Source of the DNA: Mytilus californianus
Lineage: Eukaryota
DNA: 64,000 nucleotides
Direction: 5' to 3'
Assembly (NCBI RefSeq): GCF_021869535.1
Contig: NW_026262690.1
Span: forward strand, 28,520,001-28,584,000
In this document: positions 1-64,000 of the stretch, piece after piece
Numbering within the stretch: position 1 is the stretch's first letter
Layout of the letters: every line of letters begins with the position of its first letter
Translations under genes and position numbers: made by a program
Notes under the pieces: model-generated
The model's database searches: none
What the model saw: the letters and a program-made list of their open reading frames with translations, nothing else
What the model was told of the DNA's origin: nothing

Positions 1-3000
1 CTGCTATTGTTCTACATTTTGTAAAGGCATTATTGAGTACTGCTATTGTTCTAAATTTTGTAGAGGCATTGTAAAGAGTGAGTACTGCTATTGTTCTACA
101 TTTTGTAGAGGCATTGTAAAGATTGAGTACTGCTATTTTTCTACATTTTGTAGTGGCATTGTATAGATTGGGTACTGCTATTGTTCTTCATTTTGTAACA
201 GCATTGTATAGATTGAGTACTGCTATTGTTCTACATTTTGTAACGGTATTGTATAGATTGAGTACTGCTTTTGTTCTACATTTTGTAGAGGCATTGTATA
301 GATTGCTCACTGCTATTGTTCTACATTTTGTAGAGGCATTGTAAAGATTGAGTACTGCTATTTTTCTACATTTTGTAACGGCATTGTATAGATTGAGTAC
401 TGCTTTTGTTCTACATTTTGTAGAGGCATTGTATAGATTGCTCACTGCTATTGTTCTACATTTTGTAGAGGCATTGTATAGATTGAGTACTGCTATTGTT
501 CTACATTTTGTAGAGGCATTGTATAGATTGCTCACTGCTTTTGTTCTACATTTTGTAGTGGCATTGTTTAGATTGAGTACTGATATTGTTCTACATTTTG
601 TAGTGGCATTGTATAGATTGAGTACTGCTATTGTTCTGCATTTTGTAGAGGCATTGTATAGATTGCTCACTGCTATTGTTCTACATTTTGTAGTGGCATT
701 GTGTAGATTGGGTACTGCTATTGTTCTACATTTTGTAGAGGCATTATATGGATTGATTTCTGCTATTGTTCTACATTTTGTAGAGGCATTGTATTGATAG
801 AGTTCTGCTTTTGTTCTACATTTTGTAGAGGCATTGTATAGATTGAGTACTGCTATTGTTCTACATTTTGTAGTGGCCTTGTGTAGATTGAGTACTGCTA
901 TTGTTCTACATTTTGTAGTGGCATTGTATAGATTGAGTACTGCTATTGTTCTACATTTTGTAGAGGCATTGTATTGATTGAGTTCTGCTATTGTTCTACA
1001 TTTTGTAAAGGCATTGTATTTATTGAGTTCTGCTATTGTTCTATATTTTGTAGAGGCATTGTATAGATTGCTCACTGCTATTGTTCTACATTTTGTAGAA
1101 GCATTGTAAAGATTGGGTACTGCTATTGTTCTACATTTTGTAACAGCATTGTATAGATTGAGTACTGCTATTTTTCTACATTTTGTAGAGGCATTGTATA
1201 GATTGAGTACTGCTATTGTTCTACATTTTGTAGTGGCATTGTGTAGATTGAGTACTGCTATTGTTCTACATTTTGTAGAGGTATTGTATAGATTGAGTAC
1301 AGCTATTGTTCTACATTTTGTAGTGGTATTGTAAAGATTGAGTACTGCTATTGTTCTACATTTTGTAGAGGCATTGTAAAGATTGAGTACTGATATTGTT
1401 CTACATTTTGTAGAGGCATTGTAAAGAGTGAGTACTGCTATTGTTCTACATTTTGTAGAGGCATTGTAAAGATTGAGTACTGCTATTTTTCTACATTTGT
1501 AGTGGCATTGTATAGATTGGGTACTGCTATTGTTCTTCATTTTGTAACAGCATTGTATAGATTGAGTACTGCTATTGTTCTACATTTTGTAACGGTATTG
1601 TATAGATTGAGTACTGCTTTTGTTCTACATTTTGTAGAGGCATTGTATAGATTGCTCACTGCTATTGTTCTACATTTTGTAGAGGCATTGTAAAGATTGA
1701 GTACTGCTATTTTTCTACATTTTGTAACGGCATTGTATAGATTGAGTACTGCTTTTGTTCTACATTTTGTAGAGGCATTGTATAGATTGCTCACTGCTAT
1801 TGTTCTACATTTTGTAGAGGCATTGTATAGATTGAGTACTGCTATTGTTCTACATTTTGTAGAGGCATTGTATAGATTGCTCACTGCTTTTGTTCTACAT
1901 TTTGTAGTGGCATTGTTTAGATTGAGTACTGCTATTGTTCTACATTTTGTAGTGGCATTGTATAGATTGAGTACTGCTATTGTTCTGCATTTTGTAGAGG
2001 CATTGTATAGATTGCTCACTGCTATTGTTCTACATTTTGTAGTGGCATTGTGTAGATTGGGTACTGCTATTGTTCTACATTTTGTAGAGGCATTATATGG
2101 ATTGATTTCTGCTATTTTTCTACATTTTGTAGAGGCATTGTATTGATAGAGTTCTGCTTTTGTTCTACATTTTGTAGAGGCATTGTATAGATTGAGTACT
2201 GCTATTGTTCTACATTTTGTAGTGGCCTTGTGTAGATTGAGTACTGCTATTGTTCTACATTTTGTAGTGGCATTGTATAGATTGAGTACTGCTATTGTTC
2301 TACATTTTGTAGAGGCATTGTATTGATTGAGTTCTGCTATTGTTCTACATTTTGTAAAGGCATTGTATTTATTGAGTTCTGCTATTGTTCTATATTTTGT
2401 AGAGGCATTGTATAGATTGCTCACTGCTATTGTTCTACATTTTGTAGAAGCATTGTAAAGATTGGGTACTGCTATTGTTCTACATTTTGTAACAGCATTG
2501 TATAGATTGAGTACTGCTATTTTTCTACATTTTGTAGAGGCATTGTATAGATTGAGTACTGCTATTGTTCTACATTTTGTAGTGGCATTGTGTAGATTGA
2601 GTACTGCTATTGTTCTACATTTTGTAGAGGTATTGTATAGATTGAGTACAGCTATTGTTCTACATTTTGTAGTGGTATTGTAAAGATTGAGTACTGCTAT
2701 TGTTCTACATTTTGTAGAGGCATTGTAAAGATTGAGTACTGATATTGTTCTACATTTTGTAGTGGCATTGTGTAGATTGAGTACTGCTATTGTTCTACAT
2801 TTTGTAGTGGCATTGTGTAGATTGGGTTCTGCTATTGTTCTACATTTTGTAGTGGGATTGTAAAGATTGAGTACTGCTTTTGTTCTACATTTTGTAGTGG
2901 CATTGTACAGATTGGGTACTGCTATTGTTATATATTTTGTAACAGCATTGTATAGATTGAGTACTGCTATTGTTCTACATTTTGTAGTGGCATTGTGTAG

Positions 3001-4290
3001 ATTGGGTTCTGCTATTGTTCTACATTTTGTAGAGGCATTGTATAGTTTGACTTCTGGTATTGTATAGATTGAATACTGCTATTGTTCTACATTTTGTAGT
3101 GGCATTGTATATATTGGGTACTGCTATTGTTTTACATTTTGTAGAGGCATTGTATAGATTGAGTACTGCTATTGTTCTATATTTTGTAGAGGCATTTTAT
3201 AGATTGAGTACCGCTATTGTTCTACATTTTGTAGTTGCATTGTATAGATTGGGTACTGCTATTGTTCTACATTTTGTAGAGGCATTGTAAAGATTGGATA
3301 CTGCTTTGTTCTACATTTTGTAACAGCATTGTATAGATTGAGTACTGCTATTGTTCTACATTTTGTAGTGGCATTGTTTAGATTGAGTACTGCTATTGTT
3401 CTACATTTTGAAGTGGTATTGTATAGATTGGGTACTGCTATTGTTCTACATTTTGTAACAGCATTGTATAGATTGAGTACTGCTATTGTTCTACATTTTG
3501 TAACAGCATTGTATAGATTGAGTACTGCTATTGTTCTACATTTTGTAACAGCATTGTATATATTAAGTACTGCTATTGTTCTAAATTTTGTAGAGGCATT
3601 GTATAGATTGAGTACTGCTATTGTTCTACATTTTGTAGGGCATTGTATAGATTGCTCACTGCTATTGTTCTACATTTTGTAGAGGCATTGTAAAGATTGG
3701 GTCATGCTATTGTTCTACATTTTGTAGAGGCATTGTAAAGATTGAGTACTGCTATTGTCCTACATTTTGTAGAGGCATTGTATAGATTGAGTACTGCTAT
3801 TGTTCTACATTTTGTAGTGGCATTGTATATATTGGGTACTGTTATTGTTCTACATTTTGTAGAGGCATTGTATAGATTGAGTACTGCTATTGTTCTACAT
3901 TTTGTAGAGGCATTTTATAGATTGAGTACCGCTATTGTTCTACATTTTGTAGTTGCATTGTATAGATTGGGTACTGGTATTGTTCTACATTTTGTAGAGG
4001 CATTGTAAAGATTGGGTACTGCTATTGTTCTACCTTTTGTAGTGGTATTGTATAGATTGAGTACTGCTTTTGTTCTACATTTTATAGAGACATTGTATAG
4101 ATTGAGTCATGCTATAGTTTTAGAAGCTACGTTTTGTAGTGAAATTGTATAGATTGGGTCATGCTATTGTTTTAAAAACTACGTTTTGGTGGCATTGTAT
4201 TAACTGAGTTATGCTATTATTTTAGTAATAAATTTTGTAGTGGCATTGTATAGAATAAGTTATGCTATTATTTTAGAAAGTACATTTTGC
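1..4290. repeat. 45-bp tandem satellite/minisatellite array (about 95 monomers, truncated by the window start)
   Basis: Consensus GATTGAGTACTGCTATTGTTCTACATTTTGTAGAGGCATTGTATA repeats head-to-tail with point variants. Monomers decay from about 4090 to 4290. Confidence 0.98.
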
Positions 4291-4829
4291 AGTGGCGTAA
4301 CTTGACCCTTATTTCTAGTGAGGCAAACGATTTGAAACTCGGGAGTCAAAGCCTGGCACAGTTCAAAGAACGTGATGCGGATAGAAAATGAACGATTATG
4401 GCAAACCGATGTCGCAAAAAATGTTTGCGGCATTTACAAATGCAAACAGTCGAATTCTATACTGGTTTGATTGCTGTTTGCCTTACACGAAGGACGAATT
4501 TTTCATGCATATTTAAGACAAGGAAAAAAAACATATTCAATAGTATAGGTTCTCAGCATATTGTGTAATGATGGGTGTGTTTAACGACCTTATCTATATA
4601 TATGTATATATAAACACTGAACACTTTAAATTTGCAAAACACTCCTTTGCAAATCCGGCGCCGCACTTTATCTAATTAAGATACCGTGTCATGTAAATAA
4701 CCAAAATGTGCGGAACAACATAGAATTTTCTAAATACCAAGCTCTAGACTTTAGATATTTATTGCAATTTGTATTTAAATAAACATGGGACAAAAAAATC
4801 ACTAATGCAGTCAAGAAATATATATAACA

Positions 4830-6450
4830 ACACAATTTTGGTTTCGATGGATGTGTGTTCTTCATACACCAATATCCCGAAAATGAAGGAGTAACCGCGT
4901 GTGAAAAAAGTATGGAACACTCGAAAGGATAAACATTCCCCAACTGACTGTTTAGTTCAGTTACTTAAGCTATAGTGCTAGAAAATAACAACTTTATTTT
5001 CAACGACAAGCACTTTTTACACATTGACGGTACTAGTATGGGAACAAAATTGGCACCTTCTTTTGTCAAAATTTTTATGGGGGATCTTGAAGAATGCATC
5101 CTTTTGGGTGTGTCATACAAACCCTTGTCTTGGCTCCGTTTTATTGATGATGATGACATGAAATGGAACGATACTGCAGAACATCTACAAGATTTTTTAG
5201 ATCATTGTAACAAGTTCCATCATTAAATAAAATTTACATCTGAATTTTCGAGCGAGAAAATTGCGTTTCTCGATACCACCACATTTGTAAAAAACGGGGT
5301 CATGACAACTGATCTCCACACAAAGAAAACTGACAAACACCAGTTTCTCTCTCCGAAAAGTTGTCACCCGAAACATTGCTCCAGGAGCATTTTTTACAGT
5401 CAAGCAATCAGACTAAAGCGAATTTCCCCCTTGAAATCCACACTCAACTACCGTTTGGGACAACTCAGAAAACAACTAAAATCAAGAGGATACAAAAACA
5501 AAAAAAACACAGAAGCTTTCGATAAAGCCCATGAAAAAGATCGAAAGATCCTCATGGAATACAAAGATAAGACGACCAGGACAGATAAAATTTCGTTTGT
5601 TGTCACCTTCCATCCCGATCTGACAAATATTTCATCTACTGTCCGCAAGCACTGGCGTCTTATTGAAAATGACTTCCCTGAAAGAAATTTTTCAATCACC
5701 TCCTGTTATTGCTTATCGCAGACCCAAAAATCTCAAAGACATACTTGTTACCTCTAAAGTAAAAAAAACAAGAGACCTCTAAAATCGGGTGTTGCAAACA
5801 ATGCGGAAGAAGCAATTGTAAGTGCTGTAAAGTCGCCAACACTGAAAACTCTTTCACCAGCACAGTAACAAAGCAGCGATACAACATCTATGTTACATCT
5901 TATTGTAAAACGGAAAATAGTATTTATATTCTTACTTGTGGAACTTGTAAGCTGCAATATGTTGGCGAAACAGAAACTAAAGTCAACATCAGACTTAATA
6001 ATCACCGGTCATTTCATACCAAAGGAAGAAACTGCCCAATCACAAGACACCTCTTAAGAACAGGACATACTTTTGAAAATATCACCTTTCAAATAATAGA
6101 GGTCAACCAAAATTGGGAGACCCAATGTAGAAAACACAGAGAGAGATTTTGGATGCATTAGCTACGTACTCTTGAACCTTATGAACTGAATGAGAGAGAT
6201 GAAAAACAGTTTTATCAAAAATAGGAATAAATCTTGAACTTCTTACTATTTAACTAACACAATTATTTGTTTTGATTTAATAATCGCTATGTACAATAAG
6301 CTGCAAAAATATATTTAAAAGACATGTACAATAAGCTGCAAAAATTTCTTTACAGCATCTAATTTTTTTGCACGCGCCTGATGAATCTAATTTGTTTAGC
6401 GAAATATTGCGTGAATATATAAAATATAACAACTATTTTCATAACACTCA
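4830..6450 (+). mobile_element. Penelope-like retroelement copy 1, 5'-truncated and frameshifted (RT, thumb, GIY-YIG endonuclease, 3' UTR)
   Basis: RT motifs GTSMGTKLAPSFVKIFM and WLRFIDD (4975-5226). Thumb region KTDKHQFLSPKSCHPKH..YSQAIRLKRI (5302-5757). GIY-YIG reads NSIYILTCGTCKLQYVGET..RLNNHRS..RERFW in a broken frame at about 5910-6200. Confidence 0.92.
6371..6415 (+). ncRNA. Minimal type I hammerhead ribozyme motif (slightly degenerate) in the 3' UTR of Penelope copy 1
   Basis: CTGATGA (6378-6384), extra A, stem II (T)CTAA-tttgt-TTAG(C), GAAA (6401-6404), TATT. Stem I is CGCGC (6373-6377) paired with GCGTG (6409-6413). The closing 10.1 base is T rather than G. Confidence 0.7.
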
Positions 6451-6635
6451 TTAGGGTGTTAAAGTTACATTATATATATATATATATATTACGTCTAGAT
6501 ATTAGTTGACAATCTTTTTTACGAGGGCGCTGGATCGTTACGAGTAGCGATACCTGTACACAATAAATATACTATATAAACGCCTAAAAGTGTACAAAAC
6601 AACACCAATATTAAAAAAAGGAAACATTAAATGTA

Positions 6636-6685
6636 ATTATCTATAAATATTTCGGATAACAGATATCTTTCATCAGTATGATTAT
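6636..6685 (-). ncRNA. Minimal type I hammerhead ribozyme motif in the inverted Penelope terminal repeat
   Basis: Reverse complement reads atcata-CTGATGA-A-AGATA-tctgt-TATCC-GAAA-TATT-tatagat. Confidence 0.72.
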
Positions 6686-8699
6686 GATGTAAAATGAATC
6701 ATTTCAATCTATTCTGATTTAAAACTATAACAATCTTTAAATTTATACGATTAAAACCGAACAACGCTTGTATAATTCTAAAATTTCAAAAATGTTAGGT
6801 ATTTACAACAGAGACTGCATAGATATGCTTTTAACAAAAATAGTAATGTGAAATATGAACTGGTACATTTCTAAAATTTAAAATACACAAAGTCAATAAT
6901 CCAGGTAGACCAATTGTTTCTGCCAATGACCACCCTACAGAGAAAATATCAGAATTTATTGACTTTCATTTAAGACCACATGTAGAAAAATATACAATCC
7001 TATATACAAGATACAACACAATATCTTAAGAAAATGGAATCCTTGAACCCTCTCCCACCTGTAACAGTCCTAGTCTCGCTTGGTGTTACCTCTCTCTATA
7101 CTAACATCCCCCATGACGATGGCATTGAAGCCTGTAGGGAAGTCTTGAACTCTCGCAATACCTTACACCCACCAACTGAATGTCTAGTCAAGCTTCTAAC
7201 TTTGGTATTGAAATGCAATAACTTCACATCCAATGGTGAACACTTTCTCCAGGTTATTGGAACAGCACTCGGAACAAAGATGGCCCCGTCTTATGCCAAT
7301 ATTTTTATGGGCAAATTAGAACAGCAAATTCTCAATTCTTCTCTTTATCAACCTCTCTCTTGGTTCCAATTCATCGACGAAATTGACATGAAGTGGGATA
7401 ATACTGAACAAAAACTCAATGTGTTCATTCAACATGCCAACGATGCCCATCCCTCAATAAAATTCACTCTCAACTGAGAGGAAGGTCTGGATTGCATTCT
7501 TAGTCGCTACGATGGCCGTTCGTACGTTTGTGAAATGGCTGTTCTGACTAGCCAACATACTGTTTACCACACTTACACTGTAGAAGATACACAGCATGTG
7601 TAGTTTTGCAATTAACATTGCAATTAACATTGCAAAATTAACATTGCAATTAACATTGCAAAATATGGTGTATTCCGTACCAGTGGAGTGACTGTTAAAA
7701 GTCTGGGTATTCAGTATTTGCTTACAAGTCAAACATAGTTTGTTTCCGCATCCCTTGCAAGACACTACAAACGAAGAGCCTGATTTAGAGGATAAATCAG
7801 TTCTCACCAGCATGTCTTTAAGGTTTTTGGGCCTACGGAAAGCCAGTACAGGTGGCTCGGGAAAGATCTTGGATAGTTTAGGATGTTTTTCGATTTCTTT
7901 CCTATTTTCGCGGATAAGGTGTGATAACTTGTCAAATTTAGGATGGTAAGTCAGCAGTAACGGCACTCTTTTGGTGACCTTTTTGTCTTTATATTGTAAA
8001 GTTCGTCTCGGCTGATGTTGTTACCACGAAAAAAACCTTTATCAATATCTTTTCTTCTGTATCCCCGATTTTTTAGGTGACCGCGAAGTTCTCGTAGTCG
8101 CCTTTTTGCAGTATCATTGGTGGAGCAAATCCGTTTTATTCGTATGGCCTGGCTATAGGGAATGCTCTCGGTGCAATGTTTAGGATGACAACTCAAAGGA
8201 GAAAGATATTGATGTTTCACTTGCGTAGCAGTGTCAAGAAATGGGATCTTAGAGTCAGAGATTTCATAAGTGAATTTTATTGAGGGATGAGCATCGTTGG
8301 CATGTTGAATGAACACATTGAGTTCTTGTTCAGTATTATCTCACTTCATGTCTATATAGTCGATGAATCGGAACCAAGAGAGAGGTTGATAAAGAGAAGA
8401 ATTGAGAATTTGCTGTTCTAATTTGCCCATAAGAATATTGACAAAAGACGGGGTCATCTTTGTTCCCATTGCTATTCCATTAACCTGGAGAAAGTGTTCA
8501 CCATTGAGTATGAAGTTATTGCATTTCAAAACCAAAGTTAAAAGCTGGACTAGACATTCAGTTGGTGGGTGTAAGGTATTGCGAGAGTTCAAGACTTCCC
8601 TAGTATAGAAAGAGGTAACATCAAGCGAGACAATGATTGTTTCAGGTGGGAGAGGGTTCAATGATTCCATTTTCTTAAGATAGTGTGTTGTATCTTGGA

Positions 8700-8905
8700 C
8701 TGTAAATTCAGAAATTATTGCGTGCATCTATTATTGCCATTTTTGAAGAATGGACTAAATGCGAGATTAATTGTAGCGATTTCAGGAAAAGGTGCATACA
8801 GATTTATGCATCAGATTTCAGAATGTGAGTTCTTATTATTGCGATACTCACACAGTCGCATTATTCGCATTAATTAAAACCTCGCAATAATTTTTGAATT
8901 TACAG
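8700..8905. mobile_element. 206-bp MITE with about 23-bp TIRs at a TA target (Tc1/mariner-pogo-like non-autonomous element), inserted in the Penelope RT
   Basis: Left end CTGTAAATTCAGAAATTATTGCG, right end CGCAATAATTTTTGAATTTACAG followed by TA. The empty site GTATCTTG-TA-TATAGGA is preserved in the other inverted-repeat arm (about 7000-7015, reverse strand). The left TSD reads GA. Confidence 0.85.
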
Positions 8906-9225
8906 TATATAGGATGGTGTATTTTCTACATGTGGTCTTAAATGAAAGTCAATAAATTCTGATATTTTCTTTGTAGGGTGGTCATTGGCAGAAACAATTG
9001 GTCTACCTGGATTATTGACTTTGTGTATTTTAAATTTTAGAAATGTACCAGTTCATATTTCACATTACTATTTTTGTTAGAAGCATATCTATGCAGTCTC
9101 TGTTGTAAATACCTAACATTTTTGAAATTTTAGAATTATACAAGCGTTGTTCGGTTTTAATTGTATAAATTTAAAGATAGTTATAGTTTTAAATCAGAAT
9201 AGATTGAAATGATTCATTTTACATC

Positions 9226-9275
9226 ATAGTCATACTGATGAAAGATATCTGTTATCCGAAATATTTATAGATAAT
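9226..9275 (+). ncRNA. Minimal type I hammerhead ribozyme motif
   Basis: gtcata-CTGATGA(9235-9241)-A-AGATA-tctgt-TATCC-GAAA(9258-9261)-TATT-tatagat. Confidence 0.72.
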
Positions 9276-9479
9276 TACATTTAATGTTTCCTTTTTTTAA
9301 TATTGGTGTTGTTTTGTACACTTTTAGACGTTTATATAGTATATTTATTGTGTACAGGTATCGCTACTCGTAACGATCCAGCGCCCTCGTAAGAAAGATT
9401 GTCGACTAATATCTAGACGTAATATATATATATATATAATGTAACTTTAACACCTTTGGGTTAATAAAATAGAAATGCC

Positions 9480-9700
9480 CCGGCTTTGATTTTTCAGGTT
9501 TTAGATATTTAAATGTGTCTTCATCAATATGACCCTGTTCACACATGATTTTAAAGTTAAACTTTGTGGTGACCTCTTGAATTGAGGGGTCGGGTCAGAG
9601 TCTAATTTCTTATAAAATCTCTCATCAGAAGGTTGACGTTCTGCCTCTTGAATGTAATCACCTTTGTCCATGACGACAACAACGCTGCCTTTATCTGCTA
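9480..9700 (-). pseudogene. Penelope RT N-terminal fragment (duplicated at about 10689-10909)
   Basis: [37 protein letters not shown] matches the characteristic PLE ADKG..VVMD..DY...L.D...Y..L..DPT motif. Confidence 0.85.
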
Positions 9701-9702
9701 GA

Positions 9703-10055
9703 TTTAGACACTCCAATTGTACGGAATACACCATATTTTGCAAGGTTAATTGCAAAACTACAAATGCTGTGTATCTTCTACAGTGTAAATGTGGTAAACA
9801 GTATGTTGGCGAGTCAGAACAGCCATTTCACAAACGCACGAACGGCCATCGTAGCGACTATGAATGCAAGCCAAACCTTCCTTTCAGTCGAATTCGAGAT
9901 CCCCTGGCCACACTAAGGCACATCTGAATCGTCTGACCATTACAATCATAGACCACAACACTGCTTGGGCTAGGGAGGATAGACTCTCTCGGGAAAGATT
10001 TTGGATAAGAAAATTAAAAACTTTGGCACCAAATGGGATCAATGAAAAGGTGTAG
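9703..10055 (+). pseudogene. Penelope GIY-YIG endonuclease fragment (duplicated at 10912-11264)
   Basis: [31 protein letters not shown], then after a frameshift RLSRERFWIRKLKTLAPNGINEKV*. Confidence 0.88.
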
Positions 10056-10431
10056 TTCTTATTCGCGAAGTGCTTTTTATTTTGGTTATATAACATATTA
10101 CTACGCAGTCTCTGTTGCTATTCTTTTACCTTTGTCAACTCTAAAATTCTAGAACTATACAAATTTAAATCGCAGGGTGCTATTCATTTGAGATGTATAA
10201 GTACGCAGCCACATTCAATTACTTAACCTTTGTCAAAATTATTTTTTTGTAATCATTATCAAACTGCTATTTATTTGGGATGTGTAAAAACGCATCGTCT
10301 GTTGTAATTACTTTACCGTCGTCAAATTTGAAATTTGAGTATTATACAAGCGCTGTTCGGTTTTAATTGTATAAATTTAAAGATTGTTATAGTTTTAAAT
10401 CAGAATAGATTGATATGATTCATTTTGCATG

Positions 10432-10481
10432 ATTATCGTACTGATGAAGGATACCTGTTATCTGAAATATTTATAGATAAT
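10432..10481 (+). ncRNA. Minimal type I hammerhead ribozyme motif
   Basis: ATTATCGTA-CTGATGA(10441-10447)-A-GGATA-cctgt-TATCT-GAAA(10464-10467)-TATT-TATAGATAAT. Stem I is 9 bp with one bulged A. Confidence 0.75.
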
Positions 10482-11640
10482 TACATTTAATGCTTCCTTT
10501 TTTTTTAATATTGGTGTTGTTTTGTACACTTTTTAGGCGTTTATATAGTATATTTATTGTGTACAGGTATCGCTACTCGTAACGATCCAGCGCCCTCGTA
10601 AGAAAGATTGTCGACTAATATCTAGACGTAATATATATATATATATAATGTAACTTTAACACCTTTGGGTTAATAAAATAGAAATGCCCCGGCTTTGATT
10701 TTTCAGGTTTTAGATATTTAAATGTGTCTTCATCAATATGACCCTGTTCACACATGATTTTAAAGTTAAACTTTGTGGTGACCTCTTGAATTGAGGGGTC
10801 GGGTCAGAGTCTAATTTCTTATAAAATCTCTCATCAGAAGGTTGACGTTCTGCCTCTTGAATGTAATCACCTTTGTCCATGACGACAACAACGCTGCCTT
10901 TATCTGCTAGATTTAGACACTCCAATTGTACGGAATACACCATATTTTGCAAGGTTAATTGCAAAACTACAAATGCTGTGTATCTTCTACAGTGTAAATG
11001 TGGTAAACAGTATGTTGGCGAGTCAGAACAGCCATTTCACAAACGCACGAACGGCCATCGTAGCGACTATGAATGCAAGCCAAACCTTCCTTTCAGTCGA
11101 ATTCGAGATCCCCTGGCCACACTAAGGCACATCTGAATCGTCTGACCATTACAATCATAGACCACAACACTGCTTGGGCTAGGGAGGATAGACTCTCTCG
11201 GGAAAGATTTTGGATAAGAAAATTAAAAACTTTGGCACCAAATGGGATCAATGAAAAGGTGTAGTTCTTATTCGCGAAGTGCTTTTTATTTTGGTTATAT
11301 AACATATTACTACGCAGTCTCTGTTGCTATTCTTTTACCTTTGTCAACTCTAAAATTCTAGAACTATACAAATTTAAATCGCAGGGTGCTATTCATTTGA
11401 GATGTATAAGTACGCAGCCACATTCAATTACTTAACCTTTGTCAAAATTATTTTTTTGTAATCATTATCAAACTGCTATTTATTTGGGATGTGTAAAAAC
11501 GCATCGTCTGTTGTAATTACTTTACCGTCGTCAAATTTGAAATTTGAGTATTATACAAGCGCTGTTCGGTTTTAATTGTATAAATTTAAAGATTGTTATA
11601 GTTTTAAATCAGAATAGATTGATATGATTCATTTTGCATG

Positions 11641-11690
11641 ATTATCGTACTGATGAAGGATACCTGTTATCTGAAATATTTATAGATAAT
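11641..11690 (+). ncRNA. Minimal type I hammerhead ribozyme motif (copy of the 10432-10481 motif)
   Basis: Same sequence 1209 bp downstream, with CTGATGA at 11650-11656. Confidence 0.75.
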
Positions 11691-11784
11691 TACATTTAAT
11701 GCTTCCTTTTTTTTTAATATTGGTGTTGTTTTGTACACTTTTTAGGCGTTTATATATAAGTTTGAAAATTAGACCCAATTCGTT

Positions 11785-11911
11785 AGAATTAGATTTTTAT
11801 GCTGACAAACTTTTTGTCCCTCAACGGGAATTGCACTCACACCTTTGATACACTACAACACCAATCGCTTAGCCTCGTGTCCAGTGCTCTAGACCACTCG
11901 ACCACATCCGC
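11785..11911 (-). mobile_element. tRNA-derived SINE head
   Basis: Reverse strand reads GCGGATGTGGTCGAGTGGTCTAGAGCACTGG...GGTGTGAGTGCAATTCCCG. This has a Pol III A-box (TGGTCGAGTGG) and a degenerate B-box, and no intact cloverleaf. Confidence 0.7.
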
Positions 11912-12008
11912 TATATATATAAATATAACTTCAATAGTCATAGTGTTACCTTGTCCCGTAAGGCGAATCTAGAGATAGACATAAGACGTGTTTTAAGAGT
12001 GTGTAGAA

Positions 12009-12170
12009 GAAAGGGGGACGAAAGATACCAGAGGGACAGTCAAACTCATAGATCGAAAACAAACTGACAACGCCATGGCCAAAAATAAACAGACAAACAG
12101 ACAAATAATAGTACAGATGACACAACATAGAAAACTAAAGACTAAGCAACACGAACCCAACCAAAAAGTG
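12009..12170 (-). repeat. Dispersed repeat fragment (retroposon 3'-tail-like)
   Basis: AAGGGGGACGAAAGATACCAGAGGGACAGTCAAACTCATAGATCGAAAA... is recalled as an abundant bivalve repeat. It is single-copy in this window and the orientation is inferred. Confidence 0.5.
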
Positions 12171-12389
12171 TGTACCGGGTAGATGTTACATAATTTTTAA
12201 AACATGAAAAATTAAGCTGCTTCTGTTCTCAGTTCTAATGACTATCTAAAAAAAAATAGCTGATTAGTTTCACATGTTCTGTTGATATAGGGTTTAATAA
12301 TTCAATAATTTTGGTCTTTTGGAAGTGACATAAATTCGCCTTCCCTTTGAACTTTTTTAAATAGATCCAATCTTAATTTCATAAATGTC

Positions 12390-14870
12390 TTACGATGGCG
12401 GACAAGATAGAACGTGTTGAATGTCGCTCATAAGAAAATTAGTTTACTAAGTAACCAAGAAAGAATTCTGATATATGACTGTGTGCTATCATTAGTATTT
12501 TGGATATTGAATATTTAATTCTACACAATAAAGCAAGAATGTACAACAGAGTCAAGTAATTAAGATAGTGTGGTACTCTGAAATTGACCATTGTTTACCA
12601 TTGTAAATAAAAATGGCGGACACTCAAAATCACATTGTAAACAACTCATTAGTGGACACTCCTGTTGGAAATTCTATCGAAAATGCACGTCAAGTTCTAT
12701 ATGGACAGCATCTAATCTATGTTCCTTTCAACACACCAGCAAACCTGCATGGCAACCCACAACAGAAATTGGTTTTCTCCGATCAACCCTCCCCCCCCCC
12801 AAATTTCGAATGCACAAAACACACAAATCTGTCTAGAATCTGTATTAAATGACATTTATACAAAATTATCCCATCTTGATGCTTTACCGTCGATTGATAA
12901 ACGTTTAGGGGGGATCGAAAGCAGATTTTCATCATTAGAGACAGAACTTTCCGAAGTTAAACAAGATATGAAGCAAATAGAAAATAGAGTAACTGGATCT
13001 GAGCACGTAGTTAATAAAATGGAAAACAGATTTCGCTTTATAACGGAAGAATTTGATAACATGAGACAAGAAAATATGGAACTTAAGAAAAGCTTCTTGA
13101 AGTTCAGTCAAGGTCGATGAGGGAAAATCTTCTTTTTGGTGGCATCCTCGAAGATCCGAGGGAAAAAGAAGACCCGGATAATGTCGAAATGGAAGCAGTC
13201 CTTAAGAAATTTATCAAAGAAAAACTTAAGATAAATGAAGAAATAAAATTTCATATTGTTCACCGCCTCCGATCACGCAAGGATGCCAAACCAAAAACCA
13301 TAGTGGCTAAATTTGAAATCCGAAAGGACAGAAACAAAGTTCTTAGAGCTGCCCCGGCCAAACTGAAAGATACATCTTTCAGCGTCTTTGAACAATATCC
13401 ATATGAAATGGTAGAAAGAAGAAATATTCTATGGCCTATTTTCAAACGAGAACAGCGTCTAGGAAATCATGTCCGTCTTAAGGATAACAAATTATACGTA
13501 AATGGCCACAGAATCTATCCTGAAGATGTAATTGAAGCTCAGAAAAATGCACTCAATGTACCCAACAACCACTCTTCTCAAGACAACATGTATCCAGCTC
13601 AACAGTGCAGTCAGTTTCTAAGGGAACACTTTGGCTAACGAGACGAACCAAAAGCAGGTTTTGGTCGTCCCCGCTACATGTAGGACAGGCAAACAAGAGG
13701 ACAGTTGAACTTAAAACCCAGTATTATATGTAACAATTCTCACCCATTAAATATTTTTAATGCTTAAATGTATGTGGCCTAAAAAGTAGATTAATATTTA
13801 AAGAATTTACTGATTTGATTGAACTAAATGATATTTTTGTATGTATTGAGTCAAAACTAGATGATTTAGATGAGCTTAATTTGCCTGAGGGGTATGATTA
13901 TTTTTCCAAAAATAGAAAAAAATTTGAACGAAAATCTGGAGGTATAACAGTCATTTACAAAAATTGTTTAAAAAAATTTCTTACATTTATTGACACGGAC
14001 TCTGAGTTTGTACTTAGGGTTCCTTAGGGTTAAAGTAGATATTCCAATGCAATTAACTAAAATTATGTTTGGTTGTATTTATATACCCCCAGAAAATTCA
14101 AAGTATTCATCCAAGGATGTCTTTGATGAAATTGAAACGGAATTAATTACGTTAAAAGATCAAAGCACTTCAATTGCACTATTAGGCGATTTTAATGCCA
14201 GACCAGGGTCTCTTTGTGATTTTATTATACCAGACGATGAACTTTCAAAAATTTTGAATTATGATGGAATAGATGCTTATATGACTATCATAATTCATGT
14301 TTATATAATGTACCCTTACAAAGATCGTCCGAGGACAAAGGTCGCATCAATGTATATGGTAACAAACTTTTGTAATGATGTAAAAACAATTGTTTATATA
14401 TTGCTAATGGCAGAATTGGAAGCGAAAAAAATTTGGGCAAAGTAACTAGCAAAGAAACTAGTTTAGTTGATTACTTAATAGTATCAGCAGATTTATTCCC
14501 CTATATTTTAGAATTTGAAGTGATTGATTTTGATCCGTTATTTTCAGATATTCATTGTAGATTGCATTTCAATCTTTCAGCGATGTTACCGAACAAATTT
14601 GCTTGATAAAAACAATTCATCGAATGTGCCTAGTAGGCATATTCGTTGGATTGGTGACAAAGAGATCAATTTGTTGACAGCGTCGAAAGAAAATTGACCA
14701 TTGATAACTTGTCGAACCAGTTAGATACGCTTGATATAACTAATGAAAAATGTCAAACCGACCTAAACGAGTTAGTCGAAAGTTTAAATAAACAGTCCGG
14801 TATGCGGTTTAAATAGAACAAAAGAATTCGAACTCTTGTGTTTAGAAGGTAGAAAAGTGAAATGAACTTT
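12390..14870 (+). mobile_element. 5' half of a decayed CR1/L2-group LINE: ORF1 (coiled coil + RRM-like) and AP-endonuclease part of ORF2
   Basis: ORF1 pieces lie at 12613-13120 (coiled coil) and 13117-13638 (RENLLFGGI..VHRL...KPKTIVAKF..DRNKVL...FSVFEQYP). APE motifs are LNVCGLK (about 13765), CIESKL, SGGITVIYK, GCIYIPPENS and LGDFNAR. Frameshifts are present, with a poly-C tract near 12790. Confidence 0.88.
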
Positions 14871-16841
14871 GTATACGGTTGTTAAGATGACACAAAAGTT
14901 ACTTTCCGTAAAATCATTATGAATATTTGCATTCACGTTGATTAACTTTCATATTGTACAACTGTTAACAATGCAACTTGCAAACAATCGTTTTTAAAAC
15001 GACCATAACTCAAGTTGTTACGTCAATAAGGGGGTCTCCTTATAACCTGCTACTTTTTTTTGCCCGACATAAAAAAAATCTGGGAAAAATTACGAATATT
15101 GAGAAATAAATTATCAATCGGTTAAGACCATTCACAAAGTGGCACACCTAAATTTGACATTTGTACGCAATTTCAAAGTTGGATGTTATATGGTGGGGTT
15201 TTCCTCATTGATTAACGCATCGAACACACACCGTCCAATATATGTAACACCACATGACTTTTTAGTGATTAAAACTATTATTTAAAAATAATATTTGCAT
15301 GTTTGACATGTTTTTTTCTTAAACAATTACAATTACTCCGACAGTCATAATTTTTGTAATATTTAAAAAGTTTTGTTCCACATTTTGTTACACCTTAGTT
15401 ATGCGGTAACCCGGATTGGTTGACCATTGTCAAGTTGAGTTTTTGGGGTAGCATAGATTTATATCGTTGTATTCCTCTTATTTGTGTTAACCAATTGTAC
15501 TTTCGGAATTATTTTTTATACATCTTATATTGATCGTGTAATTTCTTGTAATTAAGTTTGCGTCTTATTTCTTTGGTGTCATATTTTGGCTGTTTGTGTT
15601 CGATCTTTCAGTATTGACAATTCGACAGTTGCCCGCCAATGGCGTTATCTTGTTATTTCTTGTGACTCTTTGCGTCTTATTCGTTGATTGCAGTTGGGTT
15701 ATTTTTGTCGTATGTTTCGATCGTACAACGTTTTAAAAGTCGACAGTTGCCAGCCGACATGGTGTGATTTTGTTTTTTTCTTTTGATGTGTTTGCATCTT
15801 AAATTGGGATTGCAGTTGTATCATTGATTTCTTTTGTGTTATATTTTCGATACATTTTTATTCGATCTTATAGCATCTTACAATTGTCCGTCGACATAAT
15901 GTGATATTTTTTCTTTGATCGCTAATATTATTCATAAGATTTTATTTTATTATTTATATCTTTTTCTTTTCTTAATAATTTACCCACAGTCGAAAATTTA
16001 TTAGACATTAAGAGTCGTACATACGAGATCTTGACTTAGTTAACAGTTTTACGTTAGACTCAATTTTATTATAGTTTTTCGCATAAGGACTCGATTGTTT
16101 TATAGTACTTTACTTAAATAACTGCCCTACTGTTAGTTCTTCACAACTCAGAAACAGATTCAAGAATATTAAAGTTCTTTGCATAAAGGCTCACTAATAT
16201 TAGTTTTTATCTTATACGGCGGCTCACTGTAATTTCAACTCAACGTATCAACTCAAAGTATGATGAACTTCAAATCTAAACACAAATGCCTACTGTGCGT
16301 GAAATGTTAGTCAACCAATTCTTGGCGGTGTTACCATAACACATGCAAACCCTCAGATCATCTTCAATTTGGTCAAACAGCATGTTTAACATATGGTCGG
16401 ATGATTGTATCTGCAATTTATGCAATATAAAAATGGCGAAATTATTTCAGGAAAGCCACCATGTAAGAGACAAAAAAAACAGACATCCGTCAGTAATGTG
16501 TAAACATCGGACAACATAACCTTGAAATACTTGATATGTCAAAGTTTTTGGAAGTGATGGAAGAACATATAATGGAGTCGCCAACTAATCCTACCAAAGT
16601 TTTTCTTTGCGAATCGCGTTGTAAACCGATACATTTCTTGTCAATAACATGTAGTATGCCATATTGGTCTGAGAAAATCGCCCGCCAACGCGATCTTCGT
16701 CAAATTCCCGACTTTGACGTCATGCTAATTATTTGCTTGCAATCAAGAGGAAGAATATCTTTAATTATCAAAAGAAAGCAACATCTGTGAAACATGCAAC
16801 AATACTCTATCAAAGTAAGCCAGGAAACAATCCCTCAACAA

Positions 16842-17114
16842 GGAAGCAACCATTTAACTTCAAAGGGGGGTATGGTTTTCTTGTCTGAACTCGGAACATT
16901 TTTTTTCCCGCCTCCATCAATCAAATATTTTTTTTTCAAAATTTAACACTATAAGGTATGGAGAAATCAGAATTCATATTTTTTTTTTATCATCAATTTT
17001 GCCTGACAACAATATTTTTTCCATCGAATTGGGGATCAGACGATTTTTTTTTTATTTTTTATTAAATCTTATTCCTCCCCCTTTTTAACCTTTTGAAGTT
17101 AAATGGTCGTTCCC
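16842..17114. mobile_element. MITE with about 26-bp imperfect TIRs (PIF/Harbinger-like)
   Basis: Left GGAAGCAACCATTTAACTTCAAAGG, right CCTTTTGAAGTTAAATGGTCGTTCCC followed by TTA. Confidence 0.7.
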
Positions 17115-18906
17115 TTATGTAAATAACCAGCACAAAGACTTTCATTATCTTTTTTCTACATTCCAAGACGACCTTCGCACTGTTCAAACCAATCTTGAAA
17201 ACGTTGTCCTTACACATACTTACCTCCATGTTATTGTCTCAAGTCTGATTATTTAAAGACAAATATTTCAGTCTCTGCACCGAACACTTACAATCAACCA
17301 AGCCGTCGCTAACACGGTGCTTAAAAGAACAGCGGCTTGGATAAAAATTGTACTTGTAGACAGTCTGATAATCTGTTACAGTTTTATACAAGAGTAAGTC
17401 CTTTGCTGTTAATAATAAAAACGAAACTATTATCATGTTTTGGAAAACATCGACAGTTTGCTTGATATTGACAAATCAAAAATTCAAGTCACATGGTAAA
17501 GTTGGGGATGCTTAAACCTTTGACTTATTTTGTAAGTTGAAAAATGAATATACTAAAGACCTTTTTTTGGGTGTTAACATTTCCGGTTGACTGGCATATT
17601 TTATAGAATGTATAGCCTGTTTTATTTAAAATTTATTTTGATGCTGGTCTTAAAAAGATAACGAAAATTAAGCATATGTTCTTTTAACTGTTCTTGAACA
17701 GGGCTCCAATTTAAAAAAAAACCGAGTTCAGATGATCAAGTTCTTTGAACAAAGAGAAAGGGGAAACCAATGGCACTGCTATATCATCTCAGGAATTATA
17801 TCACAAAAAAATATAGCTTGTGTTATAAATATATGAAGCAGAAGAAAGTCAACTGTGCATCTGAATTACCATCAGTATTACAAATATATGAAGAATACAT
17901 TAACATCCCTTCTGTTATGGATAAATTTGACAAATTCTGTATGAAAAAGTCAGTTCCTATTGTGGGATAATTTATTCATATAGATTATTTCTCCTACATA
18001 TCTTTATATATTACTTTCTATAGTTCAAATTGTAATCTCAGACTAGCATCTGACCTTTTAAAACCTCTCCTCTTTGTTCCATGCCTTTGGTCGGCATTTG
18101 TTCTTCAGAATAATTCCAAGACATCTGACTGTCAGATATATAAAACACAACATTTAAACGTGATTTCAAAATGGGGGCTTTTCTGTCAGCCTAACAGGTA
18201 GGGCATGTCAGTTGCTTGCACTAGACGAGGCTCATTAGTCTCTTATACACGGTTATATTAAGGAATCTTTTCGGAAACAATCTCCATAACTTCTTGATAA
18301 AACTACTGTCTATCATCCTTTTCGACACTGCAAAAAAAATCAAACAAGCAATTAAAGCGGGGGTTCCAACCACATGTTCCCCATACAAACGGATCTGAAA
18401 ACAGGACTCGTCCCCGGAACTGACACTTGATTTATACATCAGATGTATCACAAAATATATACATGTTAATGATATATACTAGTATATGAAATAAAGGAAA
18501 ATATAAATTGAAAATGTTGAATTATCATTAATGTCTACGAAACCACAAGATCCTACTTAATTGACCATGTTTTCAAATCATATCAAATGTTTTCATTGGT
18601 CTTTACTTGTTGGAAAAATGTACTGAATTCATTGTTAGCTAAATTATCAATGTTAGGTTATTGCATATTCTTCAGAGCTGCCTGTTTAACTAAAGAACTG
18701 AATAGGGGATGGATATACGTACTTAACATTTGGGTATATTTTCAACATATCTAACAATATGTGAGAAAAAGGTAGGTTAAATATCTCTCTTATTCTGTAA
18801 ACAGGTATTGTAGGATTGTTAAGGTATTTCGGTGTTTTTAAAGCGCCCCCTTTTTTGTAATATACACCAAAAAAACATTTAGTTAGGATAAAGAACTAAT
18901 AAACGG

Positions 18907-19307
18907 TAGTTCCTATAATATAAGACTTCGGAGGTTCATATCATTTACATTCAACGTTTTTATCGGATTTTTTTTTACTATCAATGTTGAACCGGTTCAT
19001 ATCATTAACATTCAACGTTTTTTATCGGATTTTATTTTTACTATCAATGTGGAACGGTTGAACGGTTCAACATTGATAGTAAAAAAAAATCCGATAAAAA
19101 CGTTGGATGTAAATGATATGAACCTCAGAAGTCTTATATTATAGGACTATATATATAAGACTTCGAAGGTTCATATCATTTACATTCCACGTTTTTATCG
19201 GAATTTTTTTTACTATCAACCGTTCAACATTGATAGTAAAAAATAATCCGATAAAAAACGTTGAATGTAAATTATAAGAACCTTTGAAATCTTATATTAT
19301 AGGACTA
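18907..19307. repeat. Two adjacent foldback (near-spacerless palindromic) elements, 18907-19149 and 19150-19307
   Basis: Arm (TAGTCCTATAA)TATAAGACTTCGGAGGTTCATATCATTTACATTCAACGTTTTTATCGGATTTTTTTTACTATCAATGTTGAACC faces its reverse complement. The first element has an internal duplication of the arm. Confidence 0.88.
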
Positions 19308-19898
19308 CAATAACCCGGTAAATAGAATAATTGAAATTGAGTTAATTGTGTGTGAGAGGCGCTTTTAAGCAACTTTATGAGTGTGTATTATATAATGTTA
19401 CAGTGTAACAAACCTATCAAACACACCGTAAAAAATAACATTATCTCCCCTGGAAATGCTTAACAACAAGACACAAAAAACTGCTACCTTTTTTTGCCCT
19501 ATATCACATAATTATGAAAACACATTAGATATATAGGGGATACTGTGGTTGTGTACATGTTTGAATGTGTAGTTGGCACACTCAGAACGATCGTCTCAAG
19601 ATTTAAAAAAAAATTTCTACCATCGGTTTCCGGGTTCTCGTAGCAACACGTTTCTTTCCCTTCCCACTATTCCTGATTATGAATTAATTTAAAACATGCA
19701 TTTATCCTAAAGCAACAACTATTAAACAACTCACCTATACCAATTGGGATCGTCTAATTCCTAACTGATTCCTTTAATCGTACATGTCCTGACGACACCC
19801 ATCGCTGTCGCGTCTACCATTGGAGGCAGCGAAATTACATGATTTGACAGGAGAGCGAAATAAACAAGGGGAGCAATTTTATCGAACCGCATCCCGGA

Positions 19899-20640
19899 CT
19901 GGTATGATTGCCAATGAAACAACTATCCACCAGAGTTCAAATGACGTAGATGTATATAGATATAAGAAGATGTGGTATGAGTGCCAATGAGACAACTCTC
20001 CATCCAAGTCAAAGTAAATCATTATAGCAATTATTGGTCACCGTACAGCCTTTAGCAATGAGAAAACCCAAACCATATAGTTCGCTATAAAAACCCAGAC
20101 TAGAAAAATGGAAAACAATTCAAACGAGAAAAAAAACTTGACAGACATTTACCGACGACAACCTCGGAATTACAGGCTCCTGACTTCAGACAGGCATATA
20201 AAATATGTGGTTGATAAAACATGTTTGTAAGCATTCATCCCTCCTCTAACCTGGCCCAGTGGTGTGCATTTGTAACAGCACAACATAAGAACTAACTGTA
20301 AAAATCAGGTGCAAATGGCTATAGATCGATACGAAGCACGCAAAAGCACCCAAACTATAAGCAATAAACACAAAGCAATTCATTGTATATAACAATAAGA
20401 AGACGTGGTATGATTGCCAATTGGAAAACTATCCACCAGACACCAAATGGCATAGAAGTTAACAACTATAGGTCACCTTACGACCTTCAACAATGAGCAA
20501 AACCCCTACCGCATAGTAAGCTATAAAAGGCCCCGAAATGACAAATGTAAAACAATCCAATCAAGAAAACTAACGGCCTGATTTATGCACAAAACAATAA
20601 ACGAAAAACAAATATGTTATCCAGCAACAAACGACACCCA
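19899..20640 (-). repeat. Cluster of three copies of abundant dispersed repeat family A (SINE/LINE-tail-like)
   Basis: Shared terminus AGAAGATGTGGTATGA(G/T)TGCCAATGAGACAACT at about 19899, 19964 and 20397. The sense strand is inferred from the common end. Confidence 0.8.
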
Positions 20641-20829
20641 CAGGAATTTTATTATGTACTGTTAGCAGATTCGAATGAAATTTTGGTAACAATCATCCAA
20701 AACAAAATGGAATACACTATATCTTCCATCTGTTTACTATAGTGTTGATTTAATTTATCAAGCAACAACATTTGATCTGGGATGGTTATGCACGAAGCAA
20801 CACTTCCCTAGAGATACCACGATATTTGG

Positions 20830-20835
20830 TTTATT
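20830..20835 (-). promoter_or_regulatory. Candidate polyadenylation signal AATAAA
   Basis: Reverse strand TAAATAAA overlaps the TAA stop codon. Confidence 0.4.
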
Positions 20836-21908
20836 TACGACCGATATGACGCGTTGATGTTTTCATTATACATTAAAAATCCTAAATAAAACCATGGATC
20901 ACCGGATAGAACTTTTTGTTTCCCTGGTAGGTATGATTGAACTTCGACGGTAATGGGATTTTTCTTTCTCTCCTCAGCTGTGTACATTGAATATAAAATA
21001 TGTTGTTCTACGTTCATCAGTTCCTGTGACAAATAATACAAAACTCTATCTTTATATTGAGATTCAAACTTTTTTAAAACGTCTGGTTTTCCTAAAAATA
21101 GTCCACCACCTATCCAATTCTTATTTCCGAGTATGATAGATCTTGCTGAAACTTTCTTTAAAGGTACATTATATACTTGAGTGACACCAACTTTGGAATT
21201 GTCAAAATCAGTAGGAACTTCTAAATAGAAATATTTTTTACGACTAGAAATATCACGGAAATAGCCTAAGTCTAGCCAGGAATAGTAGTCTGATGCCAGT
21301 AGTTTTGAATTAATTGCTTTTGCAACTAGAGTCAGCTTTGAATGGGTCATACATGTGTAATCCGATATGTATGTATTCGGATAGTGCTTTGGGTATCCCG
21401 GTTTGGAATAAAGCTTGGCTATTTGTGGTTTGATGTGGAATGACCATAGGTCATCTCTAGAGAACAGTATTATTTGTGTGGTAAAAGCTGAATTGTTTCG
21501 TTGTTCTGTAAAAAAATCGGCAAACTTTTTGGAATCTGTATAAATTATCAATGGATTTTTAAGATATTTGTACGCAGACATCCAAACTTTATATGACTCC
21601 GGTGTTCGGATATTTGAAACTGAACCTTTCGGAAATTTCCCGAGATTGAAAAATGCTGTTACAACAGTGAGACTTCTATTTGTATTTGTCCATAGATCCT
21701 GATATGGTTCCTTACTTTTTGTGTTTTTCCATGAATCCTGAGAATTGTCCGAGGCTACCTGTTTCTTTGGTTCTAAGTTTGACTGATTAAATGGTAACAA
21801 CTGTGTGACCATTTTCGATCTACCAACCTTCCTAGTCACCAATGTAAGAAATATAACAAGTAGGATGGATATAATGATCGTAGGACGGAAAATCTTCTTC
21901 TTCATCAT
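20835..21908 (-). CDS. HtrL/YibB(WlaTC)-like protein, 357 aa, predicted type II membrane (Golgi-type) putative glycosyltransferase-like enzyme; single coding exon
   Basis: Intact 1074-bp ORF. Basic N-tail plus hydrophobic anchor (IIISILLVIFLTLV) and a stem region. Family-like motifs are TVVTAFFNLG, RTPESY, NPLIIYTD, YPNT...Y...HSKLTLVAKAI and DYYSWLDLGYFR. A splice acceptor (TTACAG) lies 12 nt upstream of the ATG and AATAAA overlaps the stop. Confidence 0.85.
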   Translation of the reverse strand: MMKKKIFRPTIIISILLVIFLTLVTRKVGRSKMVTQLLPFNQSNLEPKKQVASDNSQDSWKNTKSKEPYQDLWTNTNRSLTVVTAFFNLGKFPKGSVSNIRTPESYKVWMSAYKYLKNPLIIYTDSKKFADFFTEQRNNSAFTTQIILFSRDDLWSFHIKPQIAKLYSKPGYPKHYPNTYISDYTCMTHSKLTLVAKAINSKLLASDYYSWLDLGYFRDISSRKKYFYLEVPTDFDNSKVGVTQVYNVPLKKVSARSIILGNKNWIGGGLFLGKPDVLKKFESQYKDRVLYYLSQELMNVEQHILYSMYTAEERKKNPITVEVQSYLPGKQKVLSGDPWFYLGFLMYNENINASYRS

Positions 21909-21920
21909 GTTTTGATCTCT

Positions 21921-21940
21921 CTGTAAGATAATGTAAGTAC
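21921..21940 (-). promoter_or_regulatory. Splice acceptor of a 5'-UTR intron of the HtrL-like gene
   Basis: Reverse strand reads TACTTACATTATCTTACAG|AGAGATCAAAAC-ATG, with the AG at 21922-21921. Confidence 0.6.
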
Positions 21941-23074
21941 AATCAATCTGCAGTTGAATATTATAAATTATTACACTACATGTTGAAATTTAACTTTTTT
22001 GTTTGTTTGATTTGTGTTGGGTTTGTTTTTTATTTGTTTTTTTTTTTTTTTGAGGGGGGGGGGGGGGAAGGATTTTTTTTTTTTTTTTTTTTTTCTCAAT
22101 ACAAAGGGAACGTTTTAGAGTTACAAATAGCTCGGCTGCACAAATTTATAGTATGCCACCCTTTAGTCTTTATCAATAAAAAAAAAACGGGCATAGCAAA
22201 AATTAATAATTTGAAAACTAATAATAAAAAAATTTCAATATTGTAGTTTGAATAACAAATATTGGATATTGCGATAAAGCAGATTACTACTCTCAAAACA
22301 ATGCCGCCAACCTCGGCTTCGCTTCGAGTGGTTTTTTTAGGGTATCAATCAGCTCTTTCACCCTTTCAGTTGTGCCTAATTTATACTCCGAAATAAAACG
22401 TTATTTCAGATGCATTATATCTAATATTGACATTTAAAGTCGAAATCAACAAATAATCATAATTTTCGAGGAGAAGGTAATCAGTTATTAATTTTTATGG
22501 TCTGCCTTGATAAAACTATTAATTTGCTAGAATAAATTATATCAAAATGTGTTTTAATGTATTTCAACTGACAGTGAATGTGTTGGGTATATCACTTCAT
22601 CTATGTTATAGCTAATATTAAGTTATTAACTTGGAATTAACTGTACTTAGGGACAGGACAACTCTTTTTAACCCAATCCCTTGTGTTTCTAAAATCCGTT
22701 TTATTTTTTTTGTTTGTTTTTTTTTTCAATTACTTTCGCGTTTTTCTGTGATATATTTACACAAATGTATATATACTAGAAATAATGTATTTACGATGAG
22801 CCTCTCTATATATATTATCAGTGACAGCTGTGGATAGTAACCTAAGAATTGATAGTAAATAGTAAATACACGTCATTTTTAGTATATTTTTAGTATGGGT
22901 TCAGAAAACACGTTTACAAGATGGGTATCTTGTAAATGACTAAAGACACAATTCAGCTAATTAAATTGCATATAAAAAGCATGGATTTTTCTTTCTATTT
23001 TGAATTAAAGTAAAGTTATTGAGTGATTCGTTCTTTATAAGATTAAAGTTAGGCAGGTTGTTAAGTAGACGATT

Positions 23075-23860
23075 TAACAGGTCGACAGGTTAAATGGTTG
23101 ACAGGTCAGCAGATCGACAGGTTAACTGGCCTACTAATATTTAGTTAATATATATAAGGTCAGGGGTAAGGTTTAGGTTTACAGTTACGTTATGGATCTA
23201 CTGTTAGGGTAATAGTCAGGGTATGGGAAATGGCTTGGGTTTGGGTAAAGGGTTTTGATTACGGATAAGATTTAGGTTAGGGTAACGGTTTTGGTTTAAG
23301 CTTAGTAGGGTTAAGGTTTATGGTTAAGGTTAGGGTTATGATCAGGGTTAGGCTTACGTTAAGGATAAGGGTGAGGGCTACAACATGGTAAGGGTAAAGG
23401 GTGAGGTGTGTGGAAAAGGTTGGCGTTAGGGTTATGTTTAGGGTTGCGAAATAAAAACATGAAACGAATTGATCTATAAAATTATTGAGATTTGTCCTAT
23501 CGAAATGTCAACCTGTCGACTTGATGCCATGTCGACCTGTACAATTGTTGTCGTTTTGATTCTTTGAACTGTTTCCAAACAATTGTAAAATCTTATAATG
23601 AATTATTTAAAAAAAAGATATTTGTCCTGTTGACCTGTCGACTATTTAACATTTTAGCTAATTACCTGTCGACCTTCTAACATCTTGACCCACCCTCTTG
23701 CTTATATGTCGACTAGATAAACAATTGACAACTAGATTCTCGACCTGTAACAGTTGATCTGCTTGTCAAGACAATGTTATAGTCTCCTGTCCTGTCGCAT
23801 TTCTGATATACCAGCATGTTAAAATTGAGAAATTATGTGACCTGTCGACTTCCTAACATA
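23075..23860. repeat. Degenerate (TTAGGG)-like tract (about 23155-23445) flanked by inverted clusters of GTCGACAGGT / ACCTGTCGAC motifs
   Basis: About five perfect TTAGGG among TAAGGG, TTTGGG, TCAGGG and TGAGGG variants. GTCGACAGGTTAA repeats lie on the left (23075-23130) and (TG)ACCTGTCGAC repeats on the right (23510-23850). Confidence 0.7.
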
Positions 23861-25424
23861 TCTACTCAATTGTTGACCAATTTTTTTGTTTGTAGACTTG
23901 AAACTAGTTAACATTATACTATTTAATGTGTGCCCTTTTGACCAGCTGACTTCTTGCCCTGTTGACTTGTTGAGCGAAATATATGTTTATCTATGTTGTG
24001 TTTTTAATAGATGACAATTGATTTTTGAACCTTTTCTCCATAGTAAATTAAACGTTTATTTTGAAAGTAAGGAAAGTTTGGAAAGCGCAGTAATTTGTGC
24101 TGTTTCGCCGTTTAAATATAAAAACAAATTGCTGGAACTAGATTAACGTACACAATACTAGTGCTTGGACTGTATTGTCTTTATCTTGTAAACAATATTA
24201 GATAGAGAAATATGACAAACCAAAAGTGATCAAAATGTCAATTTCTCTCTACTTCCTAATGTCATCAAAATTACCAGATGACTCTCATTAAAGGAGTTAT
24301 TGCACATACATGACAATGTTTAGCTAATTTTCATGTTTTTGCCTATTATCTAAAAAAAATGAAAGAAGAAATGTATAATTAATTATGGCAAAAATAACCA
24401 GCATTACAAGATCTACATATATGTCAAACAACTGAAAACAATGAATGACTCTTGAAGGAAAAGTTGCCCTTAAACTACGATTTTTTTACTAATTCTCGTG
24501 TCAGTCGTAAATTTTTTTTTAAAGATCTTCTCTAAAACTGCTGAAACAAATTTCAATTAATAAATAGGCTGAATGACCCTATAGTATGTAGTTTAAAATT
24601 TGTGTTTTTTTTTATTCTGGTGAGTCAACAAACATGACCGCCATGTCTTAAAGTAGAACAAAAGGGTATAATGCATTAACTGTCTTGCATCGTTAAAACC
24701 AAAATCTGACAGGGCAAAAATGCCCCGTCTTCCTTTCTAATAAAACTAAAATGTTCAGATAGCTCCTTAAAAAATATAACAAAAATACCGAATTCTAATG
24801 GAAATTTAAAAAAGGATCGTCATAAAAACTGAGTCAGTTAAAGGAGAAATAAGCTTTTAATGTTATATATTTTGTGCCTCGTTGCTCAATTAGCTATATA
24901 TAGCCTGTCTACATTCGGGCGAATAAGGCCTTGCTGTGGCTTTTAGTAATGATATTCATGTCTAACACATCAGAAATATAGGGAAATGTTACTCCTTAAA
25001 GCTTGAAAAACACTGCTATTTATCGCTGTATTTTTATGAAGTTATACACATGCCTGACTTAATTAACGTCTTTTTTTACAATTTGGAAACCCAATAAACT
25101 CATGGAGTGACAGAACATGTCACTACGTTGCATGCTCATAACATCTATTTTATTTATTTCATTTTTGGAAGTGCTTAGCTGTTTAACCTTGGTATGTTTG
25201 TGTCCAGTTTATGATTAATATTTTGCATGATTATGTGTATGTCATGTATTATATATGTATATCACTTATGTCTTTTTAGGTTTGTCAATATGGTTTAAAA
25301 GCTCAGTAGAGCTTGTGTTGTCTGTGTTATAAACTTGTCGGATTTTTAATAAAGCTTTTTTATATATTGTAGTGTATTGCCTCTGGCCTTTGTTAGTCTT
25401 GTATGTTTTTTTTTAATTTTAGTT

Positions 25425-25556
25425 CATTTATATGTTTCGGAGTGCGGGATTTTCTCGCTGTGTTGATGACCCATTGGTGGCCTTGGGCTGTTTTCTGCTC
25501 TTTGGTCGGGTTGTTGTCTCTTTGACACATTTCCCATTTCCATTCTCAATTTTATA
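25425..25556 (+). repeat. Dispersed repeat fragment ending GTCTCTTTGACACATTTCCCATTTCCATTCTCAATTTTAT (retroposon tail related to family A)
   Basis: The 3' end resembles the family A terminus (TTGTCTC..TTG.CA..) and is followed by an AT tail. Confidence 0.5.
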
Positions 25557-26793
25557 TGTAAATTTCAACCAGTTGATGAACCCATCCGTTGTCCTACGGC
25601 AAAGCCCATGTTTGAAATGGGATTTCTTTTAATCTTACTGTCACTTTTGTCCGTCTTTTCACATTGTGCAAATCCAGCATGTGGTCTTAAATGTAAAAGT
25701 ATCTTACTTTTAATAGTTTCAGTTAATTTCATCAAAAACTTTCTTAACATAACATCCGGTATTCATCCACACAATTTTTTTCTTTTCTTAATTCCATTCC
25801 ATAAGAATAAATAGCATTATCGATTCTTTCTCGGAATTTTTGATAAATGATAATTTCATTTACTCTTTGATTCTTTTTTATATATAATTCTAGATATTAG
25901 AATCAAATTTTCCTGAGTCATAATTTGCAAGCAGTTATATATAAGTGGCAACTGTAGTATCCTGATTTTCAAATTTTGTAAATCCATTCTGAATATACAA
26001 GCCAGAGGAAAGAACTGAGGGAACTGCATATTTCAGATATTTTTGTAAAAATTAGCATCGGGTTGACATCCGGAACTAAACGGCATTCGAACATATTTCA
26101 GAGAAAACTTATCCCTTTACTTCCAACATCATTTTGTTTTCTAACAACTCATTTATTAATGCTCAAAATCTATCAAAATTGCATTGCTGAGCCAATTTAA
26201 AATTCGTTTTATATTTCTTCGTCACAGTATTTTAGATTCTCATTGCAACAACATGAATTTGAGTACTGTGAATTTTATTAAAGTTTGAAAGACGTTTTGA
26301 AAATGCCCCTGTTGTGAAAATTATGTGGATTTAACCTTAATCTTTATATTTTTGATATTGATATTTTCTCTTTTCTTTTTTCTTTTTCTTTTTTCGTTTA
26401 ACTGATTTAAATTCAGGATACTTATCGTGTTCTGTAAGCAGATTCGAATCAAATTTTGGTAACAATAATTTAGAATGGAAGACATTTTAGGTTTAAGGGT
26501 TCTAAGGATTGTCACATGTGATAAATTTTTCATATCAGCCCGCTAATCACCATTTCGGAAAATATGGAATTCACGTAAATTTAATGCTATTATCATACTG
26601 TAAAAATTATAAGTTATTTACTCTTAGTATATGATAACAGCGTTTATTACTTATGCAGCAAAAATGCTGCAATCTGATTGGTTAATTACCCCGGTGTAAA
26701 AAAATAACACCCCACCCTTGTTCACCCCGGGATAAATAAAATTTTGCCCCTGATTACACCAATATAACTTATATAATTCATAATAAATAAAAG

Positions 26794-27949
26794 AACAGGG
26801 TTCCAATTTCCCCCGCGTTGCACATATTTTATCTATCCAAGGTACAAGGGCAATAACTAAAAAAACACTTTTTTTTGTACTTTAAAACTTTTTATTAATA
26901 TCTAAGGGAAATGAAGGCTTCAGAGCAAATGCAATATGATTTCCATTATAATTAATATTTCAAAGAGGTGATCAACACTTATTTTCAAAAGTGTCAAAGA
27001 CATTGGTGATATAAACCTATGATATAAGTTTCATAAAATTCTGGCAATATTTGTACACATGAGAACGCTGACAATGCAGTTTTCCATATAACCAATATTT
27101 CCAAGGGGCATAACTCTTTTACAAATAATTGATCGGCACTGATTTTTTAACTCGTCAAAGACATTGATAATATAAACCTATAATATAAATTTCATTAAAA
27201 TCTGGCAAGAATTGTACACATTAGAGCGCTTATAAGGCAATTTTTCATATAATTAATTTTTAATATTTCCAAGGGCATAACTCTTTTAGAAATTATTGAT
27301 CGTCACTGATTTTCAAACTTATCAAAGACATTGCTAATATAAACCTACGATTTAAGTTTCATAAAATTCTGGCAAGAATTGTACACATGAGAGTGCTCAC
27401 AATGCAATTTTCCCAATTTTAATGTTTCCAAGGGACATAACTCTTTTAAAAATAATTGATCGGCACTGATTTTCGAACTCGTCAAAGACATTGCTGAAAT
27501 AAACCTATGATATAAGTTTCATACAAATCTGGCAAGAATTGTACGCATGAGAGCGCTAACGATGCAATTTTCGATATAATTAATGTTTCCGAGGGGCATA
27601 ACTCTTTTAAAAATAATTGATCGGCACTGATTTTCTAACTCGTCCAAGATATTGCTGATATAAACCTATGGTATAAGTTTCATAAAAATCTGGCAAGAAT
27701 TGTACACATGAGAGCGCTAACAATGCAATTTTCCATATCATTAATGTTTCCAAGGGCATAACGCTTTTAAAAATAAATGATCGGCACTGATTTTCGAACT
27801 TGTCCAAGATATTGCTGATATAAACCTATGATATAAGTTTTATAAAAATTCTGGCAAGAACTGTACACGTAAGAGCGCTAACAAGACCGGACGGACGGAC
27901 GCCCGGTATTTCTATGGCCCCCTCAACGCGGTGCGCGGGGGACAATTAA
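26794..27949 (-). mobile_element. Helentron/HINE-like non-autonomous element with an internal about 160-bp tandem array (about 6.5 copies)
   Basis: Subterminal inverted motifs TCCCCCGCG (26809) and CGCGGGGGA (27934), a (GGAC)n microsatellite at about 27888-27900, and the unit marker AAGGGCATAACTC at about 27104, 27271, 27431, 27592 and 27752. Confidence 0.78.
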
Positions 27950-30519
27950 TGTTCTTTTAATTGATACCACACAAACGTATCCCACATACAGTTAATGATT
28001 AAAGAATTAAATATGATTCTCACTTGGAAACACAGTAAAGTTGATATGAGGAAAAACTAGACGACAGTAGATAGTACTCAAATTAGAAAACGATATTCGA
28101 AATTCAATAAAAAAATCACAGTTGATTACACGTGTGTGATTTTTATAGACATGAAAGTACCTTAGAAAATTGAGAAGAAATAGTATTGTCCAGCCTTTCT
28201 TGGTTCCTCGTTCTCGAGTATTGTACATTTTACATTCCAGCTATTGTTTTTTTGCGTTCAAGAAACTATGTATCATTTCTGTCGTAGCAAATTGCAGTGT
28301 ATTTTACTATATCAAACAATCGGTAGGTAGAACTACCAGTAGAGGGAGTTACTATGCAAATTATGAGATTAAAAGACGATAAAAACTTACTAAATATTAA
28401 ATGATTTGTAAACAATAGAAGCAGAGAAAAATGCTCAGCTACAAAGTGTATTTGTCCCAAACGGGGAACTTCATAATAAAGAGTTAAAGACTGAGTGTAG
28501 CATACGCAAGGATCATGTATTTCCAAAATAAATTACACAGAGACAAGTTCAGCATTCTTAATGTTTCCTTTTACACTAAGCCATATATCAGAAACTTAGG
28601 AATACTGTGGGTTTTTTATTTAAATGTAGTCAGTATTGCAAATACCAATACTGCTCTTAGTGGGTGCCAAACCACACAGATAATGAAAACAAGAAAATCT
28701 TTTTTGTTAACTAATGTAAAGAATTTTACTAAAGATTTTACCTACGTTACCACATTGTAGAAAGTGAACAAATTTCTAGTAGTCAGCTGGACTACTGATT
28801 GAATACTTCTGTGGCCCGGGTCAAATTGAACAAGCTCTTGCGATACAGGGTTCCTACTATTACTATTCCTGGACCACGATGCCTCTTGCATACTTAATCT
28901 ACTGGTTTCTTTATAAAATATTTCTCTAGTGATAAAATCATCATATGTGACTGATCGTGTCATGCGCAAAGTTGAATAATAAATGTACCTCACTAAATTG
29001 TATATTATTTATTGTTAGTATATTTAAATCATACTGTCTAGCTATTTTGCCACGAAGCAAAAGTTCCTTCATTATTTAAGATCCAATTGGAAGAAATATT
29101 CTGTAATATTTTTCCACTGGAACAAATATTACATATGGAATAAAGGGTATATAATATCTGTTCCAACAGGAACAGATATTATGACAGTTTTCATAACAAA
29201 GTTTCCCGTTAAACTTCTGTTAGGCGGAACAAATATACGTTGACATTTTAACAGATTCTTTGAAATAAAAGGGTAGGAAGGGTCTTTTTTTATATATTTC
29301 GTCATAAATGGTACTTAGAGATATGCAAACGTATTTATTTTACTACACAATTTACTGATGTAGTCTCAATGACACGTATCCCGGTCATAAATCTCAATAT
29401 TTTCAATAATATCTGATATTTAACTTATATTATATTTGCCGACTGCCCAACGTAATCTAGATAAAGCCGGAGTTATGGATTTATTATGAATAAATAAACA
29501 GAAATATTAGGATATGTGACCTTAAATATTGTCATCGAAATCAAAGAAATTACTGTAGAATAAGTTGTAAAATTGATATAGAATTATCACAAATTGTCTT
29601 TCTTTGGAAAAATAAACGAGTTAAACTCTGGTCAAAATACAGTCACTACAGCTATATTTAAAATGCAATGAAAAAAGGTCGAAAACCAATGTCCAAAATC
29701 CAATGTATGAAAGACCGAATCCGAAGTCATACGTATTACGTAGGTCCGCACACTATGAGATATGTATGCAAAAATCTGATAAACTGTATATATGATTGAA
29801 ATCAATTAACCGTGTATTTTATATATCAGTACAATGAGCAAAGATATTATAGTTCATACTTGAGACAATATATGTACAAATGTCATGAAAACGGTAATTA
29901 AGAAAGAGGTAAAATAAAAGACTCAAAAGACACGATATGTCTAAATATGGGTAAAAAAACTCCACTATATCTGGGTTGGGTAGAGCATGATTAAGACGTG
30001 GGAATATTTCCTGATCCTAATTGAATACCAAGTATCCACGTGCTTAATCACAACTTTTCATCAACTTTCTTTAACCGGGTGAATCGTGTTCATATTTTTA
30101 TATTTTTTATACATATCTTTATATGGGATATGCTTTGGTTACCTCTCTGTCTTGACGTATAAGCTTTTGTATTCTTCACGGATACATTTTATCATCTTTG
30201 CGCTTTATTACATGCGGCTGTTCTGCTAGCGACCTGATAGCGAGAAATAATGTTTGCTTTACCTTTGAACTTTAATAGTTTTGACCATTGCTAAGTTCTA
30301 TAATTAATTCGTTATTAATAACCCATGTATTTTCGGACCCCAAGCATATCATCTCAGACGATTATTCCGCTATCTTTGTGGATGTTTTGAACTTAAATAA
30401 AATAGCTGAACATGTTATGAGAATGTTTCTTAATATTCTTTTCTCTTTACTTACTCGTCAGGTTTTGGACAACTTCCTGTGAGAGTGTCCTGCAACCTTT
30501 TTGATACACTGATTAAACC

Positions 30520-31800
30520 TATACTAACATATAATAGTGGAATATGTTATATGTTATATGGACACTTATAATCAATTTTATAGAGCTTAACTGCGAGCTA
30601 ACAAAAATAACTAAACACCAGACGTCAAACATTTTATTGATAAAATATTTTAGAAAAAAAAACCAGCTGCATTTTGTTAAACAAGCACTGGGAACAAAAA
30701 GAAGCTCAACAAATCTAGCTGTTAGAAATGAACTAGGACTTCTGCAATAAGAAACTTTTATAAAAACCCAAACCATGGTGTACCTATCTAGATTAAATAA
30801 TGAAAATCAACCCACTTCTAAATAATCATTTAACCTAATCAAAAAATTAAATACTGAAGGAACATACTATTGGTATACTTTTGCAAAAAATGTGTCACAA
30901 GAAATAAATATTGACATCAAACCTATTGAAGATATATATAAGAAGATGCGGTTATGAGTTCCAATGAGACAACTCTCTATCAAAGTCCCAATTTTTTAAA
31001 AGTAAACCATTATAGGTCAAAGTACGGCCTTCAACACGGAGCATTAGCTCACACCGAACAGCAAGCTATACAGGGCCCCAAAATGACTAGTGTAAAACCA
31101 TTCATACAGGAAAACCAACGGTTTAATCTATATAAAAAACGAGAAACGAGAAACACTTATAAACCACATCAACAGACACTAAAACTTTAAAACAGACTAA
31201 AAAGTTATAACCCCAATTAAAAAAATGTTCCATTAACTATTATCAAACTCTTATTAATGATAAAATAAACAACCTGAATGAAAATAATAAAATGTATCTA
31301 TATAAATTTCTGAAATCTAATATAGATAACCAAATGGATACTACCTACCTCACCCAAACAAAGAAACAAGAAAAATGTTAAACAAATTTAGAATAAGCGA
31401 TCATTGTCTTTTAATAGAAACTGGAAGATATACAAAAATACCAAGAAATGAAAGAAAATGTAAAATATGTAATATCTTCGATGATTAATTCCATTTTTTC
31501 TTTAACTGTAAAATTAATAAAAATAAAAGAGACACCTTTTTTGAAATATTATATCTAAAAATATGTCAAATTTAATACACTTAACTTAACTGATAAACTC
31601 GCGATTATACTAAATCCATCAATACCCAATGATATAAAAGTAGTTGTTTCTTTTATTAAAAAGTCATTAGAACTGAGGAAAGGAGACCAATAACTGTTCT
31701 TTAACATGTTTATTATTATTGCTGCGTTTTTCTTATGTTTGTCTTGTGTCTGTATTGCTATAACCAAAATTGTTTTTTGTTTGTTTTGCAATAAAGAATT
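30520..31800 (+). mobile_element. 3' end of a CR1/L2-group LINE ORF2, decayed and interrupted by a family A repeat
   Basis: KQALGTKRSSTNLAVRNELG, then KFRISDHCLLIETGRYTKIPRNERKCKICNIFDD*FHFFFNC (C-terminal CCHC-type motif). Confidence 0.85.
30940..31185 (-). repeat. Family A repeat copy inserted in the LINE
   Basis: AAGAAGATGCGGTTATGAGTTCCAATGAGACAACTCTC..., collinear with the copy at 62616. Confidence 0.85.
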
Positions 31801-32397
31801 ATTTAATAATAATTTAAGAATTTACATTCGTTATTCTGAAACGATTCACCTCTCCACAGTATTACAGCATGCAAAGCTTAACATAGATAAACATGTAGTT
31901 GATACAGTTCTTTTGTTTTAATGACGGAATAACTCATAGAGAAGAAAATTTCAACAAATTTACACCTGTATGTAAAGAAATGTATACATTTTCATCAGGT
32001 ACATAAAATTTCAAACGAAGAGAAATCAAACAAAAACGTGAAACACTTTCAGCATTTTTGTGCTTACAAGCAAAGAATGGTTAAAAAAAATGTTATATCT
32101 TCTAAATACTGAATAACGACTAATATCAAATAAATATTTAATGCAATTTAAAAGAAATCGTACAACATATCAGAAAACAAACGAAACAATTACATTTTCG
32201 TCAGCCTTCAATCCGAAAATATATTGTATTTAATAGCAATATGTAGCACTGAATGCCATTTTAATTTTACAGCATATGTAGAATTTATTGAAAAATGTGT
32301 AAATAAATATTAGGGGCTATTTATATTAAATCAAGAAGGTTTTAACATTTTTACACTGCGAGTTAAATAATTACAAGGGAAACTGGCACTACCTCTT

Positions 32398-32525
32398 TGT
32401 TTTGTATTACTCAGCAGACGGGGAAAAAACTAACCACTAAAGTTTGTATTACTGAACAGACGGGGGGAAACTAACCACTAAATTTTGTATTACTCAGCAG
32501 ACGAGGAAAACACCAATCACTAAAG
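32398..32525. repeat. About 43-bp minisatellite, 3 copies
   Basis: TTTGTATTACTCAGCAGACGGGGAAAAAACTAACCACTAAA repeated three times with variants. Confidence 0.85.
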
Positions 32526-33299
32526 TTTTAAGTTTACTCTGTTGTTGTGTGTTCGTGTTTCTTTTATCTTTTATTAGGAGATTGTGATTCGCGAGACCAT
32601 GATGACTTTGTTTGTTTAATTTGTATATTTCATATCTATTTACATAAAATTGATTTATATGTGCATTGTTGAAATAAATCCTTAAATTTCAAATGTTTCA
32701 TGAGATCGAAACGTTTCAATTACATATTTAATCAAATCAAGTGTTTACTCTGCGATGAACTATAAATTTTATCAAATAGAAATAAACCATATTTCCTGAA
32801 TGGTAAATGTTAATAAATAAAAAAATGCCTGGTCTACGTCAAATGTGTAAAATTATAAATCACCGTTCGCTTTAACCACTGAAATCGTTATGTCTAGGCA
32901 CAATAAACCGAATAGCAAATACAAAATACGTACAAAGATAGAGATATTTTTATTCCAAAAGTGACCATGATGAGCAAAGTAATTCATTACAACTATTATT
33001 TTATAATTTAGAGACACAAATAATTTTGACTCTTATATCAAGTAAATAAAAATAACATTTAATAAATTGTATACGTTCGGAACGCTTTTCTTGATTTACC
33101 TATTACCAAGAATGCTCAAACTAAAAACATTGAAGCCAAAGATGGATAGATATAAAATAGGGAGATGTTGTATGATCTGATTGCCTGAGTACGCGAAGAG
33201 TTATAAAATTATGACCAAAACGGACCTATAAAGACCAGCCAAATGCTTTTGAAGACATTTTGCTTGAGGGAGTTAGAACATTAAACTCTTTTGAAACTA

Positions 33300-33446
33300 A
33301 GCTTATATAGCTGACTGACTATGCGGTATGGGCTTTGCTCATTGTTGAAGGCCGTACGGTGCACTATAGTTAATAATTTTTGTGTCATTTGGTCTCTTGT
33401 GGAGAGTTGTCTCATTGGCAATCATACCACATCTTCTTATTTTTAT
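33300..33446 (+). repeat. Family A repeat copy (opposite orientation to the 19.9-kb cluster); a short copy also lies at 33808-33870
   Basis: Ends GAGAGTTGTCTCATTGGCAATCATACCACATCTTCTTATTTTTAT. Confidence 0.85.
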
Positions 33447-34799
33447 ATTGTAAAATCAGATACAAAAAGATTAAAAGCATAAAAAAAGACAACACTGGAT
33501 GGATGTATGGAAGCAAGGCAAGATTGAGATGGGATGCAAAGTAACAATTATTTCTGATAAAATATACACTGAAATTTTTAAAACAAAGAAAATAAAATTT
33601 GTTATTAATAAATCAAGGATACACTTCATCAACATATTTAAGTTATTAAGTGCTAGCCAATTACACATAATTAATTGTATCCTTCCACATGGACTACAAT
33701 GCCGTATTTGTACTGAATATGCATGAAATACTTCCCCCTGAAATTACGAAAGCAACAAACAACACAATAAATGTATTTTGGTAAGATAATAGGGTATATA
33801 TAAAAAAAGAATATGTGGTATGAGTGCCAATGAGACAACTCTCTACCAGAGACCAAATGACATAGAAAGTAATAACATGAATCTTTCTCCATTTAAATCC
33901 GATGAAAAGGAGGAAACATACATTTTCCTTTAATAAAAAAAAAGTGTGCGGAGAATTACAAGCTAAACGAGTCTTACTTACAAAGTACACTTTACTTTTT
34001 TTTAATAAGGAACAATTAAATTAGAAAATTAAACGATTGCCAGAAAAAAATAGTTATATTCATCGTATATTGCTCCATTAAATCAGTTATCACAATTGTA
34101 ACACGATAAGGGTCAGACAAGAAGATTTGTAACAAAATTTGTGGATATTATTTATTATATTTTGCGAGTCTGTTTGACGGTTTTCAATTTATATCACAAC
34201 CAAGGTTTTCCGACCTCCTCTACCATAGAAAACTGTCCGATATGATACAACCAAGGGCGCTAAAATTTGCGTTAAACACCAAAACACCAATACAAACAAA
34301 CATTTCGGTTTAATTTTAAAAGACATACATAGCGTCCGAAATCGACAACGTTGAAAACGTAAGAAAATCGTTAAGTGGACAAACTTGCAAGACATTGGAT
34401 TTGCTTAAAAACGAATTCGTTTTGACTACGCAAATTATCGAAAAGTATGTAACTGTATTGTAGGATTATAGTACAATTACGCAAAAACACTATTTTGTAT
34501 GCAACAAATCGAAATGTTTAATAAATGACGTCGCAATTGACAGTCTATTGTAAAATGCGGCAAAATTCGACATTGGACATTCTTGCAAGACATTTGCCAG
34601 AAGCCGTTGTATTTTTATTTGTGGTGTGTTTTGAAATGGTCCATCTATGTACTATTGTGAGCATAATTTATGAAGACGAAATTTCATATTATCCTATATT
34701 TTAAAAACCTATAAATTTCGATAACTTCCATATTTCCGAAATCTGATCATGGTGAAGACTATTTATTTTTGCAAAAAATCATCTTTGCCATAGCATCAA

Positions 34800-35107
34800 C
34801 GCAAATTCCATAATGACGTAATACTTTTTATTGCATAGCAATATAATATTTCCCACAGAAAGTAACCAAAAGCTAGCGTGCAATAAATTCTAATATTGCA
34901 CTAGTGCAATAAATCTTCAAAATTTATGACGTCATCAACGACAAAATCTTAGTTTAAACCAATTTTTACTTTCAAATGTTATATTGCTATACAATAATAG
35001 GATTATTGCATGAATATTGGAGAATATTGTCCCTCGTAGAACATATATTGCACTCGCAAGCTCGTGCAATATAAAATTCTACTCGGGACAATATTCATGC
35101 AATAACC
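34800..35107. mobile_element. Non-autonomous element ending in a long imperfect hairpin (Crypton-like architecture)
   Basis: Hairpin 35001-35106: TTATTGCATG..AATATTGTCCC..GTAGAA..TATATTGCAC-tcgcaagctc-GTGCAATATA..TTCTAC..GGGACAATATT-CATGCAATAA. Confidence 0.55.
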
Positions 35108-35699
35108 CTATAATATATGATGCATATCATTCATGCGAATTTTCGGGGATTTTACACTGTTTCGGAGAGCAGAAACACCCCTATAAAAGATATTATGCGT
35201 ATAGTCTGTTACGTCTGACACGCATATTTTTGACGTTTTGCCAATATTTTTGTCCTTATTTTAGACTATTGTAAAAAATTATAAAACAATTTGTTGATTT
35301 TTTAGAATTAGTAACACCTGCCTAGTCTATGGACATAATTTTATATAGCTTGACTGTTTTGATTTTATAGAAAAGCTGTGTATTAGTGTGGACTGGTTGA
35401 TTTCACGGAATTTACGCAATAACGTGTGTAACGTCTGTGTATGTTACACCACTGTCCCAGTCCAGGGGGATGGTAGTGCGCCCTGAAACATGCTTAACCC
35501 CGCCACATTCTGTACAGTCCCAAGTCAGGAGCCTGCAATTCAGTAGTTGTCGTTTGTTGCTGTATATCATATTTTTTTTATTGTTTTGTACATAAATCAG
35601 GCTGTTAAATTCTCTTTTAAATAGTTTTTCATTTGTATTTTTATAAAGTAGAAAAAAATGTTTAAGAAGGTGATTGACCGTATTTTGTAATAATTTAAT

Positions 35700-35967
35700 T
35701 TTGGATGTAACACGTCTTCTGATTGGCTGAAAGTGTTTTGTCTATCAGCTCATAGACATAATTCTGTCATGTGACCGTGACGTCATCAACGTTTTTATCA
35801 TGATTTACGCCTTTTTAGAATTAAATTATAAGGAATGACTGTATTATTTTTTTCTGTCTATTCGAAATAACCTAAAACATGTGGTGCAAACTTTTAAATA
35901 ACCCGCTGAACCACATTTTTGATGTTATTTCTTCATAGACAGAAAAAATATTACAGTCATTCCTTAA
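35700..35967. mobile_element. Second hairpin-ended non-autonomous element (Crypton-like architecture)
   Basis: CTGATTGGCTG and TGACGTCA motifs, then a hairpin TAAGGAATGACTGTA..TTTTTCTGTCTAT..GAAATAAC / GTTATTTC..ATAGACAGAAAAA..TACAGTCATTCCTTA (35826-35967). Confidence 0.55.
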
Positions 35968-36452
35968 ACAGATGTAAAAAAAAAAAAAAAAAAAAAACCC
36001 GACCTGTCGACTCCATCTTACAGGATTTTTCCTATTGAAGTGACGTCTTAACAATATAAAACTTAACAAGTTGTGTTATCATAACAGGGCTTATGAAAAA
36101 TCCGGAAATGGTGATAACAATGTTTAAAATTTACTATGTTTTCCTGGTGAGGAAACATGTAAAAACAAAATGGATCGTAGTTGTAAATGTGTGCTATCTC
36201 ATACTTGACACCATTGCCTATGCATGGTTAGTTTTGCTTGAGAAAAAGATAATCGAGTTCTAAACGTAAGTTTCTTCTCTTTTATTTTTTTCTGTTACTA
36301 ACTACACTTATTTATTTTTTTTTTCTGTTCTCAACTACATGTATTTATTTTTTTTATCTTATCAACTATTTATCTTTTTGCCAGACATGAACGAGTTGAT
36401 GTCTTGTTTTTTTGTTAATTTGAAATGTGTTTAGTTAAATGTATATAATACT

Positions 36453-38203
36453 AGAACACACCCGCGACAACGCGGGTTCGTGACTGAAATAAAGGATGTA
36501 CGCCTTATTTTCAGTCTAGATTTTTAGTATTCGTATTGGCATTTAACAAAGTCATGCTGATTGTAAGGTGCACAGTTTTCTTTGCTTTCAAAATCTTTCT
36601 GTTTGAACCCATCCTGGATTTCTTACTACAACCGGAAACTACTTGTAGATATATTTTTTTGGTCAAAGTGTCAATCCCTGTATAATGACGAAGTTCAGGT
36701 GTGATTATGATCTAATCCCAAATACACCGTTTGGTGGTGCGCCTGACAGAGGCGGAACGTACAGATTATGTAACGGGTAACAGGTTCTATTGGGATTGGT
36801 ATCGGAATCGACCCGGAACTTGTTAATTATTGGCAATATTAATTATGTGGAAAACAAAAGGGCCTGGAATGGTGTAATTTTTAATCAACACCATTGTCCT
36901 ATATTAGTTATATATGTTGTGTACAAGTTATCATTTTGTACAAATTATAATGTGTACAAAAAAATTGTACACATTATAATTTGTATTTTGACTTTGTACA
37001 AATTGTAATTTGTACAAAAAGTGCTTGTACAAATTACAATATGTACAAAATTTGACTAAAATTCACTTATAACTTGTATAATAATTTATGATATGGATTT
37101 TGTTATAAAAAATGCATTGATACACACTAAAGAATTTTTAATCAATGACCACACAATAAACCTTATTTACAAAATACAAAAATAGTTCTTTATCATTTGT
37201 TTGAGCATGTGATTGAATTATGGAATCAGAAATGCACAACAATTTTGCTTTTTACATTTACATTTAGAAGTGATGCTCCCTCCTTTGCATTTACATGAAA
37301 GAAATCCCTGACCATCAGTTTTTGAAAGCTTTTTAACTGCTTCACGTAGCGAAAATTGAAGCTCAGGAGCTGTTGCTGCAAATAAAGATGTGTCTTCAAC
37401 AGCTTCAATTTCTTTTCTCGACAAATATCCTGTTAAAATTCCTATAGCTGTTCCAATGCGATCACATTCTACAGATTCAATAATTTCAACTAAGATATTT
37501 CGAGGATCAGCTGGGGAACGATTACACTGAGGAATTGGTATTATGACATTATCCCCCACAGCAAATTCTTATTATTTCCGTTTCGTATTCGGCTTGGATC
37601 TGTTGGCCAGACAGCGCATGAATCCTGGCATGTATGCTTGGTGTTTCAACGTCAGTGTCATCCTGATTGTCACTCGGGCCAATTTCTCTTATACTATCAG
37701 AATTATCACTGGGGCCAATTTCTATTATACTATCAGAATTTTCACTATGCCAATTTTTATTAGTCTGTCAGAATTGTCACAAGGGCCAATTTTGATTGTA
37801 CTATTAGAATAAACTGGCATACATGTAACAATTACATTTCCTGGCTCCATCTGGGTATTTTTGTATTTTGTAAATAAGGTTTATTGTGTGGTCATTGAAT
37901 AAAAATTCTATAGTGTGTATCAATGTTTTTATGACAAAATCCATAGTTTAAATTATTGTACAAGTTATAAGTGAATTTTAGTCAAATTTTGTACAAATTG
38001 TAATTTGTACAAGCACTTTTTGTAGAAATCACAATTTGTACAAAGTCAAATTATAATGTGTACAATTTTTTGGTTCAAATTATAATTTGTACAAAATGAT
38101 AACATGTATACAACATATATAAAGTTGAATTCTTTGATTAGTCGTTTTTAGGTCATGCCGGCTAACAAATTGGACCTCGTTATGGGAAAATATTTAATAT
38201 GGA
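36453..38203 (-). mobile_element. Non-autonomous Helitron (about 550 bp net) split by a Ginger-type insertion
   Basis: Canonical 3' end on the minus strand: hairpin ACCCGCG-acaa-CGCGGGT (36462-36479), then CTAG (36453-36456), then T. A candidate A|TC 5' end lies at 38204/38203. Confidence 0.62.
36915..38115 (-). mobile_element. Ginger-type (integrase-family, KRBA2/SCAND3-like) DNA transposon, internally deleted, with about 270-bp TIRs and TATA TSD
   Basis: TGT...ACA termini, TATA on both sides (36911-36914, 38116-38119), TIRs about 36915-37185 and 37855-38115. Internal ORF 37218-37559 reads GDNVIIPIP..DPRNI...SLREAVKKLSKTDGQGFLSCKCK...SKCKCKK, the Cys-rich C-terminus of KRBA2-like integrases. 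Confidence 0.85.
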
Positions 38204-39754
38204 TATTTTTTTCCTTTGTGCATCAACTTCTCAAAAATTCCTTTCATACAAGACAAAGTCGTTATACAAGCCATGTGTTTATACGCACAAAGGTAACAGG
38301 AATGAAAACGTAGTGAGACAAATATTTATTCTATACTCAGCGACTAAAATAACGCACCACCTCTTTCGATGCATAGTAGTAAGTTTCATAATTTCTTGTT
38401 TTTTATATCATTTGAAAAAAACTCTAATATATTTTAGGCATACCTTAAATATAAGCTACGATTTACAGAGAAACTTTCGTCTTAGTGCCAAAAATGTGGG
38501 TGTCATCCAAAAAAGTCACCAAATCAAAAGTCTGAGATGCATCAACTTTGAATTGACTTGATCATTAAAAAAACGGTTAAGAAAATTAATATCACAGTCG
38601 TATTCGTTGTTTACAAGTATAAAGATACATGCGACTTTAATTTCCACAAATATTGCGTCATTTTTGGGTTGAAAATGTAGATTTTTAGTTGTGTCAAAAA
38701 GGAAAATTAAAAAATTTCCATTTTCACAGAATTTGATTTTACAACTTCAGAAATTTTGTAAACATTTCGACTTTATATTTCTAACACTTTTTAAAAACAT
38801 TAGTTAGTATACTTTTGTAGTAGTCTATATACCTAATTAGGCATTCTATTTTCCAAACTAAGTTTCAAGAGTAAACTAAACTAAGAACCACATTGTTTTC
38901 TTTTCAAACGTTTGTAAACCATTTATAGTAACATATAATAGTTTCCTTTTTTAAACCGAAGAGGTAGGGCCCATTTCCCCTCAATTCATGTCGCACTTGG
39001 GCCATTTTCAAAAAGTCCTTGAATCTTACTTTACAATATCATAGATTCAATGTGTACTGTTACTACTGTAAGGTTTAAACAGCATTTTGACCGAACATTT
39101 GTCCATATTATAATTGCCTAATTGCCTAATTACCCAAAACTCAAATTTTGATCGATTTTAAAAGTATCTATCCCAAAAATCACTTGTATAATAGTCCCAG
39201 CAAAAATGTAGAAAAATGATAAAATTTGCAATATTGTCTTCAGAAGCAACATGTAACGCCGAATAACACTTTGATTTTATTTAGGTATGTAAAATTGTTT
39301 TAAAATTCATTTAGTATATCATATACATGATATAGACCGTTTAATATTATAATTCCACGGTATGTTTAAGCAACTTACTAATATTGATCCCTTGAGCGAA
39401 ACAAATACAGTGGAAATTGACCATACCTCTTTGCCATCTTAAAAGTTTTTTAATTGATATGTTTTGATCTTGCAGTCCTTTCTTTGGCGTTTGCTAAAGA
39501 AATCACCCACCATTGAGATACAATAAATAGATAGAAGAATTACAGAAAAGATAAACAAAACTAAGAAAAAGAAAAAATAATAACCGACAAACCTACGCAT
39601 CCTGTATAATTCATTTATTTTCGTAGCAGATTTTGTGGGCTTTCAATTTTTGATCCATTTTCCAAGATTAGTTTAGCTCCTCGTGAATTTTTATTTCTAA
39701 CCCACTGTGTTTTCTCGATTTATAAAATCCTATAAATCCTTCGATGAGTTAAAA

Positions 39755-40160
39755 AGACGTTCGGTGGGTTATAGAGATTTTCGGTGGGTTACAGAGACGT
39801 TCGATATAGAGACGTTTGGTGGGTTACAGAGACGTTCGATATACTAGGTTATCGAGACGTTCGGTGGGTTACAGAGACGTTCGATATGTTATAGAGACGT
39901 TCGATTGGTTATAGAGACGTTCGGTGGGTTACAGAGACTTTCGGTGGGTTACAGAGACGTTCAATGGGTTACAGAGACGTTCGGTGGGTTCCAGAGACGT
40001 TGTGAATGTTTTAAAGAAGTTCGATGGGTTATAGAGACGTTCAATGGGTAGCAGGGACGTTCAATGGGTTGCAGAGACGTTCGGTGGGTCACAGAGACGT
40101 TTGGTGGGTTACAGAGACGTTCGAAATGTTTTAAAGACGTTCGATGGGTTAAAGAGACGT
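39755..40160. repeat. 20-bp minisatellite (about 20 copies)
   Basis: GAGACGTTCGGTGGGTTACA repeated with variants. Confidence 0.92.
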
Positions 40161-41506
40161 GTTAATAAGTGCAAAAGTGACCAACTTACTTTGCAGTTTA
40201 GACAAAGAACTGCCAACTCACACTGTTGTGTGTAATGTGCTTCCAAATGCTCATGTTAAAACCATCTTTTAAGCGATTTACAAATCCCAAGTAATAATAA
40301 CAAAGCTTTCTTACCTCTTAAAGTAACATTTCAATTGTTTTTTTCCCTTCTATATGTATGTCGGAAGTACTGACCTCATTCCATGATACATGTGTGAATT
40401 TGTTTATATTTTTATCAGTCAGACTTAATGTGATAAGATAAGTATCCATATTTGCATTGAGCTATCGAACGATTGGTCATGTAATATATTAGCTTGCTTT
40501 ATCAGTCCTCAATCTAAATCCCCGGTAAGGCTTTAATCAGAATAATTCTTTCGAGGCGAAAAGAGCGCAAATAATCCTTTTACCAAACCATGTATGGCTA
40601 TCATCTAACAAGTAAATCTAATACAGATAGCTTTGAGTACAAGCAGAAAATAGTTTTATATGACAATAAACGGTCTCAGAGAGGCACAATTGTATAAAAC
40701 CTACAAACAAACATATGCATAAAATTAGCATGAATAAAAGCTTGTATTAAAAAACACAAATGTGGCTCACTGTGAAGAGTTTATCAATCTAACACCCCTA
40801 ACAATAATATTAGTTAAAGAAAATACACAAAAATTGAAAAATCCGTCCAGGAGTTTGGCATTGATAAACTTCAAATTTGCTTCTTTGATAGCTATTAATC
40901 ATGGAAATGAATCAGAAAATTCAAACAGCCATGTTACAGTAAATAAACTTTTGACACATAGATATGTCTTGCCTGAATATAATTTGATAGTAAAATGGAA
41001 ATGTTGAAATTAAAAACTCAATACTTTTTAACAAGTAAATTATGCAAAATACTCAAAGTCAATGAACAATAACTGAAGGAAAAGGGTCAATTGTTTTCGG
41101 AGATATAAGATATGCCAATGCGAAAACAACTGCATACGAAATATTATTGACTTATCATAAGTAGTTCCTCTTAAACTGACATAATCACAAACTGTAACAT
41201 GCAAAAGTTTCAAATTCAATAGACCATGACTGAGGGGGGCGGGCAAAATAATTTCCATGGAAATGAGATGTGTCAATGCTTATACAATTGCATACCAAAT
41301 ATCATTGACTTGTCATAAGTGGTTCCCCTTAAACTGACCCAATCACACACTTTAACATGTAAACTATGCAAAGGTTTCAAAATCAATTGACCACAAGTGA
41401 TAGCTTTTAAAAAAAGCTATGATGATGATATTTGAAAATGTTTTTGCATTGTAATTTAATTCATGCAGAATAGCTTTCATAGTATATAAATTGTATAGTG
41501 GTTTAA

Positions 41507-43200
41507 GCTAGGTTCACACTGCCGATCAGATCAACTCGATGATCCCGATTTCCTCAATTCTCACGACCAAGCGTAACCAAATTCTTGATCGGGCCTGTTT
41601 ACGACTTCTACCCGAACGCTATAACTCCGACTGAACACGACTATAACTCGACCATTCACGACTCCTTAGTGACTCCATCACGACTCCAACCCGACCACTA
41701 ATTGAAGACATATTCGATTATTTCGACCAATTCACGACCTCTACACGATCTTTACTCGACTAGCTAGACCAACTCAACTATACTCGATCTCAGCCCGATC
41801 TCGACCAGACCAGATCGACCTGATCGTAAAGGGGTCGTAGAGATAGTCGGGAATCGGTCGGGTATGTACAATTATCAATATAAAAACGTCTGAATTTTTT
41901 TATGCCCCGCCGCAGCAGAAGGGGCATTAAGTGTTTCCCTTGTCCGTACGTATGTACGTCCCAAGAATTAGTTTCCGTTCTCTAACTCTAGTTTGCCTCA
42001 ACCAAATATTATGAAACTTATACACAATGCTTATAACTATAAAACACAGATCAAGCTCGAATTTGGGTGGCGTCACTTTTACCGTTCTTGAGTAATGCCT
42101 CTTTATAACGTTATGTGTAAGCGGAGGCATTATCTGTGTCCGATGGACACATTTTCGATTAACTTGGTTATCAGTCAGTAGTTCACGGAAGGTAAAATCA
42201 TACATTTAAAATATCTACATGGAAAAAGAGCAGTTGCATTTGTGGGCAAGGTGGTTAGAGCTCCAGAGAGACAGGTTAATGGCTGTGACAAAGCTTGAAG
42301 GGAGCGTAGAAGACGAACAAGAGGGCGTAGACAGCAACGGGCGCATATGAACAGGCAATATGAAAGACAGTTGCAGGAACTCAACAGAGAGGAACCCAAT
42401 GGTTATAAAATCCTCCTCAGAGTGGACGCTGATATGTTATCGGAGTTTTTAAACCGTACTTCACACCAAATGAAATACATTAGTCATAACACCAATTTTA
42501 GATAAATAGACATGTTTATGCATGATTGAAAATTTCATCCGAATGAAAGCGAATTAAAATTATAATATCATTGCAGGAATGACATTTATAAATTTTCAAC
42601 TTTTATATATTTCAGAGAAGCTTTAGAGCCTGGAATGAAATTGGCTGTCACCCTTCGCTATCTCACAAATGGCGCTTTTTATGCAGAGCTCATGTATTCA
42701 TTTCGAGTGACTAAAAACACCATTAGCTTGTTCATTCCAAAAGTATTGGAAGCTGTAATATATAAGTACTTAGAAGAGGTGACGCCAGCCGTCGGGACAT
42801 CCGAACAGTGGCAATAGCTTGCCGATGACTTACAAGCCAAATGGAACTTTCCTCATGCATGTGGAGGAGCACTGGATGGCAAGCACGTGAGGATAAAGTG
42901 CACACAGGACTCTGGTACCCTGTACTGCAACTACAAAGGTTTTTTCTCAATCAAACTACTCGCCCTCGACGACGCAGACTACAATTTCGTATGGGTCAGT
43001 GTTGGTGCTAATGGAAGTGCGCCCGACTCTCAACTATTCAACTATTCTGAACTAAGGACTTTGATTGAGGAAAACACCCACTGCCCGGCGATAAGAAGTT
43101 CACACCACACCTTATGATTGAATATGATGCATTCCCATTGAGAACCTGGATAAAGCCATACTACTGACGTAACCTAACCGAGGTTCAGCAGGTTCAGTTG
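41507..43200 (+). mobile_element. Decayed PIF/Harbinger transposon with an intron-containing HARBI1-like DDE transposase pseudogene
   Basis: TAA|GCTAGGTTCACACTG terminus at 41507. Exon about 42290-42501 (..HNTNFR), intron 42502-42615, then EALEPGMKLAVTLRYLTNG..YSFRV..TIS, WNFPHACGALDGKHVRI, NYKGFFSIKLLAL.DADY.F, GANGSAPDSQLF and DAFPL. Stops and frameshifts are present. Confidence 0.9.
41895..42155 (+). mobile_element. Short HINE/Helentron-like element inserted in the Harbinger 5' region
   Basis: T-run, ATGCCCC...GGGGCAT palindrome, GTCCGTACGT microsatellite remnant, one core unit, and a 3' GGAGGCATT..TGTGTCCGATGGACACA hairpin. Confidence 0.6.
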
Positions 43201-45367
43201 AGAGACAAGAGAGTATGAAATAGTTCAGCCATTTTATTATACAGATACTTGTAGTTTCATCGTAAAACCGCTGATGTTATTAATTTAGGATGACATCTCT
43301 TTCTCATGTGTTATTAAATTGTCAAGATTAATTGTTTTGAAATAAAGGTAATTATGTTTTGTTTTGTTTAAAGTTGTACTTAAGTTTTAGTATATGTATT
43401 GCCTTTTTTCTGAGTTTCAAAAATAATTTAAACCCTTTGTATTTCTTATTTATAAAGTTTACTGCTCTTTTCTTGAAATAACACCAACAAATGAGAAGGG
43501 TTGAGATCTAAAAAAAAAATTAACGTTAGCATGACATAATAATGTTAATGTACTAGTCCCAGATCGTGATAGTTCCGATAAATTAACTCTAGGAAAAGGG
43601 TTTGTCAAGGCCAAAATATTACTTCATTTTGTATTAAATCCTGCATAAAAAATCAAATTAACGGTTGTTAAATCTGAAAACAATGAAACCTTCTTAAAAC
43701 AATTACTAGATTATATATCTTTTTTTGACGTCATGTACAATTAGCATCAATTTCAATTTTCCAGTAAACACAAAGAAAGCAGGCGAATTTCCATTGGTTT
43801 TTAGGGTTGGGAACATATAGCACACACGTCAACAAAAGGATTTTTTAACATTATAATTATAATACATGCTATGATAAATTAAATATCTGACTAAATATTT
43901 ATTTGATCGAATTCTGTGCTTTATGCCTTCTATACCTTTCGTTGAAATCCAGAAGATTTTGGAAAATTTCATCAAAATATGTGTGTGAGCGTATTTCGGG
44001 CATGGATTCCAACGTAAGTTTTTATCGTCTAAGAGTCGTTTTTTTTCTTTCTCCCTTTTGATTGTTTCTCGTCTTATTTTATTCACGTTTTGCTATCTTG
44101 GTTTGATAGCTAGACATCGGCTAGCCCAGCCCAAACCCTCCTCAGGTGATTGAGAAATTTACCCCTTTCCAGTGTTATTGCATTATAAAAACAAATGTTA
44201 AATTTCTATAGATAAATTGACCTTTACTCTAGTTTCGAATTGCCCCTACCAAACATTTATTCCGAAATCTGTGAATCGTTCAACTTCCAATACCGTCTCC
44301 GAGGACGCGGTAATGACTGCACGGTTTATATTCAGAACACTTGCTTTCCGATTCAATCGACCGTAAAGCTTGATTTTATACTTTTTTTTTACGAAGAAAA
44401 CGCAAGACTGTAAACGATTGAACACAAGAAAGCATTTCTTTTGTATGAAACTGTATACAACATTTTAAACTAAGCCAGTTAACAAATGATTTATTGACTT
44501 TCCTTTTATCCGTATCACCAAATTCATTCATCTAACTATAAACGTGCGTTAAAAAAATCATATGAATCGCCGTCTTTCAGATGATCAAGTTTCAGCATCG
44601 TTTAGAGGGAAAAGACTGCTTTTCGGTTTTCAGGGAACGACTTTTTTCAGCTTGAACAGTTTACTAATCATCGGACCACATGCAGATGATAAATATGTTT
44701 TTATTCTTGATGTTAATTAACATCCTACGCCACATCGGAGGTAACAGGTCAAATCGGCATTTGGCCGGACCGGCAACAGATCATATCGACAGAAATGAAC
44801 TCATGAAAAACAGCATACATTAAACTTGAGGCCCCTTGTTGTACAAATTAGCACATCTTTTTTTATCCACCACCTAACATTTGATAAAAAACAAAGTTTT
44901 ATATTTTTATATATTTGTCAGTTAGCACGAGTGGAAAATTTTCGCTGCATTTGGCAAGCTGACCTAAAATGAAATGTTCCGTATAGTGGGTATTATTTAA
45001 GTCTGGTACACTTTCAAACTGTACATATTGTAAAATTTTGCCTGTATTTTACAATCAAATACTAGTAGTCTTTTTAACAGACAAAATGGTATTCCATTTC
45101 CATTCGTAAACACTTCTTATTCTATTAAGTTATATTTCCTTACATTCTTTCTAAATACCCATAAACTGAATCGACTAACCTGCACAGCGACCACAGCGAC
45201 AAAGTAAAAATTTCAAAGATAAAACAAAGTGAAAAAAAGAGAAAGTGCGAAGGGGAAAGAGATATGTAGTCAAAGTTAGTTAGGAAAGGTGAGGGATGAA
45301 TGCTATCAATATTATATAACAATTCACAAGGAACAGATTCAGAGCAATTTAGTTTTGTATAAAGATA

Positions 45368-46500
45368 AGGAGTTGTAGTATGACTGCCAATGAGACAACT
45401 ATACACCAAAGTTCAAATGAAGTGGATGTAAGCAATTATAGGCAACCGTACGACCTTCAACAATGATGATGATGATGGATGACTGCTTAACGTCCAGCGG
45501 CAAATTAGTATGCATATTCAGGACGAGAACATATTAATGTAATATGAATATTCACCCTGCTTTGTACTAGACCGACACGCTAAGCCGGATCTTTAACGTG
45601 CTAGTTCACAGTCCGCAGGAAAACATGTCACCTTACCCGGACACATTATTCTGACTCCGAGCCAACCAGTCATTGTTCTTATTCTTCAATGTCGCGTGCT
45701 TAGTGGAAAAGCAGCAAATACCAATTTTAAAGTCTTTGGTTTGACCCGGCTGGGGTTCGAACCCACGACCTCCCGCACTCGAGGCGAACACGTTACCACG
45801 AGACCACCGATGCGGTTACCTTCAACAATGAGAAAACTCATACCGTATAGTCGGCTATAAAAGGCTCCGACATGAAAAGTATGAAACAATTCAATTGAGA
45901 AAACCAACGGCCTAATTTATAACAAAACAATTTACGAAAAACAAATATGACAGACATGAACCAACGACAACCACTGAACTACAGGTTCGATCCTGACTTG
46001 GGACAGGCACATACAGTATGTGGCAGGGTTAAACATGTTTGTGAGCGCTCAACCCTCCCCCAACATGGGACAGTGGTGTTACAGCACAACATAAGAACAC
46101 ATTATAAAAATCAGTTCGAAAGGGCTTAACTCATCAGATCGAAACAAAGCAGAAAAACATCTAACAAAAACACAGATCGGACATGGCAGGGCATTTATAT
46201 ATCCCTAACAACAAAAAAGACGCAAAGTACAGACCTAAGAGTACTCGCAGTTAGTTTAAGGCCAATAACAACTAATAAAAAAATCATGTTATTAAGACTA
46301 AAATATCAATCAGTACACATCCAACATCCAATGGATTTAGTGTAAATACGTCATTAACAGTCAGAGGAAAACATGACCGTGTGCAATGCCAAAATATAGG
46401 TATCGACAGTTTGTAGTACCGTGAAAGTGCATATGTGTATAACAATAATATTTCGTATGATTTTAATTTACTGATAACAAAATCAATATTTATACCAATA
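45368..46500 (-). repeat. Long family A repeat copy interrupted by a Meta-type SINE
   Basis: Collinear with the other family A copies on both sides of the SINE. Confidence 0.8.
45467..45817 (-). mobile_element. Full-length tRNA-derived SINE with a MetaSINE-like central domain and 14-bp TSD
   Basis: Reverse strand: AACCGCATCGGTGGTCTCGTGG (A-box), GGGTTCGAACCC (B-box), central GACTGGTTGGCTCGGAGTCAGAATAATGTGTCCG, and a (CAT)n tail. TSD ACCTTCAACAATGA at 45453-45466 and 45818-45831. Confidence 0.88.
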
Positions 46501-47305
46501 AAATCAATATTCAAAAATCTAATTACAGTGTTGAATTGGTAACCTTTTAGAATAAGTTTATTTAAAGGATTGAAAAGTTTACCCGAATCGTTTCTAAAAT
46601 TTAGGATGTACTATTCCGTTTGAAATAAGTTTTCTACAGGTACAGCCAAACTTGCAGACCAAATCTTTGTATATATTGAAGAATTTAGTAAAGGTTTTAA
46701 ATATTGTGGTTACGAAATCCCTGACTTAATACAGTGAAATCCAAAACGTCACTACATACACGGGCATTGCGAACGAGTTTGGATATTTAAACACCGTAAA
46801 ACGGTGCCAAAAATGAACAATAAGGAAGTAAAATAATCCCTTTTGTCGTAAATTTTGGTGTAGAGTTTCTGGTGTAACACTGAAATATCTAAATCTTAGA
46901 AATGACAATTATTTCTGTTAATATTTGATTTATTCAAAGGAAGTTCCTTCCGGTAAACGGCAGTATATTTAGAGAATTCTTAATTATTTAATAGAATTTA
47001 AGTCTTGTACTTAAATTCAGTTATCACGATGCGCTGTATATACGTTATGTTTGGTTATTAGTGAGTTTAAGTAGACCATAATCTCATTGGTGGTTAATGA
47101 ACCTTACAATCTGGCGTAACGAGCCTTTTTCAATTTGGATCCAAGGAAGGCAGAAGACAATTGAACTAAAATATAAAACCGAAAGAAATTGATAATTTTT
47201 TATATTGTCAGGGAGTATTTAGAATTATTTACACCTTTAAAGTCACATTTGGTGGTTTTACTAACGCAAGTAATGTTTCGTCAGAAAGGGACGTTAATTA
47301 TGTAA

Positions 47306-48350
47306 TTATTAGCTGACCTGGGCCAAGTGAGCTTTTCTCATCACTTGGCGTCCGTCGTCGGTCGTCGTTGTAACTTTTTACATTTTGAACTTCTTCTAGA
47401 GAACCACTAAATGGAATGAAACCAAACATGGCATGAATGTTCCTTATGAGGTGCTGACCAAGTGTTGTTACTTTGTAGCCGATCCATCATCCAAGATGGC
47501 CGCCAGCGGGGGACTTCGTTTAACATAGGACCCTATGAACAATACATACAAATGTCTTTTTTTAGAGAACCACTAAATGGAATGAAACCAAACATGCCAT
47601 GAATGTTCCTTGTGAGGTGCTGACCAAGTGTTGTTACTTTGAAGCCGATCCATCATCCAAGATGGCCGCTAGAGAGGGACTTAGTTTAACATAGGACCCT
47701 AAGGACAATACATACATATGTCTTCTTTAAGAGAACCACTGAATGGAATGAAATAAAACATGTCAGGAATGTTCCTTATGAGGTGCTGACCAAGTGTTGT
47801 TACTTTGTAGCCGACCCATCATCCAAGATGGCTCCCAGCGGGGGACTTTGTTTAACATAGGACCATATGGACAATACATTCAAATGTCTTCTTTCAGAGA
47901 ACCACTGAATGGAATGAAACCAAACATGGCTTTAATGTTCCTTATGAGGTGCTGACCAACTGTTGTTACTTTGAAGCCAATCCATCATCCAAGATGGCCG
48001 CCAGAGGGGGGACTTCGTTTTACAAAGGACCCTATGGACAATTCATACACATGTCTTCTTTAAGAGAACCACTGAATGGAATGAAACCAAACATGCCATG
48101 CATGTTCCTTATGAGGTGCTGACCAAGTTTTGTAACTTTGTAGCCGATCCATCATCCAAGATGGCCGCCAGCGGGGGACTTCGTTTAACATAGGACACTA
48201 TGGACAATACATACAAATGTCTTCTTTTAGAGAACCACTGAATTGAATGAAATTAAACATGACACGAATATTCCTTATTAGGTGCTGACCAAGTGTTGTA
48301 ACTTTGTAGGCGATCAATCATCCAAGATGGCTGCCAGCATGGACTTAGTT
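47306..48350 (+). mobile_element. HINE/Helentron-like element with an internal 166-bp tandem array (about 5.8 copies)
   Basis: 5' TTAGCTGACCTGGGCCAAGTGAGC, a (GTC)n microsatellite, and the unit marker GAACCACT at 47401, 47567, 47733, 47899, 48066 and 48232. Confidence 0.85.
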
Positions 48351-48589
48351 TGAAATTTGTCGACGTTTTAACCGGTTAATCAATCGAAAGATTATCTGAG
48401 TAACCGCTTAGACACAACTGTTCAATTTGACAACATTATCTTAGGTAAATACATTTGATACCGGTCTACTACTACATCGTTGAAATGCAGAGTCTAGTAT
48501 CCATCGCGCAGGTACTAAATCAGCCATTCAATATGGTAATTTACATGTGCATATTAGAATTATTTTCTTGCGAGACTACTCTATTAAGT

Positions 48590-49800
48590 AAGATGTGAGG
48601 CTATTCTTAAATGCCTCTGCATCATCTATATTTAATAGTTTTGTTGGTAAGCTGTTCCAGCCTTTGGTGATACGAGGAAAGAATCTGTATTTGTGAGTGT
48701 TGATTGATGTTAGAAGATTTCTGAATTTATATTGGTTGTTGTCCTATTTTGATGTTCTATATTATCTGGCATATTTATGGCTATTTTATGATGTTACAGT
48801 AGTGCTTTATGAAACAGGCAGAGCTTTTTTATTTTTCGTCTGGTTTCTAATTACGGTTATTTTAATTCCTAAAGAATGGTAATAACTGATCCAGGTTCTC
48901 TAATGTATTTATGTTTAATGAAACACGCTGATCTTCTTTGCACTATCTTTTTATGGGATTTCCCTGGTATGGATCACAAGCACTGCTGGCATACACTACA
49001 TTTGGTCTTGAAATAACTTTATATGTATTATTTTTTTTGTTTTTTTCTTCCAGGAATTTATTGATATTTCTTCTCTGGAACTATGTTATTGGTGTGTATA
49101 TCCAATGTCAGGTTGATGGTGAACGGAACTCATAAATGTGGATTTTGGTCTACCGGTATTTTCATTCTGTAAGGTTAAATAGTTAAAACATTTGATCTTA
49201 AATATATCTAAATTATGTTGTTTCCTTGAAACCATTTGACTAATTATTCCAGGGATTATTTAGTTAAATGTCTAAATAGACCAGGAATAATAAAGGTCCT
49301 ATGAAATTCAAAGTTACTCACAGTTATATAACAAGATTCAATGGTTCCTATTAACTTTTTGCATTTTGCGAACGAGTTAGGATGAACGATTTTACAGAAT
49401 AGAAGTAAAATAGCAGTAAGATTTCTATGGTCCAGTACCTTGTATAAAGACTTCATAATTTGTGACAGTTTTAATGGAAATTTAACATGATTGTACAATT
49501 TAGATTTTACGTAGTTCTGGAATTTCTCCGATTTAAACTTGTGTGAGGATTTTGGATTAGCTTCTCACCTTCTGTGCTAAATGATAATATCAGCAGTTTG
49601 CAATATAATCTTTGTTTGTGAGGACTTTTTCTTCGTGTTGATAGGTCAATTTCCTGCTGTTTTGTAGTGGAATTCACATCCTTCAAATGCCTCCATACGG
49701 CATCAAATTTTACAGTTTTTATCATATTTATGGCAGCCATAAAATATTTTGCTTTTGATGAACAAATTAATTTTTCCTATGTGTTGTTTAATTATCCTTT
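48590..49800 (-). mobile_element. Heavily decayed LINE reverse transcriptase and 3' end
   Basis: Reverse-strand remnants GPLLFLVYLDI, YKVISRPNVVYASSACDPYQG, VQRRSACF and KYRFFPRITKGWNSLP. Confidence 0.75.
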
Positions 49801-52439
49801 AAGCATTCATTAGTAATCATACACATATGGGTGTCATTGACTAAGGATAAAGTACAGAGTTTGTATGCATTGCACATAACATTGTTTTGAAGAAACAACC
49901 GGTCACAGCCTAAATAATAATTAATTTATCTGTCTAATATTTATTATAATTTAATACCGCATATGTTTAAATTTTGGTGTTCGTGTTGTATCTATTGCAG
50001 TGAATTGCATTTTTATGTCAGTTTTCAAGATTCACTACAGGCTGATCAACCCAGGATTGTAAAATTACTACTGGGCTTATATAGAGGCCAATTAAATGTG
50101 CATTTAAAAAGAAGAAATTAAAAAATTAAAAATAATAAAAAATAAAAAATAAAATAAATGAGCAACAAGCCTGTGGCTGCAACATTTAACTGTGACGATG
50201 ACACAATCATATAGAGATGGTTTTGTTTTATAAATCTAATTCATATTTACGGATGAGTTGTTTGTGATTATTGATTATTATCAAATTTTACATTGGTAAT
50301 TTGTTTCATGATTTCATTATATGTATATTTGCATTACGGTAAGCAAGCAACAATTGGTCCCAAAATGTACATCTTTTGAATTTTATTAGTGTTCGTAACT
50401 TTTGTTGCCATGCAAAACACATTTTTTTTGTAGTTATGAAGCAGTGGGCAATATAGTGAACGAGAACAATAGAAAATCCACCCTTATAAAAAGTCGAGAA
50501 ATCAATAATAAATAATAATCTTTAAAACAATGCAGGTGACGATACTGATCAAAAGTTATTTTTAAACAACTTTTGTATATTTTAAAGAAAGTATTTGTTA
50601 AACTGTGTTATAAAAATATCCACATGCAAATACACGATGTTTAGTGTTCAGTAATGATCTAGCTAATTGCATTAGAAGCTTGTGAAACTGAAGTCTAAAA
50701 AATGTGAATCTTTGCTGTATATTGATACAAAAAATTGGAGGAAAAAAAATTATGCACATACAAAATCTAAAGAATTTTCAGGTCACCCATTTTCGGAGTG
50801 TTCCACAAAGTCACTTGAAGTATTTAAAAAAATATATATATATATATATATAAATTGATATTTATATTGTGTTACAAAATTCTGAGTTTATTTTTAGCAA
50901 TCGTGTCTGCTTAGCTCAGACAGTCAGCAGGAAAAAGCAAACCACACCAATAACTGTCAGTTGCAGCTTCTGCAAGAAAGTCAACCAAAGACTACCAGCT
51001 ATATTGGTATCTGTACCACAGTTAAACAGCAACCAAATCTGTTACAAATCAGTCAGGATTCTACTTCGTCAAAATTATCTCCCCATAACGCCACCTAATT
51101 TTTATAATCGTAAAAATGGAAGAGTTTGCAGTGATGACGCGCTGTCAATTTAGCTCTTGAAACCGATAAATATATCCACATAGAATAATTACGATCCTTA
51201 TATGCAAGTTGTATTTTAAAAGATAAATGTATCTACTAGCTATTTAGCATCATTTAATGCACTTTTATGCATCTGATCAACTTAAAACTTTAATCTGATC
51301 TGTTGTCAGGTGGAATTTTCGAAAGTTCTAAAATATTAAAAAAAAAATCTAATTTAATATTTCATGGAAGGGCAGACTAAAAATTTTCAGAGGTTGAAGA
51401 CTAATTATCCTAGATAACACACACAAAAAATGAAGTTTTTTTGAAGATATGCATTTTAAAGATCCAACTTACAAGTCTGTCGTCAAGTACTTTTAGTAAA
51501 AATTTGTTTTTCGAACACACCTATTCTGCTGTTATGACTCACTAGAAAGGTATTTCACTTGACCCATATATTTTATTTTTTAGTACTGTAAATTTTTAAT
51601 GTTATTATATCAACCTAGAGCCTCAAAATATAAAATTAATAGAATCTGAAGCGAGGTGATGTGTAAAATATTTTTCTTTTATTCGTTTTCAAGTCATAAT
51701 AGTCATCTCAAACACGCCTAAACAAAAAAAGGTGTACTCGACTTTCTCTTTTTGATGAAATTATTGCCCATTTTCGGGGTTTTTTCCAAAAAACTGTCGC
51801 CGCGGGCAGAGATGCAAATTACTGCTTTAAAAGGGCCAATCTGTTATCTTTCTTTGGATTTTTTTTCGGCGGAATTCATGCTAATGCACAAAAAAGATCC
51901 AACTGTATTTGCACCTACCACAATCGACTGGACTGTTTTGTGAAAAATTTTCTATGATTTAAAAGTTTACAAATATCTCGAAAGTCCATACTATAATTCA
52001 TGTAAAAACACATATGTAAGATGCAAAAAATCCTAAATTATGCACCTTTATTAAACTTTTAAAGCCCATAGAAAGAGATGTAAACAATTAAAATATACCA
52101 ATTTTACTTTTTTACCTTCTCTAACAAAGAGTTCCATTTCTTTTGTTTAATTTCAACTGGGCTTCCGCCTGAAATCGGGGGTACATAGTATTAGCATTTA
52201 CCACATCAGCCTTCTTCAACCGAATGTTAAATACAACGGCAGATGTATACACCACTACAAGTACAGATGATACTACATATACTTTTACTTTAACACTAGA
52301 ACCAGTCGAGATCATTAATTAGGTAATGTTACCTTAAACTTTGCAATGTCAGTGGCATTGAATACAATTAGTCAGTCTTATCAAATAACTAATGTTTGCA
52401 TGCACACTGATATAGCTTTTAATGTTTCTGAAGGTATCT

Positions 52440-52950
52440 GAGAAAAAGTTGTAAAATGTCAATATATTAATTTTGGTATATTGATGTCAACCAATAATTC
52501 AAAGCCAGGTACACGTAAGCTAGTTTTAGAAGGGGTAAATTAGTTACACAATACACAAAATAAATTTCGTTTCTTTCATTGGGCAATGAACATCTGTTAA
52601 ATAAGTGTACATGTATATTGTACAGCTCATCCAAGTAGATCCATAAATTACTAAAGATTGTTGTTTTGGGTGCAAAGCGAAATATTAGCATTCTTTTATG
52701 GAAGTTGTATGATGAGCAATTCAGGTTACGTGAAGCATTTGATCCAGCAAGTTTATGCGGGAAAGTGGATTTAGAGCTTTGGTTATTAAACATGCAGGAT
52801 ATTATAGGCATTCCCTATTTAGGAATATTTTCTGCTGTTTATCGTGCATTGTCGGCCAATGCTTATATGCATAAAAGGTTGAAGAGCTATTCTTTCAATA
52901 ATGATGGTAAATGTTTCAAGCCTTTCTGTCATAATAAAGTCGCAGTTGAG
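52440..52950 (+). pseudogene. DIRS/Ngaro-type (tyrosine-recombinase retrotransposon) ORF1/gag relic
   Basis: EKVVKCQYINFGILM, VYCTAHPSRS..LLK, WKLYDEQFRLREAFDPASLCGKVDLELWL and SFNNDGKCFKPFC resemble the W..YD..FR...W..D..LW motif plus C..FN..C zinc finger of this gag family. Confidence 0.6.
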
Positions 52951-53244
52951 TAAACAGTTTGATAATTTTCCATCACAAATAAGAATTAAATCAAAATTAA
53001 ATGCAACAAAGAGTTGTGTAGGTTAACCTGTCAAGATGTGGTTGTTGGAAATTGTAAGACATTTCCAGAAGTGAAAAGATATTAGAATAGATAGGGTACA
53101 TCTCTCATTTGTAAAAAACAATTATTTTTTAAATACATAACTTAATTGCAAAAAGTAAAACATTGACGGGTTAAAATGCAAACATAATAGACATGTACAA
53201 GTACCCGGCCACGTCACTTGTATTTGTAGTATTTGGATTTTTAT

Positions 53245-53660
53245 TCATCTCATGAGTTAAACCTCTTTCAACTGATTTTTATAGTTCGTTCTTATGTTGT
53301 ACTGTTACACCACTGTTCCAGGTTAGGGGAGGGTTGGAATCCCGCTAACATGTTTAACCCCGCCACATTCTGTAAGTATGTGCCTGTCCCAAGTCAGGAG
53401 CCTGTAATTCAGTGGTTGTCGTTTGTTTATGTGTTACATATTTGTTTTTCGTTCATTTTTTGTACATAAATTAGACCGTTAGTTTTCTCGTTTGAATTGT
53501 TTTACATTGTCATTTCGGGGCCTTTTATAGCTGACTGTGCGGTATGGGCTTTGCTCATTGTTGAAGGCCGTACGGTGACCTGTAGTTGTTAATTTCTGTG
53601 TCATTTGGTCTCTTGTGGAGAGTTGTCTCATTGGCAATCATACCACATCTTCTTTTTTAT
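53245..53660 (+). repeat. Family A repeat copy
   Basis: Ends GAGAGTTGTCTCATTGGCAATCATACCACATCTTCTTTTTTAT. A partial internal copy lies at about 35435-35630. Confidence 0.88.
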
Positions 53661-55573
53661 ATATATGGATTGCTTTATATTGCCCACAACACTAGACAAA
53701 AAATCTTTATTGGGATTTAAAATAGTTTACAGCTTGAGTTTAGCTGGTTCAAATTAGGATAATGGATTTTAATTGTATTTATAAAGGAATTTCTAGTATT
53801 ACTGCTGATTTGGCAATGAAGAAAAAAGTGTTCCTCGTCATTTAAAATTTTGCAAACTTTACACACAATATTTGATAGTCGTGAATAAAATTAATAATTA
53901 CAAGGCAAATTACTAATCACAAAGCTAATTACTCATTGAATGAATCTATATTGCATTAGCAACAACATTGCTTTAGCAAAATAACAAGGTGTATACATAT
54001 ATGACAAATATAACAGAATACATAGAACAATGAAATGATGCAGATATAACTTATGATAACACATACATTTGTACAACATATATAAATGATAATCTGCGAT
54101 CTTAATTCACATGCCGCCTTTGAATAATTCCATAGTTTCTTTGTTACTCTTTTTGACCCAGCTTGTAACAAAAAATTTAGCTTTCGTGTATTTGGCCATG
54201 AACAATAATATTTTGGCAAAAAGATACATCTAAGTAGTCTATATACAGAAGTTACTGATATTGAAATTTTAGATGAATTGTATATCCCCCAAAAATAGAA
54301 ATAGTTCTGATTTAGTAGTCAATAATTTTGGGAGAAAATCTATTGATTTCTGTAAAAATAATAATGTTTTATATATAATGGCAGAATTAGAAATGATGGA
54401 GCTGAGAAATTCACCAGCAAAAGTTTGAGTGTAGTAGATTATGCTTTAAGTACGGCCGCTTATCTATTGAAAATTGTTGAAAATTTTGAAATACTAGAAT
54501 TCAGCAAATTGTACTCAGATATTCGTTCACCACTTTCACTGCCGGGTTTTGGGAGAGATTAGGTATGAATTTACACATCACAATGAATGTAATAGAAACA
54601 TTCCAGTAAAAATTAAACCATGGGAATTTGAGAAATCATTAGATTTTAAAAATAATGTTGAAATAGCTAGAGTTCAAGCAATTCTAGAAAATTTAGACAT
54701 TTTGAATACAAATACGACGGATGTTAATAAAGACAACGTGAATCAAGTTGTACATACAATTTCTGATATACTTTTTGAATCTGCAAAAAATTCTCTTGGT
54801 TTAACTTGTGAAAAGCAAAATTTTGAAAATACTAAAAAGCAATCAAACAAGTTATGTTTTAATTCTGACTGTTATAAAGCTAGAAAAGAGCTTAGGAAAG
54901 CTAAACGGCTATATAAACATTATGGTTCAAATTTATTCAAACATAGAGTTAAAATTGCTGAAATCTATTATAAAAATCTAATCATATTTAACCTTAACAT
55001 GCGAAAAAAGATGAAATATATAAGAGCGAAAAATTCCGAAGTATTCTGGAAAATTTTAAATCAAGACTTCAATTTCTCTAGAAACATTATTCGATTTTTT
55101 CAGAGATTTGAATGAAAATAAATATGACAAAAGATATGAATCTGTTATATAAAATAATATGGACCAAGAAAATTCAAATGAAATTTTAAATGTAAAAAAA
55201 TGGCTAAAGATGAGATGAAAACAGCTGTAAAAAAATGCAAAAAATAATAAGGAACCAGGAGAATATAAAATGATTAATGAATATATATGTTCTTCTTTGG
55301 ATAGTATGATAGATATTTATGTTCAATTGTTTAACTTAGTTTTTGATTCAGGAATTTTGCATGAAGCATGACTTATAGGTCACATGATACCAGAGTGCAA
55401 AAATAAAGAAGACAAGATGAATCCTGAACATTGCTATCTTGTTTGGAAAAGTTTTTACATCCATTTTGAATGATAGATTAAATGTTTTTATAGAGAATAT
55501 AATTTATTGCATGAAAACCAAGCTGGTTTTGATATGGTTACTAAACAAATCATCACATTATTTGTATTGTATG

Positions 55574-56978
55574 TGTTCCGGACCATATGTGTATTTGGAC
55601 CGTACGTGTATAGTCATAACCATATTGATATATACTCATATGGTCCGACCATACGCGTATGGTCCGGGTAATTAACATGATGAACATTGAAAAGGTGTTA
55701 TAATAAAAGTGCTTCTAAAAATGAATTTTACACTTATACAATCATATGGTAACCATTACAACATGATTAATGACATAAAGTGAATTTTATTCACAAGTTA
55801 GAAATATTTATAGAATAATTAATCGAAGAATTCAAATAGAGAAAAATATTCAACGAGTGACCGAACAACACATTAATTCACGAAAGCGCGTAGCGCATGA
55901 GTTAATTATCAGTGTTGTTCAGTCACGAGTTGAATATTTTTCGATATTTGAATTCTTTGATTAGTTATTCTTTTTATTACATTGGCAAATGGCTTTTTTT
56001 TATGAAATTAATGTAGAAAATGTAAGGAACTATATCTTTTTTCTACGCATTCACAATTTGTTTTGATCCGACGTTATCGACGTCTTGACAACGCCTAGTG
56101 TTGTATGACGTCAGAGAGTGAAATAACCACGTTTATTTCAAATGTGAAACTATCGGTTTTTATTTGACTGGGAAATCAATGTACATTCATTGCTACAAAT
56201 GTAATAATATAATATAATCTTTTTTGCGTGGTCATTATCGATTTGTTCTTACAAAACAGAAATGTCGACTTTGGAAAATAACTTCTAGAAATATCTAAAT
56301 GAAGTGTTGAATAAAAAGTCAATTGTTTTACTCGCAAGCACTTAGTACATCGAATCCTCTTTTTTTAAATTCATTTTTTTTTTTTAGTATTTAAATTGGT
56401 TTTTAGTAAATTAGAATTTCGTAAATATTTCAAATTGATATAAGTTATGATTTCTAATTCCTATTCATACGATCTAAGTTAACAATAACAGTAAAATGGT
56501 ATGAATCGGAGAGAAAACACATCAATTAAATGAAAAATAAGTGGAAATTAGAAGAAGTTTGTTTTATAAAATAACAAGAAAAATTTATTTCTAAGGAGCT
56601 ATTGACCAAATATAAAAAAATATATAAGCACTCAGGAAAAAAGAAAAGAAGGTCAATGCCAAAAAAAACTGTGGTTTCACTTACGGACGAAACAGTTGAC
56701 AGGATAAAGGGCTTTAAATTGATTCTTGCGAAGATTCAGACAAATAATATACATTTAGTAACTGTTCAGCCGTTTTTGGTTTGGAGAATGAGCTTTGTGA
56801 AGTTTTTATTTATAAAAAAACCTATATGGTATTAATACCCATATGGTCCGGTCCGTTAATGACCAACCGAGTATATACTCATATGGTTCGACCATACGCG
56901 TATGATCGGACCATATGAGTATACGCATATGGTCATGACCATACACGTATGGTCCAAATACTCATATGGTCCGGAACA
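55574..56978. mobile_element. Non-autonomous TIR element with TGT...ACA ends and 4-bp TSD (TATG), Ginger/Sola-like
   Basis: TGTTCCGGACCATAT at the left end and ATATGGTCCGGAACA at the right. TATG at 55570-55573 and 56979-56982. Removing the element restores the LINE RT sequence (..TTTGTATTG-TATG-CATTATTT..). Subterminal GACCATACGCGTATGGTCC palindromes are present. Confidence 0.88.
55800..56340. mobile_element. Hairpin-ended element (Crypton-like architecture) nested inside the MITE
   Basis: About 160-bp hairpin AATAATTAATCGAAGAATTCAAATA..AAAAATATTCAAC..GTGAC..GAACAACAC..-gcgcgtagcgc-..GTGTTGTTC..GTCAC..GTTGAATATTTTT..TATTTGAATTCTTTGATTAGTTATT, followed by a TGACGTCA-containing body. Confidence 0.6.
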
Positions 56979-58776
56979 TATGCATTATTTGAAATACTCT
57001 TTCTAAGAAAGAAAAAATTTGTATTGTGCTTTTGTTGATTTTGAAAAATCATTCGACTTTTGTTCACCGTAATTCATTATTTTTTAAACTTGTTAAAACA
57101 AATATTACTGGCAAATTTTAAAGAATTATACAAAATATGTATAAAGATGTAAAATTATGTATCAAACATAACAATGAAAATTCAGAAATCATTTTTCTCT
57201 GAAATTGGAGTAAGACAGGGAGAAAATTTATCGTCTGTATTCTTTTCATTGTATCTAGATGATTTACAATAATATTTAGAAACACAAGGTATTAGAGGTG
57301 CAGAATCTATCAACAAAGATGCTGAAAATGAACTTTCAGTATATTCAAAATATTTTTGCTTTTATGTGCAGATGATACCATTTTATTAACAGAGTCTGTT
57401 GGAGATTTACAATTTATGCTCGATAATTTTTCACAATATTGTTTAATGTGGAAAATTAGAGTAAATGTGGATAAGACTAAAATTTTTATTTTTTCAATAG
57501 GCAGCATGTCAAAAAATACTAATTTCTTTTTGAATAATAGAGAACTAGAAATATTTAAAAATTATGAATATCTTGGTATCTTTTTGACTTTTGTAAAAGT
57601 GGGTCATTCCCGTAAACAAGTTAGTATCTTAAAGAACAAGCAACTAAAGCTATGCATGGATTATTGAAGAAATTTAGAAGAAATAACTTATCTATTGAAT
57701 GTCAAACTGATTTGTTTTAAAAAAATAGTAGAACCTGTAATATTATATGGATCAGAAATTTGGGGTTTTGAAAATTTAGATGTTCTTGAAAGTATACAGT
57801 TGCGATTTTGTAAAATTATGTTGCATTTGAAACAATCAACACCTAACTAAATTGTATATGGTGAGCTAGGCATATTTCCTATATCGTTTCACATAAAGGT
57901 ACGTATGATAAATTTTTGTTGTAGACTGGTTAGAGGAAATGAAACAAAATGTTCCGCATAATTATATAAATTGTTACATGTTTACTACACAGATTACGGT
58001 TATCAATCTAAGTGGTTAAAATTTATAAAGAATATTTTAGATGTTTGTGGTATGTAAAATATTTAGCAGAACCAAACTGATTTTTCGTCAATATGGATTT
58101 CAAAACGTGTAGAACAGAAACCTAAGGATCAATTTATACAATTTTGGTATTCAGAAATGTTCAAATCTCCTAAGGCATTGTGCTATAGATTATTCAAACT
58201 CAAAAAATGCAATTTGCCAAGAAGCGAAAGAGTGTGTCCTCTCTGTGACACGATGGAAATTGGTGACGAATACCACTATATCATGTAGCTACTTTAATAA
58301 TGTTAGAAATGATGCTTCGCCCTTTTTGTCATGAAAATGTTAACATTACTATTTTCTTCAAACAATGTAATCATATTAAAAATTCTGATAAACTGTGTAA
58401 ATTGATTAAGAACGTCCAAGGAAAGGTTCCTCCAGGTTAGAACTTTTTAGTGTTTATCATATACAGGTATGTTATTCACACATGCACTACAAATTTGTAT
58501 ATTGTTAATATGTATATGTTATCTATAGCATTTGCTTTATTAGAATAAAGCATTCATTCATATTTGTCTAAAGTTCACTTATAATTTGTACGAAGGATAT
58601 ATGATAATTTAACATGATAGAAATTATGGCCTTTTATATATTTTTAACAGTAATAAATTTTAATTGCCTTGAGGAAACAGTTCTTGTATTCAACTCTTCT
58701 TAAACACTTTTCAACTGTTCATAATTTTAGGGTCTTGATTGTTTAAAAAGTGGCCATAAATGCAGGTGTTTGTGAA

Positions 58777-59822
58777 CACTCTTTTCGTCATTTAATCAGT
58801 TTATGTAATAGTGTAAACATGGCCAGTATCGTTGATCAGCTGGATACATTTGTCCAAGAAGTTCTGAAAATAGCAGAGAATAATGCATTAAAGCACAATC
58901 ATATGTACATCAAGGACAAGCTTAATGGGCTTACAGTTAAAATGAAGTATGCCAAAACAGTTTTGAAGAAAAATGATCAAGATAGATACTTGCTTTTAAG
59001 AAATATGATGTTGTCCAAGTACCTAAAAACCCACCAAGAAAGGCAATGGTAAACGTTGGGTATTTTAGTTCATATATCAAAGTTATACAGCTGCTTTGTG
59101 TGCGTAAGATTCGATTTTTAAAAAATAAACGAGATTTTTGGTACACACGAATTGGATCACAAACCAGCCACATAAAACAAGAGGTTAACATACAATCAGT
59201 GTTATTGCACTCTTTTCGTCATTTACTCAGTTGATGTAATAGTGTAAACATGGCCAGCATTGTTGATCAGCTGGATACATTTGTCCAAGAAGTTCTGAAA
59301 ACAGCAGAGAAAAATACACAATCATATGTACACGAAGGACAAGCTTAATGGGCTTACAGCTAAAATGAAGTATGCCAAAACAGTTTTGAAGAAAAATGAT
59401 CAAGATAGATACTTGCTTTTAAGAAATATGATGTTGTCCAAGTACCTAAAAACCCACCAAGAAAGGCAATGGTAAACTTTGTGTATTTTAGTTCATATAT
59501 CAAAGTTATACAGCTGCTTTGTGTACGTAAGATTCGGTTTTTAAAAATAAACAAGATTTTTGGTACACACCAATTGGATCACAAACCAGTCACATAAAAC
59601 AAGAGGTTAACATACAATCAGTGTTATTACACTCTTTTCGTCATTTACTCAGTTGATGTAATAGTGTAAACATGGCCAGCATTGTTGATCAGCTGTATAC
59701 ATTTGTCGAAGAAGTTCTGAAAATAGCAGAGAATAATACATCAAAACACAATCATATGTACACCAAGGACAAGCTTAATGGGCTTACAGCTAAAAAGAAG
59801 TATGCCAAAACAGTTTTGAAGA
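58777..59822. repeat. Tandem array of an about 425-bp unit (2.5 copies)
   Basis: CACTCTTTTCGTCATTTA recurs at 58777, 59208 and 59630 (periods 431 and 422). Confidence 0.92.
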
Positions 59823-60075
59823 ACATAAATAACAAACTATAAAACTTTTGACTGCTATTGCTGAAAGCAAGCTTATTGTAACTTACTGATTTTACTTAAT
59901 GTCAACAAACACACTCATATCGGCGACTAAACTTAAAGTCTGTCGAAAAGGAAAATATAGACACCAAGGAAATGTTAACATCGTGGATGAACGACAATGA
60001 TATACAACGCAATGATCTGCAGGTTTGCGCTTTGTACTGTTTCAAAAAATTCGTACTTTTCATAGAATAATCGAC

Positions 60076-60177
60076 CAAATCCATATTACAAATTATTGTA
60101 CAAGTTATAAGTGAATTTTAGTCAAATAATTGTACAAGTTATAAGTGAATTTTAGTCAAATTTTGTACAAATTGTAA
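60076..60177. repeat. Solo fragment of the Ginger TIR with an internal 34-bp duplication
   Basis: Matches 37935-38000 (AATCCATA..AATTATTGTACAAGTTATAAGTGAATTTTAGTCAAATTTTGTACAAATTGTAA). Confidence 0.8.
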
Positions 60178-60199
60178 AATTGACAACTACAATTTTTCT

Positions 60200-61150
60200 A
60201 AAAATGGCTCACTTAAAGCAAATGAGAAGCATTTAGCAGAAAAAGCTACGAGAGCCTTGTATGAAGGTACCAAAAAAGGAGACAACATGGTTTGTCAATA
60301 AGTTTTGAATTAGATTTAATTAATAAATTGGTTAACCTGTTTTTAAAATTACTTTAGGCTGTGAAATTTGGGAATTTAGAAATAATGAAATATTAGAAAG
60401 AGTTCATTTGAAATTTTGTAAACTTCTTCTGCATCTAAAATCCTTAGAAAACCTAGTAAATTATCAGCAATCACATACATGTTAACTTTACTATTGAATG
60501 TACAGAATCTTTTCTTAATGAAACTAGTTTATCTTATGTGTGGTTAGTTCAAATTTGTATTATTGAAATTTGGTTAAAGACTGCTATTGGAACATTTCTC
60601 CAAGATCAGTTTAAACAAACATGGTATTCACATATTCAAACAAACTCAACCGCCTTTTTAAATAACTTGATGGCTTCAAGAAGTACTGAGATATTTTTGG
60701 AACCCCGTGATATTGACACCTTCTGTCAATTTAGACTGATAAACCATAGATAACCAATAGAAAGTGATAGATGGAAAAAAATCAGAGATATAAAAGAATA
60801 TGCGGACAATGTGATTTAAAAGATCTTGGAGATGAATTTCATTATGTAATGAAGTGTACATTTATGGCTATAGAAAGAAAAAAATATATTGATAAAAAAA
60901 GTATATTGATTGTCCAAATATAATTAAATTTAAGGCAGTTATGAATGTGACCAAAAAAAATGTATTAAAAAAATCTATGTTCATTTATAAGGCATATTAA
61001 TTCAAGTGTCTTCTCCTGGCTGAATCTTTTGATTTATATTTGTAAATGGTGTACACATTATGTTTTCTTTTAATGTATATCTGTGCTATTTACTACATGT
61101 AACTTCTGTATATCATTGTATTGACAAAGGTTTATCAGAATAAAGATATA
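60200..61150 (+). mobile_element. Decayed 3' end of a further CR1/L2-group LINE
   Basis: GCEIWEFRNNEILERVHLKFCKLLLHLK, LQDQFKQTWYS, FCQFRLINHR*PIE and DLGDEFHYVMKC. AATAAA near 61137. Confidence 0.8.
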
Positions 61151-62054
61151 TATACTGTCGGCGGACAGAATAGGAACTACGTGGACGTCTAATTGATATT
61201 CTTTGAATTATGGAGGGAAAAGGGGGGTAGGTTCAGACGTAGCAAAATAAATAATCTGCCCCTTAGTCGTTGGTCTAAGTGAATAACAGTTTTTCAAAAG
61301 TCATGAAAACCACATATTTACCTCAGCATAAGACAGTAATAATATACTATCTCTTTTCCAAAAATAATCAAAATAAAAACAGAAATATGTCGGAAAAATA
61401 AATTCTTATTTACAACGTAAAATAGAACTCCTGACACACAGATATATAGGTACCGAAAAAGATGAGTATTGTTTAACTTCTGTGATGCACTGGTATATCA
61501 AGTGTAGATTTGACCACTGATTGCCGATCACGTTAGGTGTCATTTCGGTTTGTTACCTTTGCTGTGTCGTAAAGTGTTTTTTAATTTATTAACATAAAAA
61601 CAAAACCAAATTTTATAGTTTGCCTTTGGCCCGATGATTAGCAAATCTTTCCATCCTAAATATCAGAAAGCATTTCCCAGAACGACGCTGAAACAAAATA
61701 ATCTGCAAGACAGCGTTTCCTGTGATTTTTTTTTTCAATGGGCATTTATGATTAAATTAAATGATTTTGAGATACGGGGCAGTAATAATGAAATGAAAGT
61801 AAGTAGAGGATTTGAAACCTGTCTTAATAACAGCTTCATACAAAAAGAATGCATTCTTGTGTTCAATCGTTTAAATTTTGTGTTTGTGGGACCGTTTACA
61901 ACCTAATTAGAAACTTTCATAATGGTATGCATTACATTTTTATCAAGTAAATAGTTCTAGTGTTCCGTGAGATACAAGAGAGACCACCGCATACCACCCG
62001 ATTGAAGCATCACTCATCTCATCATCTCGTGTCTCCTGCATCTTCGTCAACAAA

Positions 62055-62140
62055 TATCTGAAAGCTAGCGTTACGCGTATCTGAAAGCTAGCGTTACGCG
62101 TATCTGAAAGCTAGCGTTACGCGTATCGGAAAGCAAGCGT
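62055..62140. repeat. 23-bp CpG-rich minisatellite (about 3.8 copies)
   Basis: TATCTGAAAGCTAGCGTTACGCG starts at 62055, 62078, 62101 and 62124. Confidence 0.92.
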
Positions 62141-62312
62141 TATCGTCGATCGCATACGAAAGCAATCGTTCTGAATATACACCGTGAACTGAGCAAATAA
62201 TCTTCGGGGAAATGAGATGTAGCAATGATCACCAAATATCATACGTGGTTTCCCTTAAACTGACCTAATCAAAAAAATATTGACGCCGCCACCGGAAACA
62301 GTATACTTTAGT

Positions 62313-62527
62313 CTCGCTTTTTGACCCCGACACTTTTTTAAGTAAAAAAAATAGAATAATAGGATAGCCGACACAATTATATGGCAATAGCTTAAGTCCT
62401 TATAGGTCAGGAGAGCGAAATCTCGCTTTTGACCCGACGCTTTTTTAAGCAAAAGAAACGATAATAGGATGGCCAACACAATGATATGGCAATAACTTAT
62501 GTCCTTATAGGTCAAGAGAGTGAAATA
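62313..62527. repeat. About 108-bp direct duplication in a HINE-like remnant
   Basis: CTCGCTTTT(T)GACCC..ATAATAGGAT.GCC.ACACAAT.ATATGGCAATA.CTTA.GTCCTTATAGGTCA.GAGAG.GAAAT occurs twice. The upstream CCTTAAACTGACC.AATCA is shared with 41325-41345. Confidence 0.7.
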
Positions 62528-62615
62528 AAGTGAAAACAGATTATACCTTTATTTTACAATATAAACAATTATTTTGAGAACTTTGTTCATTGCTGAAATT
62601 TGTATTCAATAGATA

Positions 62616-63030
62616 CAAGAAGATATGGTGTGAGTGCCAATGAGACAACTCTCCATCCAAGTCAAATTTTTTAAAAAGTAAACCATTATAGGTCAAAGTA
62701 CGGTCTTCAACACGGAGCCTTGGCTCACACCGAACAGCAAGCTATAAAGGGCCCCAAAAATTACTGGTGTAAAACAATTAAAACGGGAAAACCAACGGTC
62801 TGATCTAAATAAAAAACGAGAAACGAGAAACACTTATGAACCACATCAACAAACGACAACTACTGAACATCAGGTTCCTGACTTATGACAGGTACAAACA
62901 ATTGCAGCGGGTTTAAACGTTTTAATGGTACCAAACCTTCACCCTATCTGAAACAATAGTGTAACATCACAACATAGAAAGACACACTATAAAATATCAG
63001 TTGAAATGGCTTAACTCAATCAAAAGACAT
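62616..63030 (-). repeat. Family A repeat copy
   Basis: AAGAAGATATGGTGTGAGTGCCAATGAGACAACTCTCCATCCAAG... Confidence 0.88.
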
Positions 63031-63316
63031 GTTAACACCAGTGAACAAACACTGAACAAATAAATTTGATCTATGATACAATGCATGCATATGTATGGTG
63101 GGTAACTGTATCAAGAGTTATTGAAACTTCATTTGCTAACATAGACACTGATACAGTCATTTGAAGAGCATATTTTCAAGGTTAAAAGTTTAACACATTT
63201 TTCATTTTAGATAAGAAAATTTTTATAATTCTTGTGCATTAAACCTATATCAAGTAAAAACATTTTTTTTTGTAATAAAAAAAATCATATGCATTATATC
63301 GAGGTATTGCATATAT

Positions 63317-64000
63317 TGAGTACTGCTATTGTTTAAAATTTTGTAACGGCATTGTATAGATTAAGTACTGCTATTGTTCTACATTTTGTAGAGACATTGT
63401 ATAGATTGCTCACTGCTATTGTTCTACATTTTGTAGAGACATTGTATAGATTGAGTACTGCTATTGTTCTACATTTTGTAGAGGCATTGTATAGATTGCT
63501 CACTGCTATTGTTCTACATTTTGTAGAGACATTGTATAGATTGAGTACTGCTATTGTTCTACATTTTGTAGATGCATTGTATAGATTAAGAACTGCTATT
63601 GTTCTACATTTTGTAGATGCATTGTATAGATTGAGTACTGCTATTGTTCTACATTTTGTAAATGCATTGTATAGATTGTGTACCGCTATTGTTCTATTGT
63701 TCTACATTTTGTAGAGGCATTGTATAGATTAAGTACTGCTATTGTTCTACATTTTGTAGATGCATTGTATAGATTGAGTACTGCTATTGTTCTACATTTT
63801 GTAAATGCATTGTATAGATTGTGTACCGCTATTGTTCTATTGTTCTACATTTTGTAGATGCATTGTATAGATTGAGTACTGCTATTATTCAACATTTTGT
63901 AGAGGCATTGTATAGTATAGATTGCTCACTGCTATTGTTCTACATTTTGTAGAGGCATTGTAAAGATTGGGTACTGCTATTGTTCTACATTTTGTAACAG
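63317..64000. repeat. 45-bp satellite array, same family and orientation as 1-4290 (truncated by the window end)
   Basis: Same consensus with local variants (GAGAC, GATGC) and 55-bp monomers carrying a CTATTGTT duplication. Confidence 0.97.

What the first reader, a model, noticed from the sequence alone, without database searches (positions are those of the whole stretch)
20835..21940. Lone intact, single-coding-exon HtrL/YibB-like gene in a sea of dead transposons
Seen: the only long non-repetitive undisrupted ORF (357 aa), while all neighbouring TE ORFs are frameshifted. It has a eukaryotic signal anchor, N-glycosylation sequons (NQS, NRS, NNS), an upstream splice acceptor and AATAAA. Established: the HtrL/YibB family is known mainly from bacteria, where E. 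coli htrL lies in the waa LPS-core region, and its biochemistry is poorly defined. Inference: this is an animal homologue retargeted to the secretory pathway, possibly from ancient horizontal transfer given the intronless catalytic domain. It may modify mucus or surface glycans or act at the host-microbe interface. The family assignment rests on recalled motifs (TVVTAFFNLG, NPLIIYTD, DYYSWLDLGY).
Basis: partly seen in the sequence, partly recalled or inferred. Interest (0 to 1): 0.75.

Follow-up and report, generated by a model that had tools for sequence, protein, structure and literature searches.

The report
Mussel HtrL-like Golgi glycosyltransferase gene
This is a real, transcribed and conserved mussel gene for a membrane-anchored enzyme of the poorly understood HtrL/YibB family, probably a sugar-transferring enzyme. 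It belongs to an old animal gene family and is not a recent import from bacteria.

Summary
A 357-aa ORF lies on the minus strand at 20835-21908. It matches Pfam HtrL_YibB above the curated cut-off and keeps every residue invariant across animal, bacterial and viral members.

It is a working gene:
- RNA reads cover it on one strand only.
- Orthologues sit at the same collinear locus in Mytilus californianus and M. galloprovincialis.
- dN/dS is 0.14-0.22 in the domain.

The protein has a basic tail, a 17-residue hydrophobic anchor, a disordered stem and a confidently predicted GT-A fold. The fold is nearest to retaining glycosyltransferases (GT8, GT6, GT24). The usual DxD motif is replaced by W-x-D-x-G.

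The horizontal-transfer reading is not supported as a mollusc event. The family is large and is found in molluscs, annelids, nemerteans, brachiopods and nematodes. Animal members form one clade, at most 31% identical to any bacterial protein sampled. Homologues in Lingula and Lymnaea have introns inside the domain. An ancient transfer into early animals remains possible. The nearest non-animal sequences sampled are from giant-virus contigs and a Parachlamydiaceae genome, on long branches.

The scan holds no earlier HtrL note. Substrate and biochemistry remain unknown. It is a new member of a known, uncharacterised kind.

The parts
20835..21908 (-). Complete coding sequence, 357 codons plus TAA stop, in a single coding exon
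   Evidence: ORF list. Orthologous CDSs in M. californianus and M. galloprovincialis are also uninterrupted, 1071 nt each. dN/dS is 0.20-0.36.
21909..21920 (-). 12 nt of 5' untranslated sequence at the start of the coding exon
   Evidence: Sequence. The Logan contig L001 of an allele or orthologue begins within about 2 nt of this point.
21921..21935 (-). Splice acceptor: AG at 21921-21922, preceded by a pyrimidine-rich tract
   Evidence: The motif is conserved in three Mytilus genomes. Stranded RNA depth falls from 5-17 to 0.09 upstream of here. RNA contigs carry 34-126 further letters that do not lie on the adjacent DNA. The non-coding first exon was not located within 21922-26299.
21834..21884 (-). 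Hydrophobic signal anchor (residues 9-25), preceded by KKK..R
   Evidence: Highest Kyte-Doolittle window at residues 6-25. AF2 helix at 7-29. Bacterial and viral homologues lack any such N-terminal extension.
21711..21824 (-). Low-complexity, poorly conserved stem (residues 29-66), with sequon N41
   Evidence: pLDDT is below 50 for residues 29-66. This part of the alignment is variable. dN/dS of the first 76 codons is 0.3-1.1, against 0.14-0.22 for the domain.
20859..21677 (-). HtrL/YibB catalytic domain (residues 78-350), predicted GT-A fold
   Evidence: Pfam PF09612. AF2 pLDDT is above 90 over almost the whole domain. Foldseek and VIA matches are to GT6, GT8, GT24 and GT34 enzymes. All family-wide invariant residues are kept.
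21264..21278 (-). W211-L-D213-L-G215 motif at the end of a beta strand, where GT-A enzymes usually carry DxD
   Evidence: W211 and D213 are invariant and G215 is at least 95% conserved in 30 animal, 56 bacterial and 58 viral-contig sequences. Strand 208-212 is in the model. The equivalence with DxD is inferred, not superposed.
20630..20834 (-). 3' untranslated region, with the probable poly(A) signal AATAAA at 20648-20653. The lower end is approximate.
   Evidence: RNA reads and contigs run past the stop to at least 20745. Six reads join 20696 to 20742, which matches a 45-nt indel also seen in M. californianus. The conserved block ends in AATAAA.

Best explanation
The ORF is a functional nuclear gene of a Mytilus-group mussel.

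**Gene structure.** It has at least two exons. One is an unlocated non-coding leader. The other runs from 21920 to about 20630 on the minus strand and holds the whole coding sequence.

**Protein.** The gene encodes a type II membrane protein: a short basic cytosolic tail, a 17-residue anchor, a flexible glycosylated stem and a luminal HtrL/YibB domain with a GT-A fold.

**Most likely function (inferred).** It probably works in the Golgi or secretory pathway as a nucleotide-sugar-dependent glycosyltransferase acting on secreted or surface glycoconjugates. The fold neighbours suggest a retaining enzyme. A single invariant Asp (W-x-D-x-G), together with invariant Lys191, Arg137, Arg218 and Gln302, stands where a classical DxD metal site would be. 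Donor and acceptor are unknown.

**Origin.** The gene was inherited vertically within molluscs, as one member of a large old animal subfamily.

**Shown:** the gene is real, transcribed, under constraint, syntenic, a member of the family and predicted to have this fold.
**Inferred:** membrane topology, Golgi location, glycosyltransferase chemistry.
For: **ORF and motifs:**
**Family:** Pfam hit above the cut-off. All 17 residues conserved across animals, bacteria and viral contigs are kept.
**Expression:** stranded raw RNA reads lie on one orientation only, over 20700-21905, at depth 5-17 with 6% of the run read. Depth is essentially nil from 22100 to 25300 (under 1 in one repeat bin). RNA-library contigs from two further studies cover the CDS.
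**Orthology:** orthologues are 93% and 89% identical, each as a single coding exon, at a locus collinear over 12 kb upstream.
**Constraint:** dN/dS is 0.14-0.22 in the domain.
**Structure:** AF2 mean pLDDT is 86.9, with a helix at 7-29 and disorder at 29-66. Foldseek gives E about 1e-6 to alpha-1,3-GalT, ABO transferases, BoGT6a, LgtC, XXYLT1 and LARGE1. VIA gives Z 10.5-9 to UGGT, LARGE1, BoGT6a, XXT1, LgtC and glycogenin.
**N-terminal extension:** the median in animal members is 57 aa, against 5 aa in bacteria, none of which looks like an anchor.
**Bacterial context:** bacterial relatives sit in LPS/LOS core loci among glycosyltransferase genes (PMC4172580).
**Phylogeny:** animals form one clade with support 98/97 to 100. 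The window groups with Mytilus, then with the other pteriomorph bivalves.
Against: - No member of the family has a demonstrated activity in the literature I could search.
- The DxD motif typical of metal-dependent GT-A enzymes is absent.
- No sequence-level link to GT8 was found (hhalign E 0.08 and 0.5), nor to any solved structure.
- Nucleotidyltransferases with the same fold also score Z 8-9, so other group-transfer chemistry is not excluded.
- TM scores are modest, 0.32-0.53.
- The RNA reads and contigs differ from the window by about 3-5%. They show expression of an allele or a very close orthologue, not of this exact copy.
- The first exon was not found.
- Topology and Golgi residence rest on hydropathy and analogy only.
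Confidence: 0.7

Rival explanations
1. One reading: the gene, or the mollusc family, comes from a horizontal transfer from bacteria into molluscs, and the intronless catalytic domain is the trace of that event.
For: - The family was first described in bacteria (PMC4172580).
- The coding sequence is uninterrupted in three Mytilus species.
- In Pinctada and Pecten the catalytic domain is one exon.
Against: - The best bacterial match among 185,579 species genomes is 31% identical; most are 21-27%.
- Animal members form one clade that is not nested in any sampled bacterial group.
- The family is present in five animal phyla.
- Lingula has three introns in the gene and Lymnaea five, and two and three of them respectively lie inside the domain.
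- The branching order within pteriomorph bivalves is broadly in line with the accepted species relationships (my own knowledge).
Confidence: 0.03
2. The animal subfamily as a whole began with one very old transfer into an early animal, before the split of spiralians and nematodes. The donor would be a cell-associated microbe or a giant virus. Since then the genes have been inherited vertically. This is compatible with the best explanation for the gene itself.
For: - One fully supported branch (100/100, length 1.16) separates mainstream bacterial and phage HtrL from a side holding the animals, four giant-virus MAG contigs and a Parachlamydiaceae MAG (same split).
- Two giant-virus proteins share the animal C-terminal DPWFYL block, and the profile alignment covers the whole domain.
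- Intron positions in Lingula and Lymnaea do not coincide. This fits an ancestor with an intron-free domain and later gains.
- I saw no vertebrate or arthropod member among the named hits.
Against: - All these lineages sit on long branches, and the order among them is unresolved (50/43).
- The root is unknown, so the direction of transfer cannot be read. Viruses may have captured a eukaryotic gene.
- Only the best 150 of 2990 hits were visible, so non-animal eukaryotes were not surveyed.
- A coral Pfam table lists the domain (PMC6214176) and one crinoid record exists. Both would push the origin deeper and make plain vertical descent with losses equally good.
Confidence: 0.3
3. The protein is not a glycosyltransferase. 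It could be a secreted or luminal effector or binding protein, as proposed for C. elegans HTRL-1 among antimicrobial genes. Or it could use the GT-A/nucleotidyltransferase fold for different chemistry, such as phosphotransfer or nucleotidyl transfer.
For: - No DxD motif.
- Nucleotidyltransferases score Z 8-9.
- HTRL-1 is described as secreted and restricted to the pharynx, and is grouped with immune genes (PMC8989417).
- A de novo peptide from snail mucus weakly matched an HtrL_YibB protein (63% identity, E 4e-4; PMC11206429).
Against: - The top fold matches by both aligners are glycosyltransferases.
- Bacterial members lie in LPS/LOS loci with glycosyltransferases.
- The tail-anchor-stem-domain layout is that of Golgi glycosyltransferases (established knowledge).
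- Strict conservation of polar residues across domains of life points to catalysis, not binding alone.
- The saposin link for HTRL-1 rests on a Panther pattern only.
Confidence: 0.15
4. The ORF is bacterial contamination, an assembly artefact, a pseudogene or a transposon passenger.
For: It stands alone among decayed retroelement fragments and satellites, and it belongs to a family named as bacterial.
Against: - The locus is collinear with two independent Mytilus assemblies.
- GC content (0.349) is within the range of the rest of the window.
- The splice acceptor and 3' UTR are conserved.
- RNA coverage is strand-specific and confined to the gene.
- dN/dS is well below 1.
- The nearest paralogue-like sequences are at most 72% identical, so the reads at 95-97% identity belong to this gene.
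Confidence: 0.01

Closest known systems
E. coli HtrL (YibB) and the bacterial HtrL_YibB family (Pfam PF09612), including C. jejuni WlaTC and A. baumannii OCL5 HtrL
   Same: Same Pfam domain. About 23% identity over 246 residues with E. coli HtrL. Shared invariant residues include the T-x-V-T...G start, K191, W-x-D-x-G, R218 and Q302.
   Different: Bacterial proteins are 260-310 aa, begin at the first beta strand and have no anchor or stem. The mussel protein scores far below the NCBIfam equivalog cut-off, 64 against 265 bits. It has a distinct C-terminal WFYLG block and lies in a separate clade. The bacterial genes lie in LPS/LOS loci.
C. elegans HTRL-1 (T11F9.12)
   Same: An animal protein with a PF09612 domain and a secretory-pathway signal. 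It is the only animal member given a gene name in the papers I found (PMC8989417).
   Different: [quoted passage not shown] That paper states the domain is otherwise found only in bacteria. The spiralian members found here contradict that statement. I did not have the sequence, so I made no direct comparison.
Retaining GT-A glycosyltransferases: GT8 (LgtC, glycogenin, XXYLT1, LARGE1 xylosyltransferase domain), GT6 (alpha-1,3-GalT, ABO, BoGT6a), GT24 (UGGT)
   Same: Predicted fold: Foldseek E about 1e-6, VIA Z 9-10.5 over about 190-205 aligned residues. The eukaryotic ones share the type II anchor-stem-domain layout (established knowledge). BoGT6a also lacks DxD and is metal-independent (entry title).
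   Different: Sequence identity is 8-14% and rmsd 4-8 Å. There is no significant profile match to the E. coli GT8 enzymes WaaO and WaaJ. There is no DxD. No family stands out from the rest of the GT-A list, so this is a fold resemblance and not membership.
Annotated orthologues LOC127737864 (M. californianus) and LOC143067475 (M. galloprovincialis)
   Same: 93% and 89% identical, the same length give or take one residue, a single coding exon and a collinear locus.
   Different: Both are labelled only 'uncharacterized protein'. The window copy has an extra ATG, where the other Mytilus sequences differ by a few nucleotides (4-5) just before the start.

Membership tests
Pfam PF09612 HtrL_YibB | Profile score above the curated gathering cut-off over most of the model | tested here: met
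   52.2 bits against 24.1, E 8.6e-14, model positions 1-242 of 267.
Pfam PF09612 HtrL_YibB | Residues conserved across animal, bacterial and viral members are kept | tested here: met
   T81, V83, T84, G90, Y106, N118, R137, T144, Y184, K191, W211, D213, G215, R218, G268, Q302 and W339 are all present.
NCBIfam TIGR02192 / NF008462 'protein YibB' (equivalog of E. coli HtrL) | Score above the equivalog cut-off | tested here: not met
   64.3 against 264.9 bits, and 51.9 against 342 bits. It is a distant relative, not an equivalent of the E. coli protein.
GT-A fold glycosyltransferase superfamily | A single Rossmann-like alpha/beta/alpha domain that superposes on known GT-A enzymes | tested here: met
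   AF2 pLDDT is above 90 in the domain. There are 224 Foldseek matches at E <= 0.001, and the 50 best listed are GT-A enzymes. VIA Z is up to 10.5. This rests on a predicted structure only.
GT-A fold glycosyltransferase superfamily | DxD (or a variant) metal and diphosphate-binding motif after the central strand | tested here: not met
   The position holds W-L-D-L-G, with one invariant Asp and a near-invariant Gly two residues on. Metal-independent GT-A enzymes exist, so this does not exclude the activity.
GT-A fold glycosyltransferase superfamily | Transfer of a sugar from an activated donor | not testable with these tools
   This needs an enzyme assay. I found no published activity for any family member.
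CAZy GT8 (and GT6) as a sequence family | Detectable sequence or profile similarity to family members | tested here: not met
   hhalign of the 32-sequence profile against WaaO gave E 0.084 and against WaaJ E 0.51. The profile search of PDB sequences found no glycosyltransferase. GT6 was not tested by sequence.
Type II Golgi glycosyltransferase architecture | Short basic N-terminal tail, one hydrophobic anchor, a variable stem, a C-terminal catalytic domain and luminal sequons | tested here: met
   Hydropathy and sequons. AF2 helix at 7-29 and disordered 29-66. Of 182 animal members, 143 have N-terminal extensions of 30 aa or more, and 73 of those have a strongly hydrophobic 17-mer. Localisation itself was not tested.
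Horizontally acquired gene (mollusc-level event) | The recipient sequences nest within a donor clade, and the gene is confined to a narrow recipient lineage | tested here: not met
   Animals form one clade outside the sampled bacterial clades. The family is present in Mollusca, Annelida, Nemertea, Brachiopoda and Nematoda.

The most novel reading that the evidence does not exclude
The animal HtrL-like proteins are an unrecognised family of secretory-pathway GT-A glycosyltransferases; I do not recall it being in CAZy and did not check. It is expanded in molluscs, uses a DxD-less and probably metal-independent active site, and entered an early animal lineage from a giant virus or an intracellular bacterium. 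If so, part of the spiralian and nematode glycan repertoire would be of microbial or viral origin.
Probability: 0.2. Interest if true: 0.6.

Novelty: new member of a known kind. Interest (0 to 1): 0.35.

Why it matters
The HtrL/YibB family had no demonstrated biochemistry in any organism in the papers I could search. The one paper that names an animal member states that the domain occurs only in nematodes and bacteria.

This work shows a large, constrained and expressed animal subfamily across spiralians, with the layout of Golgi glycosyltransferases and a GT-A fold that lacks DxD. That gives experimenters a eukaryotic, soluble-domain route to the activity of the whole family, including the bacterial LPS/LOS members.

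It also points to enzymes that may build lineage-specific glycans of mollusc mucus, byssus or shell matrix.

For this window the result is modest. The gene is an ordinary, already predicted 'uncharacterized protein', and the striking horizontal-transfer reading does not hold.

Tried and rejected
- **Solved structures by sequence.** The profile search found only chance Rab7 matches at E 0.18 or worse.
- **GT8 by sequence.** hhalign against the E. coli GT8 enzymes WaaO and WaaJ was not significant.
- **PHROGs.** No match for the mussel protein, a phage homologue or a giant-virus homologue.
- **ESM Atlas fold search.** It was closed. The Atlas feature search only returned the mollusc cluster itself.
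- **The non-coding first exon.** No stranded coverage or joint lies within 21922-26299, apart from two high-copy repeats. Read laying allows a single call, so the exon remains unlocated. The Logan contig L001 starts almost exactly at the acceptor, so it did not help.
- **Shared intron positions as proof of antiquity.** The Lingula introns (codon 219 and codon 289, both phase 1) and the Lymnaea introns (codons 112 and 197, phase 2; after 259, phase 0) do not coincide.
- **Gene structures for Ostrea P0019 and Octopus P0097.** Not on record.
- **A deuterostome member as proof of bilaterian age.** The one crinoid record (Anneissia) is 63% identical to a nemertean protein and under 40% to everything else. 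It may be contamination, so I do not rely on it.
- **The two other long ORFs.** They are artefacts of the satellite.
- **Literature.** I found no paper on biochemical function or on animal HtrL evolution.
Full report
**1. The observation.**
The window holds a 357-codon ORF on the minus strand, 20835..21908.

Eight ORFs in the window reach 150 aa. The only longer one (450 aa) and the next longest (295 aa), at 188-2424, are read through a 45-bp satellite that fills 1-4119. Its period is a multiple of three.

Other ORFs of 100 aa or more give only partial matches below the Pfam cut-offs. These are reverse transcriptase at 7034-7474, 8344-8727 and 57356-57664, and an endonuclease at 13990-14442. 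This fits decayed retroelements.

The gene is flanked by two very high-copy repeats, at about 20300-20700 and 25300-25700.

**2. Family.**
- Pfam PF09612 HtrL_YibB matches at E 8.6e-14, 52.2 bits against a cut-off of 24.1.
- The NCBIfam YibB equivalog models match at E 1e-17 but far below their cut-offs. The protein is a distant relative of E. coli HtrL, not its equivalent.
- Direct BLASTP with E. coli HtrL gives 23% identity over 246 residues.
- In Acinetobacter the family sits in a lipooligosaccharide outer-core locus and is listed as of unknown function (PMC4172580 and PMC10327509).

**3. It is a live gene.**

*Expression.* Raw stranded RNA reads of one run cover 20700-21905 at depth 5-17, with 6% of the run read. 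All have the first mate on the plus strand, which in most stranded libraries means a minus-strand RNA. Depth is essentially nil from 22100 to 25300 (under 1 in one repeat bin). Contigs from three further runs of two other studies (one an RNA-seq library; two whose RNA nature is a guess) cover the coding sequence.

These reads and contigs differ from the window at about 3-5% of positions. They show expression of another allele or a very close relative, not of this exact copy. The nearest paralogue-like sequences are at most 72% identical in protein, so the reads belong to this gene.

*Orthology.* Orthologues in M. californianus (93%) and M. galloprovincialis (89%) are also single uninterrupted coding sequences of 1071 nt. 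They lie at a locus collinear with the window over about 12 kb upstream. Non-coding identity there is mostly 71-91%, against 94% and 90% for the block holding the coding sequence.

*Constraint.* Nei-Gojobori dN/dS is 0.20-0.36 overall and 0.14-0.22 in the domain. It is 0.3-1.1 in the first 76 codons.

**4. Gene structure.**
- Twelve nucleotides upstream of the ATG there is a pyrimidine tract plus CAG, with the AG at 21921-21922. It is conserved in all three Mytilus genomes.
- RNA depth collapses there. RNA contigs carry 34-126 further letters that do not lie on the adjacent DNA.
- A Logan contig of an allele starts within about 2 nt of the acceptor.
- A spliced non-coding leader is therefore likely. 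I could not locate it within 21922-26299.
RNA runs on past it.
- A conserved block ending in AATAAA at 20648-20653 is the likelier poly(A) signal.
- The window has two ATGs in tandem; the orthologues have only the second.

**5. Protein anatomy.**
- The tail (MMKKKIFR) is followed by a 17-residue hydrophobic stretch, which is the highest hydropathy window. Then comes a poorly conserved stem.
- AlphaFold2 on a 32-sequence alignment gives mean pLDDT 86.9, a helix at 7-29, disorder at 29-66 and a compact alpha/beta domain from about residue 78 with pLDDT above 90.
- Sequons lie at N41, N77, N138 and N352. N77 sits in a block (T-N-x-S-L-T-V-V) that is the majority consensus of the 32 aligned sequences.
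- Bacterial and viral homologues start at the first strand, with a median N-terminal extension of 5 aa and none anchor-like. Animal members have a median extension of 57 aa.
- This is the layout of type II Golgi glycosyltransferases. Topology and location are inferred.

**6. Fold.**
- Foldseek against the PDB gives 224 matches at E <= 0.001. The top ones are alpha-1,3-galactosyltransferase, the ABO transferases, BoGT6a, LgtC, XXYLT1 and LARGE1, at E about 1e-6 and TM 0.32-0.53.
- An independent all-against-representatives alignment gives Z 10.5-9 for UGGT, LARGE1, BoGT6a, PBCV-1 A64R, XXT1, LgtC, GTB and glycogenin. Scores decline smoothly into other GT-A enzymes and nucleotidyltransferases at Z about 8.
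- The fold is GT-A, and the nearest neighbours are retaining enzymes. No single CAZy family stands out.
- Sequence profiles show no link to GT8 or to any solved chain.
- Across 30 animal, 56 bacterial and 58 viral-contig sequences, the conserved residues are T81, V83, T84, G90, Y106, N118, R137, T144, Y184, K191, W211, D213, G215, R218, G268, Q302 and W339. All are kept here.
- The classical DxD is replaced by W-x-D-x-G at the end of strand 208-212. I did not superpose coordinates, so the equivalence with DxD is an inference.

**7. Distribution and origin.**

*Size of the family.* A profile search of 1.84 billion representative proteins gives 2990 hits at E <= 0.001 and 270 at E <= 1e-30. The best 150 are all of the animal type.

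*Taxa named by their sources:*
- Bivalves: Mytilus, Pecten, Mizuhopecten, Ylistrum, Pinctada, Ostrea, Crassostrea, Saccostrea, Dreissena, Solemya.
- Gastropods: Patella, Haliotis, Littorina, Lymnaea, Batillaria, Babylonia.
- Cephalopods: Octopus, Argonauta.
- Annelids: Owenia, Capitella, Helobdella, Paralvinella.
- Nemerteans: Tubulanus, Lineus.
- The brachiopod Lingula and the nematode Soboliphyme.
- C. elegans HTRL-1 has been named in the literature (PMC8989417).
- A coral genomics table lists the domain (PMC6214176).
- One crinoid record exists. Its nearest relative is a nemertean protein at 63% identity, so I treat it as possibly contaminant.

*Bacteria.* Among one genome for each of 185,579 bacterial and archaeal species, the best match is 31% identical (Acinetobacter ursingii).

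*Trees.* In FastTree, quick IQ-TREE and careful IQ-TREE (mixture model) trees the animal sequences form one clade, with support 99, 100 and 98/97 respectively. The window sits with Mytilus inside a pteriomorph group whose branching is broadly in line with the accepted species relationships (my own knowledge). In the quick IQ-TREE the two nematode sequences branch first, with weak support (87) for the remainder; in the other two trees the base of the animal clade is unresolved.

*Introns.* Lingula has three introns and Lymnaea five. Two of the Lingula introns and three of the Lymnaea introns lie inside the domain. Pinctada has one, between stem and domain. Pecten also keeps the domain in one exon.

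*Conclusion.* An intron-free domain is therefore a feature of the pteriomorph branch and not of the family. A transfer into molluscs is not supported.

**8. What remains open on origin.**
- The viral collection holds many homologues: 236 confirmed stretches. Most belong to one uniform group of 261-269 aa proteins.
- Five of the best 80 loci lie on contigs named as giant-virus MAGs, and a sixth (L115) encodes a protein with the same ends as that of one of them.
- In the careful tree a 100/100 branch of length 1.16 separates mainstream bacterial and phage sequences from a side holding the animals, four giant-virus contigs and a Parachlamydiaceae genome.
- Two giant-virus proteins share the animal C-terminal DPWFYL block.
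- The intron positions of Lingula and Lymnaea do not coincide, which fits an intron-free ancestor.
- All these branches are long, their order is unresolved and the root is unknown.
- Non-animal eukaryotes were not surveyed, because only 150 hits are listed.
- An ancient transfer into an early animal is possible (I give it about 0.3). The direction of transfer, and plain vertical descent with losses, cannot be excluded.

**9. Function.**
No paper in the searchable library reports an activity for any member.
- WlaTC of C. jejuni was studied genetically in lipooligosaccharide synthesis. I know this only from a reference title.
- HTRL-1 is pan-pharyngeal and is grouped by its authors with antimicrobial genes.
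- A single de novo peptide from Cornu aspersum mucus weakly matched an HtrL_YibB protein (63%, E 4e-4).

My best reading is a secretory-pathway glycosyltransferase that modifies secreted or surface glycoconjugates. Its active site would be built around D213, K191, R137, R218 and Q302, and it may be metal-independent. I hold the glycosyltransferase step at about 0.6.

**10. Verdict.**
The gene is real, expressed and constrained. The horizontal-transfer interpretation fails at the mollusc level.

The gene is already predicted as an 'uncharacterized protein' in sister species, so this is a new member of a known but uncharacterised kind. The wider point of interest is that the animal subfamily is far larger and broader than the literature states, and that it offers a route to the unknown biochemistry of the HtrL family.

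Noticed in passing
window 1-4119: A 45-bp tandem satellite of about 92 copies at 89% match. Because the period is a multiple of three, it produces spurious ORFs of 450 and 295 aa with weak, meaningless Pfam hits.
   Followed up: partly
window 20300-20700 and 25300-25700: Two very high-copy repeats. RNA-library contigs pile up to depths of thousands, raw reads lie on both strands, and many reads join the two copies or run off into unrelated sequence. They look like an abundant transcribed short element.
   Followed up: no
window 20697-20741: A 45-nt stretch in the 3' UTR is skipped by six RNA reads and is absent from M. californianus. It is an indel between alleles or species, not an intron.
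   Followed up: partly
window 22030-22100: Long T and G homopolymer runs about 120-190 nt upstream of the start codon, inside the presumed last part of the 5' intron. The reads tool skipped this stretch as a repeat.
   Followed up: no
L144 (Pecten maximus) 1001-88612: Two catalytic-domain exons, 89% identical at the protein level, lie about 66 kb apart. In the annotation both are joined to the same first exon. This could be a tandem duplicate used as an alternative 3' exon, or a merged gene model.
   Followed up: no
P0217 (Anneissia japonica record) against P0237 (Lineus longissimus): The only deuterostome record of the family is 63% identical to a nemertean protein and under 40% identical to all others. 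This suggests contamination of the crinoid assembly, or a recent transfer between animals.
   Followed up: partly
L071, L117 (also L113, L139, L097), IMG/VR giant-virus MAG contigs: Giant-virus contigs encode 254-262 aa HtrL homologues. Two of them end in the DPWFYL block otherwise seen in the animal proteins. L097 carries the domain at the start of a 755-aa protein.
   Followed up: partly
L062-L141, IMG/VR contigs: One very uniform group of 261-269 aa HtrL homologues is common in environmental viral contigs (236 confirmed stretches in all). None matches a PHROG family.
   Followed up: partly
L051 (Parachlamydiaceae MAG): A homologue from an amoeba-associated chlamydial lineage falls on the animal and giant-virus side of the deepest well-supported split, on a long branch.
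   Followed up: no
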